A stretch of DNA of 64,000 bases from a virus. Shown piece by piece: positions 1 to 64,000 of the stretch. The position numbers and the translations under genes were made by a program. The DNA lies in the IMG/VR virus record IMGVR_UViG_3300041097_000006, one strand, 5' to 3'. Every line of letters begins with the position of its first letter. Within the stretch, counting starts at the first letter, position 1. The notes under the pieces were generated by a model. That model worked only from the letters and a program-made list of their open reading frames with translations. It made no database searches and was not told the DNA's origin.

Positions 1-398
1 ATGCTCCTATGCCAAATGGTTAGTAACAACGTCCGGCGGTACAGGCCGGGTTCCGGCTCAAACAGGTCAAACTCCGAATCGAAGCGAATGGCATTAAAAT
101 ACGTCCCGCCCACGGTGCCCGAAAAATCAAGCAGCGCCGCCAGAAGAGCCGCCAGCGCGACCGAATCGTCATATTTTTTCGAGTAGCAATCCAGCTGCAC
201 CGACTCCCGCACTAGCGAGTCCGGACCGCAAAACGTGCTGGCCCTCGGCCGCGCCGTGGTGGAGTACACGACGCACGGTCTCACGCTGCTGCCGCTCCAC
301 ACCTCCGCGGGGATCTGCACGGGGTACACCCGGGCCCCCACTACAGCAGCCACGCCGGGCAGTGACAGCACTAGAGTGCGAAAGTCCGCGCCCAGCAT
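1..398 (-). CDS. Tail terminator / DUF3168-like protein (cut by window edge; complete copy at 38477-38878)
   Basis: MLGADFRTLV...GARVYPVQIP...P.VVY...VQLDCYS...F..EPGLYRR; lies between gp10-like and tail tube genes. Confidence 0.8.
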   Translation of the reverse strand, partial: MLGADFRTLVLSLPGVAAVVGARVYPVQIPAEVWSGSSVRPCVVYSTTARPRASTFCGPDSLVRESVQLDCYSKKYDDSVALAALLAALLDFSGTVGGTYFNAIRFDSEFDLFEPEPGLYRRTLLLTIWHRS

Positions 399-844
399 CA
401 GCCCCTCCCCGTCCGTGCGATTTTCTGCAACCGGCGGCGCAGATCCGCAACCATTTTGCCCTGCACCTGCGACTGCGCCGACGCGAAGGCCGGCCTGAGC
501 CAAGGGTTTTTCGGAATTTTCGCTGTTCCGAATTCCAAAAACTGCACGGCGTAAAACGCCTCCCGGCGGACCCCCATCACAGCGCGGAAGCGCCCGTTCA
601 CCCTATTCCGCGTGACGGCGATGCGGAGTGACCGCGACGCGAACCCGGGGGCCACCAGGCGCCCCTTGTACGTGCGATGCGCCCGGCCGCTGCGGTTCAA
701 TGCCGCCGCCCGCGCCTTGGCGGGCGCGACGGCCTGGCGCATCGCGGCCCGCAGGATGCCGCGGATGACGTTCGCCTCCCCGGTGGCACCGACGGCCGCC
801 AGTTTCCGGTTCAGGTCCGCGGCGCCCTTCAGTTCAGCGGCCAT
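398..844 (-). CDS. HK97 gp10-like neck/tail-completion protein
   Basis: MAAELKGAADL...AFYAVQFLEFGTAKIPKNPWLRPAF motif; start trimmed to ATG at 844. Confidence 0.85.
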   Translation of the reverse strand: MAAELKGAADLNRKLAAVGATGEANVIRGILRAAMRQAVAPAKARAAALNRSGRAHRTYKGRLVAPGFASRSLRIAVTRNRVNGRFRAVMGVRREAFYAVQFLEFGTAKIPKNPWLRPAFASAQSQVQGKMVADLRRRLQKIARTGRG

Positions 845-906
845 GGATTTTCGCCCGCAACAGCCGCAGAATCTCGGCCAGCCTCGCCCGCGCCCGCTCG
901 CATCGG

Positions 907-1272
907 TCACACGTCTTTGTCATTACGCACCCCGTCCGATTCGACCAGCCGGCACATGAGTTCGACCATCCGCCGCCGGCCGTTCACATCAATCACGTCG
1001 GTAATTTCCAGCGTCATATACTCCGTGGTGCCCTCCGCCAGGTATCGCAGCCGCTGATTCGTGCGGTATCCGGGCAGATACCTGGTGCGGACCAGGTAGG
1101 ACTGCGCAGTCTCGAACTGCCGCGCGGCCAGAAACCGGGAGCCGCGCAGCGGCTCAACCTCGGCCCACACGGTGCCCGAGTCCTGCCACGCCAGTTCCAC
1201 CGCACCGGAGGCCACCGCGGACTCAACGGCCTCCTGCACGATCACGCGATGGCGGAGGCGCCCAGCTCTCAC
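907..1272 (-). CDS. Head-closure / head-tail adaptor (SPP1 gp16-like)
   Basis: (M)RAGRLRHRVIVQ...W..VWAEVEPLRG..F..A...RTRY...EI..VIDVNGRRR.VEL.C; GTG start overlapping the upstream stop. Confidence 0.88.
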   Translation of the reverse strand: MRAGRLRHRVIVQEAVESAVASGAVELAWQDSGTVWAEVEPLRGSRFLAARQFETAQSYLVRTRYLPGYRTNQRLRYLAEGTTEYMTLEITDVIDVNGRRRMVELMCRLVESDGVRNDKDV

Positions 1273-1865
1273 AGGATCGCCCTCCGAAACGTCCGCAGCA
1301 ACTGCCACACGCCAAGCGGCACCTCGGCAACGGTGGTGCCAGTAATGGTCTGCTCGCGGTTTTCGTACAGGTGGCCCACGACCAGCAGGGCGGCTTGTTT
1401 GATCCGCAGGGGCAGGGGGTCCTCGTCGGCCGGGCTCAGGCTGTCGGTGTAGCCCGCCGTGAAATCGACTTGCACGGAGTCCGGCCAGTGCCGATGCTCC
1501 GGGTAATCCGCCTGCCAGGACCGCACCACGTGGCCTTCCGATGTGACCTCATACAACGCGGGGTCCAGCACCTGACGCACGCCGTCCGTGTCCAGGTACG
1601 TCACCTGCGCCACGCTCCGCACCGGCCGCAGCGGTAGGACAATGGTATCCGGTAGGTCGTCCAGCGCGTACCGCCAGTCCGAGGGCGAAACGGACAGCCC
1701 ACAGTGGTCTTCGACGTACTCCCGGGCCACGGTGACCATCGAGGTAATCAGGTCTAGGTCGGGGTGCGCCGGACTCTCGCCGTACCCATCCACGCGGAGA
1801 TGCGTAAACGCCTCGGCCACGGTGACCGGCTCCCACGCCGGTTGTGTCAGTCGAACTAGGCTCAC
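1269..1865 (-). CDS. Head-tail connector (HK97 gp6-like)
   Basis: EPVTVAEAFTHLRVD...LITSMVTVAREYVE...V.VDFTAGY...IKQAALLVVGHLYENRE. Confidence 0.92.
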   Translation of the reverse strand: MSLVRLTQPAWEPVTVAEAFTHLRVDGYGESPAHPDLDLITSMVTVAREYVEDHCGLSVSPSDWRYALDDLPDTIVLPLRPVRSVAQVTYLDTDGVRQVLDPALYEVTSEGHVVRSWQADYPEHRHWPDSVQVDFTAGYTDSLSPADEDPLPLRIKQAALLVVGHLYENREQTITGTTVAEVPLGVWQLLRTFRRAIL

Positions 1866-2491
1866 GCCGCGGCCCTCCGGAAAACGAACGTCTCAATGTC
1901 CTCCCGCCCCGCTGACTGCTCCATGCTGTTCGCATGGCACTGCTCCAACCCGAACCGCCCCATGAAATCCCGAATGCCCTCGCGGGTGAAATACCAGCAG
2001 TGTTCGTCCCGCCTGTAATGCTTCGACCCCATCACATGCGCGGCGTCGCGGAACACGGGGCAGGACACGAACACGTAGGACTGCACGGACTGGAGCAGCT
2101 GCGAGGGGTTGTGAATGTGCTCCAGCGAATCCCAAAAGCACAGCGCCCCCGCCGGCTCCGCGTAGGGGTCCGCCCACCGGCCAGTTTCCCGCAGCCAGGC
2201 TTCGGCGTATCGATTCACGTCGTACCCGCGGGCACCCCGTTTTTCCGTCACGAAACGCCCGCCCCCGATGCCAACGTCGACCACGCCGCCGTTATAGAAG
2301 CATTCCACCAGGTCGATGCGCATCTCCGTGAGCCGGGCGCCGATGGAAGTCTGGTCCATTTGCAGGTATCGCTCCCAATACGCTAGGCCATACGGGGCCT
2401 CGCGCACGGGATACCAGCCGATGCCCCGGTCAGGCAGCCAAATCAGCTGATCGGCGGTCAGCGAATCGAGTAGCGAATAATCGAGCGTCAT
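1862..2491 (-). CDS. Class I SAM-dependent methyltransferase (Methyltransf_23-like, probably glycan/small-molecule)
   Basis: VVDVGIGGGRFV motif I, GYDVN, CFWDSLEHI, EHCWYFT; start trimmed to MTLDY. Confidence 0.8.
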   Translation of the reverse strand: MTLDYSLLDSLTADQLIWLPDRGIGWYPVREAPYGLAYWERYLQMDQTSIGARLTEMRIDLVECFYNGGVVDVGIGGGRFVTEKRGARGYDVNRYAEAWLRETGRWADPYAEPAGALCFWDSLEHIHNPSQLLQSVQSYVFVSCPVFRDAAHVMGSKHYRRDEHCWYFTREGIRDFMGRFGLEQCHANSMEQSAGREDIETFVFRRAAA

Positions 2492-3320
2492 GATCGAACC
2501 CACTGATGGTTTTATTGCACGCGTGGCCCCACGAACTACAACGGCAGAATTCATCCGGCATCGCCGGGAAAATCCGATGCCCCCCGACCAGGGGACCTAA
2601 CAGCCGCTCCGGCCCGTTATCCGCCCCCCACCCTCCGAATACCAGCAGCAACGGGGTGCCAAACGTCAGGGCCGCGGGCACGACCCACCCGGGGCCGCCG
2701 ACTGCACACGCGGCCCGCGCGAACGCCCCCATCAGATCCGCCGGATGGACCTCCCCCGCATACCACCGGCCGTCCAGCCGCGGCTGCGGCCCTGGCGCGA
2801 GCCATTCGTCGCGGCCATGCAGATCCGCGAACCCGTAAGCCCGGAGCCCCGCCTCGACTGCCGCCGCAACCCCCCGCGCCAGGTACTGAGGGTCGGGGTT
2901 GCGCGCGTCCGCCCGCCACTCCGCCCGAATCGTGGCGGGCCGAAAAAACACGTAGGGGCTACCGCCCGGCGTAAACGCCCCCACCGGGGGCGGAACGAAC
3001 TCCGCCGGGCGCCGTGCCTCGCCGAGGTCGTCAAGCAATGCCTCCGTGATCGACACCCCCTTGCGGGCGGCGTAGTGCCAGCGCCGCACCGTGGCGCCCG
3101 CGGGGGCGGCGTGCCAGGACGACGCCGGCTGGCGCCTCACGTTCTTGCCCTGCGTGCGCAGCTTCGTGTTCGGCCGCACGCATTTGATTGGCATATCGGC
3201 GTAAAGCTCCGGCCAGGGGGTTGCGAGATACACCCCCTCCCACCCGAGCGCACGCAACACCGCCCGTTGATACAGGTTGTCCCCGAGGCCGTGCATGCCC
3301 TCAATCAGCAACGGTCTCAA
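2430..3320 (-). CDS. GT-B glycosyltransferase, GT9/heptosyltransferase-like
   Basis: N-terminal GMHGLGDNLYQRAVLRAL and C-terminal VGGPGWVVPAALTFGTPLLLVFGG; probable TTG start after GGAGG (start uncertain). Confidence 0.7.
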   Translation of the reverse strand: MRPLLIEGMHGLGDNLYQRAVLRALGWEGVYLATPWPELYADMPIKCVRPNTKLRTQGKNVRRQPASSWHAAPAGATVRRWHYAARKGVSITEALLDDLGEARRPAEFVPPPVGAFTPGGSPYVFFRPATIRAEWRADARNPDPQYLARGVAAAVEAGLRAYGFADLHGRDEWLAPGPQPRLDGRWYAGEVHPADLMGAFARAACAVGGPGWVVPAALTFGTPLLLVFGGWGADNGPERLLGPLVGGHRIFPAMPDEFCRCSSWGHACNKTISGFDHDARLFATRFADRRSADLAA

Positions 3321-4047
3321 GGGGCCTCCGCTCGAAACACCGTAGCGCGGTCTCGCGCGACGCATTGATGACCTCCACCCCGTTGAGCGCCAGGTCCAGC
3401 GCCAACGGCCCGAATTTTTCGATCCACACGTCATACGGAGATTCAACGTTCAGGCCCGCCGGGTGGTCACCGAACCAGTGCTTGCGGCCCCCTTTGCCCC
3501 TCCGCATGTCAAACCCGAGCAGCACCATGCGGGACGCTCCGGCATGGTATGCCAGGTTCATAGCCTGATATCCGGAGTTTCCACCCTCATGGATACGCCC
3601 CGCATCGAGGCACAGGCCCCGCCCGTTCGATGACGGGACGTGGTGCAGGCCGTACTGCGCGGCAGCCTCCGAGTCCCGCGTGTAGCACTTGCCGCGCAGA
3701 CCCGCCGGCAAGTCGGCATGATGCGCACGCCAGAATTTCCCATCGCACGCATACAGCGCGTCCAGCTCCGGCAGCATGCGATACGCATCATTCACACCGA
3801 GCATCTTCCAGCCGCGCGCTTTCGCCGCACGCACGTCCGATTCCACCAGGGACGGGCCGCCCGCGACGATACACACCGTGGCCCGCTCCCACATGCACCG
3901 GTACGCCGGGGCGGATACCAGGCGGCACGCCTGCCCGCGGGCCTCCAGTCGGGCCGCGCGCTGCGGGGTGACGTGCACAACGTCCCCCGGCATCGGCTTG
4001 CCTTCCGTGCCCACGTAGCGCCGCAAGACTCGCATTGCAATTTGCAT
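3301..4047 (-). CDS. DUF115/MAF_flag10 (Maf-like) putative glycosyltransferase with short N-terminal extension
   Basis: CIVAGGPSL...GVNDAY...LYACD..W...GGNSGYQAMNLAYHAGASRMVLLGFDM...VINAS. Confidence 0.7.
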   Translation of the reverse strand: MQIAMRVLRRYVGTEGKPMPGDVVHVTPQRAARLEARGQACRLVSAPAYRCMWERATVCIVAGGPSLVESDVRAAKARGWKMLGVNDAYRMLPELDALYACDGKFWRAHHADLPAGLRGKCYTRDSEAAAQYGLHHVPSSNGRGLCLDAGRIHEGGNSGYQAMNLAYHAGASRMVLLGFDMRRGKGGRKHWFGDHPAGLNVESPYDVWIEKFGPLALDLALNGVEVINASRETALRCFERRPLETVAD

Positions 4048-4104
4048 AACGCCCCCGGGGAAAAAGGGGGCCGGCCCCACAGACCGACCCCAACCCCGCC
4101 CCTG

Positions 4105-5322
4105 TTAGAACGTGCCCGTCACCAGCGCGAGCGGCCGATAGACCGTTAGAGCCAGGCGCTCTTCGCACAGGATCGCCACCATGTTTTTCACGAAAAAATC
4201 GCTGTGCGATTCGCTGATGCGGATGTTGGCATCCTCCCGGTCCCACACCTGCGCGCCCAGCTGGAACGCTCCCACCAGGAACGACCCCGTGGCCATGCTG
4301 TTCGTCGGCACCACCGGGCGGCCCCACACCATCGGGGCGCGCTGCATGGACGGGTCGCCGAACAGATAACGGCCCTGCGTGTCCTTGAGCAGCAGCAGTT
4401 CGGCCCAATCGACATGAGACAGCACCACGCCGTCCCCGACGTACTCGGAGCCGGTGGTCACCTGGAGCAGCGCCCGGAGGATCGTATCAAGCCGCTGGTC
4501 TCCCGACACCGCGCCGGAATACGCCGTGGCCTGGTTCATGAGGCCGTCCAGCGTGCCGCCGGTGCCGTCGCCGTTGAGGATTTCGTCCTCTTCCTCCAGC
4601 TTGAGACCGTAGGTCAGGCGGTTATCGATGTACCCCATCAGCATGCCGGCATCGGACAGCACCTGGCGCGATGCGGGAATCCAGTGCGCCACGGTGATAA
4701 CCGCCGCGGATTCGAGCGTGAACGTGATGCCCGATTCGGCCTTCGCCACGTTTTCACGGTTCGGGCTCGAATACTGCGGCGCCGCGGAATTTGTGAAAAC
4801 GTTTTCGCGGGCATACTCCACCACGTTGGACCCCGTGACCCCAGTGGGGATCAAGCTGCGGATGGTAAGCTGCCGCTCGGATGGCATGACCATCGCCACC
4901 CGATCCGCGGGGACCAGGGGCTGGCTGGCGCCGGTGGCGTTGACGATAGCCGTCTTGCTCGGAAACAGCGTTTTCAGAGCAACGGCGTCCATCGCCTTCG
5001 CCCGCGAACCCAGCGCGGCCGCGGCCCTCCACTCGTCGGACTCCGCCACCAGTTGACCGGGCGTCTTGACGCCGCGGGCTTCCGGCTCGACGTGGCGTTT
5101 CAGGGCGGCATCGGCCTTCTGCTCGGCGTCCAGGATGCGCGCTTGCAGCTCGGTCGACTTCTCTCCGAGCTTGACCAGCTCTTCGTTCGTCTTGGTGGTG
5201 ATCGCCGAAAGCGTCTTGACCTCGTGCAGGGCCTGATCCATCGCCTGCTGAGTCTGATCCTTCACGTCCTTGAGGCCCTGCTTCAAGACCTCCTGCACTT
5301 CCTTGATTTCATCGGGTTCCAT
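4105..5322 (-). CDS. Major capsid protein, HK97 family (with coiled-coil delta domain)
   Basis: N-terminal coiled coil; KAES.ITF...TVAHWIPASRQVLSDA, EEDEILNGDGTG, FVKNMVAILCEERLALTVYRP. Confidence 0.97.
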   Translation of the reverse strand: MEPDEIKEVQEVLKQGLKDVKDQTQQAMDQALHEVKTLSAITTKTNEELVKLGEKSTELQARILDAEQKADAALKRHVEPEARGVKTPGQLVAESDEWRAAAALGSRAKAMDAVALKTLFPSKTAIVNATGASQPLVPADRVAMVMPSERQLTIRSLIPTGVTGSNVVEYARENVFTNSAAPQYSSPNRENVAKAESGITFTLESAAVITVAHWIPASRQVLSDAGMLMGYIDNRLTYGLKLEEEDEILNGDGTGGTLDGLMNQATAYSGAVSGDQRLDTILRALLQVTTGSEYVGDGVVLSHVDWAELLLLKDTQGRYLFGDPSMQRAPMVWGRPVVPTNSMATGSFLVGAFQLGAQVWDREDANIRISESHSDFFVKNMVAILCEERLALTVYRPLALVTGTF

Positions 5323-5333
5323 CTTGCATTCCT

Positions 5334-5936
5334 TTAAAAAGCGTTGAATTCGTTCCGCATAACTTCCGCCAGGCTGGGCGCAGCGTCCCGCCGTCCCGAC
5401 ATCGTGCGGAATCCCCCCGCAGCAATGGTAACCGCCTGGGTCTTGCTAAACCCTGCATCCCGCAGGAATTCCTCAAATTCTCGAATGGTCTTGACCGCAG
5501 ATACGCCGGCCGCCACGTTCATCGGGAACGTCACCAACGAAATTTCCCACAGCTTAAGCGCGGTCAACTTACGCACTCCACCCTTCGTAATCTCCGCCCC
5601 GCCCGGCAGCACGTCGTACCCAAACGACATGCCGCGCACACTGCGCGCCTTCATGTGCGCTAGGGCCACCTGAGAACGGGGATCTTCCAAGACCAGGCGC
5701 CCCTCGAACGCGAGGCCGTGCTTGTCACTCTTGACCCGCGCGGTGCCAATGGGCTGGTCCGAACGATGCTGCCACAGCATGACGACGCGGCCATCGGCGT
5801 TCGCCTCAAACTCCTTGAACGCCCCGGCTTGCACCACGTCGCCGCCGCGGTCCACGTTGCCGTACACTGACGCGTAGCCGGAGAACTCCCCCGCATCGTC
5901 CGCCTTGAACTCCGTTTCGCATGACAAGAATTTCAT
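5334..5936 (-). CDS. Prohead maturation protease (HK97 gp4 / peptidase S78)
   Basis: FSGYASVYGNVDRGGDVV..GAF, MLWQH...PIG, GMSFGY, LWEISLVTFPMN. Confidence 0.96.
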   Translation of the reverse strand: MKFLSCETEFKADDAGEFSGYASVYGNVDRGGDVVQAGAFKEFEANADGRVVMLWQHRSDQPIGTARVKSDKHGLAFEGRLVLEDPRSQVALAHMKARSVRGMSFGYDVLPGGAEITKGGVRKLTALKLWEISLVTFPMNVAAGVSAVKTIREFEEFLRDAGFSKTQAVTIAAGGFRTMSGRRDAAPSLAEVMRNEFNAF

Positions 5937-7168
5937 GCCTCACCCCCTGTTCCGATCTGTGATACCGGCGCCATGTTAACCTGCGCGGTGTAGGCACTCA
6001 TGCCGGGGTCATCGGACGGCGCTAAGTTCTCGCGCACGCGGACTTCATTCCGCGACATGACGCCGTTTTGCAAGAACACCGAGTACAACCCGGCCCGGCC
6101 CGGCGCATCGGCCCGACGCAGCGCGTCCACATCGAACCGGAGGAAATACCGGCCCCGCTGTTCCACGGGCAGCAGCGCCCGGGCAAAGCTTTGCTCGTAC
6201 CGCGTCAGGTACGGTAGGAGCGTGAATTGTAAAAACCCCTCGGCATATTTTTCCAAGCTGTTGTAACTCGCCGAATCCTGGGCCATGACCAGATATGGCG
6301 GCACCCGGTAGATGCGGCATATCTCTTCGACCTCGAACTTCCGTGTCTCAAGAAACTGCGCGTCTTCAAGCGGCATAGTAACCTGCTTGATGTCCATGCC
6401 GCCTTCGAGCAGCTTCACACTATGCGCGTTGGTTAAGCCGGTCCAAAGGTCGTTCAGGATCTTCCGCGCGGTCTCACGCTCTTTGTCGCCCAGCCAGTCC
6501 TTTGCCAGCACCACCGCGCTAGACACCGCACCCTGCTTGAAAAACCGTGCCCCGAAACTCTCGGCGGCCAGGCCGTACCCGATAGCCTGCCGGGCGTACC
6601 CAACCGGCGAGAGCCCCAGGTACCCGTTACTGCCAAACCCTTTGAGGTGCCACACCGCGGACTGCGGTAGCAGCGCACCCCCGCGCCGGTACTCCATCGT
6701 CCCGTCGGACAGCACCCGCGCCGTAATCGTCGGGTCCGGGGTAATTGACGTAGGCATGCCCCGTGTGACCGACCGCTCCACGTAGCTATAGGAATTCCCC
6801 GCGAGACACAGGGCCGATACTTGCGCCTCGCGCAGATCCTGCGGGGTCATCCACAGGTTCGGGCTGCCGTTCAGCAGGCCAGCCAGTTCATGGTCCAAGA
6901 CCGGAACCGCGGTGCCGTCCCTGCGCCGCTCGTAGATACCCCAAGGTAGGCCCGCGATGGTCTCCGACAACAGGCGCACGCATGACCACACAGTGGTCAG
7001 GCGGAGAGCCGTATCCTCCGAGATGGTGATACCCGCGTCGGTATCGACGCCCAGGATGCGCCGAATAAACGCTTCGTCCGTGAGCGAGTACGTGCGGCCC
7101 CCGGCGGCCTTCGTGCCGCCGAACAAGCGCCGCAGCAACCCGCCTACAGGACGGGGTTGTTTAGCCAT
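5933..7168 (-). CDS. Portal protein, HK97 family
   Basis: VWSCVRLLSETIAGLPW, GLSPV.YAR..IG, DAQFLETRKF.VEEICRIYRVPP, GVMSRNEVR..ENL. Confidence 0.96.
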   Translation of the reverse strand: MAKQPRPVGGLLRRLFGGTKAAGGRTYSLTDEAFIRRILGVDTDAGITISEDTALRLTTVWSCVRLLSETIAGLPWGIYERRRDGTAVPVLDHELAGLLNGSPNLWMTPQDLREAQVSALCLAGNSYSYVERSVTRGMPTSITPDPTITARVLSDGTMEYRRGGALLPQSAVWHLKGFGSNGYLGLSPVGYARQAIGYGLAAESFGARFFKQGAVSSAVVLAKDWLGDKERETARKILNDLWTGLTNAHSVKLLEGGMDIKQVTMPLEDAQFLETRKFEVEEICRIYRVPPYLVMAQDSASYNSLEKYAEGFLQFTLLPYLTRYEQSFARALLPVEQRGRYFLRFDVDALRRADAPGRAGLYSVFLQNGVMSRNEVRVRENLAPSDDPGMSAYTAQVNMAPVSQIGTGGEA

Positions 7169-8850
7169 CCAGATATCCCCTTGTCTTCCTCGCTCCGCAC
7201 CGCAGCCCGCGACATGCCCATGAATATGGCAATCGCCCCGTCAATTTTCTGATCCGCCGCTTGCTTGACGGGTGAGTGCAGCCCCTTCGTGCTCGGCTTC
7301 CCAACAACGTTCGACAGGCACCACGTGGTGACCGGGTTCCCGTCGTGGTGCACTCGCCCGTCCACCAGGGCGGCGATGAAGTCGTCAACCGGCAGGGCGA
7401 AATTCCACGGTTTCTGCTGGAACTCTACTATATCTAGGGAATCGCCGACAATCTCCCCCACATCTAGGGCTACCTGCTGCGCGTTGAAAGGGTCGAAGAT
7501 GAATTCCCGGGCCCCGTAGGTGCGCAAGTCCGCGGCCACCTGCTCGGTAATCAGGCCGAAGTCCACCACCGCGCCGAGGGTCGGGGTGAGATGCCCCTCG
7601 CGCACCCACCGTTCATAGCTGGTACGGTTTTTCCCAGGGGCCTCGATGGTCTCCTGGGGAAGCCAGTACCGGCCGAACAGGTAGTAGTGGGGCTTTCCGT
7701 CCAGATACTTACGGAATGTATAGCTGGCAGCGCACAGGTCGATCTTGGACGCCATATCCAGAGACCCGAAACACTCGCACCCCGCGAGGTCCGCCGGCAT
7801 CAACAGCGGGTCCGCTGCGCGCTGCCAGTGCGCCAGGGGGATCAGCTGCGAACCAGCGCCGCACCACGCATTCAGGTGCTTGGTCTTGAACCGCGCCTGT
7901 GTTGCCGGCGTCATGATGGCCGCCCGCTGTTGCGCAATCAAAAAATCCTCGAACACGGAAACCCCGTAGTTGGGGTTCGCCTTCCGCAGCGCGGCCGGGT
8001 CCGTCCAGTCGTCGGCGTCGTCGATGCCGTAGAGCAGCCCGAACGCCTCGGGGTCGTCGATGACACCCTCCAGGATTTTTTTCACCCCCTGTTCATGCTC
8101 GTAGCATGGGCCTGCCAGGTTGTCCCCGGCGGTGGTGATAATCAACAGCAGTGGCTGCTCTCGCGCGCCCATGCCGGTCTGCATCGTGTCCACTAGATCC
8201 GGTACAGCATGCTCATGGTATTCATCAACAATGGCCGCGTGCGGGCTGGCGCCGTCCCCAGGTTTTCCAATGACGGGCTCGAACCGCGAGAAGTCCGCCT
8301 CGATAACCATCGAAGCTTTCAGTACCTCAATCCCGGCCGCCTCCAGCAAGTCCGGCGTTTTCTCGGCCATGAGCCGCGCCGGCCGGAACACCTCCCACGC
8401 CTGCCTTTCCGTTGTGGCACCGCTGTACACCTCCGCACCGTGTTCCCCATCCGCGCAGAAGAGCGCCAGGCCGATGGCCGCGGCCAGTACTGACTTACCG
8501 TTCTTGCGGGGGATTCGCAAGTATGCCGAACGGAAACGGCGCAGGCCGTCCTTATGACGCCGCCATCCGAAAATGTTGCACACGATGAACGACTGCCACG
8601 GTGCCAGTATCAGCATCTGCCGTTGCGCGGCCCACTTGCCCTTGACGTGCGGCAGAGCCTCGATGAACCGACACACGCGCTCGGCTTCGTCGACGTCGAA
8701 ATAGTACGGGTGCCCCGGCGTGTCTGACTCGGCCAGGTCGTTCAGGAACCGTTCGCACGCGCGGACTACCCACGCGCAATTGGGGATGGCCCCGTCGATT
8801 ACACCGTGCGCATAATCGAGTGCTGCCTGGACGTGGGGGCAATCAGCCAC
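7144..8850 (-). CDS. terL: Terminase large subunit (Terminase_1, HK97-like)
   Basis: Walker A IPRKNGKS, Walker B IVDEYHEH, ITTAG, nuclease LDMASKIDL and KIDGAIA. Confidence 0.97.
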   Translation of the reverse strand: MADCPHVQAALDYAHGVIDGAIPNCAWVVRACERFLNDLAESDTPGHPYYFDVDEAERVCRFIEALPHVKGKWAAQRQMLILAPWQSFIVCNIFGWRRHKDGLRRFRSAYLRIPRKNGKSVLAAAIGLALFCADGEHGAEVYSGATTERQAWEVFRPARLMAEKTPDLLEAAGIEVLKASMVIEADFSRFEPVIGKPGDGASPHAAIVDEYHEHAVPDLVDTMQTGMGAREQPLLLIITTAGDNLAGPCYEHEQGVKKILEGVIDDPEAFGLLYGIDDADDWTDPAALRKANPNYGVSVFEDFLIAQQRAAIMTPATQARFKTKHLNAWCGAGSQLIPLAHWQRAADPLLMPADLAGCECFGSLDMASKIDLCAASYTFRKYLDGKPHYYLFGRYWLPQETIEAPGKNRTSYERWVREGHLTPTLGAVVDFGLITEQVAADLRTYGAREFIFDPFNAQQVALDVGEIVGDSLDIVEFQQKPWNFALPVDDFIAALVDGRVHHDGNPVTTWCLSNVVGKPSTKGLHSPVKQAADQKIDGAIAIFMGMSRAAVRSEEDKGISGWLNNPVL

Positions 8851-9274
8851 GTGAGAGCAGCCCTCTGAACGCGTTCGCTCTTGGTGCCACGGGCAGACCG
8901 CGCATGACCTCCCCGCGCCCGGTGGGCGTCAGGCCCAGAGCCCGTAGGATCACGAACAGCCGGTTCAGCAAAGCCGGTTCCATGAACGCCCCATCCGCGC
9001 GGAACCGCGTCAGCAGGACCGCGGCCATCTCCACCACGAAGGCATCCGAAGTTTTCAGGGCCCCGGGAGGGGCGGCCCGTACCAGTTCGGCATAGCACAG
9101 AGCCGACTCCCACCCCATGTGATCGGGCGGAATGGGCTCCAGATCGGGCAAGCCCCCGGGTGCAGGTGTGCCCCCGGGTGCAGGCGGGCCGGAGGGCGCC
9201 GGGGCGGCGCGACGCTGCGGGTTTTTTTTGTACGCCCCCCGCAGCTCTAGGACGTTGGTCGGTAGCCGGCGCAT
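8843..9274 (-). CDS. terS: Terminase small subunit (P27 family)
   Basis: RRLPTNVLELRG N-terminus, LGLTPTGR C-terminal motif, directly upstream of terL. Confidence 0.88.
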   Translation of the reverse strand: MRRLPTNVLELRGAYKKNPQRRAAPAPSGPPAPGGTPAPGGLPDLEPIPPDHMGWESALCYAELVRAAPPGALKTSDAFVVEMAAVLLTRFRADGAFMEPALLNRLFVILRALGLTPTGRGEVMRGLPVAPRANAFRGLLSRG

Positions 9275-9381
9275 CGCAGCATCCATCTAGTGGGTAGACG
9301 GATGCCTAATACTAGATGTAGGGGGGTTATGTCAAGGCGGGTCCCGGGGGAGGGGGCGTTAACCGACGGAATCCGGCGATG

Positions 9382-9435
9382 AACACGTTGCAGCGGACGG
9401 GCCTGACGGCCCTCCGCTGAATTCACACGTTAGGT
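9382..9435 (+). repeat. attC: attC site 1, truncated (L'', L', R' present; R'' missing)
   Basis: AACAC GTTGCAGC GGACGGGCCTGACGGCCCTCC GCTGAAT TCACAC GTTAGGT; the 7 bp where R'' should be read GGCGATG. Confidence 0.75.
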
Positions 9436-9600
9436 TTCTCGGGCACGCTTGAGCGCAGCCCGCAGCCATTCTTTACCGCCGAGGCGGTCGTACTTCGCCT
9501 TCTCGGCTTCCGTTACCCGCTCCCGAATCATGGCCGTCTGAGCCTCTTCTGGTGGCAGTGCGGGGCGTCCGCGTGGCTTCTTTGGGGCCGCCTTAGTCAT
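9430..9600 (-). CDS. Cassette 1: 56-aa ribbon-helix-helix-like DNA-binding protein
   Basis: MTKAAPKKPRGRPALPPEEAQTAMIRERVTEAEKAKYDRLGGKEWLRAALKRARET; paralogue at 12048-12215; TAA stop is the complement of the TTA in R'. Confidence 0.7.
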   Translation of the reverse strand: MTKAAPKKPRGRPALPPEEAQTAMIRERVTEAEKAKYDRLGGKEWLRAALKRARET

Positions 9601-9877
9601 TCGCGCTCCGCAGGTATTCGCGCAGCGTGAGCGTTTCTCCGGCGTGCAGCCGCTTGTTGCACTTCGGACAGGTGTATGTCGAGCCGTGCGAACCGTCGCT
9701 ATGCTCGCAATCAACCGGGTACGGTGCTTCTGACCAGCCGCGCGCCATGTTCCACAGGTCAGGCTCGCCATCGCTGCATGGCGTACCTGGCCGAGATTGC
9801 GCTCCGCAGCACTGGCAAACCGCCCGCACTTTCCCATTCCTCGCTCGCACATAATTGACCGCTTTGCTGGTGCTCAT
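9593..9877 (-). CDS. Cassette 1: zinc-ribbon protein (CxxC...CxxC), unknown function
   Basis: VCQCCG...TYTCPKCN; GGGAG 7 nt before ATG 9877; overlaps the start of the regulator gene. Confidence 0.7.
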   Translation of the reverse strand: MSTSKAVNYVRARNGKVRAVCQCCGAQSRPGTPCSDGEPDLWNMARGWSEAPYPVDCEHSDGSHGSTYTCPKCNKRLHAGETLTLREYLRSAND

Positions 9878-9909
9878 CGTTTGCTCCCGCTTTCGTTGAT
9901 CGTGCATTT

Positions 9910-9955
9910 AGTGTGGCACAACAATTAGCGGTGCGCAAGCATTATTTGTGGCACA
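9910..9955 (-). promoter_or_regulatory. Cassette 1 sigma70-like promoter with two TGTG-G-CACA operator-like palindromes
   Basis: Minus strand TTGCGC-17bp-CACACT; TGTGGCACA at 9912-9920 and 9947-9955; same layout in cassette 6. Confidence 0.6.
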
Positions 9956-9958
9956 AAA

Positions 9959-10016
9959 ACCTAACTCCACATTGCACCGGATCGCCTCCGGCGCCCGGTG
10001 AATTCAGTCGTTAGAG
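9959..10016 (+). repeat. attC: attC site 2 (58 bp, intact)
   Basis: ACCTAAC TCCAC ATT[G]CACC GG[A]TCGCCTCCGGCGCCC GGTGAAT TCAGTC GTTAGAG. Confidence 0.92.
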
Positions 10017-10273
10017 CGCATGCGAATCTTGTCCGCCGCATCCCCAGCCGTTCCGTGTTCGTGGTCGCAGATGTTTGCGCAAACCTCGCGCTCGGCGAGC
10101 ACAGCCAGCCCGACGCAGTTCTCCGCAATCGCTTCTACTTGCTTGCGCCCGTCGCGCTCGCCGGCTTTGTATGCCGCTTGCGCAACCTCTTCCGCGTCCG
10201 CTCTCCCGATCCCATGCCCGGCCATCATGGAGTGGTATCGCTTGCTGCGCTTCTTCCAGTCTGCAAAGCTCAT
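10004..10273 (-). CDS. Cassette 2: 89-aa hypothetical phage protein
   Basis: GGGAG SD; AAYKAGERDG...AEREVCANIC...AADKIRMRSN resembles small phage proteins; ends inside attC2. Confidence 0.7.
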   Translation of the reverse strand: MSFADWKKRSKRYHSMMAGHGIGRADAEEVAQAAYKAGERDGRKQVEAIAENCVGLAVLAEREVCANICDHEHGTAGDAADKIRMRSND

Positions 10274-10302
10274 TTGTCGTTCTCCCTCTTGTCGGCCGTG
10301 CG

Positions 10303-10360
10303 CTCTAACACTACGTTGCAGCCGACCGCCTTCGGCGGCGGCTGAACTTCGACGTTAGAG
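10303..10360 (+). repeat. attC: attC site 3 (58 bp, intact)
   Basis: CTCTAAC ACTAC GTT[G]CAGC CG[A]CCGCCTTCGGCGGCG GCTGAAC TTCGAC GTTAGAG. Confidence 0.95.
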
Positions 10361-10367
10361 CGCTCCA

Positions 10368-11060
10368 TCACTCCGCACCAAAGCTCGCGGCAAGCCGGTC
10401 GTCGAAAGCGTCGTCGCTCTTGTCGCGCAAGATGCCCTCGAAAAACACGTCGGGCTCAGACTCCAGCAGGAAATGCGTCGCGCACGTCCAGGCTTTCGCC
10501 TCATCCTTCGCTTCCGGCGTCATCCTCTCGCTGCGGTCAATGGCCGCGAGGTATTCGCACTTCCGGCACTCTTGGCCGAGTCCGCAGCGCAAATGGTTGT
10601 CGGGTAGCGGCATCGCCGGTCTGGGGTCGTGGCCGCACATCTTGTAGCTGGTCGGCATGCCGCGCTCGCGCTCGTACTGGAACAGCAGCACCATGCGTGG
10701 CACTTCGTCGCTGATCTTCATTGCCGAGTACATCACTCGCGGCCACTCGCCGCCGTTCTCGCGCAGCCGGTCGCTCTCGGCGTTGCAGGCAGCGTGCCAT
10801 GCGTGGTCGCCGCATCCGCGCTGGTCAGTTCCACGGTTCGCCCGTTCCAGCCGCATTCCGCGCATGTACTCGGCGCCTTCCTTCAGCTGCTCCAGCATGT
10901 TGCCGCGGTCTCTGGCATAGCGGCGCAGGTACACGCCGGCCATCAGGCGGTCCTTCTGCTCAGGCGTCATTTTGTCGCGGTCCATGCCGGGCCAGCGCCA
11001 TAGCTCTTCGTGGTCAATCCGGTTCGCCAGTGCTTCCAGTTCTTCGGGTGTTGCTGCCAT
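10368..11060 (-). CDS. Cassette 3: ~230-aa hypothetical protein with Cys/His-rich C-terminal half
   Basis: Long ORF filling the cassette; GGAG 9 nt before ATG 11060; CGH...HLRC...ECRKC...WTCATH. Confidence 0.8.
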   Translation of the reverse strand: MAATPEELEALANRIDHEELWRWPGMDRDKMTPEQKDRLMAGVYLRRYARDRGNMLEQLKEGAEYMRGMRLERANRGTDQRGCGDHAWHAACNAESDRLRENGGEWPRVMYSAMKISDEVPRMVLLFQYERERGMPTSYKMCGHDPRPAMPLPDNHLRCGLGQECRKCEYLAAIDRSERMTPEAKDEAKAWTCATHFLLESEPDVFFEGILRDKSDDAFDDRLAASFGAE

Positions 11061-11089
11061 CTTCAAATTCTCCAAGTTCTACCACCGCG

Positions 11090-11146
11090 CTCTAACTATC
11101 GCTTGCAGCGGACGCCGTACCGGCGCCGCTGAAGCTGGCGTTAGAA
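11090..11146 (+). repeat. attC: attC site 4 (57 bp, intact)
   Basis: CTCTAAC TATCG CTT[G]CAGC GG[A]CGCCGTACCGGCGCC GCTGAAG CTGGC GTTAGAA. Confidence 0.95.
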
Positions 11147-11398
11147 CCCTTGAAACTCGCCCATGCGCTCGAACTGGTCGCGGGTCAGGAATACCGGCGT
11201 CACGGTGTATTCGCAGTCGCTCTCCGCAACCATCGCCTCAGCCTCGGCCGGCTCCATCACGCACGCGGTGCCGTCGTGCTCGACGCGAGAAAATCGCTCC
11301 GTCTTGTAGTCTTCGCACCCCGGCGCATGGTCAGCCGGTGGGTATTTGCCGCCCTTCGTTTCTTGCCAGTCGCGGCACCAGTCCTTGCAGTTGCACAT
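11141..11398 (-). CDS. Cassette 4: 85-aa hypothetical protein (Cys-rich N-terminus)
   Basis: MCNCKDWC...HAPGC...; SD GGAGG comes from the attC5 spacer; TAA stop lies in R' of attC4. Confidence 0.7.
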   Translation of the reverse strand: MCNCKDWCRDWQETKGGKYPPADHAPGCEDYKTERFSRVEHDGTACVMEPAEAEAMVAESDCEYTVTPVFLTRDQFERMGEFQGF

Positions 11399-11401
11399 GG
11401 G

Positions 11402-11489
11402 TTCTAACCCTCCGTTGCAGCAGACGCCGTGAAGCGCCGCAGGTTTATCCAAGCGCCGTCGCGCGGCGCTGCTGAACTACACGTTATGC
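11402..11489 (+). repeat. attC: attC site 5 (88 bp, intact)
   Basis: TTCTAAC CCTCC GTT[G]CAGC AG[A]CGCCG...CGGCGCT GCTGAAC TACAC GTTATGC. Confidence 0.93.
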
Positions 11490-12004
11490 GACGCAGCCCG
11501 AATCTCCCACAGGGTTCGAGCAACCCCGCTTTCCTCGGTGGCATCGCGCTTGTCCCGGAGCTTCACGCTGCTTTCGGCCCAGTTCTTGCGCGGTGCCAAG
11601 TCCTTCGCTTTCACCCAACCGGCAGCGCGGAGGGATGCCCCGCTTTCGTCCTGCCGGGTGTAGGTAATACACCGCCTGTACCCCATGGCTTTCGCCGCCC
11701 GCCAAATCGCCCCATACAACATCGAGTTGGCATTTCTGGTTCCATCGGTGCAAGTGCGGTTAACTTCCAAGGTCAGGCCGTCGTCAAAGCACCGGGCCAC
11801 GGGTCGCCCAGCCGTAGCAACGCCAACCAGTTCGGTGCCCTGGCGCAGCCCAACCCCAAACTTCCAGCCTGTCGGCGGCTTGTTGTGTCGGCGCATCGCG
11901 GCCACGAACGCCTTGGCCTCTGCCAGTGTTATCGGCACCACATGCAAAACCGGCATAACAAGGCGGTCAAGCGGACCTGCCGAAACGGCGCTTTCGCTCA
12001 TCAT
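11477..12004 (-). CDS. Cassette 5: XF1762-family phage protein (GNAT-like fold, inferred)
   Basis: RHNKPPTGWKFGVG, LVGVATAGRPVAR.FDDGLTLEVNRTCTDGTRNANSMLYGA, ITYT..DESGASLRAAGW; start lies inside attC6. Confidence 0.8.
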   Translation of the reverse strand: MMSESAVSAGPLDRLVMPVLHVVPITLAEAKAFVAAMRRHNKPPTGWKFGVGLRQGTELVGVATAGRPVARCFDDGLTLEVNRTCTDGTRNANSMLYGAIWRAAKAMGYRRCITYTRQDESGASLRAAGWVKAKDLAPRKNWAESSVKLRDKRDATEESGVARTLWEIRAASHNV

Positions 12005-12046
12005 TTACCCTTATCTCGCGGCAGTCCGCTTACCTCTACGTTAGGT
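11953..12046 (+). repeat. attC: attC site 6 (94 bp, intact)
   Basis: GCATAAC AAGGC GGT[C]AAGC GGA[C]CTGCCG...CGGCAGTCC GCTTACC TCTAC GTTAGGT. Confidence 0.93.
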
Positions 12047-12051
12047 TTCAT
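12001..12051 (-). CDS. Possible 16-codon coupling mini-ORF through attC6 (MKPNVEVSGLPRDKGK)
   Basis: ATG overlaps the stop of the 12048-12215 gene and its TGA overlaps the ATG of the cassette 5 gene (ATGA at both ends). Confidence 0.4.
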   Translation of the reverse strand: MKPNVEVSGLPRDKGK

Positions 12052-12215
12052 TTCCGCGGCTTCCTGGCCAGCTCGCGCACAAGCCAAGCCTTCCCGCCAC
12101 GCGCTTCGTATTCAGCCTTCTGTGCCTCCGTCACCCGCTCCCGAATCATGGCCGTCTGCGCTTGGTCAGGCGGTAGCGCAGGACGGCCGGGCTGTCGTTT
12201 CTCGGCCTTGGTCAT
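12048..12215 (-). CDS. Cassette 6: 55-aa ribbon-helix-helix-like DNA-binding protein (absent from ORF track)
   Basis: Hand translation MTKAEKRQPGRPALPPDQAQTAMIRERVTEAQKAEYEARGGKAWLVRELARKPRK; 28/36 identical to the cassette 1 regulator core. Confidence 0.75.
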   Translation of the reverse strand: MTKAEKRQPGRPALPPDQAQTAMIRERVTEAQKAEYEARGGKAWLVRELARKPRK

Positions 12216-12403
12216 GCGGCAATCGCATCCACGCCAGGAGCGCGAATCACAAGATCATTGCTGCCGCAATCCGGGCAACAATAGTTGTCCACCTTGGTCA
12301 AGGTGCCATCGGCCTTCCAGCCGGTCCAAGGCTTGTTCTCCCGCTCTTCCAGCGGGAGAATTACGCGGCACTTCATGCAACGGAAATGGGTCTCGGTTTT
12401 CAT
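12212..12403 (-). CDS. Cassette 6: 63-aa zinc-ribbon protein
   Basis: FRCMKCR...YCCPDCGSNDL; GGAGG SD before ATG 12403; ATGA-coupled to the regulator. Confidence 0.7.
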   Translation of the reverse strand: MKTETHFRCMKCRVILPLEERENKPWTGWKADGTLTKVDNYCCPDCGSNDLVIRAPGVDAIAA

Positions 12404-12414
12404 CTTCGCCTCCA

Positions 12415-12558
12415 TTACTTCGGGGCGCGTTGCGTAACTTTGAGCTGACCCTTCAGGTGGCCTTCGAGAATTTCGATCTCGTAGAACATCCCGCCGTGAA
12501 TGGTCATGGTCTTGCCGGTATAGCGGGCTAGGTCGCCGTAGAAGTAGGTGGTTTTCAT
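12415..12558 (-). CDS. Cassette 6: 47-aa hypothetical protein
   Basis: MKTTYFYGDLARYTGK...; GGAG SD; first gene after the cassette promoter. Confidence 0.65.
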   Translation of the reverse strand: MKTTYFYGDLARYTGKTMTIHGGMFYEIEILEGHLKGQLKVTQRAPK

Positions 12559-12589
12559 GTTGCGCTCCGCGTTCGTTGATGGTGTAGTT

Positions 12590-12634
12590 ATTGTGGCGCA
12601 ATAATCAACCATTGTCAAGCGTTTTCGTGGCACA
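12590..12634 (-). promoter_or_regulatory. Cassette 6 sigma70 promoter with two operator-like palindromes
   Basis: Minus strand TTGACA-17bp-CACAAT; TGTGGCGCA at 12592-12600 and CGTGGCACA at 12626-12634. Confidence 0.7.
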
Positions 12635-12637
12635 GAA

Positions 12638-12707
12638 ACCTAACTCCACATTCCACCGGACGGCCCAAATCTGCGCTTTGGTCCTCCGGTGAATTCAGCC
12701 GTTGGGC
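12638..12707 (+). repeat. attC: attC site 7 (70 bp, intact)
   Basis: ACCTAAC TCCAC ATT[C]CACC GG...CC GGTGAAT TCAGCC GTTGGGC; close relative of attC2. Confidence 0.92.
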
Positions 12708-13258
12708 TTCATGAAAACGTACCAGTGCGTTCCGGCCTTCTTGCCGGAGGTGTTGCCGAACAGTGGCCGCACTGGCGTCAGATCCAAGACCTCGCGCACC
12801 TTCACTTGCGTTTCGTTCCACTTGAACACGAGCACGCCGTGAGGCCTCAGCACGCGGAAGCATTCGGCAAAGCCGGCGCGCAGGTCGTCGCGCCAGTCCT
12901 GGCCGAGCTTCCCGTACTTCGCCGCCAGCCAGGAGCGCGGGCCAGCGCGCACCAAATGCGGCGGGTCAAACGCTACGAGGTGGAAGCTCTCTTCCGGGTA
13001 TGGCAGCGCCCGGAAGTCCATCATCACGTCCGGCTCAATGCACAGCGTTCGCGTGCCATCCTCGCGGCCGTGCGAGCGGTCGGTCACGGTCACGGTCTCG
13101 CTGCGCCGGTCTCCGAACACGACGTCCGGGTTCTCGCGGTCAAACCAGAACATCCGGCTACCGCAGCAGGGGTCAAGCACGCGCGGCATGCAGCCCAACC
13201 CGTCGGTCAACACGGACTGCCCGCCAGCAGCGTTCGTTCGCGCGTTGTGGTCGCTCAA
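12695..13258 (-). CDS. Cassette 7: phage SAM-dependent (putative DNA amino-) methyltransferase
   Basis: VLDPCCGSRMFWF, DFRALPY, VAFDPPHL, ECFRVLRPHGVLVFKWNE; SD AAGGAG and TTG start inside attC8. Confidence 0.85.
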   Translation of the reverse strand: MSDHNARTNAAGGQSVLTDGLGCMPRVLDPCCGSRMFWFDRENPDVVFGDRRSETVTVTDRSHGREDGTRTLCIEPDVMMDFRALPYPEESFHLVAFDPPHLVRAGPRSWLAAKYGKLGQDWRDDLRAGFAECFRVLRPHGVLVFKWNETQVKVREVLDLTPVRPLFGNTSGKKAGTHWYVFMKPNG

Positions 13259-13318
13259 CCTTCTTCTCCTTCGGTGGCCGCGCCAGAGGCGGGCAGCCGG
13301 TTACCTTCGACGTTAGAG
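13193..13318 (+). repeat. attC: attC site 8 (126 bp, intact, three extrahelical bases)
   Basis: GCCCAAC CCGTC GGT[C]AAC[A]CGG[A]CTGCCCGCC...GGCGGGCAGCCGGTTACC TTCGAC GTTAGAG. Confidence 0.92.
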
Positions 13319-13510
13319 CGCGTCTTGATCCTGCGCGTAATAGACCTTCCTCGCCTCGGAAATAACTTGCGTAATCGCAGAGCCGAGCCGCGAGGATGGC
13401 CACTTGTTTTCGAGTTGGTCCCGCAGAGCCGTCCACTCCTTCACCGACATGGTGATCTTCACGGTTGCCTCAATCTCGTCAGGCGCTTCAATCATGAATC
13501 TGGCTTTCAT
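13313..13510 (-). CDS. Cassette 8: 65-aa hypothetical protein
   Basis: MKARFMIEAPDEIEATVKITMSVKEW...; GGAG SD; TAA stop in R' of attC8. Confidence 0.7.
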   Translation of the reverse strand: MKARFMIEAPDEIEATVKITMSVKEWTALRDQLENKWPSSRLGSAITQVISEARKVYYAQDQDAL

Positions 13511-13533
13511 TTCTTTCTCCGTAGTTACCTGCG

Positions 13534-13578
13534 CTCTAACATTTGCGTCAACGCGGACGCTTCGCAAGCTCAGCGCCG
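13534..13578 (+). repeat. attC: attC site 9, truncated (R'', L'' and inner stem present; L' and R' missing)
   Basis: CTCTAAC ATTTG CGT[C]AAC[G]CGG[A]CGCT...AGCGCCG, then unrelated sequence in place of GTTACG...GTTRRRY. Confidence 0.75.
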
Positions 13579-13589
13579 ACTGCACCGGC

Positions 13590-13670
13590 ATTGTGGAACC
13601 GAAAATTTGCCTGGGAGCGACGGTTTCCATTCCGCCACGCCACGAAATTTTCACCCCCCTTCCCCTCCGT
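13590..13670 (-). other. Putative cos / packaging-initiation region
   Basis: G-rich run then AAAATTTC...GGAAACCG...AAATTTTCGG right after the HNH stop; in HK97-like phages cos lies between HNH and terS (inference from position). Confidence 0.4.
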
Positions 13671-14115
13671 CGATATTTTCCGAACAGGATCGGCCAATCG
13701 GCATTTCCCGCGGCCCGTCGTCCGGCTGCCGGCTCGTACCGTCACGCTGGCGCCCCGGGTGCCGCTCGTAGCCCCTCTGACGCTCCGCCTCCGACTTGGC
13801 ATCACTGCATGCCCGGCAGAGCCCTTGCGTATTCTCCGGCGTGTCCGAGCCGCCTTCAGCCAGCGGCACGATGTGATCCCGAATCGTCGCCAGTTCGACC
13901 CGTCCCGCCGCCTCACACGCCGCGCACAACGGGGAGTGCCGAAACAGTTCCTCGCGCTGCCGCTGGAGCCATCGCCCGGTTCTCCGCCGGCCCGTTTCGC
14001 TCGCGGTATTTTTCCACGCCGGTTGTTCGTGATCGCCACACCGCGAGGATTTACCGTCCGTTAATTCTGTGCATCCAGGATACGTGCACGGTTTTTTCGG
14101 TAATTTTCTCGCCAC
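13651..14115 (-). CDS. HNH endonuclease (HK97 gp74-like terminase accessory)
   Basis: KPCTYPGC...RC..H, PLCAAC...ATIRDHIVPLAEGGSD...N.QGLCRAC..AKS; GTG start after AGGAGG. Confidence 0.9.
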   Translation of the reverse strand: MARKLPKKPCTYPGCTELTDGKSSRCGDHEQPAWKNTASETGRRRTGRWLQRQREELFRHSPLCAACEAAGRVELATIRDHIVPLAEGGSDTPENTQGLCRACSDAKSEAERQRGYERHPGRQRDGTSRQPDDGPREMPIGRSCSENIDGGEGG

Positions 14116-14196
14116 GGTATTTCCTCCTGAAATATAAATAGGCATCCCGCATACCGTCCGGCCCGCCGTCCGATTCGCCCATCTCCTCCATCCCCT

Positions 14197-14396
14197 TGTC
14201 CGAAACGTCCGATTCACCTCCCCTTTAGGGGGTGAATCGGACGTTTCGGACATAGGGGAATGGATGGGCGTACGATAATCGACGTGACTAATCGGACATG
14301 AATCGTACGCTGATTCGTACGCTGCGAATACGAAAAATCGGACGATAATTATCGTCATGAACGCGGTAATTATGAGCCCGGTTATCATAATTACCG
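14197..14396. promoter_or_regulatory. Cluster of perfect inverted repeats (candidate replication origin or regulatory hub)
   Basis: 22-bp IR 14197-14218/14231-14252, 16-bp palindrome GACGATAATTATCGTC 14341-14356, 12-bp IR 14364-14375/14385-14396; recurrent AATCGGAC and CGTACG. Confidence 0.6.
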
Positions 14397-14675
14397 TACC
14401 GAACCCGCCCGCACCACGGGATACCGGCCCGTCCGCCAAATCGTCCAGGGCGAATTCAACGCCCCCCGTAACCCGCCGGGGGCCAGGTCCAGCAGCGCGC
14501 AACACCACACGAACCCGAACGGCCGGCGGTCGTCGCTGTATACCCACCGCGCGGGCTCCAGTGTGGCCGCCACGTCCGGGGGCATCTGGCGCAGGTTCGC
14601 CTGGTGGTCACGGACGGCCTGGAGGATGACGGCGGCCACCAGGCCCCGGTGAAACGCTATTTGCTCGGCGTTCAT
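14391..14675 (-). CDS. Hypothetical protein (94 aa)
   Basis: LVAAVILQAVRD...ARW..SDD..PFGFVWCC..LDL.P..LR pattern typical of small phage proteins; ATGA-coupled. Confidence 0.7.
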   Translation of the reverse strand: MNAEQIAFHRGLVAAVILQAVRDHQANLRQMPPDVAATLEPARWVYSDDRRPFGFVWCCALLDLAPGGLRGALNSPWTIWRTGRYPVVRAGSVR

Positions 14676-14881
14676 CTATATCCTTCCCGCATCACAATGC
14701 GCTCCTGCGGGTGGGTGAGGCCCTGGAACGCCCTGACAGATCCCGCCGGGATGTGATCGGGGGCATCGAGAGGCCCGTGATACCCGAGGATGTTCGTGTG
14801 GGAACTCCAGGTGGCGATCTTTGGAGACACTCCCTGGAGCCCCCACACGGCCCCGCGGAATAGTTGCTGAGGGTGGATCAT
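14672..14881 (-). CDS. Hypothetical protein (69 aa)
   Basis: ATGA overlaps with neighbours on both sides. Confidence 0.55.
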   Translation of the reverse strand: MIHPQQLFRGAVWGLQGVSPKIATWSSHTNILGYHGPLDAPDHIPAGSVRAFQGLTHPQERIVMREGYR

Positions 14882-15063
14882 TTCGTGCCCCCTGTTGATG
14901 TGTGGAGCTCGATCTCCCCGACTACGCCCCGGCCGGGCGTGCCGACGGTGCTACGGTCGATCCAGGTAAATCGCACCGCGGTAACCCGCAGACCGTAGGT
15001 ATCGGACAGCTCCTGGGCCACCCGACGCAGCGCCTCATGGGCCGCAGCCTCCGCGATTGTCAT
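14878..15063 (-). CDS. Hypothetical protein (61 aa)
   Basis: MTIAEAAAHEALRRVAQEL...; ATGA-coupled. Confidence 0.55.
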   Translation of the reverse strand: MTIAEAAAHEALRRVAQELSDTYGLRVTAVRFTWIDRSTVGTPGRGVVGEIELHTSTGGTK

Positions 15064-15284
15064 AGCCGCCCCCGCCCCGTCATCTGCCCCCGACAGATCG
15101 CTAGGAACGAATGCCCCGTCGATGTCACGGCCAACCGGGCGCCGTCGGTGGCGCCGCGGGCAGGGGTTACCCGCGCATACCCGCCGGCCAGCAGATCCAT
15201 GACCGACTGCCGCGGGAATGTTTCCACCGGGGCCCCGAGGCTCCCGAACCGTGTCAGGCATTGCACTGCGGTCGATATGCGCAT
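15060..15284 (-). CDS. Hypothetical protein (74 aa)
   Basis: MRISTAVQCL...; fills the gap in a tightly packed operon. Confidence 0.5.
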   Translation of the reverse strand: MRISTAVQCLTRFGSLGAPVETFPRQSVMDLLAGGYARVTPARGATDGARLAVTSTGHSFLAICRGQMTGRGRL

Positions 15285-15285
15285 G

Positions 15286-15597
15286 TCATTCTCCCCCGTT
15301 GAGCATTGCAATTCGGTCGCGTCCCTCCGCGTCGATGATCGAGATAGACCCCTCCGGCCAGCGCACCACCCCCACGTGTACCGGGTCGCCTTGCCCATCC
15401 CGGTGGAATACCAGGGGGAGGTCCGGCCGCGCGCCGAGCTCAATCAGTTCGTCCATGTGGTGACGCTGGACCAGGGTCAAGCCATCGACGCAACGCTCAC
15501 GGAACGCATCGGCCCGCCGTTCCAGCCACAGCCACGATGCGACCACTAGGGCGAGCGCCGAGGCAGCGCCCAGGGCGGCGATATGTACGGTTTCCAT
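15286..15597 (-). CDS. Small protein with N-terminal transmembrane helix (103 aa)
   Basis: IAALGAASALALVVASWLWL; AGGAG SD; first gene after the 15661 promoter. Confidence 0.65.
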   Translation of the reverse strand: METVHIAALGAASALALVVASWLWLERRADAFRERCVDGLTLVQRHHMDELIELGARPDLPLVFHRDGQGDPVHVGVVRWPEGSISIIDAEGRDRIAMLNGGE

Positions 15598-15660
15598 GAT
15601 GCACTCCTGATTAGATTAGATTGGATTTACTGCGGTGGCCCTGTTGCTTGCCACGATTCG

Positions 15661-15712
15661 ATTATAGTCACCGTGACTATGGAGTCAAGGATTTTTTTAG
15701 CCACGGTGACTA
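15661..15712 (-). promoter_or_regulatory. sigma70 promoter overlapped by two palindromic operators
   Basis: Minus strand TTGACT-16bp-TATAAT; ATAGTCAC-C-GTGACTAT at 15664-15680 and TAGCCAC-G-GTGACTA at 15698-15712. Confidence 0.75.
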
Positions 15713-15728
15713 ACCTGGGGTTACCGGG

Positions 15729-16175
15729 TCAATAGGACCATTGCAGTAGGTCGTCCCGGGAACAGCCGACGGCCGCGGCCCCGTCGTCGATAGTGGCGAA
15801 CAGGATGTGCCCAGGCATGGACCGCATGCGGGAATGCACGTGAATGGGCTCACCGTCCCGCAGGGCGGACTCCACCATCCGTTTGTTGTACTCCGCGAAC
15901 GACCCGGCGAGGGCAGAGCCGGCCGCCGCCTTGTCGGTACGCGGCCAGGAGTCGATGACCAGCCCCACACGCCGTGTGCCGACGCATTTCGTAACCGGCG
16001 GGGGGCGGAGCGCGTCGAACAGTTCGCGCAGGCGCGCGTCGTCGATGCCGAGGGACAACACCGCGGCCTCGATTTGCGCCGTAGCGTCCCGAACGCCATC
16101 GTCATACGACGCGGCATACAGAGGGGAGACGGCCGCACTCAGGACGGCCAGGATTACCGCAACGATCAGTTTCAT
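15729..16175 (-). CDS. Secreted/periplasmic hypothetical protein (signal peptide)
   Basis: MKLIVAVILAVLSAAVSPLYA signal-like N-terminus; AGGAGG SD. Confidence 0.7.
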   Translation of the reverse strand: MKLIVAVILAVLSAAVSPLYAASYDDGVRDATAQIEAAVLSLGIDDARLRELFDALRPPPVTKCVGTRRVGLVIDSWPRTDKAAAGSALAGSFAEYNKRMVESALRDGEPIHVHSRMRSMPGHILFATIDDGAAAVGCSRDDLLQWSY

Positions 16176-16246
16176 GGTGGTGCCTCCTAGTAAAGTGAAA
16201 ACGAATTACGGTCCGCATTCGTCATCTACCCATGGGCACCTCCTAT

Positions 16247-18220
16247 CTAACCGCAATCCGCCCCTGGGGCTGCCTCCGGGTCGGGGGCCCACCCTGGGAT
16301 TGTGACGGTCCCGTCCGATAATACTCGCGCCAGACCCCCCTCGATCAGGGAGCGGTGCGCCTCCGCCCACCGGGCGCGGGGCAGCCCACCCTTGCCTCCG
16401 TCTTCCAGACCCCCTGTGGCGGCCATCTGCCAGTCTTTGAGCGTGACGGGCTGCCCGTGAACGAGCAGAGCATCCAGGATGTCCAGGGCGAACTGCTGAT
16501 TGGGGCGCAGCTTGCGGTTCCGGAGGGGCGCCGGGGGCGGAGGCTCGCCCCGTACGATCACCGCGGATCGCAGCAGCTCGCCCGCATCATCCACCCATCC
16601 GAACGGCAGCGTCACGTCACGTAACTGAAACGCATAGTCCGGTGGCACCGCGCCGTCCTTCATCTTCCCGCACGACAGTACAATGGCGTCATCCTCCCGG
16701 CGGGCACTGAACTCCACATCGACGGCCCCCCGGAACGCTCCGGACCCCCTGGCCTGCCCGGTGTTTTTCGCCGTGTGATGCACGACCAGCACCGTGCAGC
16801 CATACCGCTCCCGGATCGCGTCCAGTTCCGCGATGAATCGCCCGGCATCAAGTGCCGAGTTTTCGTCGCCGCCGATAAACGCCCGGGCCAGCGTGTCGAT
16901 CACGATCAGTGCAGGGGGTGCGCTCAGGGCGTCTATCTCCGACGTGAGTTCGGCTACGTCGGCCGGCGACAGGAACCTGACGGCGCGGGCCGAGACCCGC
17001 ACTGGGCAGCCGGCTAGGGGGGTTTTGCGGTCCTCCTCCCACGCCCTCGCGCGGCGGGCAATGCCGGCGTGGCCCTCGCCTGCCACGTACACGACAGGAC
17101 CGGTATTTACCCGGCATCCGTGCCACTCCGTACCGGTCGCAACGGCCAGGGCCATGTCCAGGGCGAGAAACGATTTCCCGGCCCCCGGCTCACCCTGGAG
17201 CATCGCCAGTACACCATGCTCCAGGACTCCCGCAATCTGCCACCGCAGCACCTGCGGCCGGGCGGTTAGCGTGTCCAGTGGGATCAGCAGGCCACCGGCA
17301 GGTATACGGATGGGATCGGCCGCCCGGCGTTGATGCAGCACTCGTTCGCATCGCTGGCACGCGCCGAGTACTGTGGCGCGGGCGTAGTCCTCCCGTTGCC
17401 ACTTTTCGCGCACCAGGGCGGACTGTCGCGCCAGCCGCCACATGCGGGCGGCATCACGTCCGGTCCAGAATGCGAGGTGCGCGAACAGTGCCGCGTCGGC
17501 GCTGGAACGGTCATACGCGTCCCCCGACGGGGACGGGTAGGCCCGCGCCAGCGCGTCGGCGTTGCCCTCCCACAGCTCGCGCAGCGTGGCGCGCTCGCCG
17601 AACACCGCGGCACCGCCGGGACGCGATGACAGCATCATATGGATTAGCTCCGCGTCGTCCGGGGGGCCGGACCAGTCGGGAGATGGACCGCGGGTCCAGT
17701 CGGCTGCGGGGATCGGCGCGGGGGTGGGCGCGAAATACCGCTGCGCCACGGTCGCCAACGGGGCGGAGCAATCCGCGTCCAGGTCGCCCCGCGCGCTGGT
17801 GCCGGTCAGAGCTACGAAACGATCCCGCGTGTAGAGCTCGATCCCGAGGCGGGCGTCCTTGCATCGGTGGGGCGGGGCGGCCCCCTGGTATCGGCCGATG
17901 ATGTGTAGGCCCTCGCCCGATTGCGACACCTCGGCGTAGGCGCCCGGGAACTGCGCCAGCAGATCAACAGCCAGGGGGGAGGGCGTGCCGTCGGTGATAG
18001 CGTGGTCGATATCCAGCAGGAACCGCTGCGAATCGCCGTTTATCACCAGGGCGATACCGCTGGCGTCGCGGAATGGCAGAACCGCCTCGGCGGCGTCCCG
18101 CGTTACCCATTGTGTGGGGTCGTGAGCGTTACATACCGCGCCCGTGTGGGGGGAGATGGGCAGCTTGTCCGTCCGTGTTCCACGGGATACGAGGCGATAC
18201 AGGATGTATTCCGCCGTCAT
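16247..18220 (-). CDS. Primase-polymerase (NrS-1-like AEP) fused to AAA_25/RepA-type helicase
   Basis: LDID...YAEVSQSGEGLH...IELY..DRFVALTG; DRSSADAAL..HLAFWTG; GEPGAGKS, VIDTL, VVHHTAK, RGSGA. Confidence 0.88.
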   Translation of the reverse strand: MTAEYILYRLVSRGTRTDKLPISPHTGAVCNAHDPTQWVTRDAAEAVLPFRDASGIALVINGDSQRFLLDIDHAITDGTPSPLAVDLLAQFPGAYAEVSQSGEGLHIIGRYQGAAPPHRCKDARLGIELYTRDRFVALTGTSARGDLDADCSAPLATVAQRYFAPTPAPIPAADWTRGPSPDWSGPPDDAELIHMMLSSRPGGAAVFGERATLRELWEGNADALARAYPSPSGDAYDRSSADAALFAHLAFWTGRDAARMWRLARQSALVREKWQREDYARATVLGACQRCERVLHQRRAADPIRIPAGGLLIPLDTLTARPQVLRWQIAGVLEHGVLAMLQGEPGAGKSFLALDMALAVATGTEWHGCRVNTGPVVYVAGEGHAGIARRARAWEEDRKTPLAGCPVRVSARAVRFLSPADVAELTSEIDALSAPPALIVIDTLARAFIGGDENSALDAGRFIAELDAIRERYGCTVLVVHHTAKNTGQARGSGAFRGAVDVEFSARREDDAIVLSCGKMKDGAVPPDYAFQLRDVTLPFGWVDDAGELLRSAVIVRGEPPPPAPLRNRKLRPNQQFALDILDALLVHGQPVTLKDWQMAATGGLEDGGKGGLPRARWAEAHRSLIEGGLARVLSDGTVTIPGWAPDPEAAPGADCG

Positions 18221-18513
18221 GTCTCTGGCCCCGTCAGAGAGGCCAACGCCCGGGCGCGTACCCCCTCCGGTAGATCGCGCGCCGACGGGTGCCGCATGGC
18301 GATGGCCCCGGCCAGGAATCGCCACTCCCCGCGGGCTGCCGCATGTGCCACCAGCTCCGTCATGAGTCCGCCCATGGACCCGAAGTGGTACGACACCAGC
18401 GCCGGGGCGCATTTCGCGCGGCGGGCGACGCGCAGCCGCGTGATCCCCGCGGGCCCATACTGTGCTGCCACGTTATACGCAGCCCGCATAATCCGTTCGT
18501 GCGGACGGGTCAC
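18217..18513 (-). CDS. TetR-like helix-turn-helix protein
   Basis: ERIMRAA..VA...G...ITRLRVARRAKCAPALVSYHFGSMGGL. Confidence 0.75.
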   Translation of the reverse strand: MTRPHERIMRAAYNVAAQYGPAGITRLRVARRAKCAPALVSYHFGSMGGLMTELVAHAAARGEWRFLAGAIAMRHPSARDLPEGVRARALASLTGPET

Positions 18514-18896
18514 GGTTTCGCCCCCACACCGCCAGCAATGATACTCATGGCATCGGCCGGGCTAGTAGCGAATCCGGCCAGCCCGCCGAAGCTGCGCACT
18601 GCGGCGATGAACCGCATCTGTGCCCGCTCGCGCTCAGTACGAACGCCCGGCCAACCTGGGCGCTTGCATTCGATAGCTACGAATTTCCCGCTGGGGCGCG
18701 CTATGCCGATTAGATCGCTGGATTTGATCTGCGCATTGACGGCTGCCGAATCGTTCGCCAGGCCGAACCGGATGGGCCGCCCCGCCTCGTTTTTCGCCAC
18801 CCCCGTGTTATTCCGCCACAGGATGACCCCGCGTTTTGCCAGGTCCAGGCGGATCGCGGCGGCGACCTCCGACTCAGTGGGGGCGGAGGGGTTCAC
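18510..18896 (-). CDS. VRR-NUC domain nuclease
   Basis: ESEV..AIR..L...G..LWRNNTG, SSDLIG, FVAIECKRPG, Q.RFI..V...GGLAGFA; start uncertain. Confidence 0.88.
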   Translation of the reverse strand: MNPSAPTESEVAAAIRLDLAKRGVILWRNNTGVAKNEAGRPIRFGLANDSAAVNAQIKSSDLIGIARPSGKFVAIECKRPGWPGVRTERERAQMRFIAAVRSFGGLAGFATSPADAMSIIAGGVGAKP

Positions 18897-19110
18897 GGTG
18901 CGACATCCCGGTAGCGTATTCCCCGAGGTCCTGTATCGCGGATTCAGCCGATGCCTCAGATACCGCGAGTAGCCTCGCGGCGGCAAAGGCCCCGGCGTAA
19001 AATGCCGCGCGCAGCCGGATGACCTCCCCTGTCGAGGCGCCCGCAGCCAGTAGATCGGGCTCTAAGTCCGCCCAGTGGTCGTTTAGTACCCCCATGATCC
19101 CCCCCGTCAT
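18874..19110 (-). CDS. Hypothetical protein (78 aa)
   Basis: RLRAAFYAGA motif common in small phage proteins; coupled to the helicase stop. Confidence 0.55.
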   Translation of the reverse strand: MTGGIMGVLNDHWADLEPDLLAAGASTGEVIRLRAAFYAGAFAAARLLAVSEASAESAIQDLGEYATGMSHREPLRPH

Positions 19111-20747
19111 TTTTCCATCCTCTCTAAAATGCGCTCCCGAAGCGCGTCCGCCTCCGGCCGTCCTAGCGCCTGCGCGCTTAGCGAGTCGATGCCGAACGCA
19201 TGAAAAAATTTGCGATGTCGTTCCCGCTCGCTCAGGCCCGCGTCACGCTGCACCCCGGCCCACTGTGCCATGGCGTCACGCAAGGCGCGCTGGGCATCCC
19301 GCCGCAGCCGGTGGGCCTTGATGTACCCATGCACCGCCGCGGCCGGGGCATTGCCGTGCTGGAGCCGGGCGAGCTCCGGTGGGGTGTCGGCCAGCACCGC
19401 ATCCGCCCGGCTGCGCAGCGCCGCCAGCGCCTCGGGGGTCAGCTCGTACAGGTCGCCGTCAACCTCGGAGGGCCGGGAGCGCGGCACCCGTTGCGGCGAG
19501 ACGCCGCAGTACGGGCATTCGGTCCGGTGGGCCTCGTAGGCCAGGTAGCATGCAGGGCAGGTACGAACGGGGATGGCCCCGGGGTTCTCCCGCTGCCGGC
19601 GTTTGCGTGCGTCCAGGGTCCAGACCCGCGGTGCGTCCGGGAGGCCATGGCGCAGCACGTTTCCCACGTGGTCGATAACGATGGCGTGGGCTTTACCGTC
19701 CATCGGCCGCAGGGCGCGCCCGAATTGCTGCGCATAGACGTTGTAGGACTGCGTGGGGCGGGCGAACGATACGACCTCGATAGCCGGCAGGTCGAAACCC
19801 TCGCCGAACAGGTCGACGTTCACCAGCTGGAGGATCTGGCGGCGCCGGAATCGCCGAATCGCCCCCGTGCGGGTCGCGTCGTCCGTATTCGCGCTCACGG
19901 CCTCGGCGGGCACGCCGGCAGCGCAATACTGGGCTGCGATCTGCTCCGCCAGCTCAACGTCTGGCGCGAACGTCACGCCGAGTTTCCCGGGGGCGATGCG
20001 TCGGTACTGCTCCACCACGTCGCCCACAATGTGACTTTCGTGCGCCCGCTTACGCATCTGTGGTAGCGAAAAATCCCCGGTCGTCTTACTGACTGGTACA
20101 CCCGTCATGTCTAGATCGGACGGCGGGCAGAATACCCGGTAGTCGGTCAGGTATCCCTGCCCGATCAGTTCACGCATTCCGGGGCCGGAGACCAGGGCAT
20201 CAAATACGCCGTCGGCATGACGCCCCAGGCCGCGCCCGTCGGCACGCCCCGGCGTGGCCGTCACACCTAGACCCCGCGCCTGGGGGAACATCGCCGCCGC
20301 GAGGCCCCACTTATTCCCGGTGAGAACGTGGTGCGCTTCGTCCTGGACCCACAGCCGCACTGAGCTGGCCCATGCGCGTAGGTCTGCCTCTCGGGCCACC
20401 AGGGTATCCACTGACGCCACCGCGACGGCGCTGGACGCGTCGTAATAGCTGCGGCCGGTCTCCTCCACGTGATACCGCGCGCAGAACTGAACGACCTCAC
20501 GGGGGCCGATGACCCGGTGCCGTACGCCCTCGCGGGCCAGGGCCAGGCTGATCTGTGACACCAGCTCGCGGCGGTGCGCGATGGCGCAGACGGCGCCCGC
20601 GGTCTCGCGGATGATGCGGGCGAGGATGACCGTTTTGCCGCCCCCGGTCGGGAGCTGTAGCAGCACGCTCTGTGCCGCCTCCCAGGCAGCCCGCGTCTGC
20701 TCTATGAGCGCAGCTTGATGCGGTCGTAACGTAATATGACTAGTCAT
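19107..20747 (-). CDS. SF2 (DEAH; RadD/YejH-like) helicase with C-terminal zinc finger
   Basis: LRPHQ, LPTGGGKT, DEAHH, GVTATP, FGEGFDLP, QQFGRALR, CPAC...CPYCG. Confidence 0.93.
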   Translation of the reverse strand: MTSHITLRPHQAALIEQTRAAWEAAQSVLLQLPTGGGKTVILARIIRETAGAVCAIAHRRELVSQISLALAREGVRHRVIGPREVVQFCARYHVEETGRSYYDASSAVAVASVDTLVAREADLRAWASSVRLWVQDEAHHVLTGNKWGLAAAMFPQARGLGVTATPGRADGRGLGRHADGVFDALVSGPGMRELIGQGYLTDYRVFCPPSDLDMTGVPVSKTTGDFSLPQMRKRAHESHIVGDVVEQYRRIAPGKLGVTFAPDVELAEQIAAQYCAAGVPAEAVSANTDDATRTGAIRRFRRRQILQLVNVDLFGEGFDLPAIEVVSFARPTQSYNVYAQQFGRALRPMDGKAHAIVIDHVGNVLRHGLPDAPRVWTLDARKRRQRENPGAIPVRTCPACYLAYEAHRTECPYCGVSPQRVPRSRPSEVDGDLYELTPEALAALRSRADAVLADTPPELARLQHGNAPAAAVHGYIKAHRLRRDAQRALRDAMAQWAGVQRDAGLSERERHRKFFHAFGIDSLSAQALGRPEADALRERILERMEK

Positions 20748-20763
20748 CGTTCGTAAGTTTTTA

Positions 20764-20793
20764 TTGACCGCGCCGTCAAACGTGCCGTATATT
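20764..20793 (+). promoter_or_regulatory. Probable rightward promoter in the divergent helicase/replication gap
   Basis: TTGACC-18bp-TATATT; -35 embedded in inverted repeat TTGAC-n6-GTCAA; AGGAG SD before ATG 20841. Confidence 0.45.
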
Positions 20794-20840
20794 ACGCATG
20801 CGTCCCGCCGGTATGCAACCACTAAATAGGAGATTGATCG

Positions 20841-21488
20841 ATGTCCATTACGCTACATATCGCGGGGGCCACCGTGGCCGACGTGATCCGCAACGCTCAA
20901 GCGGCCTTGGCCGAGCTCACCGGGACGGGGCGTCCGCCGTTCGCCGGCCCCCAGGAGGTCAAGGCGCCCGGAGCGGGCGTGAATTACGACCCGCCCAAGC
21001 CGCCCCCGACCGAATCGGAGGGCGGCGACGCTGACGGGGCCGCCGGGGATACCTCTGGGGCGGATTCGGCGGGCCTGCCGTGGGACGAACGTATCCACAG
21101 TCGCACCGGCTCGAAAAACGCGGATGGTACGTGGCGCCAGAAGCGCGGCGTGGCGGCCACGGTCCTGAATGCCGTGCTCTCGGAGCTGCGCGCCCGGGTG
21201 GCGCCTGAACCGGCCGCGCCCGCCACCCCGACGGCCGCGCCCGAACCGGAGGCCGCGTTCCCATGGGACGCCCCGGCGGCCCCCATCGCGCCGCAGATCA
21301 CGCACGAAGGGCTGTTGGCGCAGATCACGAAGGCCATTACCGGCGGGGGCTTGAGTAATGCCGGTATCATGGGGCTGCTGTCCGAGCACGGCGTAAAGTC
21401 CGCGCAGGAACTCATGGCTCGCCCCGACACCTGGCCGGACATCTCCCGCAAGATCGCAGAGGGCTACACGGTGCCCTACGGTGGCTAG
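20841..21488 (+). CDS. Conserved APSE-like phage protein
   Basis: GLPWDERIHS.T.SKNADGTWRQKRGV motif; usual position before DUF2800. Confidence 0.75.
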   Translation: MSITLHIAGATVADVIRNAQAALAELTGTGRPPFAGPQEVKAPGAGVNYDPPKPPPTESEGGDADGAAGDTSGADSAGLPWDERIHSRTGSKNADGTWRQKRGVAATVLNAVLSELRARVAPEPAAPATPTAAPEPEAAFPWDAPAAPIAPQITHEGLLAQITKAITGGGLSNAGIMGLLSEHGVKSAQELMARPDTWPDISRKIAEGYTVPYGG

Positions 21489-22515
21489 CATCGCCACCGC
21501 GCCCCGATGGACGCGCTGCCCCGGCTCCCGGGTCTACCCGGAGCCGGAGACGCGCCCCGACGACCCGGCGGGCCAGGCGCTCGCCGTCGCCATGGCGGTA
21601 GCGCACAGCCGCCCCCCGCCCGGATCGGCGGATCGAGAGGTGACGGAGTACGGCCACCGTTTCGGCGAGGCGCTGCGGGAACGGGTGGGCCGGGCGCCGC
21701 TGGTGGTAGCCGCAGCGGTAGAGCCGCTCCCGGGCGTTACCGGCGCAGTCCATGCCGCGAGCATCGCCGGGGGGCTGCTGACGGTATATGAGCTGGCCTA
21801 TGGGCACCGCCCCGTGGAGGTCGCGCGAAACCCGGCGTTGGTGCTTAAAGCCCTCGGTCTGCTGCCGGGCTTGCCGCAGGCGCCGAGCGCCGTACAGTTC
21901 CACGTGTACCAGCCGCGCGCCCCACACCGTCAGGGCGTTTGGAGGCAGTGGGAAATGCGAGCGGAATCCCTGCCGGCGTGGCGCGATCTGTTCGTGAAAA
22001 CGCTGGCAGCCCCGGACACCGTACTGCATTCCGGGCCACACTGTGCCGGCTGTCCAGGGCGCGCAACTTGCCCGGCGCTACGGGGCGCCGCCGAGGCGGC
22101 CATCGACTGCCGGATGACTGGCTCGCCGGAGCGGTTAGGCAACGAGGCCATGGGCCAGGAGCTAGTCATCCTGCACGAGGCCGTGGAGTCGCTTCTAAAC
22201 CGACAGGCGGCCCTGGAGGCGGAGGCCCTGGCGCGAATCGAACGCGGGGGGTTCATCCCTGGATGGTCCGCTGCCCCCGGCCGGGGAAAATCCCGGTGGA
22301 CCGACCCCGCGCAAGTGGGGGCTCTCGGCGACCTGTTCGGGGTAACGATCCGCGACCCGCCCGGTTTAGCGACCCCCGCGGAGGCCCGGCGGCGCTTCAA
22401 GGCCGCCGGGCTGGATGACAGGGTACTGGACCAGTACATTATTCGGCCTGCTACCGCGGTACGGCTGGAGCGGGACACGGGGTCCAACCCTTTCGACGAT
22501 GACATTCCATTCTGA
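21481..22515 (+). CDS. DUF2800 / Cas4-like PD-(D/E)XK Fe-S protein with degenerate active site
   Basis: RW..CPGS and HC..CP....CP retained, YQPR retained; catalytic positions read GAVH and ELAYG; ends DDDIPF. Confidence 0.8.
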   Translation: MASIATAPRWTRCPGSRVYPEPETRPDDPAGQALAVAMAVAHSRPPPGSADREVTEYGHRFGEALRERVGRAPLVVAAAVEPLPGVTGAVHAASIAGGLLTVYELAYGHRPVEVARNPALVLKALGLLPGLPQAPSAVQFHVYQPRAPHRQGVWRQWEMRAESLPAWRDLFVKTLAAPDTVLHSGPHCAGCPGRATCPALRGAAEAAIDCRMTGSPERLGNEAMGQELVILHEAVESLLNRQAALEAEALARIERGGFIPGWSAAPGRGKSRWTDPAQVGALGDLFGVTIRDPPGLATPAEARRRFKAAGLDDRVLDQYIIRPATAVRLERDTGSNPFDDDIPF

Positions 22516-22522
22516 GGTGGCT

Positions 22523-23338
22523 ATGGCAAACGAATCTGAATTTCTACTAACCCCGGTTGGGCGGCTGGTGCAAGGCTCCCCCGGCACCCCTTACACAAAG
22601 GACGCCACCGGCCGCGAGCGTGACCGACCGCAGTATTTTATGGCGGTGGCATTTGAAAAACGTAACGCGGGGACGGCGGCGATGTGGCAGAAAATCCACG
22701 CGAAGGCGCTGGCCGATTGGCGCGGCAACGAAACGCAACGGCCGGACTTCGCATGGAAGGTGCTGGACGGCGACGCCCCGGCGCACGCCGGCAAAGAGGG
22801 ATGGGCCGGATGCATGGTGCTGCGTCTCACGTCGGGGTTCCCCCCGCGCTGCTACGACAGCGGCAACCCGCCGCAGCCGCTCGATCCGGCACAAATCAAA
22901 ACCGGGTATTACGTGCGGTGCAATGTCGGCGTCCGCGGGAACGGGTCGTTGCAGACGCCCGGCATGTACCTGAACCTCGACATGGTGCAGCTGTGCGGGT
23001 ACGGCGCGGAAATTTCCAGCGGCCCGGACGCCGCGGGGATTTTCGGCCAGGCCGCGCCGCTGCCCGCGGGGGCCTCCGCGATGCCCCCGGCTCCGGCCGG
23101 CGCCCCGCCGCAAGCTTCCCCCGGGTATCCGGCTTTTGCCCCGCCGCAAGCTTCCCCCGCGTATCCGGCCCCCGGGCAAACCCTTCCGGCCGATCATCCA
23201 GCGGCCGGATACCCTGCGCCGCCCCAGGCTCCGGCTGTTGCCCCGCCGATGCCGGCGGCACCCACGATGGCGCCACAGCCCGGTGCAGCGCCGTCCGGCC
23301 CGGACTGGGGCTTTCTAACTCCGGGCGCCCCTCAATAG
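22523..23338 (+). CDS. Single-stranded DNA-binding protein (DUF2815 / T7 gp2.5-like) with Pro/Ala-rich tail
   Basis: TPVGRL..GS, FAWKV.DGD, GYYVR..V....N......G.YLNL..VQLCGYG..I; GAGG SD. Confidence 0.85.
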   Translation: MANESEFLLTPVGRLVQGSPGTPYTKDATGRERDRPQYFMAVAFEKRNAGTAAMWQKIHAKALADWRGNETQRPDFAWKVLDGDAPAHAGKEGWAGCMVLRLTSGFPPRCYDSGNPPQPLDPAQIKTGYYVRCNVGVRGNGSLQTPGMYLNLDMVQLCGYGAEISSGPDAAGIFGQAAPLPAGASAMPPAPAGAPPQASPGYPAFAPPQASPAYPAPGQTLPADHPAAGYPAPPQAPAVAPPMPAAPTMAPQPGAAPSGPDWGFLTPGAPQ

Positions 23339-23344
23339 GAGGAT

Positions 23345-23569
23345 ATGACAATGGCACAATCTACCTTTGACCCCCTCGCGGTTCGCCACGCTACGGGCCT
23401 CAACCAGTCCGAATTTTGGGGCAGGCTCGGCGTCACTCAGTCCGGCGGCAGCCGCTACGAACGCGGGCGCCCCTGTCCCGCGCCCGTGTGCCTGTTGCTG
23501 GACGTAGCCTACGGTGACGCCGCGCTCTCCCGCGAGACGGTGAAGCGCCTCCGCACTGGCGATGCGTGA
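23345..23569 (+). CDS. XRE/Cro-like HTH transcriptional regulator
   Basis: VRHATGLNQSEFWGRLGVTQSGGSRYERGRPCP.PV.LLL. Confidence 0.88.
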   Translation: MTMAQSTFDPLAVRHATGLNQSEFWGRLGVTQSGGSRYERGRPCPAPVCLLLDVAYGDAALSRETVKRLRTGDA

Positions 23570-25727
23570 CCCCGCGTCTGTCGTCGACATCGACTTTGAA
23601 ACCTACTCGGAAGCGGGGTTTCGGTTCGATGCTGCCGGCACCCCCCGGTCCCCGCTCGGGGACCACCCAAGCGCCAAGCGGGGGCTTCCCCTCGTAGGCG
23701 CTTGGGCCTACTCAGAGCATGAATCGACGCGCATACTGTGCTTGTGGTATCGATTTGCGGCCGGGGAATATCTCTCATGGGTGCCAGGGCTTCCGCCCCC
23801 GGAACCCCTGTTCCGGCACATCGCGCGGGGCGGGCTGGTCCGGGCGCACAATGACAGTTTCGAGTATGCCATCTGGCTGAACGTCGCACACCGTCGGATG
23901 GGCTGGCCCACTCTGCCCCGCGAGCAGCTGACAGACTCCGCGGCACAAGCCCGGGCCTGGGGTCTGCCGGGTTCGCTGGAAAATGCGGCTGCGGTACTGG
24001 GCCTGGCCCAGCAGAAGGACGCCGCCGGGGCCGCGGCCATGCGGAAGCTGTCCGTGCCGCGGCGCCCCACGAAAAACGACAGATCGCGCAGCGTTAGCCC
24101 GGAGGCTAGTCCGGGGGATTACCTCCGGCTTTATGCATACTGCAAACAGGACGTGGCGACGCAGCGGGCAGTATCGGACGCCTGCCCCCCCATCCCCGAG
24201 CCCGCCCTATTCCGGCTCGATCAGCAGATCAACACCCGTGGCATCTACGTTGACCGGCCGCTCGCCCTCGCATGCCAGCAGATTATTACGCAGGCCGCTC
24301 GCGCCTACACGGAGGAAATCCGCGACGTGACCCGGGGCGCGATTCAGGGACCGGGGCAGGTTTCGGCAATCCTGCAATGGCTCGGCGACCAGGGCGTGCG
24401 CCTGGAATCCCTGGACGACGAACACCTATCGCGGGCGCTGGCGGACCCCACGATTACCGGCACACCCCGCCGCGTGCTGGAAATCCGCGCGGCGATGGCG
24501 TCGGCCAGCGTCAAAAAAATCCCGGCTCTGCTACATCAGACCGGCCATGACAACCGCATACGCAATCTGTTTACGTACTGCGGGGCCGGGCGTACCCGGC
24601 GTTGGTCCGGGTCCGACCTCCAGCCGCAAAATCTACCGGGTTCCGGCCCGGACACCGTACGCTGCCGGGCGTGCGGCGCGGTACGGTGGGCGCGCGGGTA
24701 TTGCTGCCCCGCCCCCGACCCTACCCCCCTGGAGTGGGGCATCGACGGCATGGAGGCCGCCATCCCGGACCTGATGACCGGGGACTGGCGCTATGTCACC
24801 GGCAGGTGGGGCGATGCCCTCGGGGTCGTCGCCGGCTGCCTGCGCGGCATGCTGCGGGCGGCCCCCGGGCGTGACCTGATCGCATCCGATTTTTCGGCCA
24901 TCGAAGCGGTGGTACTCGCGGCACTGGCCGGGGAGGAGTGGCGCCTGGAGGTTTTCCGTACCCACGGGAAAATTTATGAAATGTCGGCGGCGAAAATTTC
25001 GGGCATCCCGTTCGAGGAATTCATTCGGCATAGGCAGGAGACCGGGCAGCACCATCCGCTACGTAAAAAAATCGGGAAGGTCGCCGAGCTGGCTTCGGGC
25101 TACCAGGGAGCGGTCGGCGCCTGGAAGCAATTCGGCGCCGACAAATTCATGGCCGATGATGAAATCGCCCGCAACGTCCGCCTGTGGCGTGAGGCGTCCC
25201 CGCGCATCGTGGACCTGTGGTATGGGCTGGAACGGTGCGCCATCGGGGCGCTTCAAAACCCCGGTACAGAGTACCGGCATCGTAGCATCCGGTACGTGTA
25301 CCGCGGAGGCGCGCTGTACTGCCTGCTGCCGTCGGGGGGGTATCTGACGTACCACAATCCCCGCATCGAGCTGGAGGACGGCCCGTATGGGCGCCGGGCG
25401 AAAATATGCTTTTGGGGTTGGAACACAAACCCGAAAAACGGCCCGGTAAACCGGTGGATCGAATACCGCACGTATGGCGGGAAGCTAACGGAAAATGTCA
25501 CACAAGCAACGGCGCGAGACTGGCTCGCGTGCGCAATGCTCCGCGTCGATGCCGCGGGGTATCCCATCGTCCTGCACGTCCACGACGAAATCGGCGCGGA
25601 GGTCCCGCAGGGGTGGGGGAGCGTTGAAGAACTTGAGGGGGTAATGGGCGCAGCCCCGTCCTGGGGCGCCGATTGGCCCATTCGGGCGGCCGGCGGCTGG
25701 CGGGGCCTGCGGTATCGGAAAGGATGA
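23562..25727 (+). CDS. Family A DNA polymerase (APSE-like) with 3'-5' exonuclease domain, Leu at E. coli PolA position 762
   Basis: DFETYS, AHN..FE, DFSAIEA (motif A), RKKIGKVAELASGYQG (motif B), LHVHDEI (motif C). Confidence 0.96.
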   Translation: MRDPASVVDIDFETYSEAGFRFDAAGTPRSPLGDHPSAKRGLPLVGAWAYSEHESTRILCLWYRFAAGEYLSWVPGLPPPEPLFRHIARGGLVRAHNDSFEYAIWLNVAHRRMGWPTLPREQLTDSAAQARAWGLPGSLENAAAVLGLAQQKDAAGAAAMRKLSVPRRPTKNDRSRSVSPEASPGDYLRLYAYCKQDVATQRAVSDACPPIPEPALFRLDQQINTRGIYVDRPLALACQQIITQAARAYTEEIRDVTRGAIQGPGQVSAILQWLGDQGVRLESLDDEHLSRALADPTITGTPRRVLEIRAAMASASVKKIPALLHQTGHDNRIRNLFTYCGAGRTRRWSGSDLQPQNLPGSGPDTVRCRACGAVRWARGYCCPAPDPTPLEWGIDGMEAAIPDLMTGDWRYVTGRWGDALGVVAGCLRGMLRAAPGRDLIASDFSAIEAVVLAALAGEEWRLEVFRTHGKIYEMSAAKISGIPFEEFIRHRQETGQHHPLRKKIGKVAELASGYQGAVGAWKQFGADKFMADDEIARNVRLWREASPRIVDLWYGLERCAIGALQNPGTEYRHRSIRYVYRGGALYCLLPSGGYLTYHNPRIELEDGPYGRRAKICFWGWNTNPKNGPVNRWIEYRTYGGKLTENVTQATARDWLACAMLRVDAAGYPIVLHVHDEIGAEVPQGWGSVEELEGVMGAAPSWGADWPIRAAGGWRGLRYRKG

Positions 25728-25734
25728 AAAAGCC

Positions 25735-26007
25735 TTGACTATACTTAAATCGCCAGCAACGAACCGGAGGCGCATCTTGAACAACGGGGCATGGGTATCG
25801 CTCGCTCTCGCAATCGGGCTTGCCGGGCTGGTTACGGTCCTGTCGGTTCAGCCAACCCCGGCAGAGACGTGCCGCGCTCAGGGGGCCGCGCTCGGTGTGC
25901 CCGTATTCACCTCGGATACAGGCCAATGCATGGTGGTATGGGGCGGCCGGGTTATGACGATGGAATCGTTGCAGCGGTTACTGACTGAACGATATGTGCG
26001 GGGGTGA
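25735..26007 (+). CDS. Small membrane-anchored hypothetical protein
   Basis: WVSLALAIGLAGLVTVLSV helix; start uncertain; last gene of the + strand block. Confidence 0.55.
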   Translation: MTILKSPATNRRRILNNGAWVSLALAIGLAGLVTVLSVQPTPAETCRAQGAALGVPVFTSDTGQCMVVWGGRVMTMESLQRLLTERYVRG

Positions 26008-26038
26008 AAAAAAAAAAACGCCCGGCGCTAGCCGGGCG
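26007..26038 (-). terminator. Rho-independent terminator ending the leftward late transcript
   Basis: Minus strand CGCCCGGC-TAGC-GCCGGGCG followed by 12 T, at the convergence point of the two transcription blocks. Confidence 0.85.
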
Positions 26039-26091
26039 AACCAGAGAGAAGCTTAGGCCGGCGGGCCCCGCCCGCCAGTGAAAATCCTACA

Positions 26092-27394
26092 TCAGACCTC
26101 CCTAACCCGCAAGCCCCAATACGGCCCGAACTGCCAGTTTTGAGACTGGTTATTGGGTAGCGCCGGGGTAGTGGCCGAGCCGTGCCGCAGGTAGATCCAC
26201 CCGTCATCCGCACGCCACCCCCCGTTCGGGTGGGATGGCGCCACGAACCCCGGCGGGGTCACGTCCTGGTACTCCCCTGTCCGCGGGTCGAATACCACCA
26301 CCGCATTCCGGGAGGGATCGATGGGCTCGGAGGGGAACTCCGCGCGCAGTTCGTCCGTGACGCCCGACCCGCTCAGACTGTACCGCGGGTACTCATAGAA
26401 CGGCCGGCACGCGAGGACGAATACATCAAGGGCGTCGTCGTAGCTCACGGCCCCGTCGATCATGACCATGGGGAGGTCGGGCAGCCGTTCGACCTCCAGG
26501 GTTTCGATGTTCACCCGATGCGCCGAGCGGGACCCCCACATGGTTTGTAGCGTGACCCCCGGGATACCGCGGAACGGGTACGCCGTAGCCTGCCGCTCCC
26601 GGCCGCCGAACACGTACATCCAGGGGCTGCTACGCCCCCGGAATCGCGCGTGGTTGCGCCACTGGTAGCGCGGCACCCACCCCGCCTCTGCCGCGTCGAG
26701 CAGGGCCACGTTGCGCACGCGCCAGGGCTGCGGCCCCTCGGGGTTGCGCTCTATGACCCAGCATCCCGACGCGGGCGAGTCGGAGCCGACACCGCCGTTC
26801 AGTACCAGCCATGCGTCTGCCCGCTCGCTGTAGTCGTAGGCCGGGTTGTAGCAGGCGTTCCCCGCATTGCCGCTCCACCACTGCTCGCGCGAGTCGTCCC
26901 GCAAGAAGTCGGCGAGGCCGGGCCCTGCCCAATCCTCCACGCCGTCGGGGCGTTTCCGGGGGCAATGCCACAGTCATGATTTTTCCAGATGGGGGCTGGC
27001 CGAATGGCCCGCCGTGCCCGAAGTCCCCGCCGTAGGAATAGACCCGCTTCGTCGTGGGGCACCATTCCAGGCAAACGTGTTTCGCCCCGCCATTCGGCGT
27101 GCCTGCCCAGGATGTGAACGGATTTACCTCCACGGGGATAGCCTGCTCGCGCCAGGATGCGCCTGCCCCCGGCGGCTCAGGTTCAGGTGCCGGCGGCTCA
27201 GGTTCAGGTGCCGGCGGCTCAGGTTCAGGTGCCGGCGGTACGCCCACCACCACCGGGGGCACCAGTGCGGCCAGTTCGCGCAGCTTCCGCAGCACGTCGG
27301 CATACTCCAGGGGGGCATCTTTCGCCCATTCCTCCACCACCTCAATTGCCATTGCTACCGCAACAGCGATCTGCCTACGGCGCGGCTCACTCAT
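26092..27394 (-). pseudogene. Kelch-like beta-propeller protein split by a frameshift near 26940-26985
   Basis: ORF from 27394 is protein-like to RVYSYGGD...SG, then turns Arg-rich; ORF 26092-26940 in another frame carries MYVFGG and ERLPDLP and has no SD. Confidence 0.55.
27169..27238. repeat. 21-bp tandem repeat x3.3 encoding a (PPAPEPE)n linker
   Basis: Unit CCGGCGGCTCAGGTTCAGGTG at 27169, 27190 and 27211, plus a partial fourth. Confidence 0.95.
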
Positions 27395-27858
27395 TTTTCG
27401 CCCTCCAGGTCCAGCGCGAACAGGTTGTGACGCATCATGATGCTAACTATTTTTTCGGCATACCGCGGGTCCGTAGCGTACCCTGCCTGCGCTACCCGGA
27501 GCGCAAACATCTGCGGGCTGCCGGCCAGGAATGCCTGCCGATATCGCGGGTTCCGAGACAGAAACAGCGCGTGGTCCGCGAGGCTCGCAGCCACGTCGGC
27601 GTACCGGCGCCACCCCGCGGTAACGGTCACCCACTCCCCGTCCTGGAATTCACGGGTGGGCAGATCAATGACCTCGCCGGCCCACCGGGGGCCTGCTTTT
27701 ATGCCAAACAGGTTGTTGGCTTCCCGCGCGAGCCGGGACCGCCCCCACGCGGATTCTAGGGCCGCCTGGGCAACGATGAACGACGCGGGGATTCCGTACT
27801 CCCGCATCGTGCGCACGGCGCCATCGCGCAGCCACTCAACGAACTCCAACGGTTTCAT
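27391..27858 (-). CDS. Endolysin, GH73 glucosaminidase (FlgJ-like)
   Basis: IVAQAALESAWG, NNLFGIKA, TREF, WRRY......SL.DHA.FL..NPRY, AGYATDPRYAEK; GGAGG SD before MKPLEF. Confidence 0.93.
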   Translation of the reverse strand: MKPLEFVEWLRDGAVRTMREYGIPASFIVAQAALESAWGRSRLAREANNLFGIKAGPRWAGEVIDLPTREFQDGEWVTVTAGWRRYADVAASLADHALFLSRNPRYRQAFLAGSPQMFALRVAQAGYATDPRYAEKIVSIMMRHNLFALDLEGEK

Positions 27859-27904
27859 CCGCTCTACCTCCAGCGCCTCCGCCACGCACTCCGCACAGCG
27901 GGCC

Positions 27905-28021
27905 TCAAACGCGATCCCGTGGGCGCACCGGGGCATGACGCTTACACTCACGTCCAAGGGCCGCCAACACCGCACCGGCGGCAACCATGGGGACGATCAC
28001 CAGCAGGGCCCACCAGATCAT
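27905..28021 (-). CDS. Putative 38-aa membrane peptide between holin and endolysin (absent from ORF track)
   Basis: Hand translation MIWWALLVIVPMVAAGAVLAALGRECKRHAPVRPRDRV; ATG overlaps the holin stop. Confidence 0.45.
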   Translation of the reverse strand: MIWWALLVIVPMVAAGAVLAALGRECKRHAPVRPRDRV

Positions 28022-28323
28022 TTTTCACCCCCGAATTTCCTACGCAAAACGAGGATAGCCAGCCGCTCCAGGCCGGAGGCCCCGAGGCTCGCCAGGGCGG
28101 ACGCGAGCCCCAGCTGGGCGAGGAACGGCAGGTCGGGCAGCCACACTAGCGCAAGCCCCGCACTCATGGCGATGCCCCCCGTACTGATCGCGCGGCCCAC
28201 GATGACGTGCCACGGCGGGGGGTCGCGCTCTGTCAGCACCTGCCCCGTGCCGATGGCGGCACCGATCAAACCGAACAAGCCGGCTTTCATCAAGTGCCAC
28301 AGCTGTGGGTCTTTCTCGTCCAT
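28018..28323 (-). CDS. Holin
   Basis: 101 aa, about three hydrophobic segments, basic C-terminus (RRKFGGEK), upstream of endolysin. Confidence 0.85.
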   Translation of the reverse strand: MDEKDPQLWHLMKAGLFGLIGAAIGTGQVLTERDPPPWHVIVGRAISTGGIAMSAGLALVWLPDLPFLAQLGLASALASLGASGLERLAILVLRRKFGGEK

Positions 28324-28333
28324 GGGGCTACCC

Positions 28334-29236
28334 TCACGTCATAATAATCATGGCGGGTTGTGCGGCCCCGCCGGAGACGGGCACCGTAAAAGTTTTCGTC
28401 TCACCGTTTGACCATGACACGCCGCTGAATGATGCCACGGAGACCCATGCACCGGCGGCATTGCGGTACTCAATCGTAAATGCGGTGGGCGCCTGGGTGG
28501 CCTGCGTCCCGCGGGCGCGCATCATGACTTCTGCGATCTCGTGCGCGGATTCGTCGTCCCAATCGTAGCCCACCCATTGCGGCAGGCCAGCGGCGGAGCT
28601 CCACTCCGTTGAGGTATTATCGTCGTGGCAGTTGTAGGAGCTGACGCTATCCTGCCCGAAATTACTGGAGCCGATGCCGTTTTCGGGGTCCGTAGCCGTA
28701 TCCGCCCCACCCGCCGAGGTGCGAAACTCCATCTCTGACAGACCTACCGCGGTGCCCGCCCCGACGGCGGAAACATTTACGCGCCACGCGCTTTTGTCCG
28801 CTAAGGCATTTTTCGGAAAGGTCTTCTGGTTATTGGCCTTCCAAGACGTAATGTCCGTCACGCTGAACAGCGCCGTCCAGGCCGAATTGTCGTCGGACCA
28901 TTGGAGCTCAAAATCCCGCGGGGACTGGTAGTCACTACCGTTCCGGCCCCCGATTAAAATTTCGGCTACATCGACCTCCCCGCCCGCACCGAAGTCGCAC
29001 TTGACCCATGCCGGCAGGGTAGTGTTACCCGCATGCCACTCCGTCGTGCTGTTGCCGTCGAATGCGTTGGCCACCGGGAGACCAAACCCCTCTGACGATG
29101 CTGATAGGGTTTTCCCCGCTGTAGAAATCGGCGTGCCGCCGCTGTCCCTAAACACCACTTCGGATAGCGAAGGGTACACCCCCGGGGTCGCCTGCACCGT
29201 CAGGTAGAGGCGCCAGTACCGATGCGCGGCCATCAA
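28334..29236 (-). CDS. Tail-associated protein with two tandem discoidin (F5/8 type C-like) domains
   Basis: Two repeats of W.......SE..FR...ASS....N.FD....TEW....LP.WV..D......VAE....R....P..F....W....S.T...W.....KTF. Confidence 0.75.
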   Translation of the reverse strand: MMAAHRYWRLYLTVQATPGVYPSLSEVVFRDSGGTPISTAGKTLSASSEGFGLPVANAFDGNSTTEWHAGNTTLPAWVKCDFGAGGEVDVAEILIGGRNGSDYQSPRDFELQWSDDNSAWTALFSVTDITSWKANNQKTFPKNALADKSAWRVNVSAVGAGTAVGLSEMEFRTSAGGADTATDPENGIGSSNFGQDSVSSYNCHDDNTSTEWSSAAGLPQWVGYDWDDESAHEIAEVMMRARGTQATQAPTAFTIEYRNAAGAWVSVASFSGVSWSNGETKTFTVPVSGGAAQPAMIIMT

Positions 29237-29961
29237 CGCGTCCCCGCTAGAATGAACCCCAGGTCCGCAAGTGTCGCATCCGGGGAGCTAGGCGATACCA
29301 CGGTAAGCACGTCTCCCGCCGCGAATGCCGTTTGGCTAGCCATGATGAACGTCGCCACCGTTGCCGCTGCGGCAAACCGCATCGTCCCTACGCTACTGCC
29401 GTTTTTCTGGATATCAAAATCCGTCTGTGCCGTCGCCGCCACACCAGCCACCCCCTGCGAGCCCGTGAGCCCCGCGGGAAACGTGACCGCGCGGGCGAGG
29501 GGGGCGCGCAGTAGCACCAGGCTCGCCGTGGGCGACCCGTTATACATGCTGCCGATGTCATAGGGCTGGGACACCCCGGACGACCCGGCCACGGCCTCCA
29601 GGCCATTCGCCGTCCCGTCGGAATAGAACAGGGCAATCCTGCCCGGCGCCATGGCGATGCTGGTAGATCCGCGGACAACACTGAACGGGTCGGAGTTACC
29701 CGCAGAGGCCCGCACGAGGAATGCGCGTTTGCCCTGCGGCACCGTCACGGTGCGGCCCGTCGTAGCGACCCCGGAAACATCCAGCAGCAGGGCGCGGGTA
29801 ATCTGCGCGGACGTGACCGTGGCATTCCCAGATGTCAGGTCAATAGCGAGGATTTCACAGATGGCATCGTCGAACGCCTCGAATGCCTGATTGGCGGTGA
29901 CTTCCTTCTGCGCCTGCGCGGTCTCGATATGCGTTACGAGTAGATTGCTTGTGGTCGTCAT
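29233..29961 (-). CDS. Tail fibre / receptor-binding adaptor (DUF2793-like N-terminus)
   Basis: TTSNL...IETAQAQKEVTANQAF..FD; beta-rich C-terminal domain; follows the tail tip gene. Confidence 0.7.
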   Translation of the reverse strand: MTTTSNLLVTHIETAQAQKEVTANQAFEAFDDAICEILAIDLTSGNATVTSAQITRALLLDVSGVATTGRTVTVPQGKRAFLVRASAGNSDPFSVVRGSTSIAMAPGRIALFYSDGTANGLEAVAGSSGVSQPYDIGSMYNGSPTASLVLLRAPLARAVTFPAGLTGSQGVAGVAATAQTDFDIQKNGSSVGTMRFAAAATVATFIMASQTAFAAGDVLTVVSPSSPDATLADLGFILAGTR

Positions 29962-32900
29962 AGTATCGCGTCCGTCGGATGGCCTGCTATAGAGGCGGCT
30001 AGTTGGTAGATGCGGAAGCCCACCGCAGACTGCGGGGTCCCGAAATCGCTGGTCTGCTCCCCGGCGAAGTAGGTTATCGTCGTAGCATCTTCGGGATACC
30101 AGGCACGTTTAAGCACCGTGAACCCCGTATCCCATGCCTCCACGACGTACTGTTCAAACGTCTCGCCGAGGCCGGCGTCTACCCCGTCCCGCCATTCCCC
30201 GTCGATGCGAGTGCGGCGTATCCATGTCACGGTAATATCCAGGGATACGTTCCGTGTAGCTGCAAGATGCACGGGGGATAGGGGGCGCAGGATGTTCCCC
30301 TGCAACGTGAACGTCTGCCCGGTCTCTTCGTCGATTGACCGCCCGGATGTTACGGGCACATACAGCTCGGGAACCCCCGCCTCCCCGTATCCCTGATCGA
30401 CTGCTACCAGCGTCGCGGCGTTCAACAGTACGAACGCCTCCCCCGCAGCGTGCGCGCCGAGTGCGTAGTCTGTGCCCTTCCGAGCGCGCAGAATCCCCGA
30501 TAGCGTGTAGGACCCCCCGCCGTTCGGTGTGGCGGTAGCGAATTGGATAATCTCCCCCGCCTCGGTCCATATGGCATTGGCGCCGTTCAGCACCGCCAGT
30601 TCCGTGGCGCTGCTCAGGCTCCCGACGTACACCGTTACTGTAATGTCGTTGTCGTAGTCGAAGATGTTCCCGGTGTAGCTGCCGGGCAGAGCCGTCTGCA
30701 CGACACCGTGGGTGGCCTCGCTGGTGAACAGGGCCCGCTCCGTGTATGTGGCGCCGCCGTCCAACGACGAATACAGCACGGCGCCGCGCCATCGCCCCGT
30801 CCCGCTGGACCCGGCCGCAACGTAAATCATCAGCGTGTTGTCCGCATCCCGCAGCGGAGGCACGTCCATCAAGAACGCCTCGGAGTACGCTAGTGGCTCG
30901 ATGACCCGGCTCGGGGGCTGCCGGCCTGACACCCCTACCCCAGCGGGGGTGTACACCTCCGTGCCCTCTAGTACCGCCTCCACCTCGATGCGGTGCGCCC
31001 CGACCGACGTGCGGGTAATCCGGCACGTTGCAAGCAGCCCGTCACGGGGTATGTCAAGCACATCAGTGGGGTCAAGCGCCAGGTGTTCCACCGGAAGCGT
31101 CAGTGAGAACGCATCCCTACCCTGCCACGCGAGGTATAGATTTACCTCGGCGATACGTTTCGCTTCCGTGTCGGTCAGGACGATAGGAAGGTCGAGAACT
31201 ACCTCGCCCTCTGACTCTACGGCTAGCCGCCGGTCATATTGAGTGCCCGGGTCATACTCCGCAGCAGCGTTGATGTATCGAACGCCGATTTCCCGCGGTA
31301 TCTCCAGCTCCCCAGTGCGCCGAACGTCTAGCACCGGGCGATCCCCCTCGCGCACTAGGCCGTCATACTCCAGGGACGCAACCGACGCCCCCCCACGGTT
31401 CACGAATTTCAGCACCCCATCGGACTCGGCGGCGTCGAACCAATACGCCTGTTGCAGGGGCTCGATCACCGCCCGCGCGGACGCGGGGCGGGTCTGCACG
31501 TACCCCGCCACAGACTGTGTGAGGGCCGTCACGTTGACGCGCGATGGGCCCAGGCCCACCCCCGCGGCCAGTTCGGAAACGATCTGAGATAACTGGATGG
31601 GCCCCCCCAGCTCGCGGTACATGAGGGACCCCGGGTTACCCGCGTCAATAGAGTAGACGCCGAGGCCCGCGCCAACCAAGGGGCCAAAGGGGCTCGTGAG
31701 GCCGCTGTACCCGATGCGGTATTTAATCGATCCGTCCGTCAAGTCGATGGCGATGACATCCGTATTACCGGTGTCCAGGGTCCACCACACGGAGGGCTCT
31801 AGCACGTCGGGCACTAGATACGCATCGGCGGAACCGTAGCTCGCAGCGAACTGCTGTACTACCGCCTCGGTAGCGATGTCCCATTCAACCACTGACGTGG
31901 GGGTAGCTATGACGAGAGAATTACGCCCCATGTCATACTTCACGTTCAGCAGGGTGCCGCCGTAACCGCTCAGGTCGAAGTCCGTGACCCCGCCCGAATC
32001 ACCCAGCCGTCGGAGGGTGGTGTTCTTCGGCTCGGTCGTGGGCGCCCGGGTTACCTGATAGAAATTCCCATCGTCATCTCGCGCTATCCGTGGGATGGCC
32101 GATAGCGCGGGGAAGGGGGTCACCGGAAGAGCGGTGCCAGACGGAATTGATATGGATCGGAGCTTACCCCCGCCGCCAGTGGAATAGATGTACGCAGTCT
32201 TGGCGGTATCCCCCCACCCCATCGTAATATCTGTGCTGATGAACGAATCGGGAAAATGCCGAACCGTAGTCACTAGCGACTTTTCTCTAACGTCTATGAC
32301 GTGGACATCAATGTTGTTCGGGCCACCCAGCGCCACCAGATACCGGGACGCCTTCCCATTCCCGCGAACCATTGGTATGCCTAGACCGTCCACCGTCAGC
32401 GTGTCTGTGACACTGCCGGTTGCCAGGTCGTAAAATATCAGTTCCCCATTAAATCGCAGGCCAACTAGGTATGGGGGCGCGTGTACTAGTGCCTGGTTGA
32501 CGAATGTATCCCCCGCCCACGAGTACTTCTCAGTAGCGGTAGCGCCGTCCGTGGCGACGACCTCGAACTGGAATGACGGGGGCCTATTGCCGAATTTCTC
32601 CAGCTCAAGCCCCTCAATCTCACACATCGCAACCCCACGGAACCCGGGTACGTTGCCTACCCCTTCGTAGGACTCGATCAGGGCGCTCGCCCCCTGCGTC
32701 TCGGTGCCGGTGGAAAACCGCATGCCGTTGGGCAGCACCTCCGAATCCACCCCCAGCCCTTCTTGGTCATAGACCAACAGGCCGTTGGCCCACACCCGGC
32801 GAACTCCAAGGATAGGCCCCTGGCATATAGCTAGGGCGATATCGACTGAATAGGTGTAGGTCGTAACGGTGCTGGTGGCGCTGCTACCCTTGCCCCCTGA

Positions 32901-33170
32901 TTCGGTTTTATGCTCGGTCTCGATCAGGTCGCTAGACCATATGACCACGCCAGGGACCGCAACGGTGCCCCACACTCGATGGAGGGGCGACCCGTAGGTG
33001 CTGTTTGTGACGCGCAGATCCTCGATCCGCGGCCCCTGCACGTTTGTCGATTCCGCGGTGATCGCGCCGCCAACGTACCCGCCAACCAGCCAGCCGATAC
33101 GCGCGCCCCAGGGGCCCCCGATGGCCCCGCCGATTACCGCGCCGACAATGGACAGGGCTAGCTGCGCCAT
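29958..33170 (-). CDS. GTA-type tail tip / host-specificity protein (1070 aa) with inserted beta-propeller-like region
   Basis: GPRIEDLRVTNSTYG..L.RVWGTV..PGVVIW, VPGFRGVA, F.NRPPSF.FEV, E.IQF..A..........LSG.LR.RKGT, W.RRTRI.G.W.DGVD..LGE..EQY. Confidence 0.9.
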   Translation of the reverse strand: MAQLALSIVGAVIGGAIGGPWGARIGWLVGGYVGGAITAESTNVQGPRIEDLRVTNSTYGSPLHRVWGTVAVPGVVIWSSDLIETEHKTESGGKGSSATSTVTTYTYSVDIALAICQGPILGVRRVWANGLLVYDQEGLGVDSEVLPNGMRFSTGTETQGASALIESYEGVGNVPGFRGVAMCEIEGLELEKFGNRPPSFQFEVVATDGATATEKYSWAGDTFVNQALVHAPPYLVGLRFNGELIFYDLATGSVTDTLTVDGLGIPMVRGNGKASRYLVALGGPNNIDVHVIDVREKSLVTTVRHFPDSFISTDITMGWGDTAKTAYIYSTGGGGKLRSISIPSGTALPVTPFPALSAIPRIARDDDGNFYQVTRAPTTEPKNTTLRRLGDSGGVTDFDLSGYGGTLLNVKYDMGRNSLVIATPTSVVEWDIATEAVVQQFAASYGSADAYLVPDVLEPSVWWTLDTGNTDVIAIDLTDGSIKYRIGYSGLTSPFGPLVGAGLGVYSIDAGNPGSLMYRELGGPIQLSQIVSELAAGVGLGPSRVNVTALTQSVAGYVQTRPASARAVIEPLQQAYWFDAAESDGVLKFVNRGGASVASLEYDGLVREGDRPVLDVRRTGELEIPREIGVRYINAAAEYDPGTQYDRRLAVESEGEVVLDLPIVLTDTEAKRIAEVNLYLAWQGRDAFSLTLPVEHLALDPTDVLDIPRDGLLATCRITRTSVGAHRIEVEAVLEGTEVYTPAGVGVSGRQPPSRVIEPLAYSEAFLMDVPPLRDADNTLMIYVAAGSSGTGRWRGAVLYSSLDGGATYTERALFTSEATHGVVQTALPGSYTGNIFDYDNDITVTVYVGSLSSATELAVLNGANAIWTEAGEIIQFATATPNGGGSYTLSGILRARKGTDYALGAHAAGEAFVLLNAATLVAVDQGYGEAGVPELYVPVTSGRSIDEETGQTFTLQGNILRPLSPVHLAATRNVSLDITVTWIRRTRIDGEWRDGVDAGLGETFEQYVVEAWDTGFTVLKRAWYPEDATTITYFAGEQTSDFGTPQSAVGFRIYQLAASIAGHPTDAIL

Positions 33171-33586
33171 GGCTCAACCCCACGCAGGCGCCACACGGAC
33201 ATGAGGCGCACCCGCCACCTGCTGTCAAACGTGGTCTCTACACACCGGCCCACGCGTTCCCACGCGTGGATCAGAGTTAGCCCCTCCGGGCTGTCCCCGA
33301 ATATACCGACGTGCTGCGGGTCGCGGCGCCACCGGAACAGCCCGATGGCCCCCGGCTCCGGCGTAGAGACCCGCTCGCAGTACGCCGAAATGTGAGCCAG
33401 CAGCACCCTAGGGTCCGGGGTGCGCGCATAGCTCCGGTAATCCCGCTCGACCAGCCCCAGGGCCGCCCCGGCTCCGATCGCCACGCCGACACAATCGACC
33501 CCCTCGCCCAACCTGCGGCCCTGGTGTTCCCAGGGCGTACCGATCCACCGCCGGGCCTCGCGGATCACGTCCGCCGCCGAGGTCAT
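33158..33586 (-). CDS. NlpC/P60 tail-associated peptidase
   Basis: ARRWIGTPWEHQGR...GVDCVG, QHVGI, LIHA. Confidence 0.92.
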   Translation of the reverse strand: MTSAADVIREARRWIGTPWEHQGRRLGEGVDCVGVAIGAGAALGLVERDYRSYARTPDPRVLLAHISAYCERVSTPEPGAIGLFRWRRDPQHVGIFGDSPEGLTLIHAWERVGRCVETTFDSRWRVRLMSVWRLRGVEPWRS

Positions 33587-34410
33587 ACCGGGCCCCGCAT
33601 GAGCTCGTTGGTAGTCCGGATAAACGGAAACCCCCGGAAATTTATGAGATTGGAGTACACCCCGGAGCACGTCCCAGTCGATTTATCGCACCCCGAGGTC
33701 ACCGAGTAGGCATCGCCAACCGCAATGTCATAGGGTACGGGCAGGAACAACGTAAGGTCCGAACCAGATATGGCCTTGACCTCCACACTGCGCCCCGCGT
33801 TACCCCCGCTTGTGAACGTAATCTCGCCCCCGACGCTAGCCGGTGGTGTACTCACGGTGACCTCCCGCCGGCTAGCCGCAGCAGTAACCGTGCCGGTCAC
33901 GGTAAATGACGCGAGATTTACGCCACATCGGGCGTCCCCTAGGTCCGCGTCACAGGACGGCGTAACGGTGCGCCCGACGGTCTGTTGCAGTCGCTGCGCC
34001 AGGCCCCGCAGTTCCGCGTTGAACCGGCCGTTGCCCGCCGTAACCTCCCCGAGCCACCCGACTCGCAGGTTGATCTGCCCTTGTGTGGCGTCTTGCCAGT
34101 TAACCAGGAAACATTCGGTAAATGCGTGATCCCACAGGGCGGCCTGTAGGTCCCCTTCGGTGATCGCCGGGGAGTCCAGCAGGCCCACCAGTTCCACGTC
34201 ATCGACGTTCAGGGCGGAGTTATTTTCTACCGCCCCCGCGGTAAATCCTGTTGCAGCTAGGTAGGTCTCGCCCCCGTAGACCAGATCCCGGTCTAGCGAC
34301 GTGAACCGGAACACCTGCCCATCGGTACGCGTAACCCGCCAGCAATACGCCAGCGTCGTAACCTCGCCGGCGATATGCGCCGCCATCCCCGCATCGAGGC
34401 TCTTGCTCAT
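33583..34410 (-). CDS. DUF2163 / BR0599 GTA-like hub protein
   Basis: TTLAYCWRVTRTDG.V..FTSLDRDL, CDADLGDARCGV, GCDK....C...Y.N..NFRGFPF. Confidence 0.92.
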   Translation of the reverse strand: MSKSLDAGMAAHIAGEVTTLAYCWRVTRTDGQVFRFTSLDRDLVYGGETYLAATGFTAGAVENNSALNVDDVELVGLLDSPAITEGDLQAALWDHAFTECFLVNWQDATQGQINLRVGWLGEVTAGNGRFNAELRGLAQRLQQTVGRTVTPSCDADLGDARCGVNLASFTVTGTVTAAASRREVTVSTPPASVGGEITFTSGGNAGRSVEVKAISGSDLTLFLPVPYDIAVGDAYSVTSGCDKSTGTCSGVYSNLINFRGFPFIRTTNELMRGPV

Positions 34411-35273
34411 GTGCGAATCTCCACCAGGGGGACCGACTGCCAGGAGAACAGTAGCGCCCCACTCGCCCCTTCGTCCATCGCCACCGCTTGCAGCTTGTCA
34501 GTGTCGAACCGCACCGGCACGTCAAACTCTCCCACCCAATACAGATCGTCCGCGGCGAGGCCGTACTTCGAGGCTGTGCCCCCGCTGGTGTAGGCGGCAT
34601 ACGCCGACGTGTCGATACCCAGATGGAATGTGTCCGCTGTAATCTTGGTAACCGTGCCCGTCTGGCCGTTGATCTCAGTCATACCTGCGACGCCGGTAAT
34701 CCCAACCAGGTCGCCGTTGTTGAACGGGTGGCCGACTGACGTTATGACGCCGGGGTCCGCCTGGGTAATGCCCGAGAGGGCAGCAGTCGCGTTCGGGACG
34801 AACGTCGCGCGCCCCGTAGTGTCGTCTACCGACACGCTGCCCGGGGATGCCCCCACCGTGACCGGAGACCCGTTGCGGTACACCGCCCAGCTACCGACGA
34901 CAGGTTTGCGTATCTCCCGCGCCTCGGAGAGCGCACCCGCGAGATACCATTTCCCGAACTGGTACACCCCCGGCGAGCCGGTCACCGCCAGCAGCGCCCC
35001 GTTTGCCGACGTGCAGGTGTAGTCCGCCCAGTCCTTGAGGCGGAATCCGTGGGCCCGGCCGCGCACCGCGCGGAAAAACGCCAGCACCAAGTCAAACTGT
35101 GCCTGCGTCCGCACGCCAAACGCGATGTCATACTCGGCGCGGGCCGCCGCCCACTCCACGTTGCGCGACTCCCACCCGGACGCCACGGCAGCAATCCGTG
35201 TCAGCCAGCCCGGCCCGCCGGACATGCCGTGCGAAACATCCTCCGGGAATCGCGGGGTCTCCAAAAAGCTCAC
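34407..35273 (-). CDS. DUF2460 distal tail protein with an inserted domain
   Basis: F.E.RFP......SGGP.W.T.I....SG.E.RN..W, RGRAHGFRLKDW.DY, GEFDVPVRFDTD.L. Confidence 0.92.
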   Translation of the reverse strand: MSFLETPRFPEDVSHGMSGGPGWLTRIAAVASGWESRNVEWAAARAEYDIAFGVRTQAQFDLVLAFFRAVRGRAHGFRLKDWADYTCTSANGALLAVTGSPGVYQFGKWYLAGALSEAREIRKPVVGSWAVYRNGSPVTVGASPGSVSVDDTTGRATFVPNATAALSGITQADPGVITSVGHPFNNGDLVGITGVAGMTEINGQTGTVTKITADTFHLGIDTSAYAAYTSGGTASKYGLAADDLYWVGEFDVPVRFDTDKLQAVAMDEGASGALLFSWQSVPLVEIRT

Positions 35274-37435
35274 AGATTGCGCCTCCCCTTACTGACCGCT
35301 CGGGTCACCGCTGCCGCGACTTGCGTCGACGAACGCCGTAGGGTGCCCTCATCCTGAACCCCGGAGACATTGACCGTCACCGCCACATTGGACCCGCCTC
35401 CTGCCAGCGCCCTCCGCGTGTCGGAATTGGACAGGATCGCCCTAGACCGGGAGGGCAGCACCAGCTCGGGGCCACGTTCGCCCACCAGCGAAACCTTGCC
35501 CGCAGGGAGGTCCCCGCCGGCCGCGAAACTGCCGCCGAACAGCCCCTTGAACACGCCGCCCAGCACGCCCCCCACGCTGCCCATCGACCCCATCAGGGCC
35601 TTGAAAATGTCGCGCGCGACGGCCTCCGCGACCATGCGCTGAATGGTCTGCTGGAAGGACTGGAGCATGCCTTTCAGCCCCTTGTCGAACGGGTCGAACA
35701 GAAAATCCGCAAATGCGTCCTGCATGTTCTCCGCCGCACGTTTCGCCACCGTCTCCCACTGGTCCGACGACGTTTCAACGTCCGCCGTCACCCGCGACAT
35801 GACGACCGAAACCCCCTCTGAATACTGCCGTACCGCCTCCAGGGACCCGACGACCCCGAGCTGCCCCCTCTGGTAGGCATCCCACAGCAGTTCGATGTCC
35901 CGGGCGGCCTGCTCCAGCTGCGCCGTGGGGGTCTGCGAGAGGATACTGTTCAGGCGCTGGATGGATTCCGCAGCAGCATCCTGCGCACCCGTGGCAGCGT
36001 CAAACGCCTCCTGGGCCGCCAGCACCGCGCGGGCGTAGGTCTCATAACTGATGACCCCGGCATCAAGCAGTTCGTCATACCGCGCCTGTGCGGACGCAAG
36101 CTCTTCGATGGGCGTCCGCATCGCCTCTGTCAGCTGCCGGCCGGATTCGAGTAGGGCTTGATGCTGCTTTTCGACCTCCACCAGGTTCAACACCCCAAGG
36201 GCCCATTCCAACGTTTCGCCCTTGGCCCCGGCAGCCCGTAGCCGATATACCTCGATCTGCCCGGCCGTCATACCGAGCGTGGCTTCCTGCTCTTTCAAAT
36301 GGGACACCAGCCGCTGTAGATCCGACTGCGCGGAGTTCACTGCGGTGCCTAGGGCAGAGTATCCCAGTGCCAGTTTGCCGGCGGCATCCGCAGCCCCCGC
36401 AGGGGTTGCCGAGGCAGCCGGTGCCGTGCGGTCCAGCACCCGGGAAACGAACGCGTCCTGGGCTTTCCGCGCGGCCTCCGCGTCTTCGACCATCAGCCGG
36501 CGGATTTCCCGCGCCTGCGCAAACTGCCCCTGGGCTATCGCCGCGGCTTGCGCCGCCAGTCCGCCGATCTCGCGGCCAATGGACGTAATGACAAAAGCGG
36601 TCTCCGCCCCGAGTACCGTCACGGTCTCCAGAACTACTTGAATGCCGCGGGTGATCCCCTCCGCCACGGACGCATTTTTTGCGTACCCCACCCACGCATC
36701 CGAGATATTCGCAACCGTGGGCAGCAGCCCCTGCACGATGCGGTTCACCAACCCCTGGGTAGCGAAACCCATACGGGATAGATTGTCGTTGAACTGCTCG
36801 GCCGCCTGTGCCGCCTCGCTACTCAGGGTAACGCCGAACGACCGCGCCTCCTCTCGCGCCCGGCGGAGACCCACGGAACCCTCGTTCAGCAGGGACACCA
36901 TGTTAGGCCCCGCAGTTTTCCCGAACAGAGCCACGGCGACCGCGGCTTTCTCGGGGCCATCCGAGAACCGCGCGAACGCATCCGCGATCAGGTCGATCCC
37001 GCCCTCCACGTCACGGGCGACCTCGCCCGCATCGACGCCTAGGGCACGGAACGCATCCGCCTGTTCTTTGCTGCCCCGCTGGGCCATCACCGCGTTTTTC
37101 GACAGCTTCACCAGGGCCGCGGTGTATGCCTCGAACTCTACTCCCGCCAAGCTCGCGGCATAAGCGGATTCGCTAATGAACTCCGTAGAAGCGCCCACCG
37201 CGCGGGCCATCTTGGATATTTCATCCGCGGTGTTGACGGCATTAAATGCCATCTCGGTAAGCCGGCTCGCGGCGGCTTCGATTCCCCGCGCCAGGAGGTT
37301 GCCCACCGCAATGGACGTGGTGCTGGCCCCGCGCTGAAAACGGTCCAGCTTCGACCGTGCCGCGTCCAGCTGAGTCTGGAGCCGGCCGGTTTCGGCCTCC
37401 AGGGAAACGACCAGTTTCGCAAGATCAACTGCCAC
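35270..37435 (-). CDS. Tape measure protein (721 aa)
   Basis: L.KLVVSLEAET...Q..L N-terminus, long Ala-rich helical body, FAAGG......SLVGERGPEL C-terminus. Confidence 0.93.
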   Translation of the reverse strand: MAVDLAKLVVSLEAETGRLQTQLDAARSKLDRFQRGASTTSIAVGNLLARGIEAAASRLTEMAFNAVNTADEISKMARAVGASTEFISESAYAASLAGVEFEAYTAALVKLSKNAVMAQRGSKEQADAFRALGVDAGEVARDVEGGIDLIADAFARFSDGPEKAAVAVALFGKTAGPNMVSLLNEGSVGLRRAREEARSFGVTLSSEAAQAAEQFNDNLSRMGFATQGLVNRIVQGLLPTVANISDAWVGYAKNASVAEGITRGIQVVLETVTVLGAETAFVITSIGREIGGLAAQAAAIAQGQFAQAREIRRLMVEDAEAARKAQDAFVSRVLDRTAPAASATPAGAADAAGKLALGYSALGTAVNSAQSDLQRLVSHLKEQEATLGMTAGQIEVYRLRAAGAKGETLEWALGVLNLVEVEKQHQALLESGRQLTEAMRTPIEELASAQARYDELLDAGVISYETYARAVLAAQEAFDAATGAQDAAAESIQRLNSILSQTPTAQLEQAARDIELLWDAYQRGQLGVVGSLEAVRQYSEGVSVVMSRVTADVETSSDQWETVAKRAAENMQDAFADFLFDPFDKGLKGMLQSFQQTIQRMVAEAVARDIFKALMGSMGSVGGVLGGVFKGLFGGSFAAGGDLPAGKVSLVGERGPELVLPSRSRAILSNSDTRRALAGGGSNVAVTVNVSGVQDEGTLRRSSTQVAAAVTRAVSKGRRNL

Positions 37436-37745
37436 GCCTCACCCCCCGCGCCCGAAGCGCCGCTAGGACGCCCATGGTCTCCGCCCGCCGTTGCTCGCCC
37501 GCGGGTTTCAGCATGAAATCCCCCGGGGCCGGCTTGCGCTGCGAGTATGGGGCGAGTACCGCCGACGCCACAATGCCGGCGTGCAGATTGTCACGCAGCG
37601 CGCCCCACGGTTCGACCCGGTAATATTCGATCCACGCGTCATACTCCGCCGCTCCCATCGTCGCCCGCATCTCCGCCACCGTCCGGCCCATCGCCAGCGC
37701 TAGGCGATGGTCGAAACGCTGCTCGGGCGTCAGGCGTTTTTTCCC
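37425..37745 (-). CDS. Tail assembly chaperone extension (gpT-like), read by -1 frameshift
   Basis: The -1 frame from slippery GGGAAAA reads GKKRLTPEQRFDHRLALAMGRTVAEM, continuous with ORF 37425-37691. Confidence 0.8.
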   Translation of the reverse strand, partial: GKKRLTPEQRFDHRLALAMGRTVAEMRATMGAAEYDAWIEYYRVEPWGALRDNLHAGIVASAVLAPYSQRKPAPGDFMLKPAGEQRRAETMGVLAALRARGVRRGS

Positions 37746-38056
37746 GTGGCTTTCTCGGCCCCGAGGCCGGACAGTTCCAGCACCGCCATCGCCATCGCTT
37801 CCAGCACGGCCGGGGACACGCCGTTGAGGTCTGCCCCCTCCGACAGGACGCGCGCACCCTCGGAGTTCACCCAGGCCATCCGGACCAGCACGGCCTGCGC
37901 CGATGCGGGCGACTCGCGGACGGCCGCATGAAAGGCCGCCCGTTCATCGACGGTAAGCTCCCGCACCCGCACCACGGCCCCATCATCCGACACGGGGACG
38001 TCCATCGCCCGGAGGGGCGCCGCTGCGGCCAGAGCCGCCAGGTCCGCGAGCATCAT
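37730..38056 (-). CDS. Tail assembly chaperone (gpG-like)
   Basis: Between tail tube and tape measure; VRVRELT..ER motif; ends G GGA AAA AAC GCC TGA. Confidence 0.85.
   Translation of the reverse strand: MMLADLAALAAAAPLRAMDVPVSDDGAVVRVRELTVDERAAFHAAVRESPASAQAVLVRMAWVNSEGARVLSEGADLNGVSPAVLEAMAMAVLELSGLGAEKATGKNA
37739..37745 (-). other. Programmed -1 ribosomal frameshift site G GGA AAA
   Basis: X XXY YYZ heptamer in frame at the chaperone 3' end, analogous to lambda G-T (GGGAAAG). Confidence 0.8.
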
Positions 38057-38475
38057 GATACGGTCACCGCCCCCGAGATTTTCAACGTGAATTCCAGCAT
38101 GTTCCTGTCATCCACAGAGGGGGACAGCTTCCATCCGCGCGCCAGCGCAGCGAACGCGAACGTCTCGGCCGGAGAGCTGTTTTCCGCGACGATGCGGTAG
38201 TTGCCGACGGTGCGGTTCTTCACGTCGGTAATCATCTGGAGCAGGTTCGCGTCACCTTGCTCGTAGTTCGCGGTGATCGTAATTTCCTCGCCGTCCGCCA
38301 GGCCGCCGATGTATTCCTCGTTACCCGCGGAACAAAACGTGGTGGCCTTTACCAGGTTGTTCGTCTCGCCCAGCCCCGAGATGCCATACACCTGGCAAAT
38401 CTTCGTGAAAACCTCCGGGCTAGCGCCATCGCCCCGGTAGAAAAAAATGTCCGCAACGAACGCGTCGGTAGTCAT
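38053..38475 (-). CDS. Tail tube protein
   Basis: GDGASPEVFTKI..V..ISG.G.T...V..T........EYI.GL.DGEEIT...N, F.F.A....W......DD......TLKISG. Confidence 0.9.
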   Translation of the reverse strand: MTTDAFVADIFFYRGDGASPEVFTKICQVYGISGLGETNNLVKATTFCSAGNEEYIGGLADGEEITITANYEQGDANLLQMITDVKNRTVGNYRIVAENSSPAETFAFAALARGWKLSPSVDDRNMLEFTLKISGAVTVS

Positions 38476-38476
38476 G

Positions 38477-38878
38477 TCAAATGCTCCTATGCCAAATGGT
38501 TAGTAACAACGTCCGGCGGTACAGGCCGGGTTCCGGCTCAAACAGGTCAAACTCCGAATCGAAGCGAATGGCATTAAAATACGTCCCGCCCACGGTGCCC
38601 GAAAAATCAAGCAGCGCCGCCAGAAGAGCCGCCAGCGCGACCGAATCGTCATATTTTTTCGAGTAGCAATCCAGCTGCACCGACTCCCGCACTAGCGAGT
38701 CCGGACCGCAAAACGTGCTGGCCCTCGGCCGCGCCGTGGTGGAGTACACGACGCACGGTCTCACGCTGCTGCCGCTCCACACCTCCGCGGGGATCTGCAC
38801 GGGGTACACCCGGGCCCCCACTACAGCAGCCACGCCGGGCAGTGACAGCACTAGAGTGCGAAAGTCCGCGCCCAGCAT
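38477..38878 (-). CDS. Tail terminator / DUF3168-like protein (complete, spans the unit junction)
   Basis: The ORF runs uninterrupted across 38480/38481, supporting a circular genome. Confidence 0.82.
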   Translation of the reverse strand: MLGADFRTLVLSLPGVAAVVGARVYPVQIPAEVWSGSSVRPCVVYSTTARPRASTFCGPDSLVRESVQLDCYSKKYDDSVALAALLAALLDFSGTVGGTYFNAIRFDSEFDLFEPEPGLYRRTLLLTIWHRSI

Positions 38879-39324
38879 CAGCCCCTCCCCGTCCGTGCGA
38901 TTTTCTGCAACCGGCGGCGCAGATCCGCAACCATTTTGCCCTGCACCTGCGACTGCGCCGACGCGAAGGCCGGCCTGAGCCAAGGGTTTTTCGGAATTTT
39001 CGCTGTTCCGAATTCCAAAAACTGCACGGCGTAAAACGCCTCCCGGCGGACCCCCATCACAGCGCGGAAGCGCCCGTTCACCCTATTCCGCGTGACGGCG
39101 ATGCGGAGTGACCGCGACGCGAACCCGGGGGCCACCAGGCGCCCCTTGTACGTGCGATGCGCCCGGCCGCTGCGGTTCAATGCCGCCGCCCGCGCCTTGG
39201 CGGGCGCGACGGCCTGGCGCATCGCGGCCCGCAGGATGCCGCGGATGACGTTCGCCTCCCCGGTGGCACCGACGGCCGCCAGTTTCCGGTTCAGGTCCGC
39301 GGCGCCCTTCAGTTCAGCGGCCAT
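38878..39324 (-). CDS. Copy 2: HK97 gp10-like protein
   Basis: Same as 398-844. Confidence 0.85.
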   Translation of the reverse strand: MAAELKGAADLNRKLAAVGATGEANVIRGILRAAMRQAVAPAKARAAALNRSGRAHRTYKGRLVAPGFASRSLRIAVTRNRVNGRFRAVMGVRREAFYAVQFLEFGTAKIPKNPWLRPAFASAQSQVQGKMVADLRRRLQKIARTGRG

Positions 39325-39386
39325 GGATTTTCGCCCGCAACAGCCGCAGAATCTCGGCCAGCCTCGCCCGCGCCCGCTCGCATCGG

Positions 39387-39752
39387 TCACACGTCTTTGT
39401 CATTACGCACCCCGTCCGATTCGACCAGCCGGCACATGAGTTCGACCATCCGCCGCCGGCCGTTCACATCAATCACGTCGGTAATTTCCAGCGTCATATA
39501 CTCCGTGGTGCCCTCCGCCAGGTATCGCAGCCGCTGATTCGTGCGGTATCCGGGCAGATACCTGGTGCGGACCAGGTAGGACTGCGCAGTCTCGAACTGC
39601 CGCGCGGCCAGAAACCGGGAGCCGCGCAGCGGCTCAACCTCGGCCCACACGGTGCCCGAGTCCTGCCACGCCAGTTCCACCGCACCGGAGGCCACCGCGG
39701 ACTCAACGGCCTCCTGCACGATCACGCGATGGCGGAGGCGCCCAGCTCTCAC
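39387..39752 (-). CDS. Copy 2: head-closure protein
   Basis: Same as 907-1272. Confidence 0.88.
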   Translation of the reverse strand: MRAGRLRHRVIVQEAVESAVASGAVELAWQDSGTVWAEVEPLRGSRFLAARQFETAQSYLVRTRYLPGYRTNQRLRYLAEGTTEYMTLEITDVIDVNGRRRMVELMCRLVESDGVRNDKDV

Positions 39753-40345
39753 AGGATCGCCCTCCGAAACGTCCGCAGCAACTGCCACACGCCAAGCGGC
39801 ACCTCGGCAACGGTGGTGCCAGTAATGGTCTGCTCGCGGTTTTCGTACAGGTGGCCCACGACCAGCAGGGCGGCTTGTTTGATCCGCAGGGGCAGGGGGT
39901 CCTCGTCGGCCGGGCTCAGGCTGTCGGTGTAGCCCGCCGTGAAATCGACTTGCACGGAGTCCGGCCAGTGCCGATGCTCCGGGTAATCCGCCTGCCAGGA
40001 CCGCACCACGTGGCCTTCCGATGTGACCTCATACAACGCGGGGTCCAGCACCTGACGCACGCCGTCCGTGTCCAGGTACGTCACCTGCGCCACGCTCCGC
40101 ACCGGCCGCAGCGGTAGGACAATGGTATCCGGTAGGTCGTCCAGCGCGTACCGCCAGTCCGAGGGCGAAACGGACAGCCCACAGTGGTCTTCGACGTACT
40201 CCCGGGCCACGGTGACCATCGAGGTAATCAGGTCTAGGTCGGGGTGCGCCGGACTCTCGCCGTACCCATCCACGCGGAGATGCGTAAACGCCTCGGCCAC
40301 GGTGACCGGCTCCCACGCCGGTTGTGTCAGTCGAACTAGGCTCAC
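39749..40345 (-). CDS. Copy 2: head-tail connector
   Basis: Same as 1269-1865. Confidence 0.92.
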   Translation of the reverse strand: MSLVRLTQPAWEPVTVAEAFTHLRVDGYGESPAHPDLDLITSMVTVAREYVEDHCGLSVSPSDWRYALDDLPDTIVLPLRPVRSVAQVTYLDTDGVRQVLDPALYEVTSEGHVVRSWQADYPEHRHWPDSVQVDFTAGYTDSLSPADEDPLPLRIKQAALLVVGHLYENREQTITGTTVAEVPLGVWQLLRTFRRAIL

Positions 40346-40971
40346 GCCGCGGCCCTCCGGAAAACGAACGTCTCAATGTCCTCCCGCCCCGCTGACTGCT
40401 CCATGCTGTTCGCATGGCACTGCTCCAACCCGAACCGCCCCATGAAATCCCGAATGCCCTCGCGGGTGAAATACCAGCAGTGTTCGTCCCGCCTGTAATG
40501 CTTCGACCCCATCACATGCGCGGCGTCGCGGAACACGGGGCAGGACACGAACACGTAGGACTGCACGGACTGGAGCAGCTGCGAGGGGTTGTGAATGTGC
40601 TCCAGCGAATCCCAAAAGCACAGCGCCCCCGCCGGCTCCGCGTAGGGGTCCGCCCACCGGCCAGTTTCCCGCAGCCAGGCTTCGGCGTATCGATTCACGT
40701 CGTACCCGCGGGCACCCCGTTTTTCCGTCACGAAACGCCCGCCCCCGATGCCAACGTCGACCACGCCGCCGTTATAGAAGCATTCCACCAGGTCGATGCG
40801 CATCTCCGTGAGCCGGGCGCCGATGGAAGTCTGGTCCATTTGCAGGTATCGCTCCCAATACGCTAGGCCATACGGGGCCTCGCGCACGGGATACCAGCCG
40901 ATGCCCCGGTCAGGCAGCCAAATCAGCTGATCGGCGGTCAGCGAATCGAGTAGCGAATAATCGAGCGTCAT
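40342..40971 (-). CDS. Copy 2: SAM-dependent methyltransferase
   Basis: Same as 1862-2491. Confidence 0.8.
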   Translation of the reverse strand: MTLDYSLLDSLTADQLIWLPDRGIGWYPVREAPYGLAYWERYLQMDQTSIGARLTEMRIDLVECFYNGGVVDVGIGGGRFVTEKRGARGYDVNRYAEAWLRETGRWADPYAEPAGALCFWDSLEHIHNPSQLLQSVQSYVFVSCPVFRDAAHVMGSKHYRRDEHCWYFTREGIRDFMGRFGLEQCHANSMEQSAGREDIETFVFRRAAA

Positions 40972-41800
40972 GATCGAACCCACTGATGGTTTTATTGCAC
41001 GCGTGGCCCCACGAACTACAACGGCAGAATTCATCCGGCATCGCCGGGAAAATCCGATGCCCCCCGACCAGGGGACCTAACAGCCGCTCCGGCCCGTTAT
41101 CCGCCCCCCACCCTCCGAATACCAGCAGCAACGGGGTGCCAAACGTCAGGGCCGCGGGCACGACCCACCCGGGGCCGCCGACTGCACACGCGGCCCGCGC
41201 GAACGCCCCCATCAGATCCGCCGGATGGACCTCCCCCGCATACCACCGGCCGTCCAGCCGCGGCTGCGGCCCTGGCGCGAGCCATTCGTCGCGGCCATGC
41301 AGATCCGCGAACCCGTAAGCCCGGAGCCCCGCCTCGACTGCCGCCGCAACCCCCCGCGCCAGGTACTGAGGGTCGGGGTTGCGCGCGTCCGCCCGCCACT
41401 CCGCCCGAATCGTGGCGGGCCGAAAAAACACGTAGGGGCTACCGCCCGGCGTAAACGCCCCCACCGGGGGCGGAACGAACTCCGCCGGGCGCCGTGCCTC
41501 GCCGAGGTCGTCAAGCAATGCCTCCGTGATCGACACCCCCTTGCGGGCGGCGTAGTGCCAGCGCCGCACCGTGGCGCCCGCGGGGGCGGCGTGCCAGGAC
41601 GACGCCGGCTGGCGCCTCACGTTCTTGCCCTGCGTGCGCAGCTTCGTGTTCGGCCGCACGCATTTGATTGGCATATCGGCGTAAAGCTCCGGCCAGGGGG
41701 TTGCGAGATACACCCCCTCCCACCCGAGCGCACGCAACACCGCCCGTTGATACAGGTTGTCCCCGAGGCCGTGCATGCCCTCAATCAGCAACGGTCTCAA
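40910..41800 (-). CDS. Copy 2: GT9-like glycosyltransferase
   Basis: Same as 2430-3320. Confidence 0.7.
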   Translation of the reverse strand: MRPLLIEGMHGLGDNLYQRAVLRALGWEGVYLATPWPELYADMPIKCVRPNTKLRTQGKNVRRQPASSWHAAPAGATVRRWHYAARKGVSITEALLDDLGEARRPAEFVPPPVGAFTPGGSPYVFFRPATIRAEWRADARNPDPQYLARGVAAAVEAGLRAYGFADLHGRDEWLAPGPQPRLDGRWYAGEVHPADLMGAFARAACAVGGPGWVVPAALTFGTPLLLVFGGWGADNGPERLLGPLVGGHRIFPAMPDEFCRCSSWGHACNKTISGFDHDARLFATRFADRRSADLAA

Positions 41801-42527
41801 GGGGCCTCCGCTCGAAACACCGTAGCGCGGTCTCGCGCGACGCATTGATGACCTCCACCCCGTTGAGCGCCAGGTCCAGCGCCAACGGCCCGAATTTTTC
41901 GATCCACACGTCATACGGAGATTCAACGTTCAGGCCCGCCGGGTGGTCACCGAACCAGTGCTTGCGGCCCCCTTTGCCCCTCCGCATGTCAAACCCGAGC
42001 AGCACCATGCGGGACGCTCCGGCATGGTATGCCAGGTTCATAGCCTGATATCCGGAGTTTCCACCCTCATGGATACGCCCCGCATCGAGGCACAGGCCCC
42101 GCCCGTTCGATGACGGGACGTGGTGCAGGCCGTACTGCGCGGCAGCCTCCGAGTCCCGCGTGTAGCACTTGCCGCGCAGACCCGCCGGCAAGTCGGCATG
42201 ATGCGCACGCCAGAATTTCCCATCGCACGCATACAGCGCGTCCAGCTCCGGCAGCATGCGATACGCATCATTCACACCGAGCATCTTCCAGCCGCGCGCT
42301 TTCGCCGCACGCACGTCCGATTCCACCAGGGACGGGCCGCCCGCGACGATACACACCGTGGCCCGCTCCCACATGCACCGGTACGCCGGGGCGGATACCA
42401 GGCGGCACGCCTGCCCGCGGGCCTCCAGTCGGGCCGCGCGCTGCGGGGTGACGTGCACAACGTCCCCCGGCATCGGCTTGCCTTCCGTGCCCACGTAGCG
42501 CCGCAAGACTCGCATTGCAATTTGCAT
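41781..42527 (-). CDS. Copy 2: DUF115/Maf-like transferase
   Basis: Same as 3301-4047. Confidence 0.7.
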   Translation of the reverse strand: MQIAMRVLRRYVGTEGKPMPGDVVHVTPQRAARLEARGQACRLVSAPAYRCMWERATVCIVAGGPSLVESDVRAAKARGWKMLGVNDAYRMLPELDALYACDGKFWRAHHADLPAGLRGKCYTRDSEAAAQYGLHHVPSSNGRGLCLDAGRIHEGGNSGYQAMNLAYHAGASRMVLLGFDMRRGKGGRKHWFGDHPAGLNVESPYDVWIEKFGPLALDLALNGVEVINASRETALRCFERRPLETVAD

Positions 42528-42584
42528 AACGCCCCCGGGGAAAAAGGGGGCCGGCCCCACAGACCGACCCCAACCCCGCCCCTG

Positions 42585-43802
42585 TTAGAACGTGCCCGTC
42601 ACCAGCGCGAGCGGCCGATAGACCGTTAGAGCCAGGCGCTCTTCGCACAGGATCGCCACCATGTTTTTCACGAAAAAATCGCTGTGCGATTCGCTGATGC
42701 GGATGTTGGCATCCTCCCGGTCCCACACCTGCGCGCCCAGCTGGAACGCTCCCACCAGGAACGACCCCGTGGCCATGCTGTTCGTCGGCACCACCGGGCG
42801 GCCCCACACCATCGGGGCGCGCTGCATGGACGGGTCGCCGAACAGATAACGGCCCTGCGTGTCCTTGAGCAGCAGCAGTTCGGCCCAATCGACATGAGAC
42901 AGCACCACGCCGTCCCCGACGTACTCGGAGCCGGTGGTCACCTGGAGCAGCGCCCGGAGGATCGTATCAAGCCGCTGGTCTCCCGACACCGCGCCGGAAT
43001 ACGCCGTGGCCTGGTTCATGAGGCCGTCCAGCGTGCCGCCGGTGCCGTCGCCGTTGAGGATTTCGTCCTCTTCCTCCAGCTTGAGACCGTAGGTCAGGCG
43101 GTTATCGATGTACCCCATCAGCATGCCGGCATCGGACAGCACCTGGCGCGATGCGGGAATCCAGTGCGCCACGGTGATAACCGCCGCGGATTCGAGCGTG
43201 AACGTGATGCCCGATTCGGCCTTCGCCACGTTTTCACGGTTCGGGCTCGAATACTGCGGCGCCGCGGAATTTGTGAAAACGTTTTCGCGGGCATACTCCA
43301 CCACGTTGGACCCCGTGACCCCAGTGGGGATCAAGCTGCGGATGGTAAGCTGCCGCTCGGATGGCATGACCATCGCCACCCGATCCGCGGGGACCAGGGG
43401 CTGGCTGGCGCCGGTGGCGTTGACGATAGCCGTCTTGCTCGGAAACAGCGTTTTCAGAGCAACGGCGTCCATCGCCTTCGCCCGCGAACCCAGCGCGGCC
43501 GCGGCCCTCCACTCGTCGGACTCCGCCACCAGTTGACCGGGCGTCTTGACGCCGCGGGCTTCCGGCTCGACGTGGCGTTTCAGGGCGGCATCGGCCTTCT
43601 GCTCGGCGTCCAGGATGCGCGCTTGCAGCTCGGTCGACTTCTCTCCGAGCTTGACCAGCTCTTCGTTCGTCTTGGTGGTGATCGCCGAAAGCGTCTTGAC
43701 CTCGTGCAGGGCCTGATCCATCGCCTGCTGAGTCTGATCCTTCACGTCCTTGAGGCCCTGCTTCAAGACCTCCTGCACTTCCTTGATTTCATCGGGTTCC
43801 AT
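42585..43802 (-). CDS. Copy 2: major capsid protein
   Basis: Same as 4105-5322. Confidence 0.97.
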   Translation of the reverse strand: MEPDEIKEVQEVLKQGLKDVKDQTQQAMDQALHEVKTLSAITTKTNEELVKLGEKSTELQARILDAEQKADAALKRHVEPEARGVKTPGQLVAESDEWRAAAALGSRAKAMDAVALKTLFPSKTAIVNATGASQPLVPADRVAMVMPSERQLTIRSLIPTGVTGSNVVEYARENVFTNSAAPQYSSPNRENVAKAESGITFTLESAAVITVAHWIPASRQVLSDAGMLMGYIDNRLTYGLKLEEEDEILNGDGTGGTLDGLMNQATAYSGAVSGDQRLDTILRALLQVTTGSEYVGDGVVLSHVDWAELLLLKDTQGRYLFGDPSMQRAPMVWGRPVVPTNSMATGSFLVGAFQLGAQVWDREDANIRISESHSDFFVKNMVAILCEERLALTVYRPLALVTGTF

Positions 43803-43813
43803 CTTGCATTCCT

Positions 43814-44416
43814 TTAAAAAGCGTTGAATTCGTTCCGCATAACTTCCGCCAGGCTGGGCGCAGCGTCCCGCCGTCCCGACATCGTGCGGAATCCCCCCGC
43901 AGCAATGGTAACCGCCTGGGTCTTGCTAAACCCTGCATCCCGCAGGAATTCCTCAAATTCTCGAATGGTCTTGACCGCAGATACGCCGGCCGCCACGTTC
44001 ATCGGGAACGTCACCAACGAAATTTCCCACAGCTTAAGCGCGGTCAACTTACGCACTCCACCCTTCGTAATCTCCGCCCCGCCCGGCAGCACGTCGTACC
44101 CAAACGACATGCCGCGCACACTGCGCGCCTTCATGTGCGCTAGGGCCACCTGAGAACGGGGATCTTCCAAGACCAGGCGCCCCTCGAACGCGAGGCCGTG
44201 CTTGTCACTCTTGACCCGCGCGGTGCCAATGGGCTGGTCCGAACGATGCTGCCACAGCATGACGACGCGGCCATCGGCGTTCGCCTCAAACTCCTTGAAC
44301 GCCCCGGCTTGCACCACGTCGCCGCCGCGGTCCACGTTGCCGTACACTGACGCGTAGCCGGAGAACTCCCCCGCATCGTCCGCCTTGAACTCCGTTTCGC
44401 ATGACAAGAATTTCAT
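43814..44416 (-). CDS. Copy 2: prohead protease
   Basis: Same as 5334-5936. Confidence 0.96.
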   Translation of the reverse strand: MKFLSCETEFKADDAGEFSGYASVYGNVDRGGDVVQAGAFKEFEANADGRVVMLWQHRSDQPIGTARVKSDKHGLAFEGRLVLEDPRSQVALAHMKARSVRGMSFGYDVLPGGAEITKGGVRKLTALKLWEISLVTFPMNVAAGVSAVKTIREFEEFLRDAGFSKTQAVTIAAGGFRTMSGRRDAAPSLAEVMRNEFNAF

Positions 44417-45648
44417 GCCTCACCCCCTGTTCCGATCTGTGATACCGGCGCCATGTTAACCTGCGCGGTGTAGGCACTCATGCCGGGGTCATCGGACGGC
44501 GCTAAGTTCTCGCGCACGCGGACTTCATTCCGCGACATGACGCCGTTTTGCAAGAACACCGAGTACAACCCGGCCCGGCCCGGCGCATCGGCCCGACGCA
44601 GCGCGTCCACATCGAACCGGAGGAAATACCGGCCCCGCTGTTCCACGGGCAGCAGCGCCCGGGCAAAGCTTTGCTCGTACCGCGTCAGGTACGGTAGGAG
44701 CGTGAATTGTAAAAACCCCTCGGCATATTTTTCCAAGCTGTTGTAACTCGCCGAATCCTGGGCCATGACCAGATATGGCGGCACCCGGTAGATGCGGCAT
44801 ATCTCTTCGACCTCGAACTTCCGTGTCTCAAGAAACTGCGCGTCTTCAAGCGGCATAGTAACCTGCTTGATGTCCATGCCGCCTTCGAGCAGCTTCACAC
44901 TATGCGCGTTGGTTAAGCCGGTCCAAAGGTCGTTCAGGATCTTCCGCGCGGTCTCACGCTCTTTGTCGCCCAGCCAGTCCTTTGCCAGCACCACCGCGCT
45001 AGACACCGCACCCTGCTTGAAAAACCGTGCCCCGAAACTCTCGGCGGCCAGGCCGTACCCGATAGCCTGCCGGGCGTACCCAACCGGCGAGAGCCCCAGG
45101 TACCCGTTACTGCCAAACCCTTTGAGGTGCCACACCGCGGACTGCGGTAGCAGCGCACCCCCGCGCCGGTACTCCATCGTCCCGTCGGACAGCACCCGCG
45201 CCGTAATCGTCGGGTCCGGGGTAATTGACGTAGGCATGCCCCGTGTGACCGACCGCTCCACGTAGCTATAGGAATTCCCCGCGAGACACAGGGCCGATAC
45301 TTGCGCCTCGCGCAGATCCTGCGGGGTCATCCACAGGTTCGGGCTGCCGTTCAGCAGGCCAGCCAGTTCATGGTCCAAGACCGGAACCGCGGTGCCGTCC
45401 CTGCGCCGCTCGTAGATACCCCAAGGTAGGCCCGCGATGGTCTCCGACAACAGGCGCACGCATGACCACACAGTGGTCAGGCGGAGAGCCGTATCCTCCG
45501 AGATGGTGATACCCGCGTCGGTATCGACGCCCAGGATGCGCCGAATAAACGCTTCGTCCGTGAGCGAGTACGTGCGGCCCCCGGCGGCCTTCGTGCCGCC
45601 GAACAAGCGCCGCAGCAACCCGCCTACAGGACGGGGTTGTTTAGCCAT
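44413..45648 (-). CDS. Copy 2: portal protein
   Basis: Same as 5933-7168. Confidence 0.96.
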   Translation of the reverse strand: MAKQPRPVGGLLRRLFGGTKAAGGRTYSLTDEAFIRRILGVDTDAGITISEDTALRLTTVWSCVRLLSETIAGLPWGIYERRRDGTAVPVLDHELAGLLNGSPNLWMTPQDLREAQVSALCLAGNSYSYVERSVTRGMPTSITPDPTITARVLSDGTMEYRRGGALLPQSAVWHLKGFGSNGYLGLSPVGYARQAIGYGLAAESFGARFFKQGAVSSAVVLAKDWLGDKERETARKILNDLWTGLTNAHSVKLLEGGMDIKQVTMPLEDAQFLETRKFEVEEICRIYRVPPYLVMAQDSASYNSLEKYAEGFLQFTLLPYLTRYEQSFARALLPVEQRGRYFLRFDVDALRRADAPGRAGLYSVFLQNGVMSRNEVRVRENLAPSDDPGMSAYTAQVNMAPVSQIGTGGEA

Positions 45649-47330
45649 CCAGATATCCCCTTGTCTTCCTCGCTCCGCACCGCAGCCCGCGACATGCCCA
45701 TGAATATGGCAATCGCCCCGTCAATTTTCTGATCCGCCGCTTGCTTGACGGGTGAGTGCAGCCCCTTCGTGCTCGGCTTCCCAACAACGTTCGACAGGCA
45801 CCACGTGGTGACCGGGTTCCCGTCGTGGTGCACTCGCCCGTCCACCAGGGCGGCGATGAAGTCGTCAACCGGCAGGGCGAAATTCCACGGTTTCTGCTGG
45901 AACTCTACTATATCTAGGGAATCGCCGACAATCTCCCCCACATCTAGGGCTACCTGCTGCGCGTTGAAAGGGTCGAAGATGAATTCCCGGGCCCCGTAGG
46001 TGCGCAAGTCCGCGGCCACCTGCTCGGTAATCAGGCCGAAGTCCACCACCGCGCCGAGGGTCGGGGTGAGATGCCCCTCGCGCACCCACCGTTCATAGCT
46101 GGTACGGTTTTTCCCAGGGGCCTCGATGGTCTCCTGGGGAAGCCAGTACCGGCCGAACAGGTAGTAGTGGGGCTTTCCGTCCAGATACTTACGGAATGTA
46201 TAGCTGGCAGCGCACAGGTCGATCTTGGACGCCATATCCAGAGACCCGAAACACTCGCACCCCGCGAGGTCCGCCGGCATCAACAGCGGGTCCGCTGCGC
46301 GCTGCCAGTGCGCCAGGGGGATCAGCTGCGAACCAGCGCCGCACCACGCATTCAGGTGCTTGGTCTTGAACCGCGCCTGTGTTGCCGGCGTCATGATGGC
46401 CGCCCGCTGTTGCGCAATCAAAAAATCCTCGAACACGGAAACCCCGTAGTTGGGGTTCGCCTTCCGCAGCGCGGCCGGGTCCGTCCAGTCGTCGGCGTCG
46501 TCGATGCCGTAGAGCAGCCCGAACGCCTCGGGGTCGTCGATGACACCCTCCAGGATTTTTTTCACCCCCTGTTCATGCTCGTAGCATGGGCCTGCCAGGT
46601 TGTCCCCGGCGGTGGTGATAATCAACAGCAGTGGCTGCTCTCGCGCGCCCATGCCGGTCTGCATCGTGTCCACTAGATCCGGTACAGCATGCTCATGGTA
46701 TTCATCAACAATGGCCGCGTGCGGGCTGGCGCCGTCCCCAGGTTTTCCAATGACGGGCTCGAACCGCGAGAAGTCCGCCTCGATAACCATCGAAGCTTTC
46801 AGTACCTCAATCCCGGCCGCCTCCAGCAAGTCCGGCGTTTTCTCGGCCATGAGCCGCGCCGGCCGGAACACCTCCCACGCCTGCCTTTCCGTTGTGGCAC
46901 CGCTGTACACCTCCGCACCGTGTTCCCCATCCGCGCAGAAGAGCGCCAGGCCGATGGCCGCGGCCAGTACTGACTTACCGTTCTTGCGGGGGATTCGCAA
47001 GTATGCCGAACGGAAACGGCGCAGGCCGTCCTTATGACGCCGCCATCCGAAAATGTTGCACACGATGAACGACTGCCACGGTGCCAGTATCAGCATCTGC
47101 CGTTGCGCGGCCCACTTGCCCTTGACGTGCGGCAGAGCCTCGATGAACCGACACACGCGCTCGGCTTCGTCGACGTCGAAATAGTACGGGTGCCCCGGCG
47201 TGTCTGACTCGGCCAGGTCGTTCAGGAACCGTTCGCACGCGCGGACTACCCACGCGCAATTGGGGATGGCCCCGTCGATTACACCGTGCGCATAATCGAG
47301 TGCTGCCTGGACGTGGGGGCAATCAGCCAC
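45624..47330 (-). CDS. terL: Copy 2: terminase large subunit
   Basis: Same as 7144-8850. Confidence 0.97.
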   Translation of the reverse strand: MADCPHVQAALDYAHGVIDGAIPNCAWVVRACERFLNDLAESDTPGHPYYFDVDEAERVCRFIEALPHVKGKWAAQRQMLILAPWQSFIVCNIFGWRRHKDGLRRFRSAYLRIPRKNGKSVLAAAIGLALFCADGEHGAEVYSGATTERQAWEVFRPARLMAEKTPDLLEAAGIEVLKASMVIEADFSRFEPVIGKPGDGASPHAAIVDEYHEHAVPDLVDTMQTGMGAREQPLLLIITTAGDNLAGPCYEHEQGVKKILEGVIDDPEAFGLLYGIDDADDWTDPAALRKANPNYGVSVFEDFLIAQQRAAIMTPATQARFKTKHLNAWCGAGSQLIPLAHWQRAADPLLMPADLAGCECFGSLDMASKIDLCAASYTFRKYLDGKPHYYLFGRYWLPQETIEAPGKNRTSYERWVREGHLTPTLGAVVDFGLITEQVAADLRTYGAREFIFDPFNAQQVALDVGEIVGDSLDIVEFQQKPWNFALPVDDFIAALVDGRVHHDGNPVTTWCLSNVVGKPSTKGLHSPVKQAADQKIDGAIAIFMGMSRAAVRSEEDKGISGWLNNPVL

Positions 47331-47754
47331 GTGAGAGCAGCCCTCTGAACGCGTTCGCTCTTGGTGCCACGGGCAGACCGCGCATGACCTCCCCGCGCCC
47401 GGTGGGCGTCAGGCCCAGAGCCCGTAGGATCACGAACAGCCGGTTCAGCAAAGCCGGTTCCATGAACGCCCCATCCGCGCGGAACCGCGTCAGCAGGACC
47501 GCGGCCATCTCCACCACGAAGGCATCCGAAGTTTTCAGGGCCCCGGGAGGGGCGGCCCGTACCAGTTCGGCATAGCACAGAGCCGACTCCCACCCCATGT
47601 GATCGGGCGGAATGGGCTCCAGATCGGGCAAGCCCCCGGGTGCAGGTGTGCCCCCGGGTGCAGGCGGGCCGGAGGGCGCCGGGGCGGCGCGACGCTGCGG
47701 GTTTTTTTTGTACGCCCCCCGCAGCTCTAGGACGTTGGTCGGTAGCCGGCGCAT
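47323..47754 (-). CDS. terS: Copy 2: terminase small subunit
   Basis: Same as 8843-9274. Confidence 0.88.
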   Translation of the reverse strand: MRRLPTNVLELRGAYKKNPQRRAAPAPSGPPAPGGTPAPGGLPDLEPIPPDHMGWESALCYAELVRAAPPGALKTSDAFVVEMAAVLLTRFRADGAFMEPALLNRLFVILRALGLTPTGRGEVMRGLPVAPRANAFRGLLSRG

Positions 47755-47909
47755 CGCAGCATCCATCTAGTGGGTAGACGGATGCCTAATACTAGATGTA
47801 GGGGGGTTATGTCAAGGCGGGTCCCGGGGGAGGGGGCGTTAACCGACGGAATCCGGCGATGAACACGTTGCAGCGGACGGGCCTGACGGCCCTCCGCTGA
47901 ATTCACACG

Positions 47910-48080
47910 TTAGGTTTCTCGGGCACGCTTGAGCGCAGCCCGCAGCCATTCTTTACCGCCGAGGCGGTCGTACTTCGCCTTCTCGGCTTCCGTTACCCGC
48001 TCCCGAATCATGGCCGTCTGAGCCTCTTCTGGTGGCAGTGCGGGGCGTCCGCGTGGCTTCTTTGGGGCCGCCTTAGTCAT
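47910..48080 (-). CDS. Copy 2: cassette 1 RHH-like regulator
   Basis: Same as 9430-9600. Confidence 0.7.
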   Translation of the reverse strand: MTKAAPKKPRGRPALPPEEAQTAMIRERVTEAEKAKYDRLGGKEWLRAALKRARET

Positions 48081-48357
48081 TCGCGCTCCGCAGGTATTCG
48101 CGCAGCGTGAGCGTTTCTCCGGCGTGCAGCCGCTTGTTGCACTTCGGACAGGTGTATGTCGAGCCGTGCGAACCGTCGCTATGCTCGCAATCAACCGGGT
48201 ACGGTGCTTCTGACCAGCCGCGCGCCATGTTCCACAGGTCAGGCTCGCCATCGCTGCATGGCGTACCTGGCCGAGATTGCGCTCCGCAGCACTGGCAAAC
48301 CGCCCGCACTTTCCCATTCCTCGCTCGCACATAATTGACCGCTTTGCTGGTGCTCAT
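48073..48357 (-). CDS. Copy 2: cassette 1 zinc-ribbon protein
   Basis: Same as 9593-9877. Confidence 0.7.
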   Translation of the reverse strand: MSTSKAVNYVRARNGKVRAVCQCCGAQSRPGTPCSDGEPDLWNMARGWSEAPYPVDCEHSDGSHGSTYTCPKCNKRLHAGETLTLREYLRSAND

Positions 48358-48483
48358 CGTTTGCTCCCGCTTTCGTTGATCGTGCATTTAGTGTGGCACA
48401 ACAATTAGCGGTGCGCAAGCATTATTTGTGGCACAAAAACCTAACTCCACATTGCACCGGATCGCCTCCGGCGCCCGGTGAAT

Positions 48484-48753
48484 TCAGTCGTTAGAGCGCA
48501 TGCGAATCTTGTCCGCCGCATCCCCAGCCGTTCCGTGTTCGTGGTCGCAGATGTTTGCGCAAACCTCGCGCTCGGCGAGCACAGCCAGCCCGACGCAGTT
48601 CTCCGCAATCGCTTCTACTTGCTTGCGCCCGTCGCGCTCGCCGGCTTTGTATGCCGCTTGCGCAACCTCTTCCGCGTCCGCTCTCCCGATCCCATGCCCG
48701 GCCATCATGGAGTGGTATCGCTTGCTGCGCTTCTTCCAGTCTGCAAAGCTCAT
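48484..48753 (-). CDS. Copy 2: cassette 2 hypothetical protein
   Basis: Same as 10004-10273. Confidence 0.7.
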   Translation of the reverse strand: MSFADWKKRSKRYHSMMAGHGIGRADAEEVAQAAYKAGERDGRKQVEAIAENCVGLAVLAEREVCANICDHEHGTAGDAADKIRMRSND

Positions 48754-48847
48754 TTGTCGTTCTCCCTCTTGTCGGCCGTGCGCTCTAACACTACGTTGCA
48801 GCCGACCGCCTTCGGCGGCGGCTGAACTTCGACGTTAGAGCGCTCCA

Positions 48848-49540
48848 TCACTCCGCACCAAAGCTCGCGGCAAGCCGGTCGTCGAAAGCGTCGTCGCTCT
48901 TGTCGCGCAAGATGCCCTCGAAAAACACGTCGGGCTCAGACTCCAGCAGGAAATGCGTCGCGCACGTCCAGGCTTTCGCCTCATCCTTCGCTTCCGGCGT
49001 CATCCTCTCGCTGCGGTCAATGGCCGCGAGGTATTCGCACTTCCGGCACTCTTGGCCGAGTCCGCAGCGCAAATGGTTGTCGGGTAGCGGCATCGCCGGT
49101 CTGGGGTCGTGGCCGCACATCTTGTAGCTGGTCGGCATGCCGCGCTCGCGCTCGTACTGGAACAGCAGCACCATGCGTGGCACTTCGTCGCTGATCTTCA
49201 TTGCCGAGTACATCACTCGCGGCCACTCGCCGCCGTTCTCGCGCAGCCGGTCGCTCTCGGCGTTGCAGGCAGCGTGCCATGCGTGGTCGCCGCATCCGCG
49301 CTGGTCAGTTCCACGGTTCGCCCGTTCCAGCCGCATTCCGCGCATGTACTCGGCGCCTTCCTTCAGCTGCTCCAGCATGTTGCCGCGGTCTCTGGCATAG
49401 CGGCGCAGGTACACGCCGGCCATCAGGCGGTCCTTCTGCTCAGGCGTCATTTTGTCGCGGTCCATGCCGGGCCAGCGCCATAGCTCTTCGTGGTCAATCC
49501 GGTTCGCCAGTGCTTCCAGTTCTTCGGGTGTTGCTGCCAT
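48848..49540 (-). CDS. Copy 2: cassette 3 hypothetical protein
   Basis: Same as 10368-11060. Confidence 0.8.
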   Translation of the reverse strand: MAATPEELEALANRIDHEELWRWPGMDRDKMTPEQKDRLMAGVYLRRYARDRGNMLEQLKEGAEYMRGMRLERANRGTDQRGCGDHAWHAACNAESDRLRENGGEWPRVMYSAMKISDEVPRMVLLFQYERERGMPTSYKMCGHDPRPAMPLPDNHLRCGLGQECRKCEYLAAIDRSERMTPEAKDEAKAWTCATHFLLESEPDVFFEGILRDKSDDAFDDRLAASFGAE

Positions 49541-49620
49541 CTTCAAATTCTCCAAGTTCTACCACCGCGCTCTAACTATCGCTTGCAGCGGACGCCGTAC
49601 CGGCGCCGCTGAAGCTGGCG

Positions 49621-49878
49621 TTAGAACCCTTGAAACTCGCCCATGCGCTCGAACTGGTCGCGGGTCAGGAATACCGGCGTCACGGTGTATTCGCAGTCGC
49701 TCTCCGCAACCATCGCCTCAGCCTCGGCCGGCTCCATCACGCACGCGGTGCCGTCGTGCTCGACGCGAGAAAATCGCTCCGTCTTGTAGTCTTCGCACCC
49801 CGGCGCATGGTCAGCCGGTGGGTATTTGCCGCCCTTCGTTTCTTGCCAGTCGCGGCACCAGTCCTTGCAGTTGCACAT
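49621..49878 (-). CDS. Copy 2: cassette 4 hypothetical protein
   Basis: Same as 11141-11398. Confidence 0.7.
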   Translation of the reverse strand: MCNCKDWCRDWQETKGGKYPPADHAPGCEDYKTERFSRVEHDGTACVMEPAEAEAMVAESDCEYTVTPVFLTRDQFERMGEFQGF

Positions 49879-49956
49879 GGGTTCTAACCCTCCGTTGCAG
49901 CAGACGCCGTGAAGCGCCGCAGGTTTATCCAAGCGCCGTCGCGCGGCGCTGCTGAA

Positions 49957-50484
49957 CTACACGTTATGCGACGCAGCCCGAATCTCCCACAGGGTTCGAG
50001 CAACCCCGCTTTCCTCGGTGGCATCGCGCTTGTCCCGGAGCTTCACGCTGCTTTCGGCCCAGTTCTTGCGCGGTGCCAAGTCCTTCGCTTTCACCCAACC
50101 GGCAGCGCGGAGGGATGCCCCGCTTTCGTCCTGCCGGGTGTAGGTAATACACCGCCTGTACCCCATGGCTTTCGCCGCCCGCCAAATCGCCCCATACAAC
50201 ATCGAGTTGGCATTTCTGGTTCCATCGGTGCAAGTGCGGTTAACTTCCAAGGTCAGGCCGTCGTCAAAGCACCGGGCCACGGGTCGCCCAGCCGTAGCAA
50301 CGCCAACCAGTTCGGTGCCCTGGCGCAGCCCAACCCCAAACTTCCAGCCTGTCGGCGGCTTGTTGTGTCGGCGCATCGCGGCCACGAACGCCTTGGCCTC
50401 TGCCAGTGTTATCGGCACCACATGCAAAACCGGCATAACAAGGCGGTCAAGCGGACCTGCCGAAACGGCGCTTTCGCTCATCAT
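49957..50484 (-). CDS. Copy 2: cassette 5 XF1762-family protein
   Basis: Same as 11477-12004. Confidence 0.8.
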   Translation of the reverse strand: MMSESAVSAGPLDRLVMPVLHVVPITLAEAKAFVAAMRRHNKPPTGWKFGVGLRQGTELVGVATAGRPVARCFDDGLTLEVNRTCTDGTRNANSMLYGAIWRAAKAMGYRRCITYTRQDESGASLRAAGWVKAKDLAPRKNWAESSVKLRDKRDATEESGVARTLWEIRAASHNV

Positions 50485-50527
50485 TTACCCTTATCTCGCG
50501 GCAGTCCGCTTACCTCTACGTTAGGTT

Positions 50528-50695
50528 TCATTTCCGCGGCTTCCTGGCCAGCTCGCGCACAAGCCAAGCCTTCCCGCCACGCGCTTCGTATTCAGCCTTC
50601 TGTGCCTCCGTCACCCGCTCCCGAATCATGGCCGTCTGCGCTTGGTCAGGCGGTAGCGCAGGACGGCCGGGCTGTCGTTTCTCGGCCTTGGTCAT
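50528..50695 (-). CDS. Copy 2: cassette 6 RHH-like regulator
   Basis: Same as 12048-12215. Confidence 0.75.
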   Translation of the reverse strand: MTKAEKRQPGRPALPPDQAQTAMIRERVTEAQKAEYEARGGKAWLVRELARKPRK

Positions 50696-50883
50696 GCGGC
50701 AATCGCATCCACGCCAGGAGCGCGAATCACAAGATCATTGCTGCCGCAATCCGGGCAACAATAGTTGTCCACCTTGGTCAAGGTGCCATCGGCCTTCCAG
50801 CCGGTCCAAGGCTTGTTCTCCCGCTCTTCCAGCGGGAGAATTACGCGGCACTTCATGCAACGGAAATGGGTCTCGGTTTTCAT
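50692..50883 (-). CDS. Copy 2: cassette 6 zinc-ribbon protein
   Basis: Same as 12212-12403. Confidence 0.7.
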   Translation of the reverse strand: MKTETHFRCMKCRVILPLEERENKPWTGWKADGTLTKVDNYCCPDCGSNDLVIRAPGVDAIAA

Positions 50884-50894
50884 CTTCGCCTCCA

Positions 50895-51038
50895 TTACTT
50901 CGGGGCGCGTTGCGTAACTTTGAGCTGACCCTTCAGGTGGCCTTCGAGAATTTCGATCTCGTAGAACATCCCGCCGTGAATGGTCATGGTCTTGCCGGTA
51001 TAGCGGGCTAGGTCGCCGTAGAAGTAGGTGGTTTTCAT
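50895..51038 (-). CDS. Copy 2: cassette 6 47-aa protein
   Basis: Same as 12415-12558. Confidence 0.65.
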   Translation of the reverse strand: MKTTYFYGDLARYTGKTMTIHGGMFYEIEILEGHLKGQLKVTQRAPK

Positions 51039-51174
51039 GTTGCGCTCCGCGTTCGTTGATGGTGTAGTTATTGTGGCGCAATAATCAACCATTGTCAAGC
51101 GTTTTCGTGGCACAGAAACCTAACTCCACATTCCACCGGACGGCCCAAATCTGCGCTTTGGTCCTCCGGTGAAT

Positions 51175-51738
51175 TCAGCCGTTGGGCTTCATGAAAACGT
51201 ACCAGTGCGTTCCGGCCTTCTTGCCGGAGGTGTTGCCGAACAGTGGCCGCACTGGCGTCAGATCCAAGACCTCGCGCACCTTCACTTGCGTTTCGTTCCA
51301 CTTGAACACGAGCACGCCGTGAGGCCTCAGCACGCGGAAGCATTCGGCAAAGCCGGCGCGCAGGTCGTCGCGCCAGTCCTGGCCGAGCTTCCCGTACTTC
51401 GCCGCCAGCCAGGAGCGCGGGCCAGCGCGCACCAAATGCGGCGGGTCAAACGCTACGAGGTGGAAGCTCTCTTCCGGGTATGGCAGCGCCCGGAAGTCCA
51501 TCATCACGTCCGGCTCAATGCACAGCGTTCGCGTGCCATCCTCGCGGCCGTGCGAGCGGTCGGTCACGGTCACGGTCTCGCTGCGCCGGTCTCCGAACAC
51601 GACGTCCGGGTTCTCGCGGTCAAACCAGAACATCCGGCTACCGCAGCAGGGGTCAAGCACGCGCGGCATGCAGCCCAACCCGTCGGTCAACACGGACTGC
51701 CCGCCAGCAGCGTTCGTTCGCGCGTTGTGGTCGCTCAA
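51175..51738 (-). CDS. Copy 2: cassette 7 methyltransferase
   Basis: Same as 12695-13258. Confidence 0.85.
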   Translation of the reverse strand: MSDHNARTNAAGGQSVLTDGLGCMPRVLDPCCGSRMFWFDRENPDVVFGDRRSETVTVTDRSHGREDGTRTLCIEPDVMMDFRALPYPEESFHLVAFDPPHLVRAGPRSWLAAKYGKLGQDWRDDLRAGFAECFRVLRPHGVLVFKWNETQVKVREVLDLTPVRPLFGNTSGKKAGTHWYVFMKPNG

Positions 51739-51792
51739 CCTTCTTCTCCTTCGGTGGCCGCGCCAGAGGCGGGCAGCCGGTTACCTTCGACG

Positions 51793-51990
51793 TTAGAGCG
51801 CGTCTTGATCCTGCGCGTAATAGACCTTCCTCGCCTCGGAAATAACTTGCGTAATCGCAGAGCCGAGCCGCGAGGATGGCCACTTGTTTTCGAGTTGGTC
51901 CCGCAGAGCCGTCCACTCCTTCACCGACATGGTGATCTTCACGGTTGCCTCAATCTCGTCAGGCGCTTCAATCATGAATCTGGCTTTCAT
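51793..51990 (-). CDS. Copy 2: cassette 8 hypothetical protein
   Basis: Same as 13313-13510. Confidence 0.7.
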   Translation of the reverse strand: MKARFMIEAPDEIEATVKITMSVKEWTALRDQLENKWPSSRLGSAITQVISEARKVYYAQDQDAL

Positions 51991-52130
51991 TTCTTTCTCC
52001 GTAGTTACCTGCGCTCTAACATTTGCGTCAACGCGGACGCTTCGCAAGCTCAGCGCCGACTGCACCGGCATTGTGGAACCGAAAATTTGCCTGGGAGCGA
52101 CGGTTTCCATTCCGCCACGCCACGAAATTT

Positions 52131-52595
52131 TCACCCCCCTTCCCCTCCGTCGATATTTTCCGAACAGGATCGGCCAATCGGCATTTCCCGCGGCCCGTCG
52201 TCCGGCTGCCGGCTCGTACCGTCACGCTGGCGCCCCGGGTGCCGCTCGTAGCCCCTCTGACGCTCCGCCTCCGACTTGGCATCACTGCATGCCCGGCAGA
52301 GCCCTTGCGTATTCTCCGGCGTGTCCGAGCCGCCTTCAGCCAGCGGCACGATGTGATCCCGAATCGTCGCCAGTTCGACCCGTCCCGCCGCCTCACACGC
52401 CGCGCACAACGGGGAGTGCCGAAACAGTTCCTCGCGCTGCCGCTGGAGCCATCGCCCGGTTCTCCGCCGGCCCGTTTCGCTCGCGGTATTTTTCCACGCC
52501 GGTTGTTCGTGATCGCCACACCGCGAGGATTTACCGTCCGTTAATTCTGTGCATCCAGGATACGTGCACGGTTTTTTCGGTAATTTTCTCGCCAC
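52131..52595 (-). CDS. Copy 2: HNH endonuclease
   Basis: Same as 13651-14115. Confidence 0.9.
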   Translation of the reverse strand: MARKLPKKPCTYPGCTELTDGKSSRCGDHEQPAWKNTASETGRRRTGRWLQRQREELFRHSPLCAACEAAGRVELATIRDHIVPLAEGGSDTPENTQGLCRACSDAKSEAERQRGYERHPGRQRDGTSRQPDDGPREMPIGRSCSENIDGGEGG

Positions 52596-52676
52596 GGTAT
52601 TTCCTCCTGAAATATAAATAGGCATCCCGCATACCGTCCGGCCCGCCGTCCGATTCGCCCATCTCCTCCATCCCCT

Positions 52677-52876
52677 TGTCCGAAACGTCCGATTCACCTC
52701 CCCTTTAGGGGGTGAATCGGACGTTTCGGACATAGGGGAATGGATGGGCGTACGATAATCGACGTGACTAATCGGACATGAATCGTACGCTGATTCGTAC
52801 GCTGCGAATACGAAAAATCGGACGATAATTATCGTCATGAACGCGGTAATTATGAGCCCGGTTATCATAATTACCG
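52677..52876. promoter_or_regulatory. Copy 2: inverted-repeat cluster
   Basis: Same as 14197-14396. Confidence 0.6.
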
Positions 52877-53155
52877 TACCGAACCCGCCCGCACCACGGG
52901 ATACCGGCCCGTCCGCCAAATCGTCCAGGGCGAATTCAACGCCCCCCGTAACCCGCCGGGGGCCAGGTCCAGCAGCGCGCAACACCACACGAACCCGAAC
53001 GGCCGGCGGTCGTCGCTGTATACCCACCGCGCGGGCTCCAGTGTGGCCGCCACGTCCGGGGGCATCTGGCGCAGGTTCGCCTGGTGGTCACGGACGGCCT
53101 GGAGGATGACGGCGGCCACCAGGCCCCGGTGAAACGCTATTTGCTCGGCGTTCAT
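52871..53155 (-). CDS. Copy 2: hypothetical protein (94 aa)
   Basis: Same as 14391-14675. Confidence 0.7.
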   Translation of the reverse strand: MNAEQIAFHRGLVAAVILQAVRDHQANLRQMPPDVAATLEPARWVYSDDRRPFGFVWCCALLDLAPGGLRGALNSPWTIWRTGRYPVVRAGSVR

Positions 53156-53765
53156 CTATATCCTTCCCGCATCACAATGCGCTCCTGCGGGTGGGTGAGG
53201 CCCTGGAACGCCCTGACAGATCCCGCCGGGATGTGATCGGGGGCATCGAGAGGCCCGTGATACCCGAGGATGTTCGTGTGGGAACTCCAGGTGGCGATCT
53301 TTGGAGACACTCCCTGGAGCCCCCACACGGCCCCGCGGAATAGTTGCTGAGGGTGGATCATTTCGTGCCCCCTGTTGATGTGTGGAGCTCGATCTCCCCG
53401 ACTACGCCCCGGCCGGGCGTGCCGACGGTGCTACGGTCGATCCAGGTAAATCGCACCGCGGTAACCCGCAGACCGTAGGTATCGGACAGCTCCTGGGCCA
53501 CCCGACGCAGCGCCTCATGGGCCGCAGCCTCCGCGATTGTCATAGCCGCCCCCGCCCCGTCATCTGCCCCCGACAGATCGCTAGGAACGAATGCCCCGTC
53601 GATGTCACGGCCAACCGGGCGCCGTCGGTGGCGCCGCGGGCAGGGGTTACCCGCGCATACCCGCCGGCCAGCAGATCCATGACCGACTGCCGCGGGAATG
53701 TTTCCACCGGGGCCCCGAGGCTCCCGAACCGTGTCAGGCATTGCACTGCGGTCGATATGCGCATG

Positions 53766-54077
53766 TCATTCTCCCCCGTTGAGCATTGCAATTCGGTCGC
53801 GTCCCTCCGCGTCGATGATCGAGATAGACCCCTCCGGCCAGCGCACCACCCCCACGTGTACCGGGTCGCCTTGCCCATCCCGGTGGAATACCAGGGGGAG
53901 GTCCGGCCGCGCGCCGAGCTCAATCAGTTCGTCCATGTGGTGACGCTGGACCAGGGTCAAGCCATCGACGCAACGCTCACGGAACGCATCGGCCCGCCGT
54001 TCCAGCCACAGCCACGATGCGACCACTAGGGCGAGCGCCGAGGCAGCGCCCAGGGCGGCGATATGTACGGTTTCCAT
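53766..54077 (-). CDS. Copy 2: small membrane protein
   Basis: Same as 15286-15597. Confidence 0.65.
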   Translation of the reverse strand: METVHIAALGAASALALVVASWLWLERRADAFRERCVDGLTLVQRHHMDELIELGARPDLPLVFHRDGQGDPVHVGVVRWPEGSISIIDAEGRDRIAMLNGGE

Positions 54078-54208
54078 GATGCACTCCTGATTAGATTAGA
54101 TTGGATTTACTGCGGTGGCCCTGTTGCTTGCCACGATTCGATTATAGTCACCGTGACTATGGAGTCAAGGATTTTTTTAGCCACGGTGACTAACCTGGGG
54201 TTACCGGG

Positions 54209-54655
54209 TCAATAGGACCATTGCAGTAGGTCGTCCCGGGAACAGCCGACGGCCGCGGCCCCGTCGTCGATAGTGGCGAACAGGATGTGCCCAGGCATGG
54301 ACCGCATGCGGGAATGCACGTGAATGGGCTCACCGTCCCGCAGGGCGGACTCCACCATCCGTTTGTTGTACTCCGCGAACGACCCGGCGAGGGCAGAGCC
54401 GGCCGCCGCCTTGTCGGTACGCGGCCAGGAGTCGATGACCAGCCCCACACGCCGTGTGCCGACGCATTTCGTAACCGGCGGGGGGCGGAGCGCGTCGAAC
54501 AGTTCGCGCAGGCGCGCGTCGTCGATGCCGAGGGACAACACCGCGGCCTCGATTTGCGCCGTAGCGTCCCGAACGCCATCGTCATACGACGCGGCATACA
54601 GAGGGGAGACGGCCGCACTCAGGACGGCCAGGATTACCGCAACGATCAGTTTCAT
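54209..54655 (-). CDS. Copy 2: secreted hypothetical protein
   Basis: Same as 15729-16175. Confidence 0.7.
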   Translation of the reverse strand: MKLIVAVILAVLSAAVSPLYAASYDDGVRDATAQIEAAVLSLGIDDARLRELFDALRPPPVTKCVGTRRVGLVIDSWPRTDKAAAGSALAGSFAEYNKRMVESALRDGEPIHVHSRMRSMPGHILFATIDDGAAAVGCSRDDLLQWSY

Positions 54656-54726
54656 GGTGGTGCCTCCTAGTAAAGTGAAAACGAATTACGGTCCGCATTC
54701 GTCATCTACCCATGGGCACCTCCTAT

Positions 54727-56700
54727 CTAACCGCAATCCGCCCCTGGGGCTGCCTCCGGGTCGGGGGCCCACCCTGGGATTGTGACGGTCCCGTCCGATA
54801 ATACTCGCGCCAGACCCCCCTCGATCAGGGAGCGGTGCGCCTCCGCCCACCGGGCGCGGGGCAGCCCACCCTTGCCTCCGTCTTCCAGACCCCCTGTGGC
54901 GGCCATCTGCCAGTCTTTGAGCGTGACGGGCTGCCCGTGAACGAGCAGAGCATCCAGGATGTCCAGGGCGAACTGCTGATTGGGGCGCAGCTTGCGGTTC
55001 CGGAGGGGCGCCGGGGGCGGAGGCTCGCCCCGTACGATCACCGCGGATCGCAGCAGCTCGCCCGCATCATCCACCCATCCGAACGGCAGCGTCACGTCAC
55101 GTAACTGAAACGCATAGTCCGGTGGCACCGCGCCGTCCTTCATCTTCCCGCACGACAGTACAATGGCGTCATCCTCCCGGCGGGCACTGAACTCCACATC
55201 GACGGCCCCCCGGAACGCTCCGGACCCCCTGGCCTGCCCGGTGTTTTTCGCCGTGTGATGCACGACCAGCACCGTGCAGCCATACCGCTCCCGGATCGCG
55301 TCCAGTTCCGCGATGAATCGCCCGGCATCAAGTGCCGAGTTTTCGTCGCCGCCGATAAACGCCCGGGCCAGCGTGTCGATCACGATCAGTGCAGGGGGTG
55401 CGCTCAGGGCGTCTATCTCCGACGTGAGTTCGGCTACGTCGGCCGGCGACAGGAACCTGACGGCGCGGGCCGAGACCCGCACTGGGCAGCCGGCTAGGGG
55501 GGTTTTGCGGTCCTCCTCCCACGCCCTCGCGCGGCGGGCAATGCCGGCGTGGCCCTCGCCTGCCACGTACACGACAGGACCGGTATTTACCCGGCATCCG
55601 TGCCACTCCGTACCGGTCGCAACGGCCAGGGCCATGTCCAGGGCGAGAAACGATTTCCCGGCCCCCGGCTCACCCTGGAGCATCGCCAGTACACCATGCT
55701 CCAGGACTCCCGCAATCTGCCACCGCAGCACCTGCGGCCGGGCGGTTAGCGTGTCCAGTGGGATCAGCAGGCCACCGGCAGGTATACGGATGGGATCGGC
55801 CGCCCGGCGTTGATGCAGCACTCGTTCGCATCGCTGGCACGCGCCGAGTACTGTGGCGCGGGCGTAGTCCTCCCGTTGCCACTTTTCGCGCACCAGGGCG
55901 GACTGTCGCGCCAGCCGCCACATGCGGGCGGCATCACGTCCGGTCCAGAATGCGAGGTGCGCGAACAGTGCCGCGTCGGCGCTGGAACGGTCATACGCGT
56001 CCCCCGACGGGGACGGGTAGGCCCGCGCCAGCGCGTCGGCGTTGCCCTCCCACAGCTCGCGCAGCGTGGCGCGCTCGCCGAACACCGCGGCACCGCCGGG
56101 ACGCGATGACAGCATCATATGGATTAGCTCCGCGTCGTCCGGGGGGCCGGACCAGTCGGGAGATGGACCGCGGGTCCAGTCGGCTGCGGGGATCGGCGCG
56201 GGGGTGGGCGCGAAATACCGCTGCGCCACGGTCGCCAACGGGGCGGAGCAATCCGCGTCCAGGTCGCCCCGCGCGCTGGTGCCGGTCAGAGCTACGAAAC
56301 GATCCCGCGTGTAGAGCTCGATCCCGAGGCGGGCGTCCTTGCATCGGTGGGGCGGGGCGGCCCCCTGGTATCGGCCGATGATGTGTAGGCCCTCGCCCGA
56401 TTGCGACACCTCGGCGTAGGCGCCCGGGAACTGCGCCAGCAGATCAACAGCCAGGGGGGAGGGCGTGCCGTCGGTGATAGCGTGGTCGATATCCAGCAGG
56501 AACCGCTGCGAATCGCCGTTTATCACCAGGGCGATACCGCTGGCGTCGCGGAATGGCAGAACCGCCTCGGCGGCGTCCCGCGTTACCCATTGTGTGGGGT
56601 CGTGAGCGTTACATACCGCGCCCGTGTGGGGGGAGATGGGCAGCTTGTCCGTCCGTGTTCCACGGGATACGAGGCGATACAGGATGTATTCCGCCGTCAT
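54727..56700 (-). CDS. Copy 2: primase-polymerase/AAA_25 helicase
   Basis: Same as 16247-18220. Confidence 0.88.
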   Translation of the reverse strand: MTAEYILYRLVSRGTRTDKLPISPHTGAVCNAHDPTQWVTRDAAEAVLPFRDASGIALVINGDSQRFLLDIDHAITDGTPSPLAVDLLAQFPGAYAEVSQSGEGLHIIGRYQGAAPPHRCKDARLGIELYTRDRFVALTGTSARGDLDADCSAPLATVAQRYFAPTPAPIPAADWTRGPSPDWSGPPDDAELIHMMLSSRPGGAAVFGERATLRELWEGNADALARAYPSPSGDAYDRSSADAALFAHLAFWTGRDAARMWRLARQSALVREKWQREDYARATVLGACQRCERVLHQRRAADPIRIPAGGLLIPLDTLTARPQVLRWQIAGVLEHGVLAMLQGEPGAGKSFLALDMALAVATGTEWHGCRVNTGPVVYVAGEGHAGIARRARAWEEDRKTPLAGCPVRVSARAVRFLSPADVAELTSEIDALSAPPALIVIDTLARAFIGGDENSALDAGRFIAELDAIRERYGCTVLVVHHTAKNTGQARGSGAFRGAVDVEFSARREDDAIVLSCGKMKDGAVPPDYAFQLRDVTLPFGWVDDAGELLRSAVIVRGEPPPPAPLRNRKLRPNQQFALDILDALLVHGQPVTLKDWQMAATGGLEDGGKGGLPRARWAEAHRSLIEGGLARVLSDGTVTIPGWAPDPEAAPGADCG

Positions 56701-56993
56701 GTCTCTGGCCCCGTCAGAGAGGCCAACGCCCGGGCGCGTACCCCCTCCGGTAGATCGCGCGCCGACGGGTGCCGCATGGCGATGGCCCCGGCCAGGAATC
56801 GCCACTCCCCGCGGGCTGCCGCATGTGCCACCAGCTCCGTCATGAGTCCGCCCATGGACCCGAAGTGGTACGACACCAGCGCCGGGGCGCATTTCGCGCG
56901 GCGGGCGACGCGCAGCCGCGTGATCCCCGCGGGCCCATACTGTGCTGCCACGTTATACGCAGCCCGCATAATCCGTTCGTGCGGACGGGTCAC
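56697..56993 (-). CDS. Copy 2: TetR-like HTH protein
   Basis: Same as 18217-18513. Confidence 0.75.
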   Translation of the reverse strand: MTRPHERIMRAAYNVAAQYGPAGITRLRVARRAKCAPALVSYHFGSMGGLMTELVAHAAARGEWRFLAGAIAMRHPSARDLPEGVRARALASLTGPET

Positions 56994-57376
56994 GGTTTCG
57001 CCCCCACACCGCCAGCAATGATACTCATGGCATCGGCCGGGCTAGTAGCGAATCCGGCCAGCCCGCCGAAGCTGCGCACTGCGGCGATGAACCGCATCTG
57101 TGCCCGCTCGCGCTCAGTACGAACGCCCGGCCAACCTGGGCGCTTGCATTCGATAGCTACGAATTTCCCGCTGGGGCGCGCTATGCCGATTAGATCGCTG
57201 GATTTGATCTGCGCATTGACGGCTGCCGAATCGTTCGCCAGGCCGAACCGGATGGGCCGCCCCGCCTCGTTTTTCGCCACCCCCGTGTTATTCCGCCACA
57301 GGATGACCCCGCGTTTTGCCAGGTCCAGGCGGATCGCGGCGGCGACCTCCGACTCAGTGGGGGCGGAGGGGTTCAC
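56990..57376 (-). CDS. Copy 2: VRR-NUC nuclease
   Basis: Same as 18510-18896. Confidence 0.88.
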   Translation of the reverse strand: MNPSAPTESEVAAAIRLDLAKRGVILWRNNTGVAKNEAGRPIRFGLANDSAAVNAQIKSSDLIGIARPSGKFVAIECKRPGWPGVRTERERAQMRFIAAVRSFGGLAGFATSPADAMSIIAGGVGAKP

Positions 57377-57586
57377 GGTGCGACATCCCGGTAGCGTATT
57401 CCCCGAGGTCCTGTATCGCGGATTCAGCCGATGCCTCAGATACCGCGAGTAGCCTCGCGGCGGCAAAGGCCCCGGCGTAAAATGCCGCGCGCAGCCGGAT
57501 GACCTCCCCTGTCGAGGCGCCCGCAGCCAGTAGATCGGGCTCTAAGTCCGCCCAGTGGTCGTTTAGTACCCCCATGATCCCCCCCG

Positions 57587-59227
57587 TCATTTTTCCATCC
57601 TCTCTAAAATGCGCTCCCGAAGCGCGTCCGCCTCCGGCCGTCCTAGCGCCTGCGCGCTTAGCGAGTCGATGCCGAACGCATGAAAAAATTTGCGATGTCG
57701 TTCCCGCTCGCTCAGGCCCGCGTCACGCTGCACCCCGGCCCACTGTGCCATGGCGTCACGCAAGGCGCGCTGGGCATCCCGCCGCAGCCGGTGGGCCTTG
57801 ATGTACCCATGCACCGCCGCGGCCGGGGCATTGCCGTGCTGGAGCCGGGCGAGCTCCGGTGGGGTGTCGGCCAGCACCGCATCCGCCCGGCTGCGCAGCG
57901 CCGCCAGCGCCTCGGGGGTCAGCTCGTACAGGTCGCCGTCAACCTCGGAGGGCCGGGAGCGCGGCACCCGTTGCGGCGAGACGCCGCAGTACGGGCATTC
58001 GGTCCGGTGGGCCTCGTAGGCCAGGTAGCATGCAGGGCAGGTACGAACGGGGATGGCCCCGGGGTTCTCCCGCTGCCGGCGTTTGCGTGCGTCCAGGGTC
58101 CAGACCCGCGGTGCGTCCGGGAGGCCATGGCGCAGCACGTTTCCCACGTGGTCGATAACGATGGCGTGGGCTTTACCGTCCATCGGCCGCAGGGCGCGCC
58201 CGAATTGCTGCGCATAGACGTTGTAGGACTGCGTGGGGCGGGCGAACGATACGACCTCGATAGCCGGCAGGTCGAAACCCTCGCCGAACAGGTCGACGTT
58301 CACCAGCTGGAGGATCTGGCGGCGCCGGAATCGCCGAATCGCCCCCGTGCGGGTCGCGTCGTCCGTATTCGCGCTCACGGCCTCGGCGGGCACGCCGGCA
58401 GCGCAATACTGGGCTGCGATCTGCTCCGCCAGCTCAACGTCTGGCGCGAACGTCACGCCGAGTTTCCCGGGGGCGATGCGTCGGTACTGCTCCACCACGT
58501 CGCCCACAATGTGACTTTCGTGCGCCCGCTTACGCATCTGTGGTAGCGAAAAATCCCCGGTCGTCTTACTGACTGGTACACCCGTCATGTCTAGATCGGA
58601 CGGCGGGCAGAATACCCGGTAGTCGGTCAGGTATCCCTGCCCGATCAGTTCACGCATTCCGGGGCCGGAGACCAGGGCATCAAATACGCCGTCGGCATGA
58701 CGCCCCAGGCCGCGCCCGTCGGCACGCCCCGGCGTGGCCGTCACACCTAGACCCCGCGCCTGGGGGAACATCGCCGCCGCGAGGCCCCACTTATTCCCGG
58801 TGAGAACGTGGTGCGCTTCGTCCTGGACCCACAGCCGCACTGAGCTGGCCCATGCGCGTAGGTCTGCCTCTCGGGCCACCAGGGTATCCACTGACGCCAC
58901 CGCGACGGCGCTGGACGCGTCGTAATAGCTGCGGCCGGTCTCCTCCACGTGATACCGCGCGCAGAACTGAACGACCTCACGGGGGCCGATGACCCGGTGC
59001 CGTACGCCCTCGCGGGCCAGGGCCAGGCTGATCTGTGACACCAGCTCGCGGCGGTGCGCGATGGCGCAGACGGCGCCCGCGGTCTCGCGGATGATGCGGG
59101 CGAGGATGACCGTTTTGCCGCCCCCGGTCGGGAGCTGTAGCAGCACGCTCTGTGCCGCCTCCCAGGCAGCCCGCGTCTGCTCTATGAGCGCAGCTTGATG
59201 CGGTCGTAACGTAATATGACTAGTCAT
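57587..59227 (-). CDS. Copy 2: SF2 helicase
   Basis: Same as 19107-20747. Confidence 0.93.
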   Translation of the reverse strand: MTSHITLRPHQAALIEQTRAAWEAAQSVLLQLPTGGGKTVILARIIRETAGAVCAIAHRRELVSQISLALAREGVRHRVIGPREVVQFCARYHVEETGRSYYDASSAVAVASVDTLVAREADLRAWASSVRLWVQDEAHHVLTGNKWGLAAAMFPQARGLGVTATPGRADGRGLGRHADGVFDALVSGPGMRELIGQGYLTDYRVFCPPSDLDMTGVPVSKTTGDFSLPQMRKRAHESHIVGDVVEQYRRIAPGKLGVTFAPDVELAEQIAAQYCAAGVPAEAVSANTDDATRTGAIRRFRRRQILQLVNVDLFGEGFDLPAIEVVSFARPTQSYNVYAQQFGRALRPMDGKAHAIVIDHVGNVLRHGLPDAPRVWTLDARKRRQRENPGAIPVRTCPACYLAYEAHRTECPYCGVSPQRVPRSRPSEVDGDLYELTPEALAALRSRADAVLADTPPELARLQHGNAPAAAVHGYIKAHRLRRDAQRALRDAMAQWAGVQRDAGLSERERHRKFFHAFGIDSLSAQALGRPEADALRERILERMEK

Positions 59228-59320
59228 CGTTCGTAAGTTTTTATTGACCGCGCCGTCAAACGTGCCGTATATTACGCATGCGTCCCGCCGGTATGCAACC
59301 ACTAAATAGGAGATTGATCG

Positions 59321-59968
59321 ATGTCCATTACGCTACATATCGCGGGGGCCACCGTGGCCGACGTGATCCGCAACGCTCAAGCGGCCTTGGCCGAGCTCAC
59401 CGGGACGGGGCGTCCGCCGTTCGCCGGCCCCCAGGAGGTCAAGGCGCCCGGAGCGGGCGTGAATTACGACCCGCCCAAGCCGCCCCCGACCGAATCGGAG
59501 GGCGGCGACGCTGACGGGGCCGCCGGGGATACCTCTGGGGCGGATTCGGCGGGCCTGCCGTGGGACGAACGTATCCACAGTCGCACCGGCTCGAAAAACG
59601 CGGATGGTACGTGGCGCCAGAAGCGCGGCGTGGCGGCCACGGTCCTGAATGCCGTGCTCTCGGAGCTGCGCGCCCGGGTGGCGCCTGAACCGGCCGCGCC
59701 CGCCACCCCGACGGCCGCGCCCGAACCGGAGGCCGCGTTCCCATGGGACGCCCCGGCGGCCCCCATCGCGCCGCAGATCACGCACGAAGGGCTGTTGGCG
59801 CAGATCACGAAGGCCATTACCGGCGGGGGCTTGAGTAATGCCGGTATCATGGGGCTGCTGTCCGAGCACGGCGTAAAGTCCGCGCAGGAACTCATGGCTC
59901 GCCCCGACACCTGGCCGGACATCTCCCGCAAGATCGCAGAGGGCTACACGGTGCCCTACGGTGGCTAG
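59321..59968 (+). CDS. Copy 2: conserved APSE-like protein
   Basis: Same as 20841-21488. Confidence 0.75.
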   Translation: MSITLHIAGATVADVIRNAQAALAELTGTGRPPFAGPQEVKAPGAGVNYDPPKPPPTESEGGDADGAAGDTSGADSAGLPWDERIHSRTGSKNADGTWRQKRGVAATVLNAVLSELRARVAPEPAAPATPTAAPEPEAAFPWDAPAAPIAPQITHEGLLAQITKAITGGGLSNAGIMGLLSEHGVKSAQELMARPDTWPDISRKIAEGYTVPYGG

Positions 59969-60995
59969 CATCGCCACCGCGCCCCGATGGACGCGCTGCC
60001 CCGGCTCCCGGGTCTACCCGGAGCCGGAGACGCGCCCCGACGACCCGGCGGGCCAGGCGCTCGCCGTCGCCATGGCGGTAGCGCACAGCCGCCCCCCGCC
60101 CGGATCGGCGGATCGAGAGGTGACGGAGTACGGCCACCGTTTCGGCGAGGCGCTGCGGGAACGGGTGGGCCGGGCGCCGCTGGTGGTAGCCGCAGCGGTA
60201 GAGCCGCTCCCGGGCGTTACCGGCGCAGTCCATGCCGCGAGCATCGCCGGGGGGCTGCTGACGGTATATGAGCTGGCCTATGGGCACCGCCCCGTGGAGG
60301 TCGCGCGAAACCCGGCGTTGGTGCTTAAAGCCCTCGGTCTGCTGCCGGGCTTGCCGCAGGCGCCGAGCGCCGTACAGTTCCACGTGTACCAGCCGCGCGC
60401 CCCACACCGTCAGGGCGTTTGGAGGCAGTGGGAAATGCGAGCGGAATCCCTGCCGGCGTGGCGCGATCTGTTCGTGAAAACGCTGGCAGCCCCGGACACC
60501 GTACTGCATTCCGGGCCACACTGTGCCGGCTGTCCAGGGCGCGCAACTTGCCCGGCGCTACGGGGCGCCGCCGAGGCGGCCATCGACTGCCGGATGACTG
60601 GCTCGCCGGAGCGGTTAGGCAACGAGGCCATGGGCCAGGAGCTAGTCATCCTGCACGAGGCCGTGGAGTCGCTTCTAAACCGACAGGCGGCCCTGGAGGC
60701 GGAGGCCCTGGCGCGAATCGAACGCGGGGGGTTCATCCCTGGATGGTCCGCTGCCCCCGGCCGGGGAAAATCCCGGTGGACCGACCCCGCGCAAGTGGGG
60801 GCTCTCGGCGACCTGTTCGGGGTAACGATCCGCGACCCGCCCGGTTTAGCGACCCCCGCGGAGGCCCGGCGGCGCTTCAAGGCCGCCGGGCTGGATGACA
60901 GGGTACTGGACCAGTACATTATTCGGCCTGCTACCGCGGTACGGCTGGAGCGGGACACGGGGTCCAACCCTTTCGACGATGACATTCCATTCTGA
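59961..60995 (+). CDS. Copy 2: degenerate DUF2800/Cas4-like protein
   Basis: Same as 21481-22515. Confidence 0.8.
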   Translation: MASIATAPRWTRCPGSRVYPEPETRPDDPAGQALAVAMAVAHSRPPPGSADREVTEYGHRFGEALRERVGRAPLVVAAAVEPLPGVTGAVHAASIAGGLLTVYELAYGHRPVEVARNPALVLKALGLLPGLPQAPSAVQFHVYQPRAPHRQGVWRQWEMRAESLPAWRDLFVKTLAAPDTVLHSGPHCAGCPGRATCPALRGAAEAAIDCRMTGSPERLGNEAMGQELVILHEAVESLLNRQAALEAEALARIERGGFIPGWSAAPGRGKSRWTDPAQVGALGDLFGVTIRDPPGLATPAEARRRFKAAGLDDRVLDQYIIRPATAVRLERDTGSNPFDDDIPF

Positions 60996-61002
60996 GGTGG
61001 CT

Positions 61003-61818
61003 ATGGCAAACGAATCTGAATTTCTACTAACCCCGGTTGGGCGGCTGGTGCAAGGCTCCCCCGGCACCCCTTACACAAAGGACGCCACCGGCCGCGAGCG
61101 TGACCGACCGCAGTATTTTATGGCGGTGGCATTTGAAAAACGTAACGCGGGGACGGCGGCGATGTGGCAGAAAATCCACGCGAAGGCGCTGGCCGATTGG
61201 CGCGGCAACGAAACGCAACGGCCGGACTTCGCATGGAAGGTGCTGGACGGCGACGCCCCGGCGCACGCCGGCAAAGAGGGATGGGCCGGATGCATGGTGC
61301 TGCGTCTCACGTCGGGGTTCCCCCCGCGCTGCTACGACAGCGGCAACCCGCCGCAGCCGCTCGATCCGGCACAAATCAAAACCGGGTATTACGTGCGGTG
61401 CAATGTCGGCGTCCGCGGGAACGGGTCGTTGCAGACGCCCGGCATGTACCTGAACCTCGACATGGTGCAGCTGTGCGGGTACGGCGCGGAAATTTCCAGC
61501 GGCCCGGACGCCGCGGGGATTTTCGGCCAGGCCGCGCCGCTGCCCGCGGGGGCCTCCGCGATGCCCCCGGCTCCGGCCGGCGCCCCGCCGCAAGCTTCCC
61601 CCGGGTATCCGGCTTTTGCCCCGCCGCAAGCTTCCCCCGCGTATCCGGCCCCCGGGCAAACCCTTCCGGCCGATCATCCAGCGGCCGGATACCCTGCGCC
61701 GCCCCAGGCTCCGGCTGTTGCCCCGCCGATGCCGGCGGCACCCACGATGGCGCCACAGCCCGGTGCAGCGCCGTCCGGCCCGGACTGGGGCTTTCTAACT
61801 CCGGGCGCCCCTCAATAG
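61003..61818 (+). CDS. Copy 2: DUF2815 SSB
   Basis: Same as 22523-23338. Confidence 0.85.
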   Translation: MANESEFLLTPVGRLVQGSPGTPYTKDATGRERDRPQYFMAVAFEKRNAGTAAMWQKIHAKALADWRGNETQRPDFAWKVLDGDAPAHAGKEGWAGCMVLRLTSGFPPRCYDSGNPPQPLDPAQIKTGYYVRCNVGVRGNGSLQTPGMYLNLDMVQLCGYGAEISSGPDAAGIFGQAAPLPAGASAMPPAPAGAPPQASPGYPAFAPPQASPAYPAPGQTLPADHPAAGYPAPPQAPAVAPPMPAAPTMAPQPGAAPSGPDWGFLTPGAPQ

Positions 61819-61824
61819 GAGGAT

Positions 61825-62049
61825 ATGACAATGGCACAATCTACCTTTGACCCCCTCGCGGTTCGCCACGCTACGGGCCTCAACCAGTCCGAATTTTGGG
61901 GCAGGCTCGGCGTCACTCAGTCCGGCGGCAGCCGCTACGAACGCGGGCGCCCCTGTCCCGCGCCCGTGTGCCTGTTGCTGGACGTAGCCTACGGTGACGC
62001 CGCGCTCTCCCGCGAGACGGTGAAGCGCCTCCGCACTGGCGATGCGTGA
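61825..62049 (+). CDS. Copy 2: XRE/Cro-like HTH regulator
   Basis: Same as 23345-23569. Confidence 0.88.
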   Translation: MTMAQSTFDPLAVRHATGLNQSEFWGRLGVTQSGGSRYERGRPCPAPVCLLLDVAYGDAALSRETVKRLRTGDA

Positions 62050-64000
62050 CCCCGCGTCTGTCGTCGACATCGACTTTGAAACCTACTCGGAAGCGGGGTT
62101 TCGGTTCGATGCTGCCGGCACCCCCCGGTCCCCGCTCGGGGACCACCCAAGCGCCAAGCGGGGGCTTCCCCTCGTAGGCGCTTGGGCCTACTCAGAGCAT
62201 GAATCGACGCGCATACTGTGCTTGTGGTATCGATTTGCGGCCGGGGAATATCTCTCATGGGTGCCAGGGCTTCCGCCCCCGGAACCCCTGTTCCGGCACA
62301 TCGCGCGGGGCGGGCTGGTCCGGGCGCACAATGACAGTTTCGAGTATGCCATCTGGCTGAACGTCGCACACCGTCGGATGGGCTGGCCCACTCTGCCCCG
62401 CGAGCAGCTGACAGACTCCGCGGCACAAGCCCGGGCCTGGGGTCTGCCGGGTTCGCTGGAAAATGCGGCTGCGGTACTGGGCCTGGCCCAGCAGAAGGAC
62501 GCCGCCGGGGCCGCGGCCATGCGGAAGCTGTCCGTGCCGCGGCGCCCCACGAAAAACGACAGATCGCGCAGCGTTAGCCCGGAGGCTAGTCCGGGGGATT
62601 ACCTCCGGCTTTATGCATACTGCAAACAGGACGTGGCGACGCAGCGGGCAGTATCGGACGCCTGCCCCCCCATCCCCGAGCCCGCCCTATTCCGGCTCGA
62701 TCAGCAGATCAACACCCGTGGCATCTACGTTGACCGGCCGCTCGCCCTCGCATGCCAGCAGATTATTACGCAGGCCGCTCGCGCCTACACGGAGGAAATC
62801 CGCGACGTGACCCGGGGCGCGATTCAGGGACCGGGGCAGGTTTCGGCAATCCTGCAATGGCTCGGCGACCAGGGCGTGCGCCTGGAATCCCTGGACGACG
62901 AACACCTATCGCGGGCGCTGGCGGACCCCACGATTACCGGCACACCCCGCCGCGTGCTGGAAATCCGCGCGGCGATGGCGTCGGCCAGCGTCAAAAAAAT
63001 CCCGGCTCTGCTACATCAGACCGGCCATGACAACCGCATACGCAATCTGTTTACGTACTGCGGGGCCGGGCGTACCCGGCGTTGGTCCGGGTCCGACCTC
63101 CAGCCGCAAAATCTACCGGGTTCCGGCCCGGACACCGTACGCTGCCGGGCGTGCGGCGCGGTACGGTGGGCGCGCGGGTATTGCTGCCCCGCCCCCGACC
63201 CTACCCCCCTGGAGTGGGGCATCGACGGCATGGAGGCCGCCATCCCGGACCTGATGACCGGGGACTGGCGCTATGTCACCGGCAGGTGGGGCGATGCCCT
63301 CGGGGTCGTCGCCGGCTGCCTGCGCGGCATGCTGCGGGCGGCCCCCGGGCGTGACCTGATCGCATCCGATTTTTCGGCCATCGAAGCGGTGGTACTCGCG
63401 GCACTGGCCGGGGAGGAGTGGCGCCTGGAGGTTTTCCGTACCCACGGGAAAATTTATGAAATGTCGGCGGCGAAAATTTCGGGCATCCCGTTCGAGGAAT
63501 TCATTCGGCATAGGCAGGAGACCGGGCAGCACCATCCGCTACGTAAAAAAATCGGGAAGGTCGCCGAGCTGGCTTCGGGCTACCAGGGAGCGGTCGGCGC
63601 CTGGAAGCAATTCGGCGCCGACAAATTCATGGCCGATGATGAAATCGCCCGCAACGTCCGCCTGTGGCGTGAGGCGTCCCCGCGCATCGTGGACCTGTGG
63701 TATGGGCTGGAACGGTGCGCCATCGGGGCGCTTCAAAACCCCGGTACAGAGTACCGGCATCGTAGCATCCGGTACGTGTACCGCGGAGGCGCGCTGTACT
63801 GCCTGCTGCCGTCGGGGGGGTATCTGACGTACCACAATCCCCGCATCGAGCTGGAGGACGGCCCGTATGGGCGCCGGGCGAAAATATGCTTTTGGGGTTG
63901 GAACACAAACCCGAAAAACGGCCCGGTAAACCGGTGGATCGAATACCGCACGTATGGCGGGAAGCTAACGGAAAATGTCACACAAGCAACGGCGCGAGAC
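62042..64000 (+). CDS. Copy 2: family A DNA polymerase (cut by window end; absent from ORF track)
   Basis: Matches 23562-25520. Confidence 0.93.
   Translation, partial: MRDPASVVDIDFETYSEAGFRFDAAGTPRSPLGDHPSAKRGLPLVGAWAYSEHESTRILCLWYRFAAGEYLSWVPGLPPPEPLFRHIARGGLVRAHNDSFEYAIWLNVAHRRMGWPTLPREQLTDSAAQARAWGLPGSLENAAAVLGLAQQKDAAGAAAMRKLSVPRRPTKNDRSRSVSPEASPGDYLRLYAYCKQDVATQRAVSDACPPIPEPALFRLDQQINTRGIYVDRPLALACQQIITQAARAYTEEIRDVTRGAIQGPGQVSAILQWLGDQGVRLESLDDEHLSRALADPTITGTPRRVLEIRAAMASASVKKIPALLHQTGHDNRIRNLFTYCGAGRTRRWSGSDLQPQNLPGSGPDTVRCRACGAVRWARGYCCPAPDPTPLEWGIDGMEAAIPDLMTGDWRYVTGRWGDALGVVAGCLRGMLRAAPGRDLIASDFSAIEAVVLAALAGEEWRLEVFRTHGKIYEMSAAKISGIPFEEFIRHRQETGQHHPLRKKIGKVAELASGYQGAVGAWKQFGADKFMADDEIARNVRLWREASPRIVDLWYGLERCAIGALQNPGTEYRHRSIRYVYRGGALYCLLPSGGYLTYHNPRIELEDGPYGRRAKICFWGWNTNPKNGPVNRWIEYRTYGGKLTENVTQATARD

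Follow-up and report, generated by a model that had tools for sequence, protein, structure and literature searches.

The phage genome analysed here likely carries an integron-type cassette array in mirror image, in which the hairpins of the attC recombination sites would hold the start regions of their own genes, as judged from the sequence and its homologs. In textbooks an integron cassette is a promoterless gene followed by its attC site, and one that rarely occurs in phages. By definition the array is a CALIN (at least two attC sites in one orientation, no intI) and it would work like an integron array, but it departs from the canonical cassette polarity, in which the gene lies on the attC top strand with the attC at its 3′ end. 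In phage arrays of this kind polarity is opposite, and one and the same stretch of DNA would be recombination hairpin, ribosome-binding site and coding sequence.

Results

An inverted cassette array

The window, i.e. the whole 64,000-nucleotide stretch analysed, is a 38,480-bp phage genome repeated head to tail, with 100% identity where the sequence is offset by this length; the array therefore repeats at +38480 and its second copy is not independent. The sequence of this genome is present in sediment metagenome runs. Eight inverted cassettes occupy the interval from an HNH gene to that of the small terminase (Table 1), with all cassette genes on the − strand, the attC top strand on the + strand, and each attC 5′ of the gene it belongs to. 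Detection on structural criteria gave seven intact attC sites in the window, every top strand on +, and 0 sites in 256 kb of shuffled sequence. These seven inner sites (57-126 nt) carry the R″ RYYYAAC and R′ GTTRRRY boxes (required to lie 55-141 nt apart), together with L″/L′ pairing, an extrahelical base on the L″ arm, and 5-nt and 5/6-nt spacers. All six box pairs form in 7/7 of them, on the + strand only, and the bottom-strand hairpin folds. The outer sites, attC1 and attC9, are degenerate. Searching the window with 14 recombinase queries gave no match to an integron integrase; neither an attI site nor a Pc promoter is recognisable in it, one promoter-like site being found inside cassette 6, and an Rfam search returned one chance match and nothing else. 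Pfam and PHROGs name two cassette genes only, the methyltransferase of cassette 7 and the Mom-like gene of cassette 5.

Table 1. Features of the cassette array (window coordinates).
Feature	Position	Strand	Description
attC1	9378..9435	+	degenerate R″; crossover G 9429; last gene of cassette 1 stops on core TAA (9430)
Cassette 1	9430..9877	-	two genes, 9593-9877 and 9430-9600; twin of cassette 6
attC2	9959..10016	+	58 nt, short; crossover G 10010; source of cassette 2 +7 stop
Cassette 2 gene	10004..10273	-	89 aa; own SD (-8.5) after R″; extends 7 nt into attC2
attC3	10303..10360	+	58 nt; Asn-frame ORF (28 codons) spans entire site; ATGA overlap with cassette 2 start
Cassette 3 gene	10368..11060	-	about 230 aa; own SD; stop 14 nt short of core
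attC4	11090..11146	+	57 nt; crossover G 11140
Cassette 4 gene	11141..11398	-	85 aa; member of a conserved Cys-rich family; core = native TAA stop
attC5	11402..11489	+	88 nt; crossover G 11483; source of cassette 5 +7 stop
GGAGG Shine-Dalgarno	11409..11413	-	R″-L″ spacer of attC5; 10 nt 5′ of ATG 11398
Cassette 5 gene	11477..12004	-	phrog_1384, Mom-like/XF1762-type; likely start ATG 12004/12001; rival ATG 11956 inside R″
attC6	11953..12046	+	94 nt; loop holds moderate SD (12008-12013) and cassette 5 start
Relay ORF	12001..12051	-	16 codons; ATGA overlap with cassette 6 stop; crosses R′/L′ arm; ATGA overlap with loop ATG
Cassette 6	12048..12618	-	small genes; sigma-70-like promoter 12618-12590; last stop 8 nt before core Asn codon
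attC7	12638..12707	+	70 nt; crossover G 12701; source of methyltransferase +7 stop
Cassette 7 DNA methyltransferase	12695..13258	-	phrog_954; TTG start in attC8 loop; rival ATG 13189
attC8	13193..13318	+	126 nt; 19-codon Asn-frame ORF, its end overlapping the TTG start (TTGA)
AAGGAG Shine-Dalgarno	13266..13271	-	attC8 loop; predicted 93% unpaired
Cassette 8 gene	13313..13510	-	65 aa; own SD; stops on core TAA
attC9 remnant	13534..13578	+	R″ and L″ alone; no matching R′

For comparison we collected about 110 viral and 120 bacterial loci with an orientation-blind pattern search (two search patterns for the viral loci, one for the bacterial), and added further loci from cargo searches; the bacterial sites served as forward-orientation control. 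The gene adjoining R″ is inverted in 189 viral cases and forward in 9, vs 4 and 83 in bacteria (p=7 × 10⁻⁵⁶): inversion is the rule in the viral sample. Gene frames and starts were assigned through a self-trained codon model and a Shine-Dalgarno (SD) score, an approach that left many sites unclassified. Sites are related despite de-duplication, so that the p-values given throughout are optimistic.

Predicted start signals inside attC sites

The original prediction, made from the window sequence alone, placed the start signals of two genes within attC loops. Both placements hold up. The AAGGAG at 13271-13266 lies 7 nt before the TTG at 13258, both in the attC8 loop, and 22 codons of the methyltransferase gene are attC-encoded; for cassette 5, an in-frame ATG-ATG pair (12004/12001) sits in the loop of attC6 behind a moderate SD (-3.4/-5.1). 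The prediction had missed that each gene has a rival in-frame ATG downstream, at 13189 with a weak SD (-4.9) and at 11956, inside R″, with none (+0.7). Among methyltransferase homologs, those of loci L349 and L350 retain the SD and the TTG at the same place, while that of L351 has an ATG at the position of the TTG and an ATT instead of the rival ATG; its start must therefore lie in or before the loop. Another locus, L084, has the same loop-start layout as cassette 5. In the window the three longest attC sites carry start signals, and the single-gene cassettes behind the short attC3 and attC4 have their own SDs.

This arrangement extends to the comparison set. Among long (70 nt or more) inverted phage attC sites, 39/132 loops contain an SD and an open in-frame ATG, vs 3.0 in composition-preserving shuffles, a 13-fold excess. 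The purine-rich bottom strand of attC, a known recombination feature (PMC5027507), pre-adapts loops to this role, but given the shuffled counts it is insufficient as an explanation. After de-duplication, 68/104 loop ATGs share the reading frame of the gene that follows (p=2 × 10⁻¹¹), their phase co-varies with the gene frame (p=3 × 10⁻⁷), and an SD of the gene's own after R″ is found in 21/49 loop-start genes vs 62/69 others (p=4 × 10⁻⁸). No loop ATG starts were found in short attC sites. The attC-encoded leaders that result from loop starts have a median of 20 residues; on one gene family they are unrelated in sequence, and are hence probably tolerated as linkers.

A third kind of signal had been proposed for cassette 4, with the R″-L″ spacer of attC5 doubling as its SD. 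The 5-nt spacer is indeed CCTCC (11409-11413), i.e. GGAGG on the coding strand, exactly 10 nt from the ATG at 11398, and its duplex with the anti-SD (-10.0 kcal/mol) is the strongest among the 19 sites whose ATG lies at most 13 nt from R″. Of the 76 homologs, nearly all have the Met of 11398 as their first residue. A longer ORF from TTG 11452 was considered and rejected: it lacks an SD, and homologs start at 11398. Within this family of 85-residue proteins we found three mutually exclusive start layouts: in 5 loci the ATG adjoins R″ and the spacer resembles an SD; in 11 the gene has an SD of its own following R″ and the spacer is neutral; and in 3 the native Met is lost and the start lies in the loop. 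A spacer SD below -4.5 kcal/mol is present in 4/5 loci with the ATG adjoining R″ vs 0/14 others (p=0.0013). As a general rule across families the spacer SD was rejected (p=0.17); it is a solution of the cassette 4 family and not a rule.

Comparative statistics thus distinguish three start routes, which ribosomes would use according to the site. On short sites initiation would depend on the gene's own SD and an ATG 20-35 nt after R″; on long ones (attC6, attC8), on an SD and a start codon that both lie in the unpaired loop, which would give the protein a leader of ~20 attC-encoded residues; and rarely (attC5) the R″-L″ spacer would itself be the SD. Since the crossover would fall at the 3′ end of the upstream gene, the mobile unit would consist of the attC body followed by the gene, and homolog junctions indicate that the hairpin would be transcribed ahead of its own gene.

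Overlapping stops and starts

At attC3, attC6 and attC8 a short ORF runs across the crossover and ends at the next start: it is read in the frame in which the core gives Asn, and its end overlaps the start of the same cassette by 4 nt. In the comparison set, such overlaps occur in the Asn frame of 14/35 loop-start sites vs 2/35 and 1/35 in the other frames, and overall in 17 vs 3 (p=0.003). In L349 and L351 the upstream gene itself reads through to the overlap point. At many sites the Asn frame is open as far as a stop overlapping the start of the cassette itself, so ribosomes from any upstream gene would re-initiate there, unwinding the hairpin on their way. We infer that the overlap would couple translation of a cassette to any upstream neighbour.

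Gene ends and the core

Two patterns at the 3′ ends of genes had been taken as signs that site and gene have co-evolved, namely stops formed by the core itself and genes running 7 nt past the crossover. The TAA codons at 9430, 11141 and 13313 are the complement of the TTA that follows the crossover G at 9429, 11140 and 13312; as 7/8 cores read GTTA, this TAA is built in. The ends at 10004, 11477 and 12695 lie 7 nt past the crossover G, where the neighbour supplies one residue and the stop only. That tails depend on the neighbour is borne out more widely, with read-through tails varying from 1 to about 40 residues according to which cassette follows. Of 222 phage genes, 68 have the core TAA as their stop, another 73 continue into the site and 81 terminate short of the core; in forward bacterial cassettes the core TAA is the stop in 26/81 cases. 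Those phage genes that extend as far as the core do so in the Asn frame in 72 cases, in the TAA frame in 68 and in the third frame just once, third-frame genes stopping just before it. Use of frames at the core (72/68/1) is non-random, and on the proposed mechanism genes would meet the core as a stop or in the Asn frame only.

The +7 stop is not significantly matched to the neighbour (28/72 vs 40/150, p=0.087) and is weakly enriched in phage over bacterial sites of matched L-box type (p=0.04 and 0.14), being common in attC sites generally. Restart codons overlapping -8 stops, of which cassette 6 of the window has one, were found in 22/27 cases, not above the 74% background.

Native copies point to the gene as the source of the core. 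Homologs of cassette 4 free of attC already end in Gly-Phe-stop with core-like sequence, and in cassette copies of this family R″ changes in step with the gene end. In 58/77 native methyltransferase copies the Pro in front of the core Asn is already present. Methyltransferase homologs have the body of the site in common upstream but part immediately past the AAC in which the gene ends, as expected of a crossover at the AAC of the bottom strand (G^TT). Judging from native and cassette sequences, the core is shown in these two gene families to derive from the gene's own ancestral last codons, which R″ mirrors. Given that the core TAA is in the consensus, serves forward cassettes equally often and is prefigured in native attC-free ends, the gene supplied the core, and the provision of stops is not what the site evolved for. 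The co-evolution of site and gene in a long-standing inverted system hence stands in part: start layouts and the in-frame and overlap statistics (~200 phage attC sites) argue for it, whereas the stops are no evidence of a site tuned to supply them.

Origin of the sites and the recombinase

R″ is complementary to the R′ of its own cassette over a median of 8 nt, vs 5 for the neighbour's (260 phage cassettes); the corresponding values in bacterial cassettes are 7 and 5. As to which gene the site body travels with, the family-wide count for diverged pairs was 9/15, without a clear preference. Methyltransferases with an attC-type tail, labelled by their protein end only, do not form one clade (13 changes; p-AU 3 × 10⁻⁶³), a scatter that fits repeated capture, loss or exchange alike. 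At the end of inverted arrays in three viral loci (L190, L177 and L197) we found an IntI scoring above the TIGR02249 cut-off, encoded on the gene strand. Judged by eye, L190 and L197 have attI-like junctions. Shuffling would be carried out by an integron integrase, presumably host-supplied in the phage of the window and phage-encoded in some relatives. IntI is known to insert at short genomic GWT (attG) targets (bioRxiv 10.1101/2022.09.11.507474), and by analogy insertion on the antisense of gene ends would give the inverted geometry.

Discussion

We sought to weigh this reading against three others. All the signals could be a by-product, the chance outcome of the attC consensus and a purine-rich bottom strand with no translational selection. 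For gene ends this does well: it accounts for the core TAA, on which forward bacterial cassettes end too (26/81), and largely for the +7 stops, with GTTA giving TAA and TCA giving TGA at +7, where enrichment is weak. Bacterial sites also show a bottom-strand bias of SD 5-mers (13 vs 3 of 110), and the purine skew of this strand is documented (PMC5027507). Chance cannot explain, however, the in-frame loop ATGs (68/104) or the 13-fold excess of loops with SD and ATG over shuffles, nor the loss of own SDs at loop starts, the interchange of TTG and ATG, or the excess of overlaps. The account is refuted for the start side and stands for the core TAA, and as a whole we find it highly improbable. Quite improbable too is that the loops are captured native gene junctions (stop, SD and start) whose signals are leftovers, or ribosome feeders only, with the proteins possibly starting at ATGs 13189 and 11956. 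The downstream ATGs, although both in frame, have a weak SD or none (-4.9 and +0.7), L351 keeps the loop ATG and has lost the downstream one, three cassette 4 homologs devoid of the native Met start in the loop, and the signals persist across diverged loops; what speaks for relics is the resemblance of loops to native junctions, and that native homologs start near the Met positions of 13189 and 11956.

Alternatively, the sites may have ceased to be integrase substrates, being kept as translation elements and as homology for exchange, which would proceed by illegitimate or homologous recombination. The genome gives no IntI-like match and the outer sites look broken. Four DNA runs from one study revealed no variants or joints, although these consist of contigs only and are silent on shuffling. 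With weak support, the methyltransferase divides into a body that clusters with native copies and a leader that matches a different clade. Yet the seven inner sites retain boxes, extrahelical base and spacers, R″ matches the R′ of its own cassette over 7-10 nt or more, on either side the similarity between homologs breaks off exactly at the AAC, and relatives encode IntI beside such arrays, so that we consider this explanation unlikely. Our preferred reading is the mirror-image array whose hairpins carry the starts of their own genes.

A bolder version is a real possibility that we advance tentatively: phages may run a mirror-image integron system of their own, with cassettes repeatedly remade from ordinary phage genes and the attC body acting as a portable translation adaptor by which the gene is coupled to any neighbour. 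IntI would sometimes be phage-encoded at the end of the operon, R′ would be recruited from the last codons of the gene, and R″ would be its mirror copy. If true, the genesis of cassettes could be traced directly by comparing paired native and cassette copies. The birth of cassettes has been described as being without a reliable model (PMC4792948), and families with both native and cassette copies, in which the core comes from the gene's own end, offer a testable handle on it. Inverted arrays also explain why annotated phage proteins vary in their N- and C-terminal tails, and call for caution, since tools that assume forward cassettes will misassign cassette boundaries.

In the literature that we searched, which included few subscription journals, inverted phage arrays whose starts lie in attC are nowhere described. 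Phage CALINs, i.e. attC clusters without integrase, have been reported with methyltransferase cargo, and IntI1 recombined 5/6 of the phage attC sites that were assayed (Qi et al. 2023, PMC9892861). In the parts of that work available to us they are typical arrays, with no mention of antisense genes or in-site starts; in the window, by contrast, genes are inverted and the site carries the initiation region. Forward cassettes and phage cassettes share some traits. Most resistance cassettes overlap their stop with attC (PMC11511950), and a stop at the core box occurs at similar frequency in forward and phage cassettes (26/81 vs 68/222), and complementarity between R″ and R′ is of similar length (median 7 vs 8). 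They differ in that forward cassettes seldom read through into the site (3/81) and phage ones commonly do (73/222), and in the box that is overlapped: R″ in forward cassettes, and R′, the one that is cut, in phages. Insertion at attG (bioRxiv 10.1101/2022.09.11.507474) would fit the geometry, the antisense of a TAAC or CAAC gene end being a GTT target, but leaves unexplained why R″ mirrors the gene end and how a start arises in the loop.

A further parallel is with the translation aids of class 1 integrons, where ORF-11/17/18 in attI1 and short ORFs inside attC aid translation (reviewed in PMC8876359, which cites Jacquier 2009). In both systems the recombination site supplies an initiation region or an ORF spanning the crossover. 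As with ORF-11-type aids, the stop of such an ORF in the window depends on the neighbour, and the ORF would be coupled to the next gene. The class 1 aids, however, work from the top strand to the benefit of a foreign cassette downstream, whereas those of the window lie on the bottom strand and belong to the same cassette, to whose gene they are fused in frame.

Cassette ends and the attC core

The window carries a 38,480-bp genome duplicated head-to-tail (1-64000), and a second copy of the array (48439-51792) is part of this duplicate, so that observations made there are not independent.

The two ends of a cassette mirror each other over up to 12 of 13 nt (11141-11410 and 12695-13200). The mirrored stretch takes in the ATG that closely follows the R'' box of attC, and its counterpart is a CAT close to the end of the gene, where many homologs finish in His-Gly-Phe-stop. 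The extent of this mirror, including the ATG/CAT match, suggests that R'' is a copy of the gene end.

Genes also differ in how they meet the core, the crossover end of attC (mostly GTTA), which they reach either as a TAA stop or in the Asn frame. In the viral comparison loci L117-L228, 28 third-frame genes stop 8 nt ahead of the core Asn codon, and GTGA is found at 17 of these stops. Cassettes 1 (9430-9600) and 6 (12048-12215) are twins that use an identical core sequence in different ways: one terminates on the core TAA, and the other 8 nt ahead of the core Asn codon, after which a 16-codon relay ORF (12051-12001, minus strand) takes over.

Methyltransferase body and leader

The body of the cassette 7 methyltransferase (12695-13258) clusters with two native copies (homologs P0005 and P0010), while its attC-encoded leader agrees with that of a different clade (P0001, P0004, and P0025). 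This mismatch, which is weakly supported, hints that native and cassette copies have exchanged sequence.

Other repeats and related sites

On a separate contig of up to 11.8 kb from the same sediment metagenome runs, the attC3 body (10318-10359) recurs in nearly identical form between different flanks; this contig is possibly from a co-occurring phage or host carrying the same site family. Upstream of the HNH gene there is a 30-nt inverted repeat (14190-14260), for which an Rfam search returned nothing beyond a chance match.

Integron integrases in related phages

Integron integrases beside inverted arrays (cassette genes opposite to the attC top strand) in viral comparison loci
Feature	Locus and coordinates	Strand	Position
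Integron integrase	L190:7266-8288	Same as cassette genes	Downstream end of inverted array
Integron integrase	L197:7605-8729	Same as cassette genes	Downstream end of inverted array
Integron integrase	L177:39-992	Same as cassette genes	Downstream end of inverted array

L190 and L197 have in common a short attI-like junction preceding intI. In a further locus (L396:1918-3258), an integrase is adjoined by a single homolog of cassette 4 (the Cys-rich family gene) oriented against the remainder of the inverted array, possibly a cassette integrated via the opposite strand.
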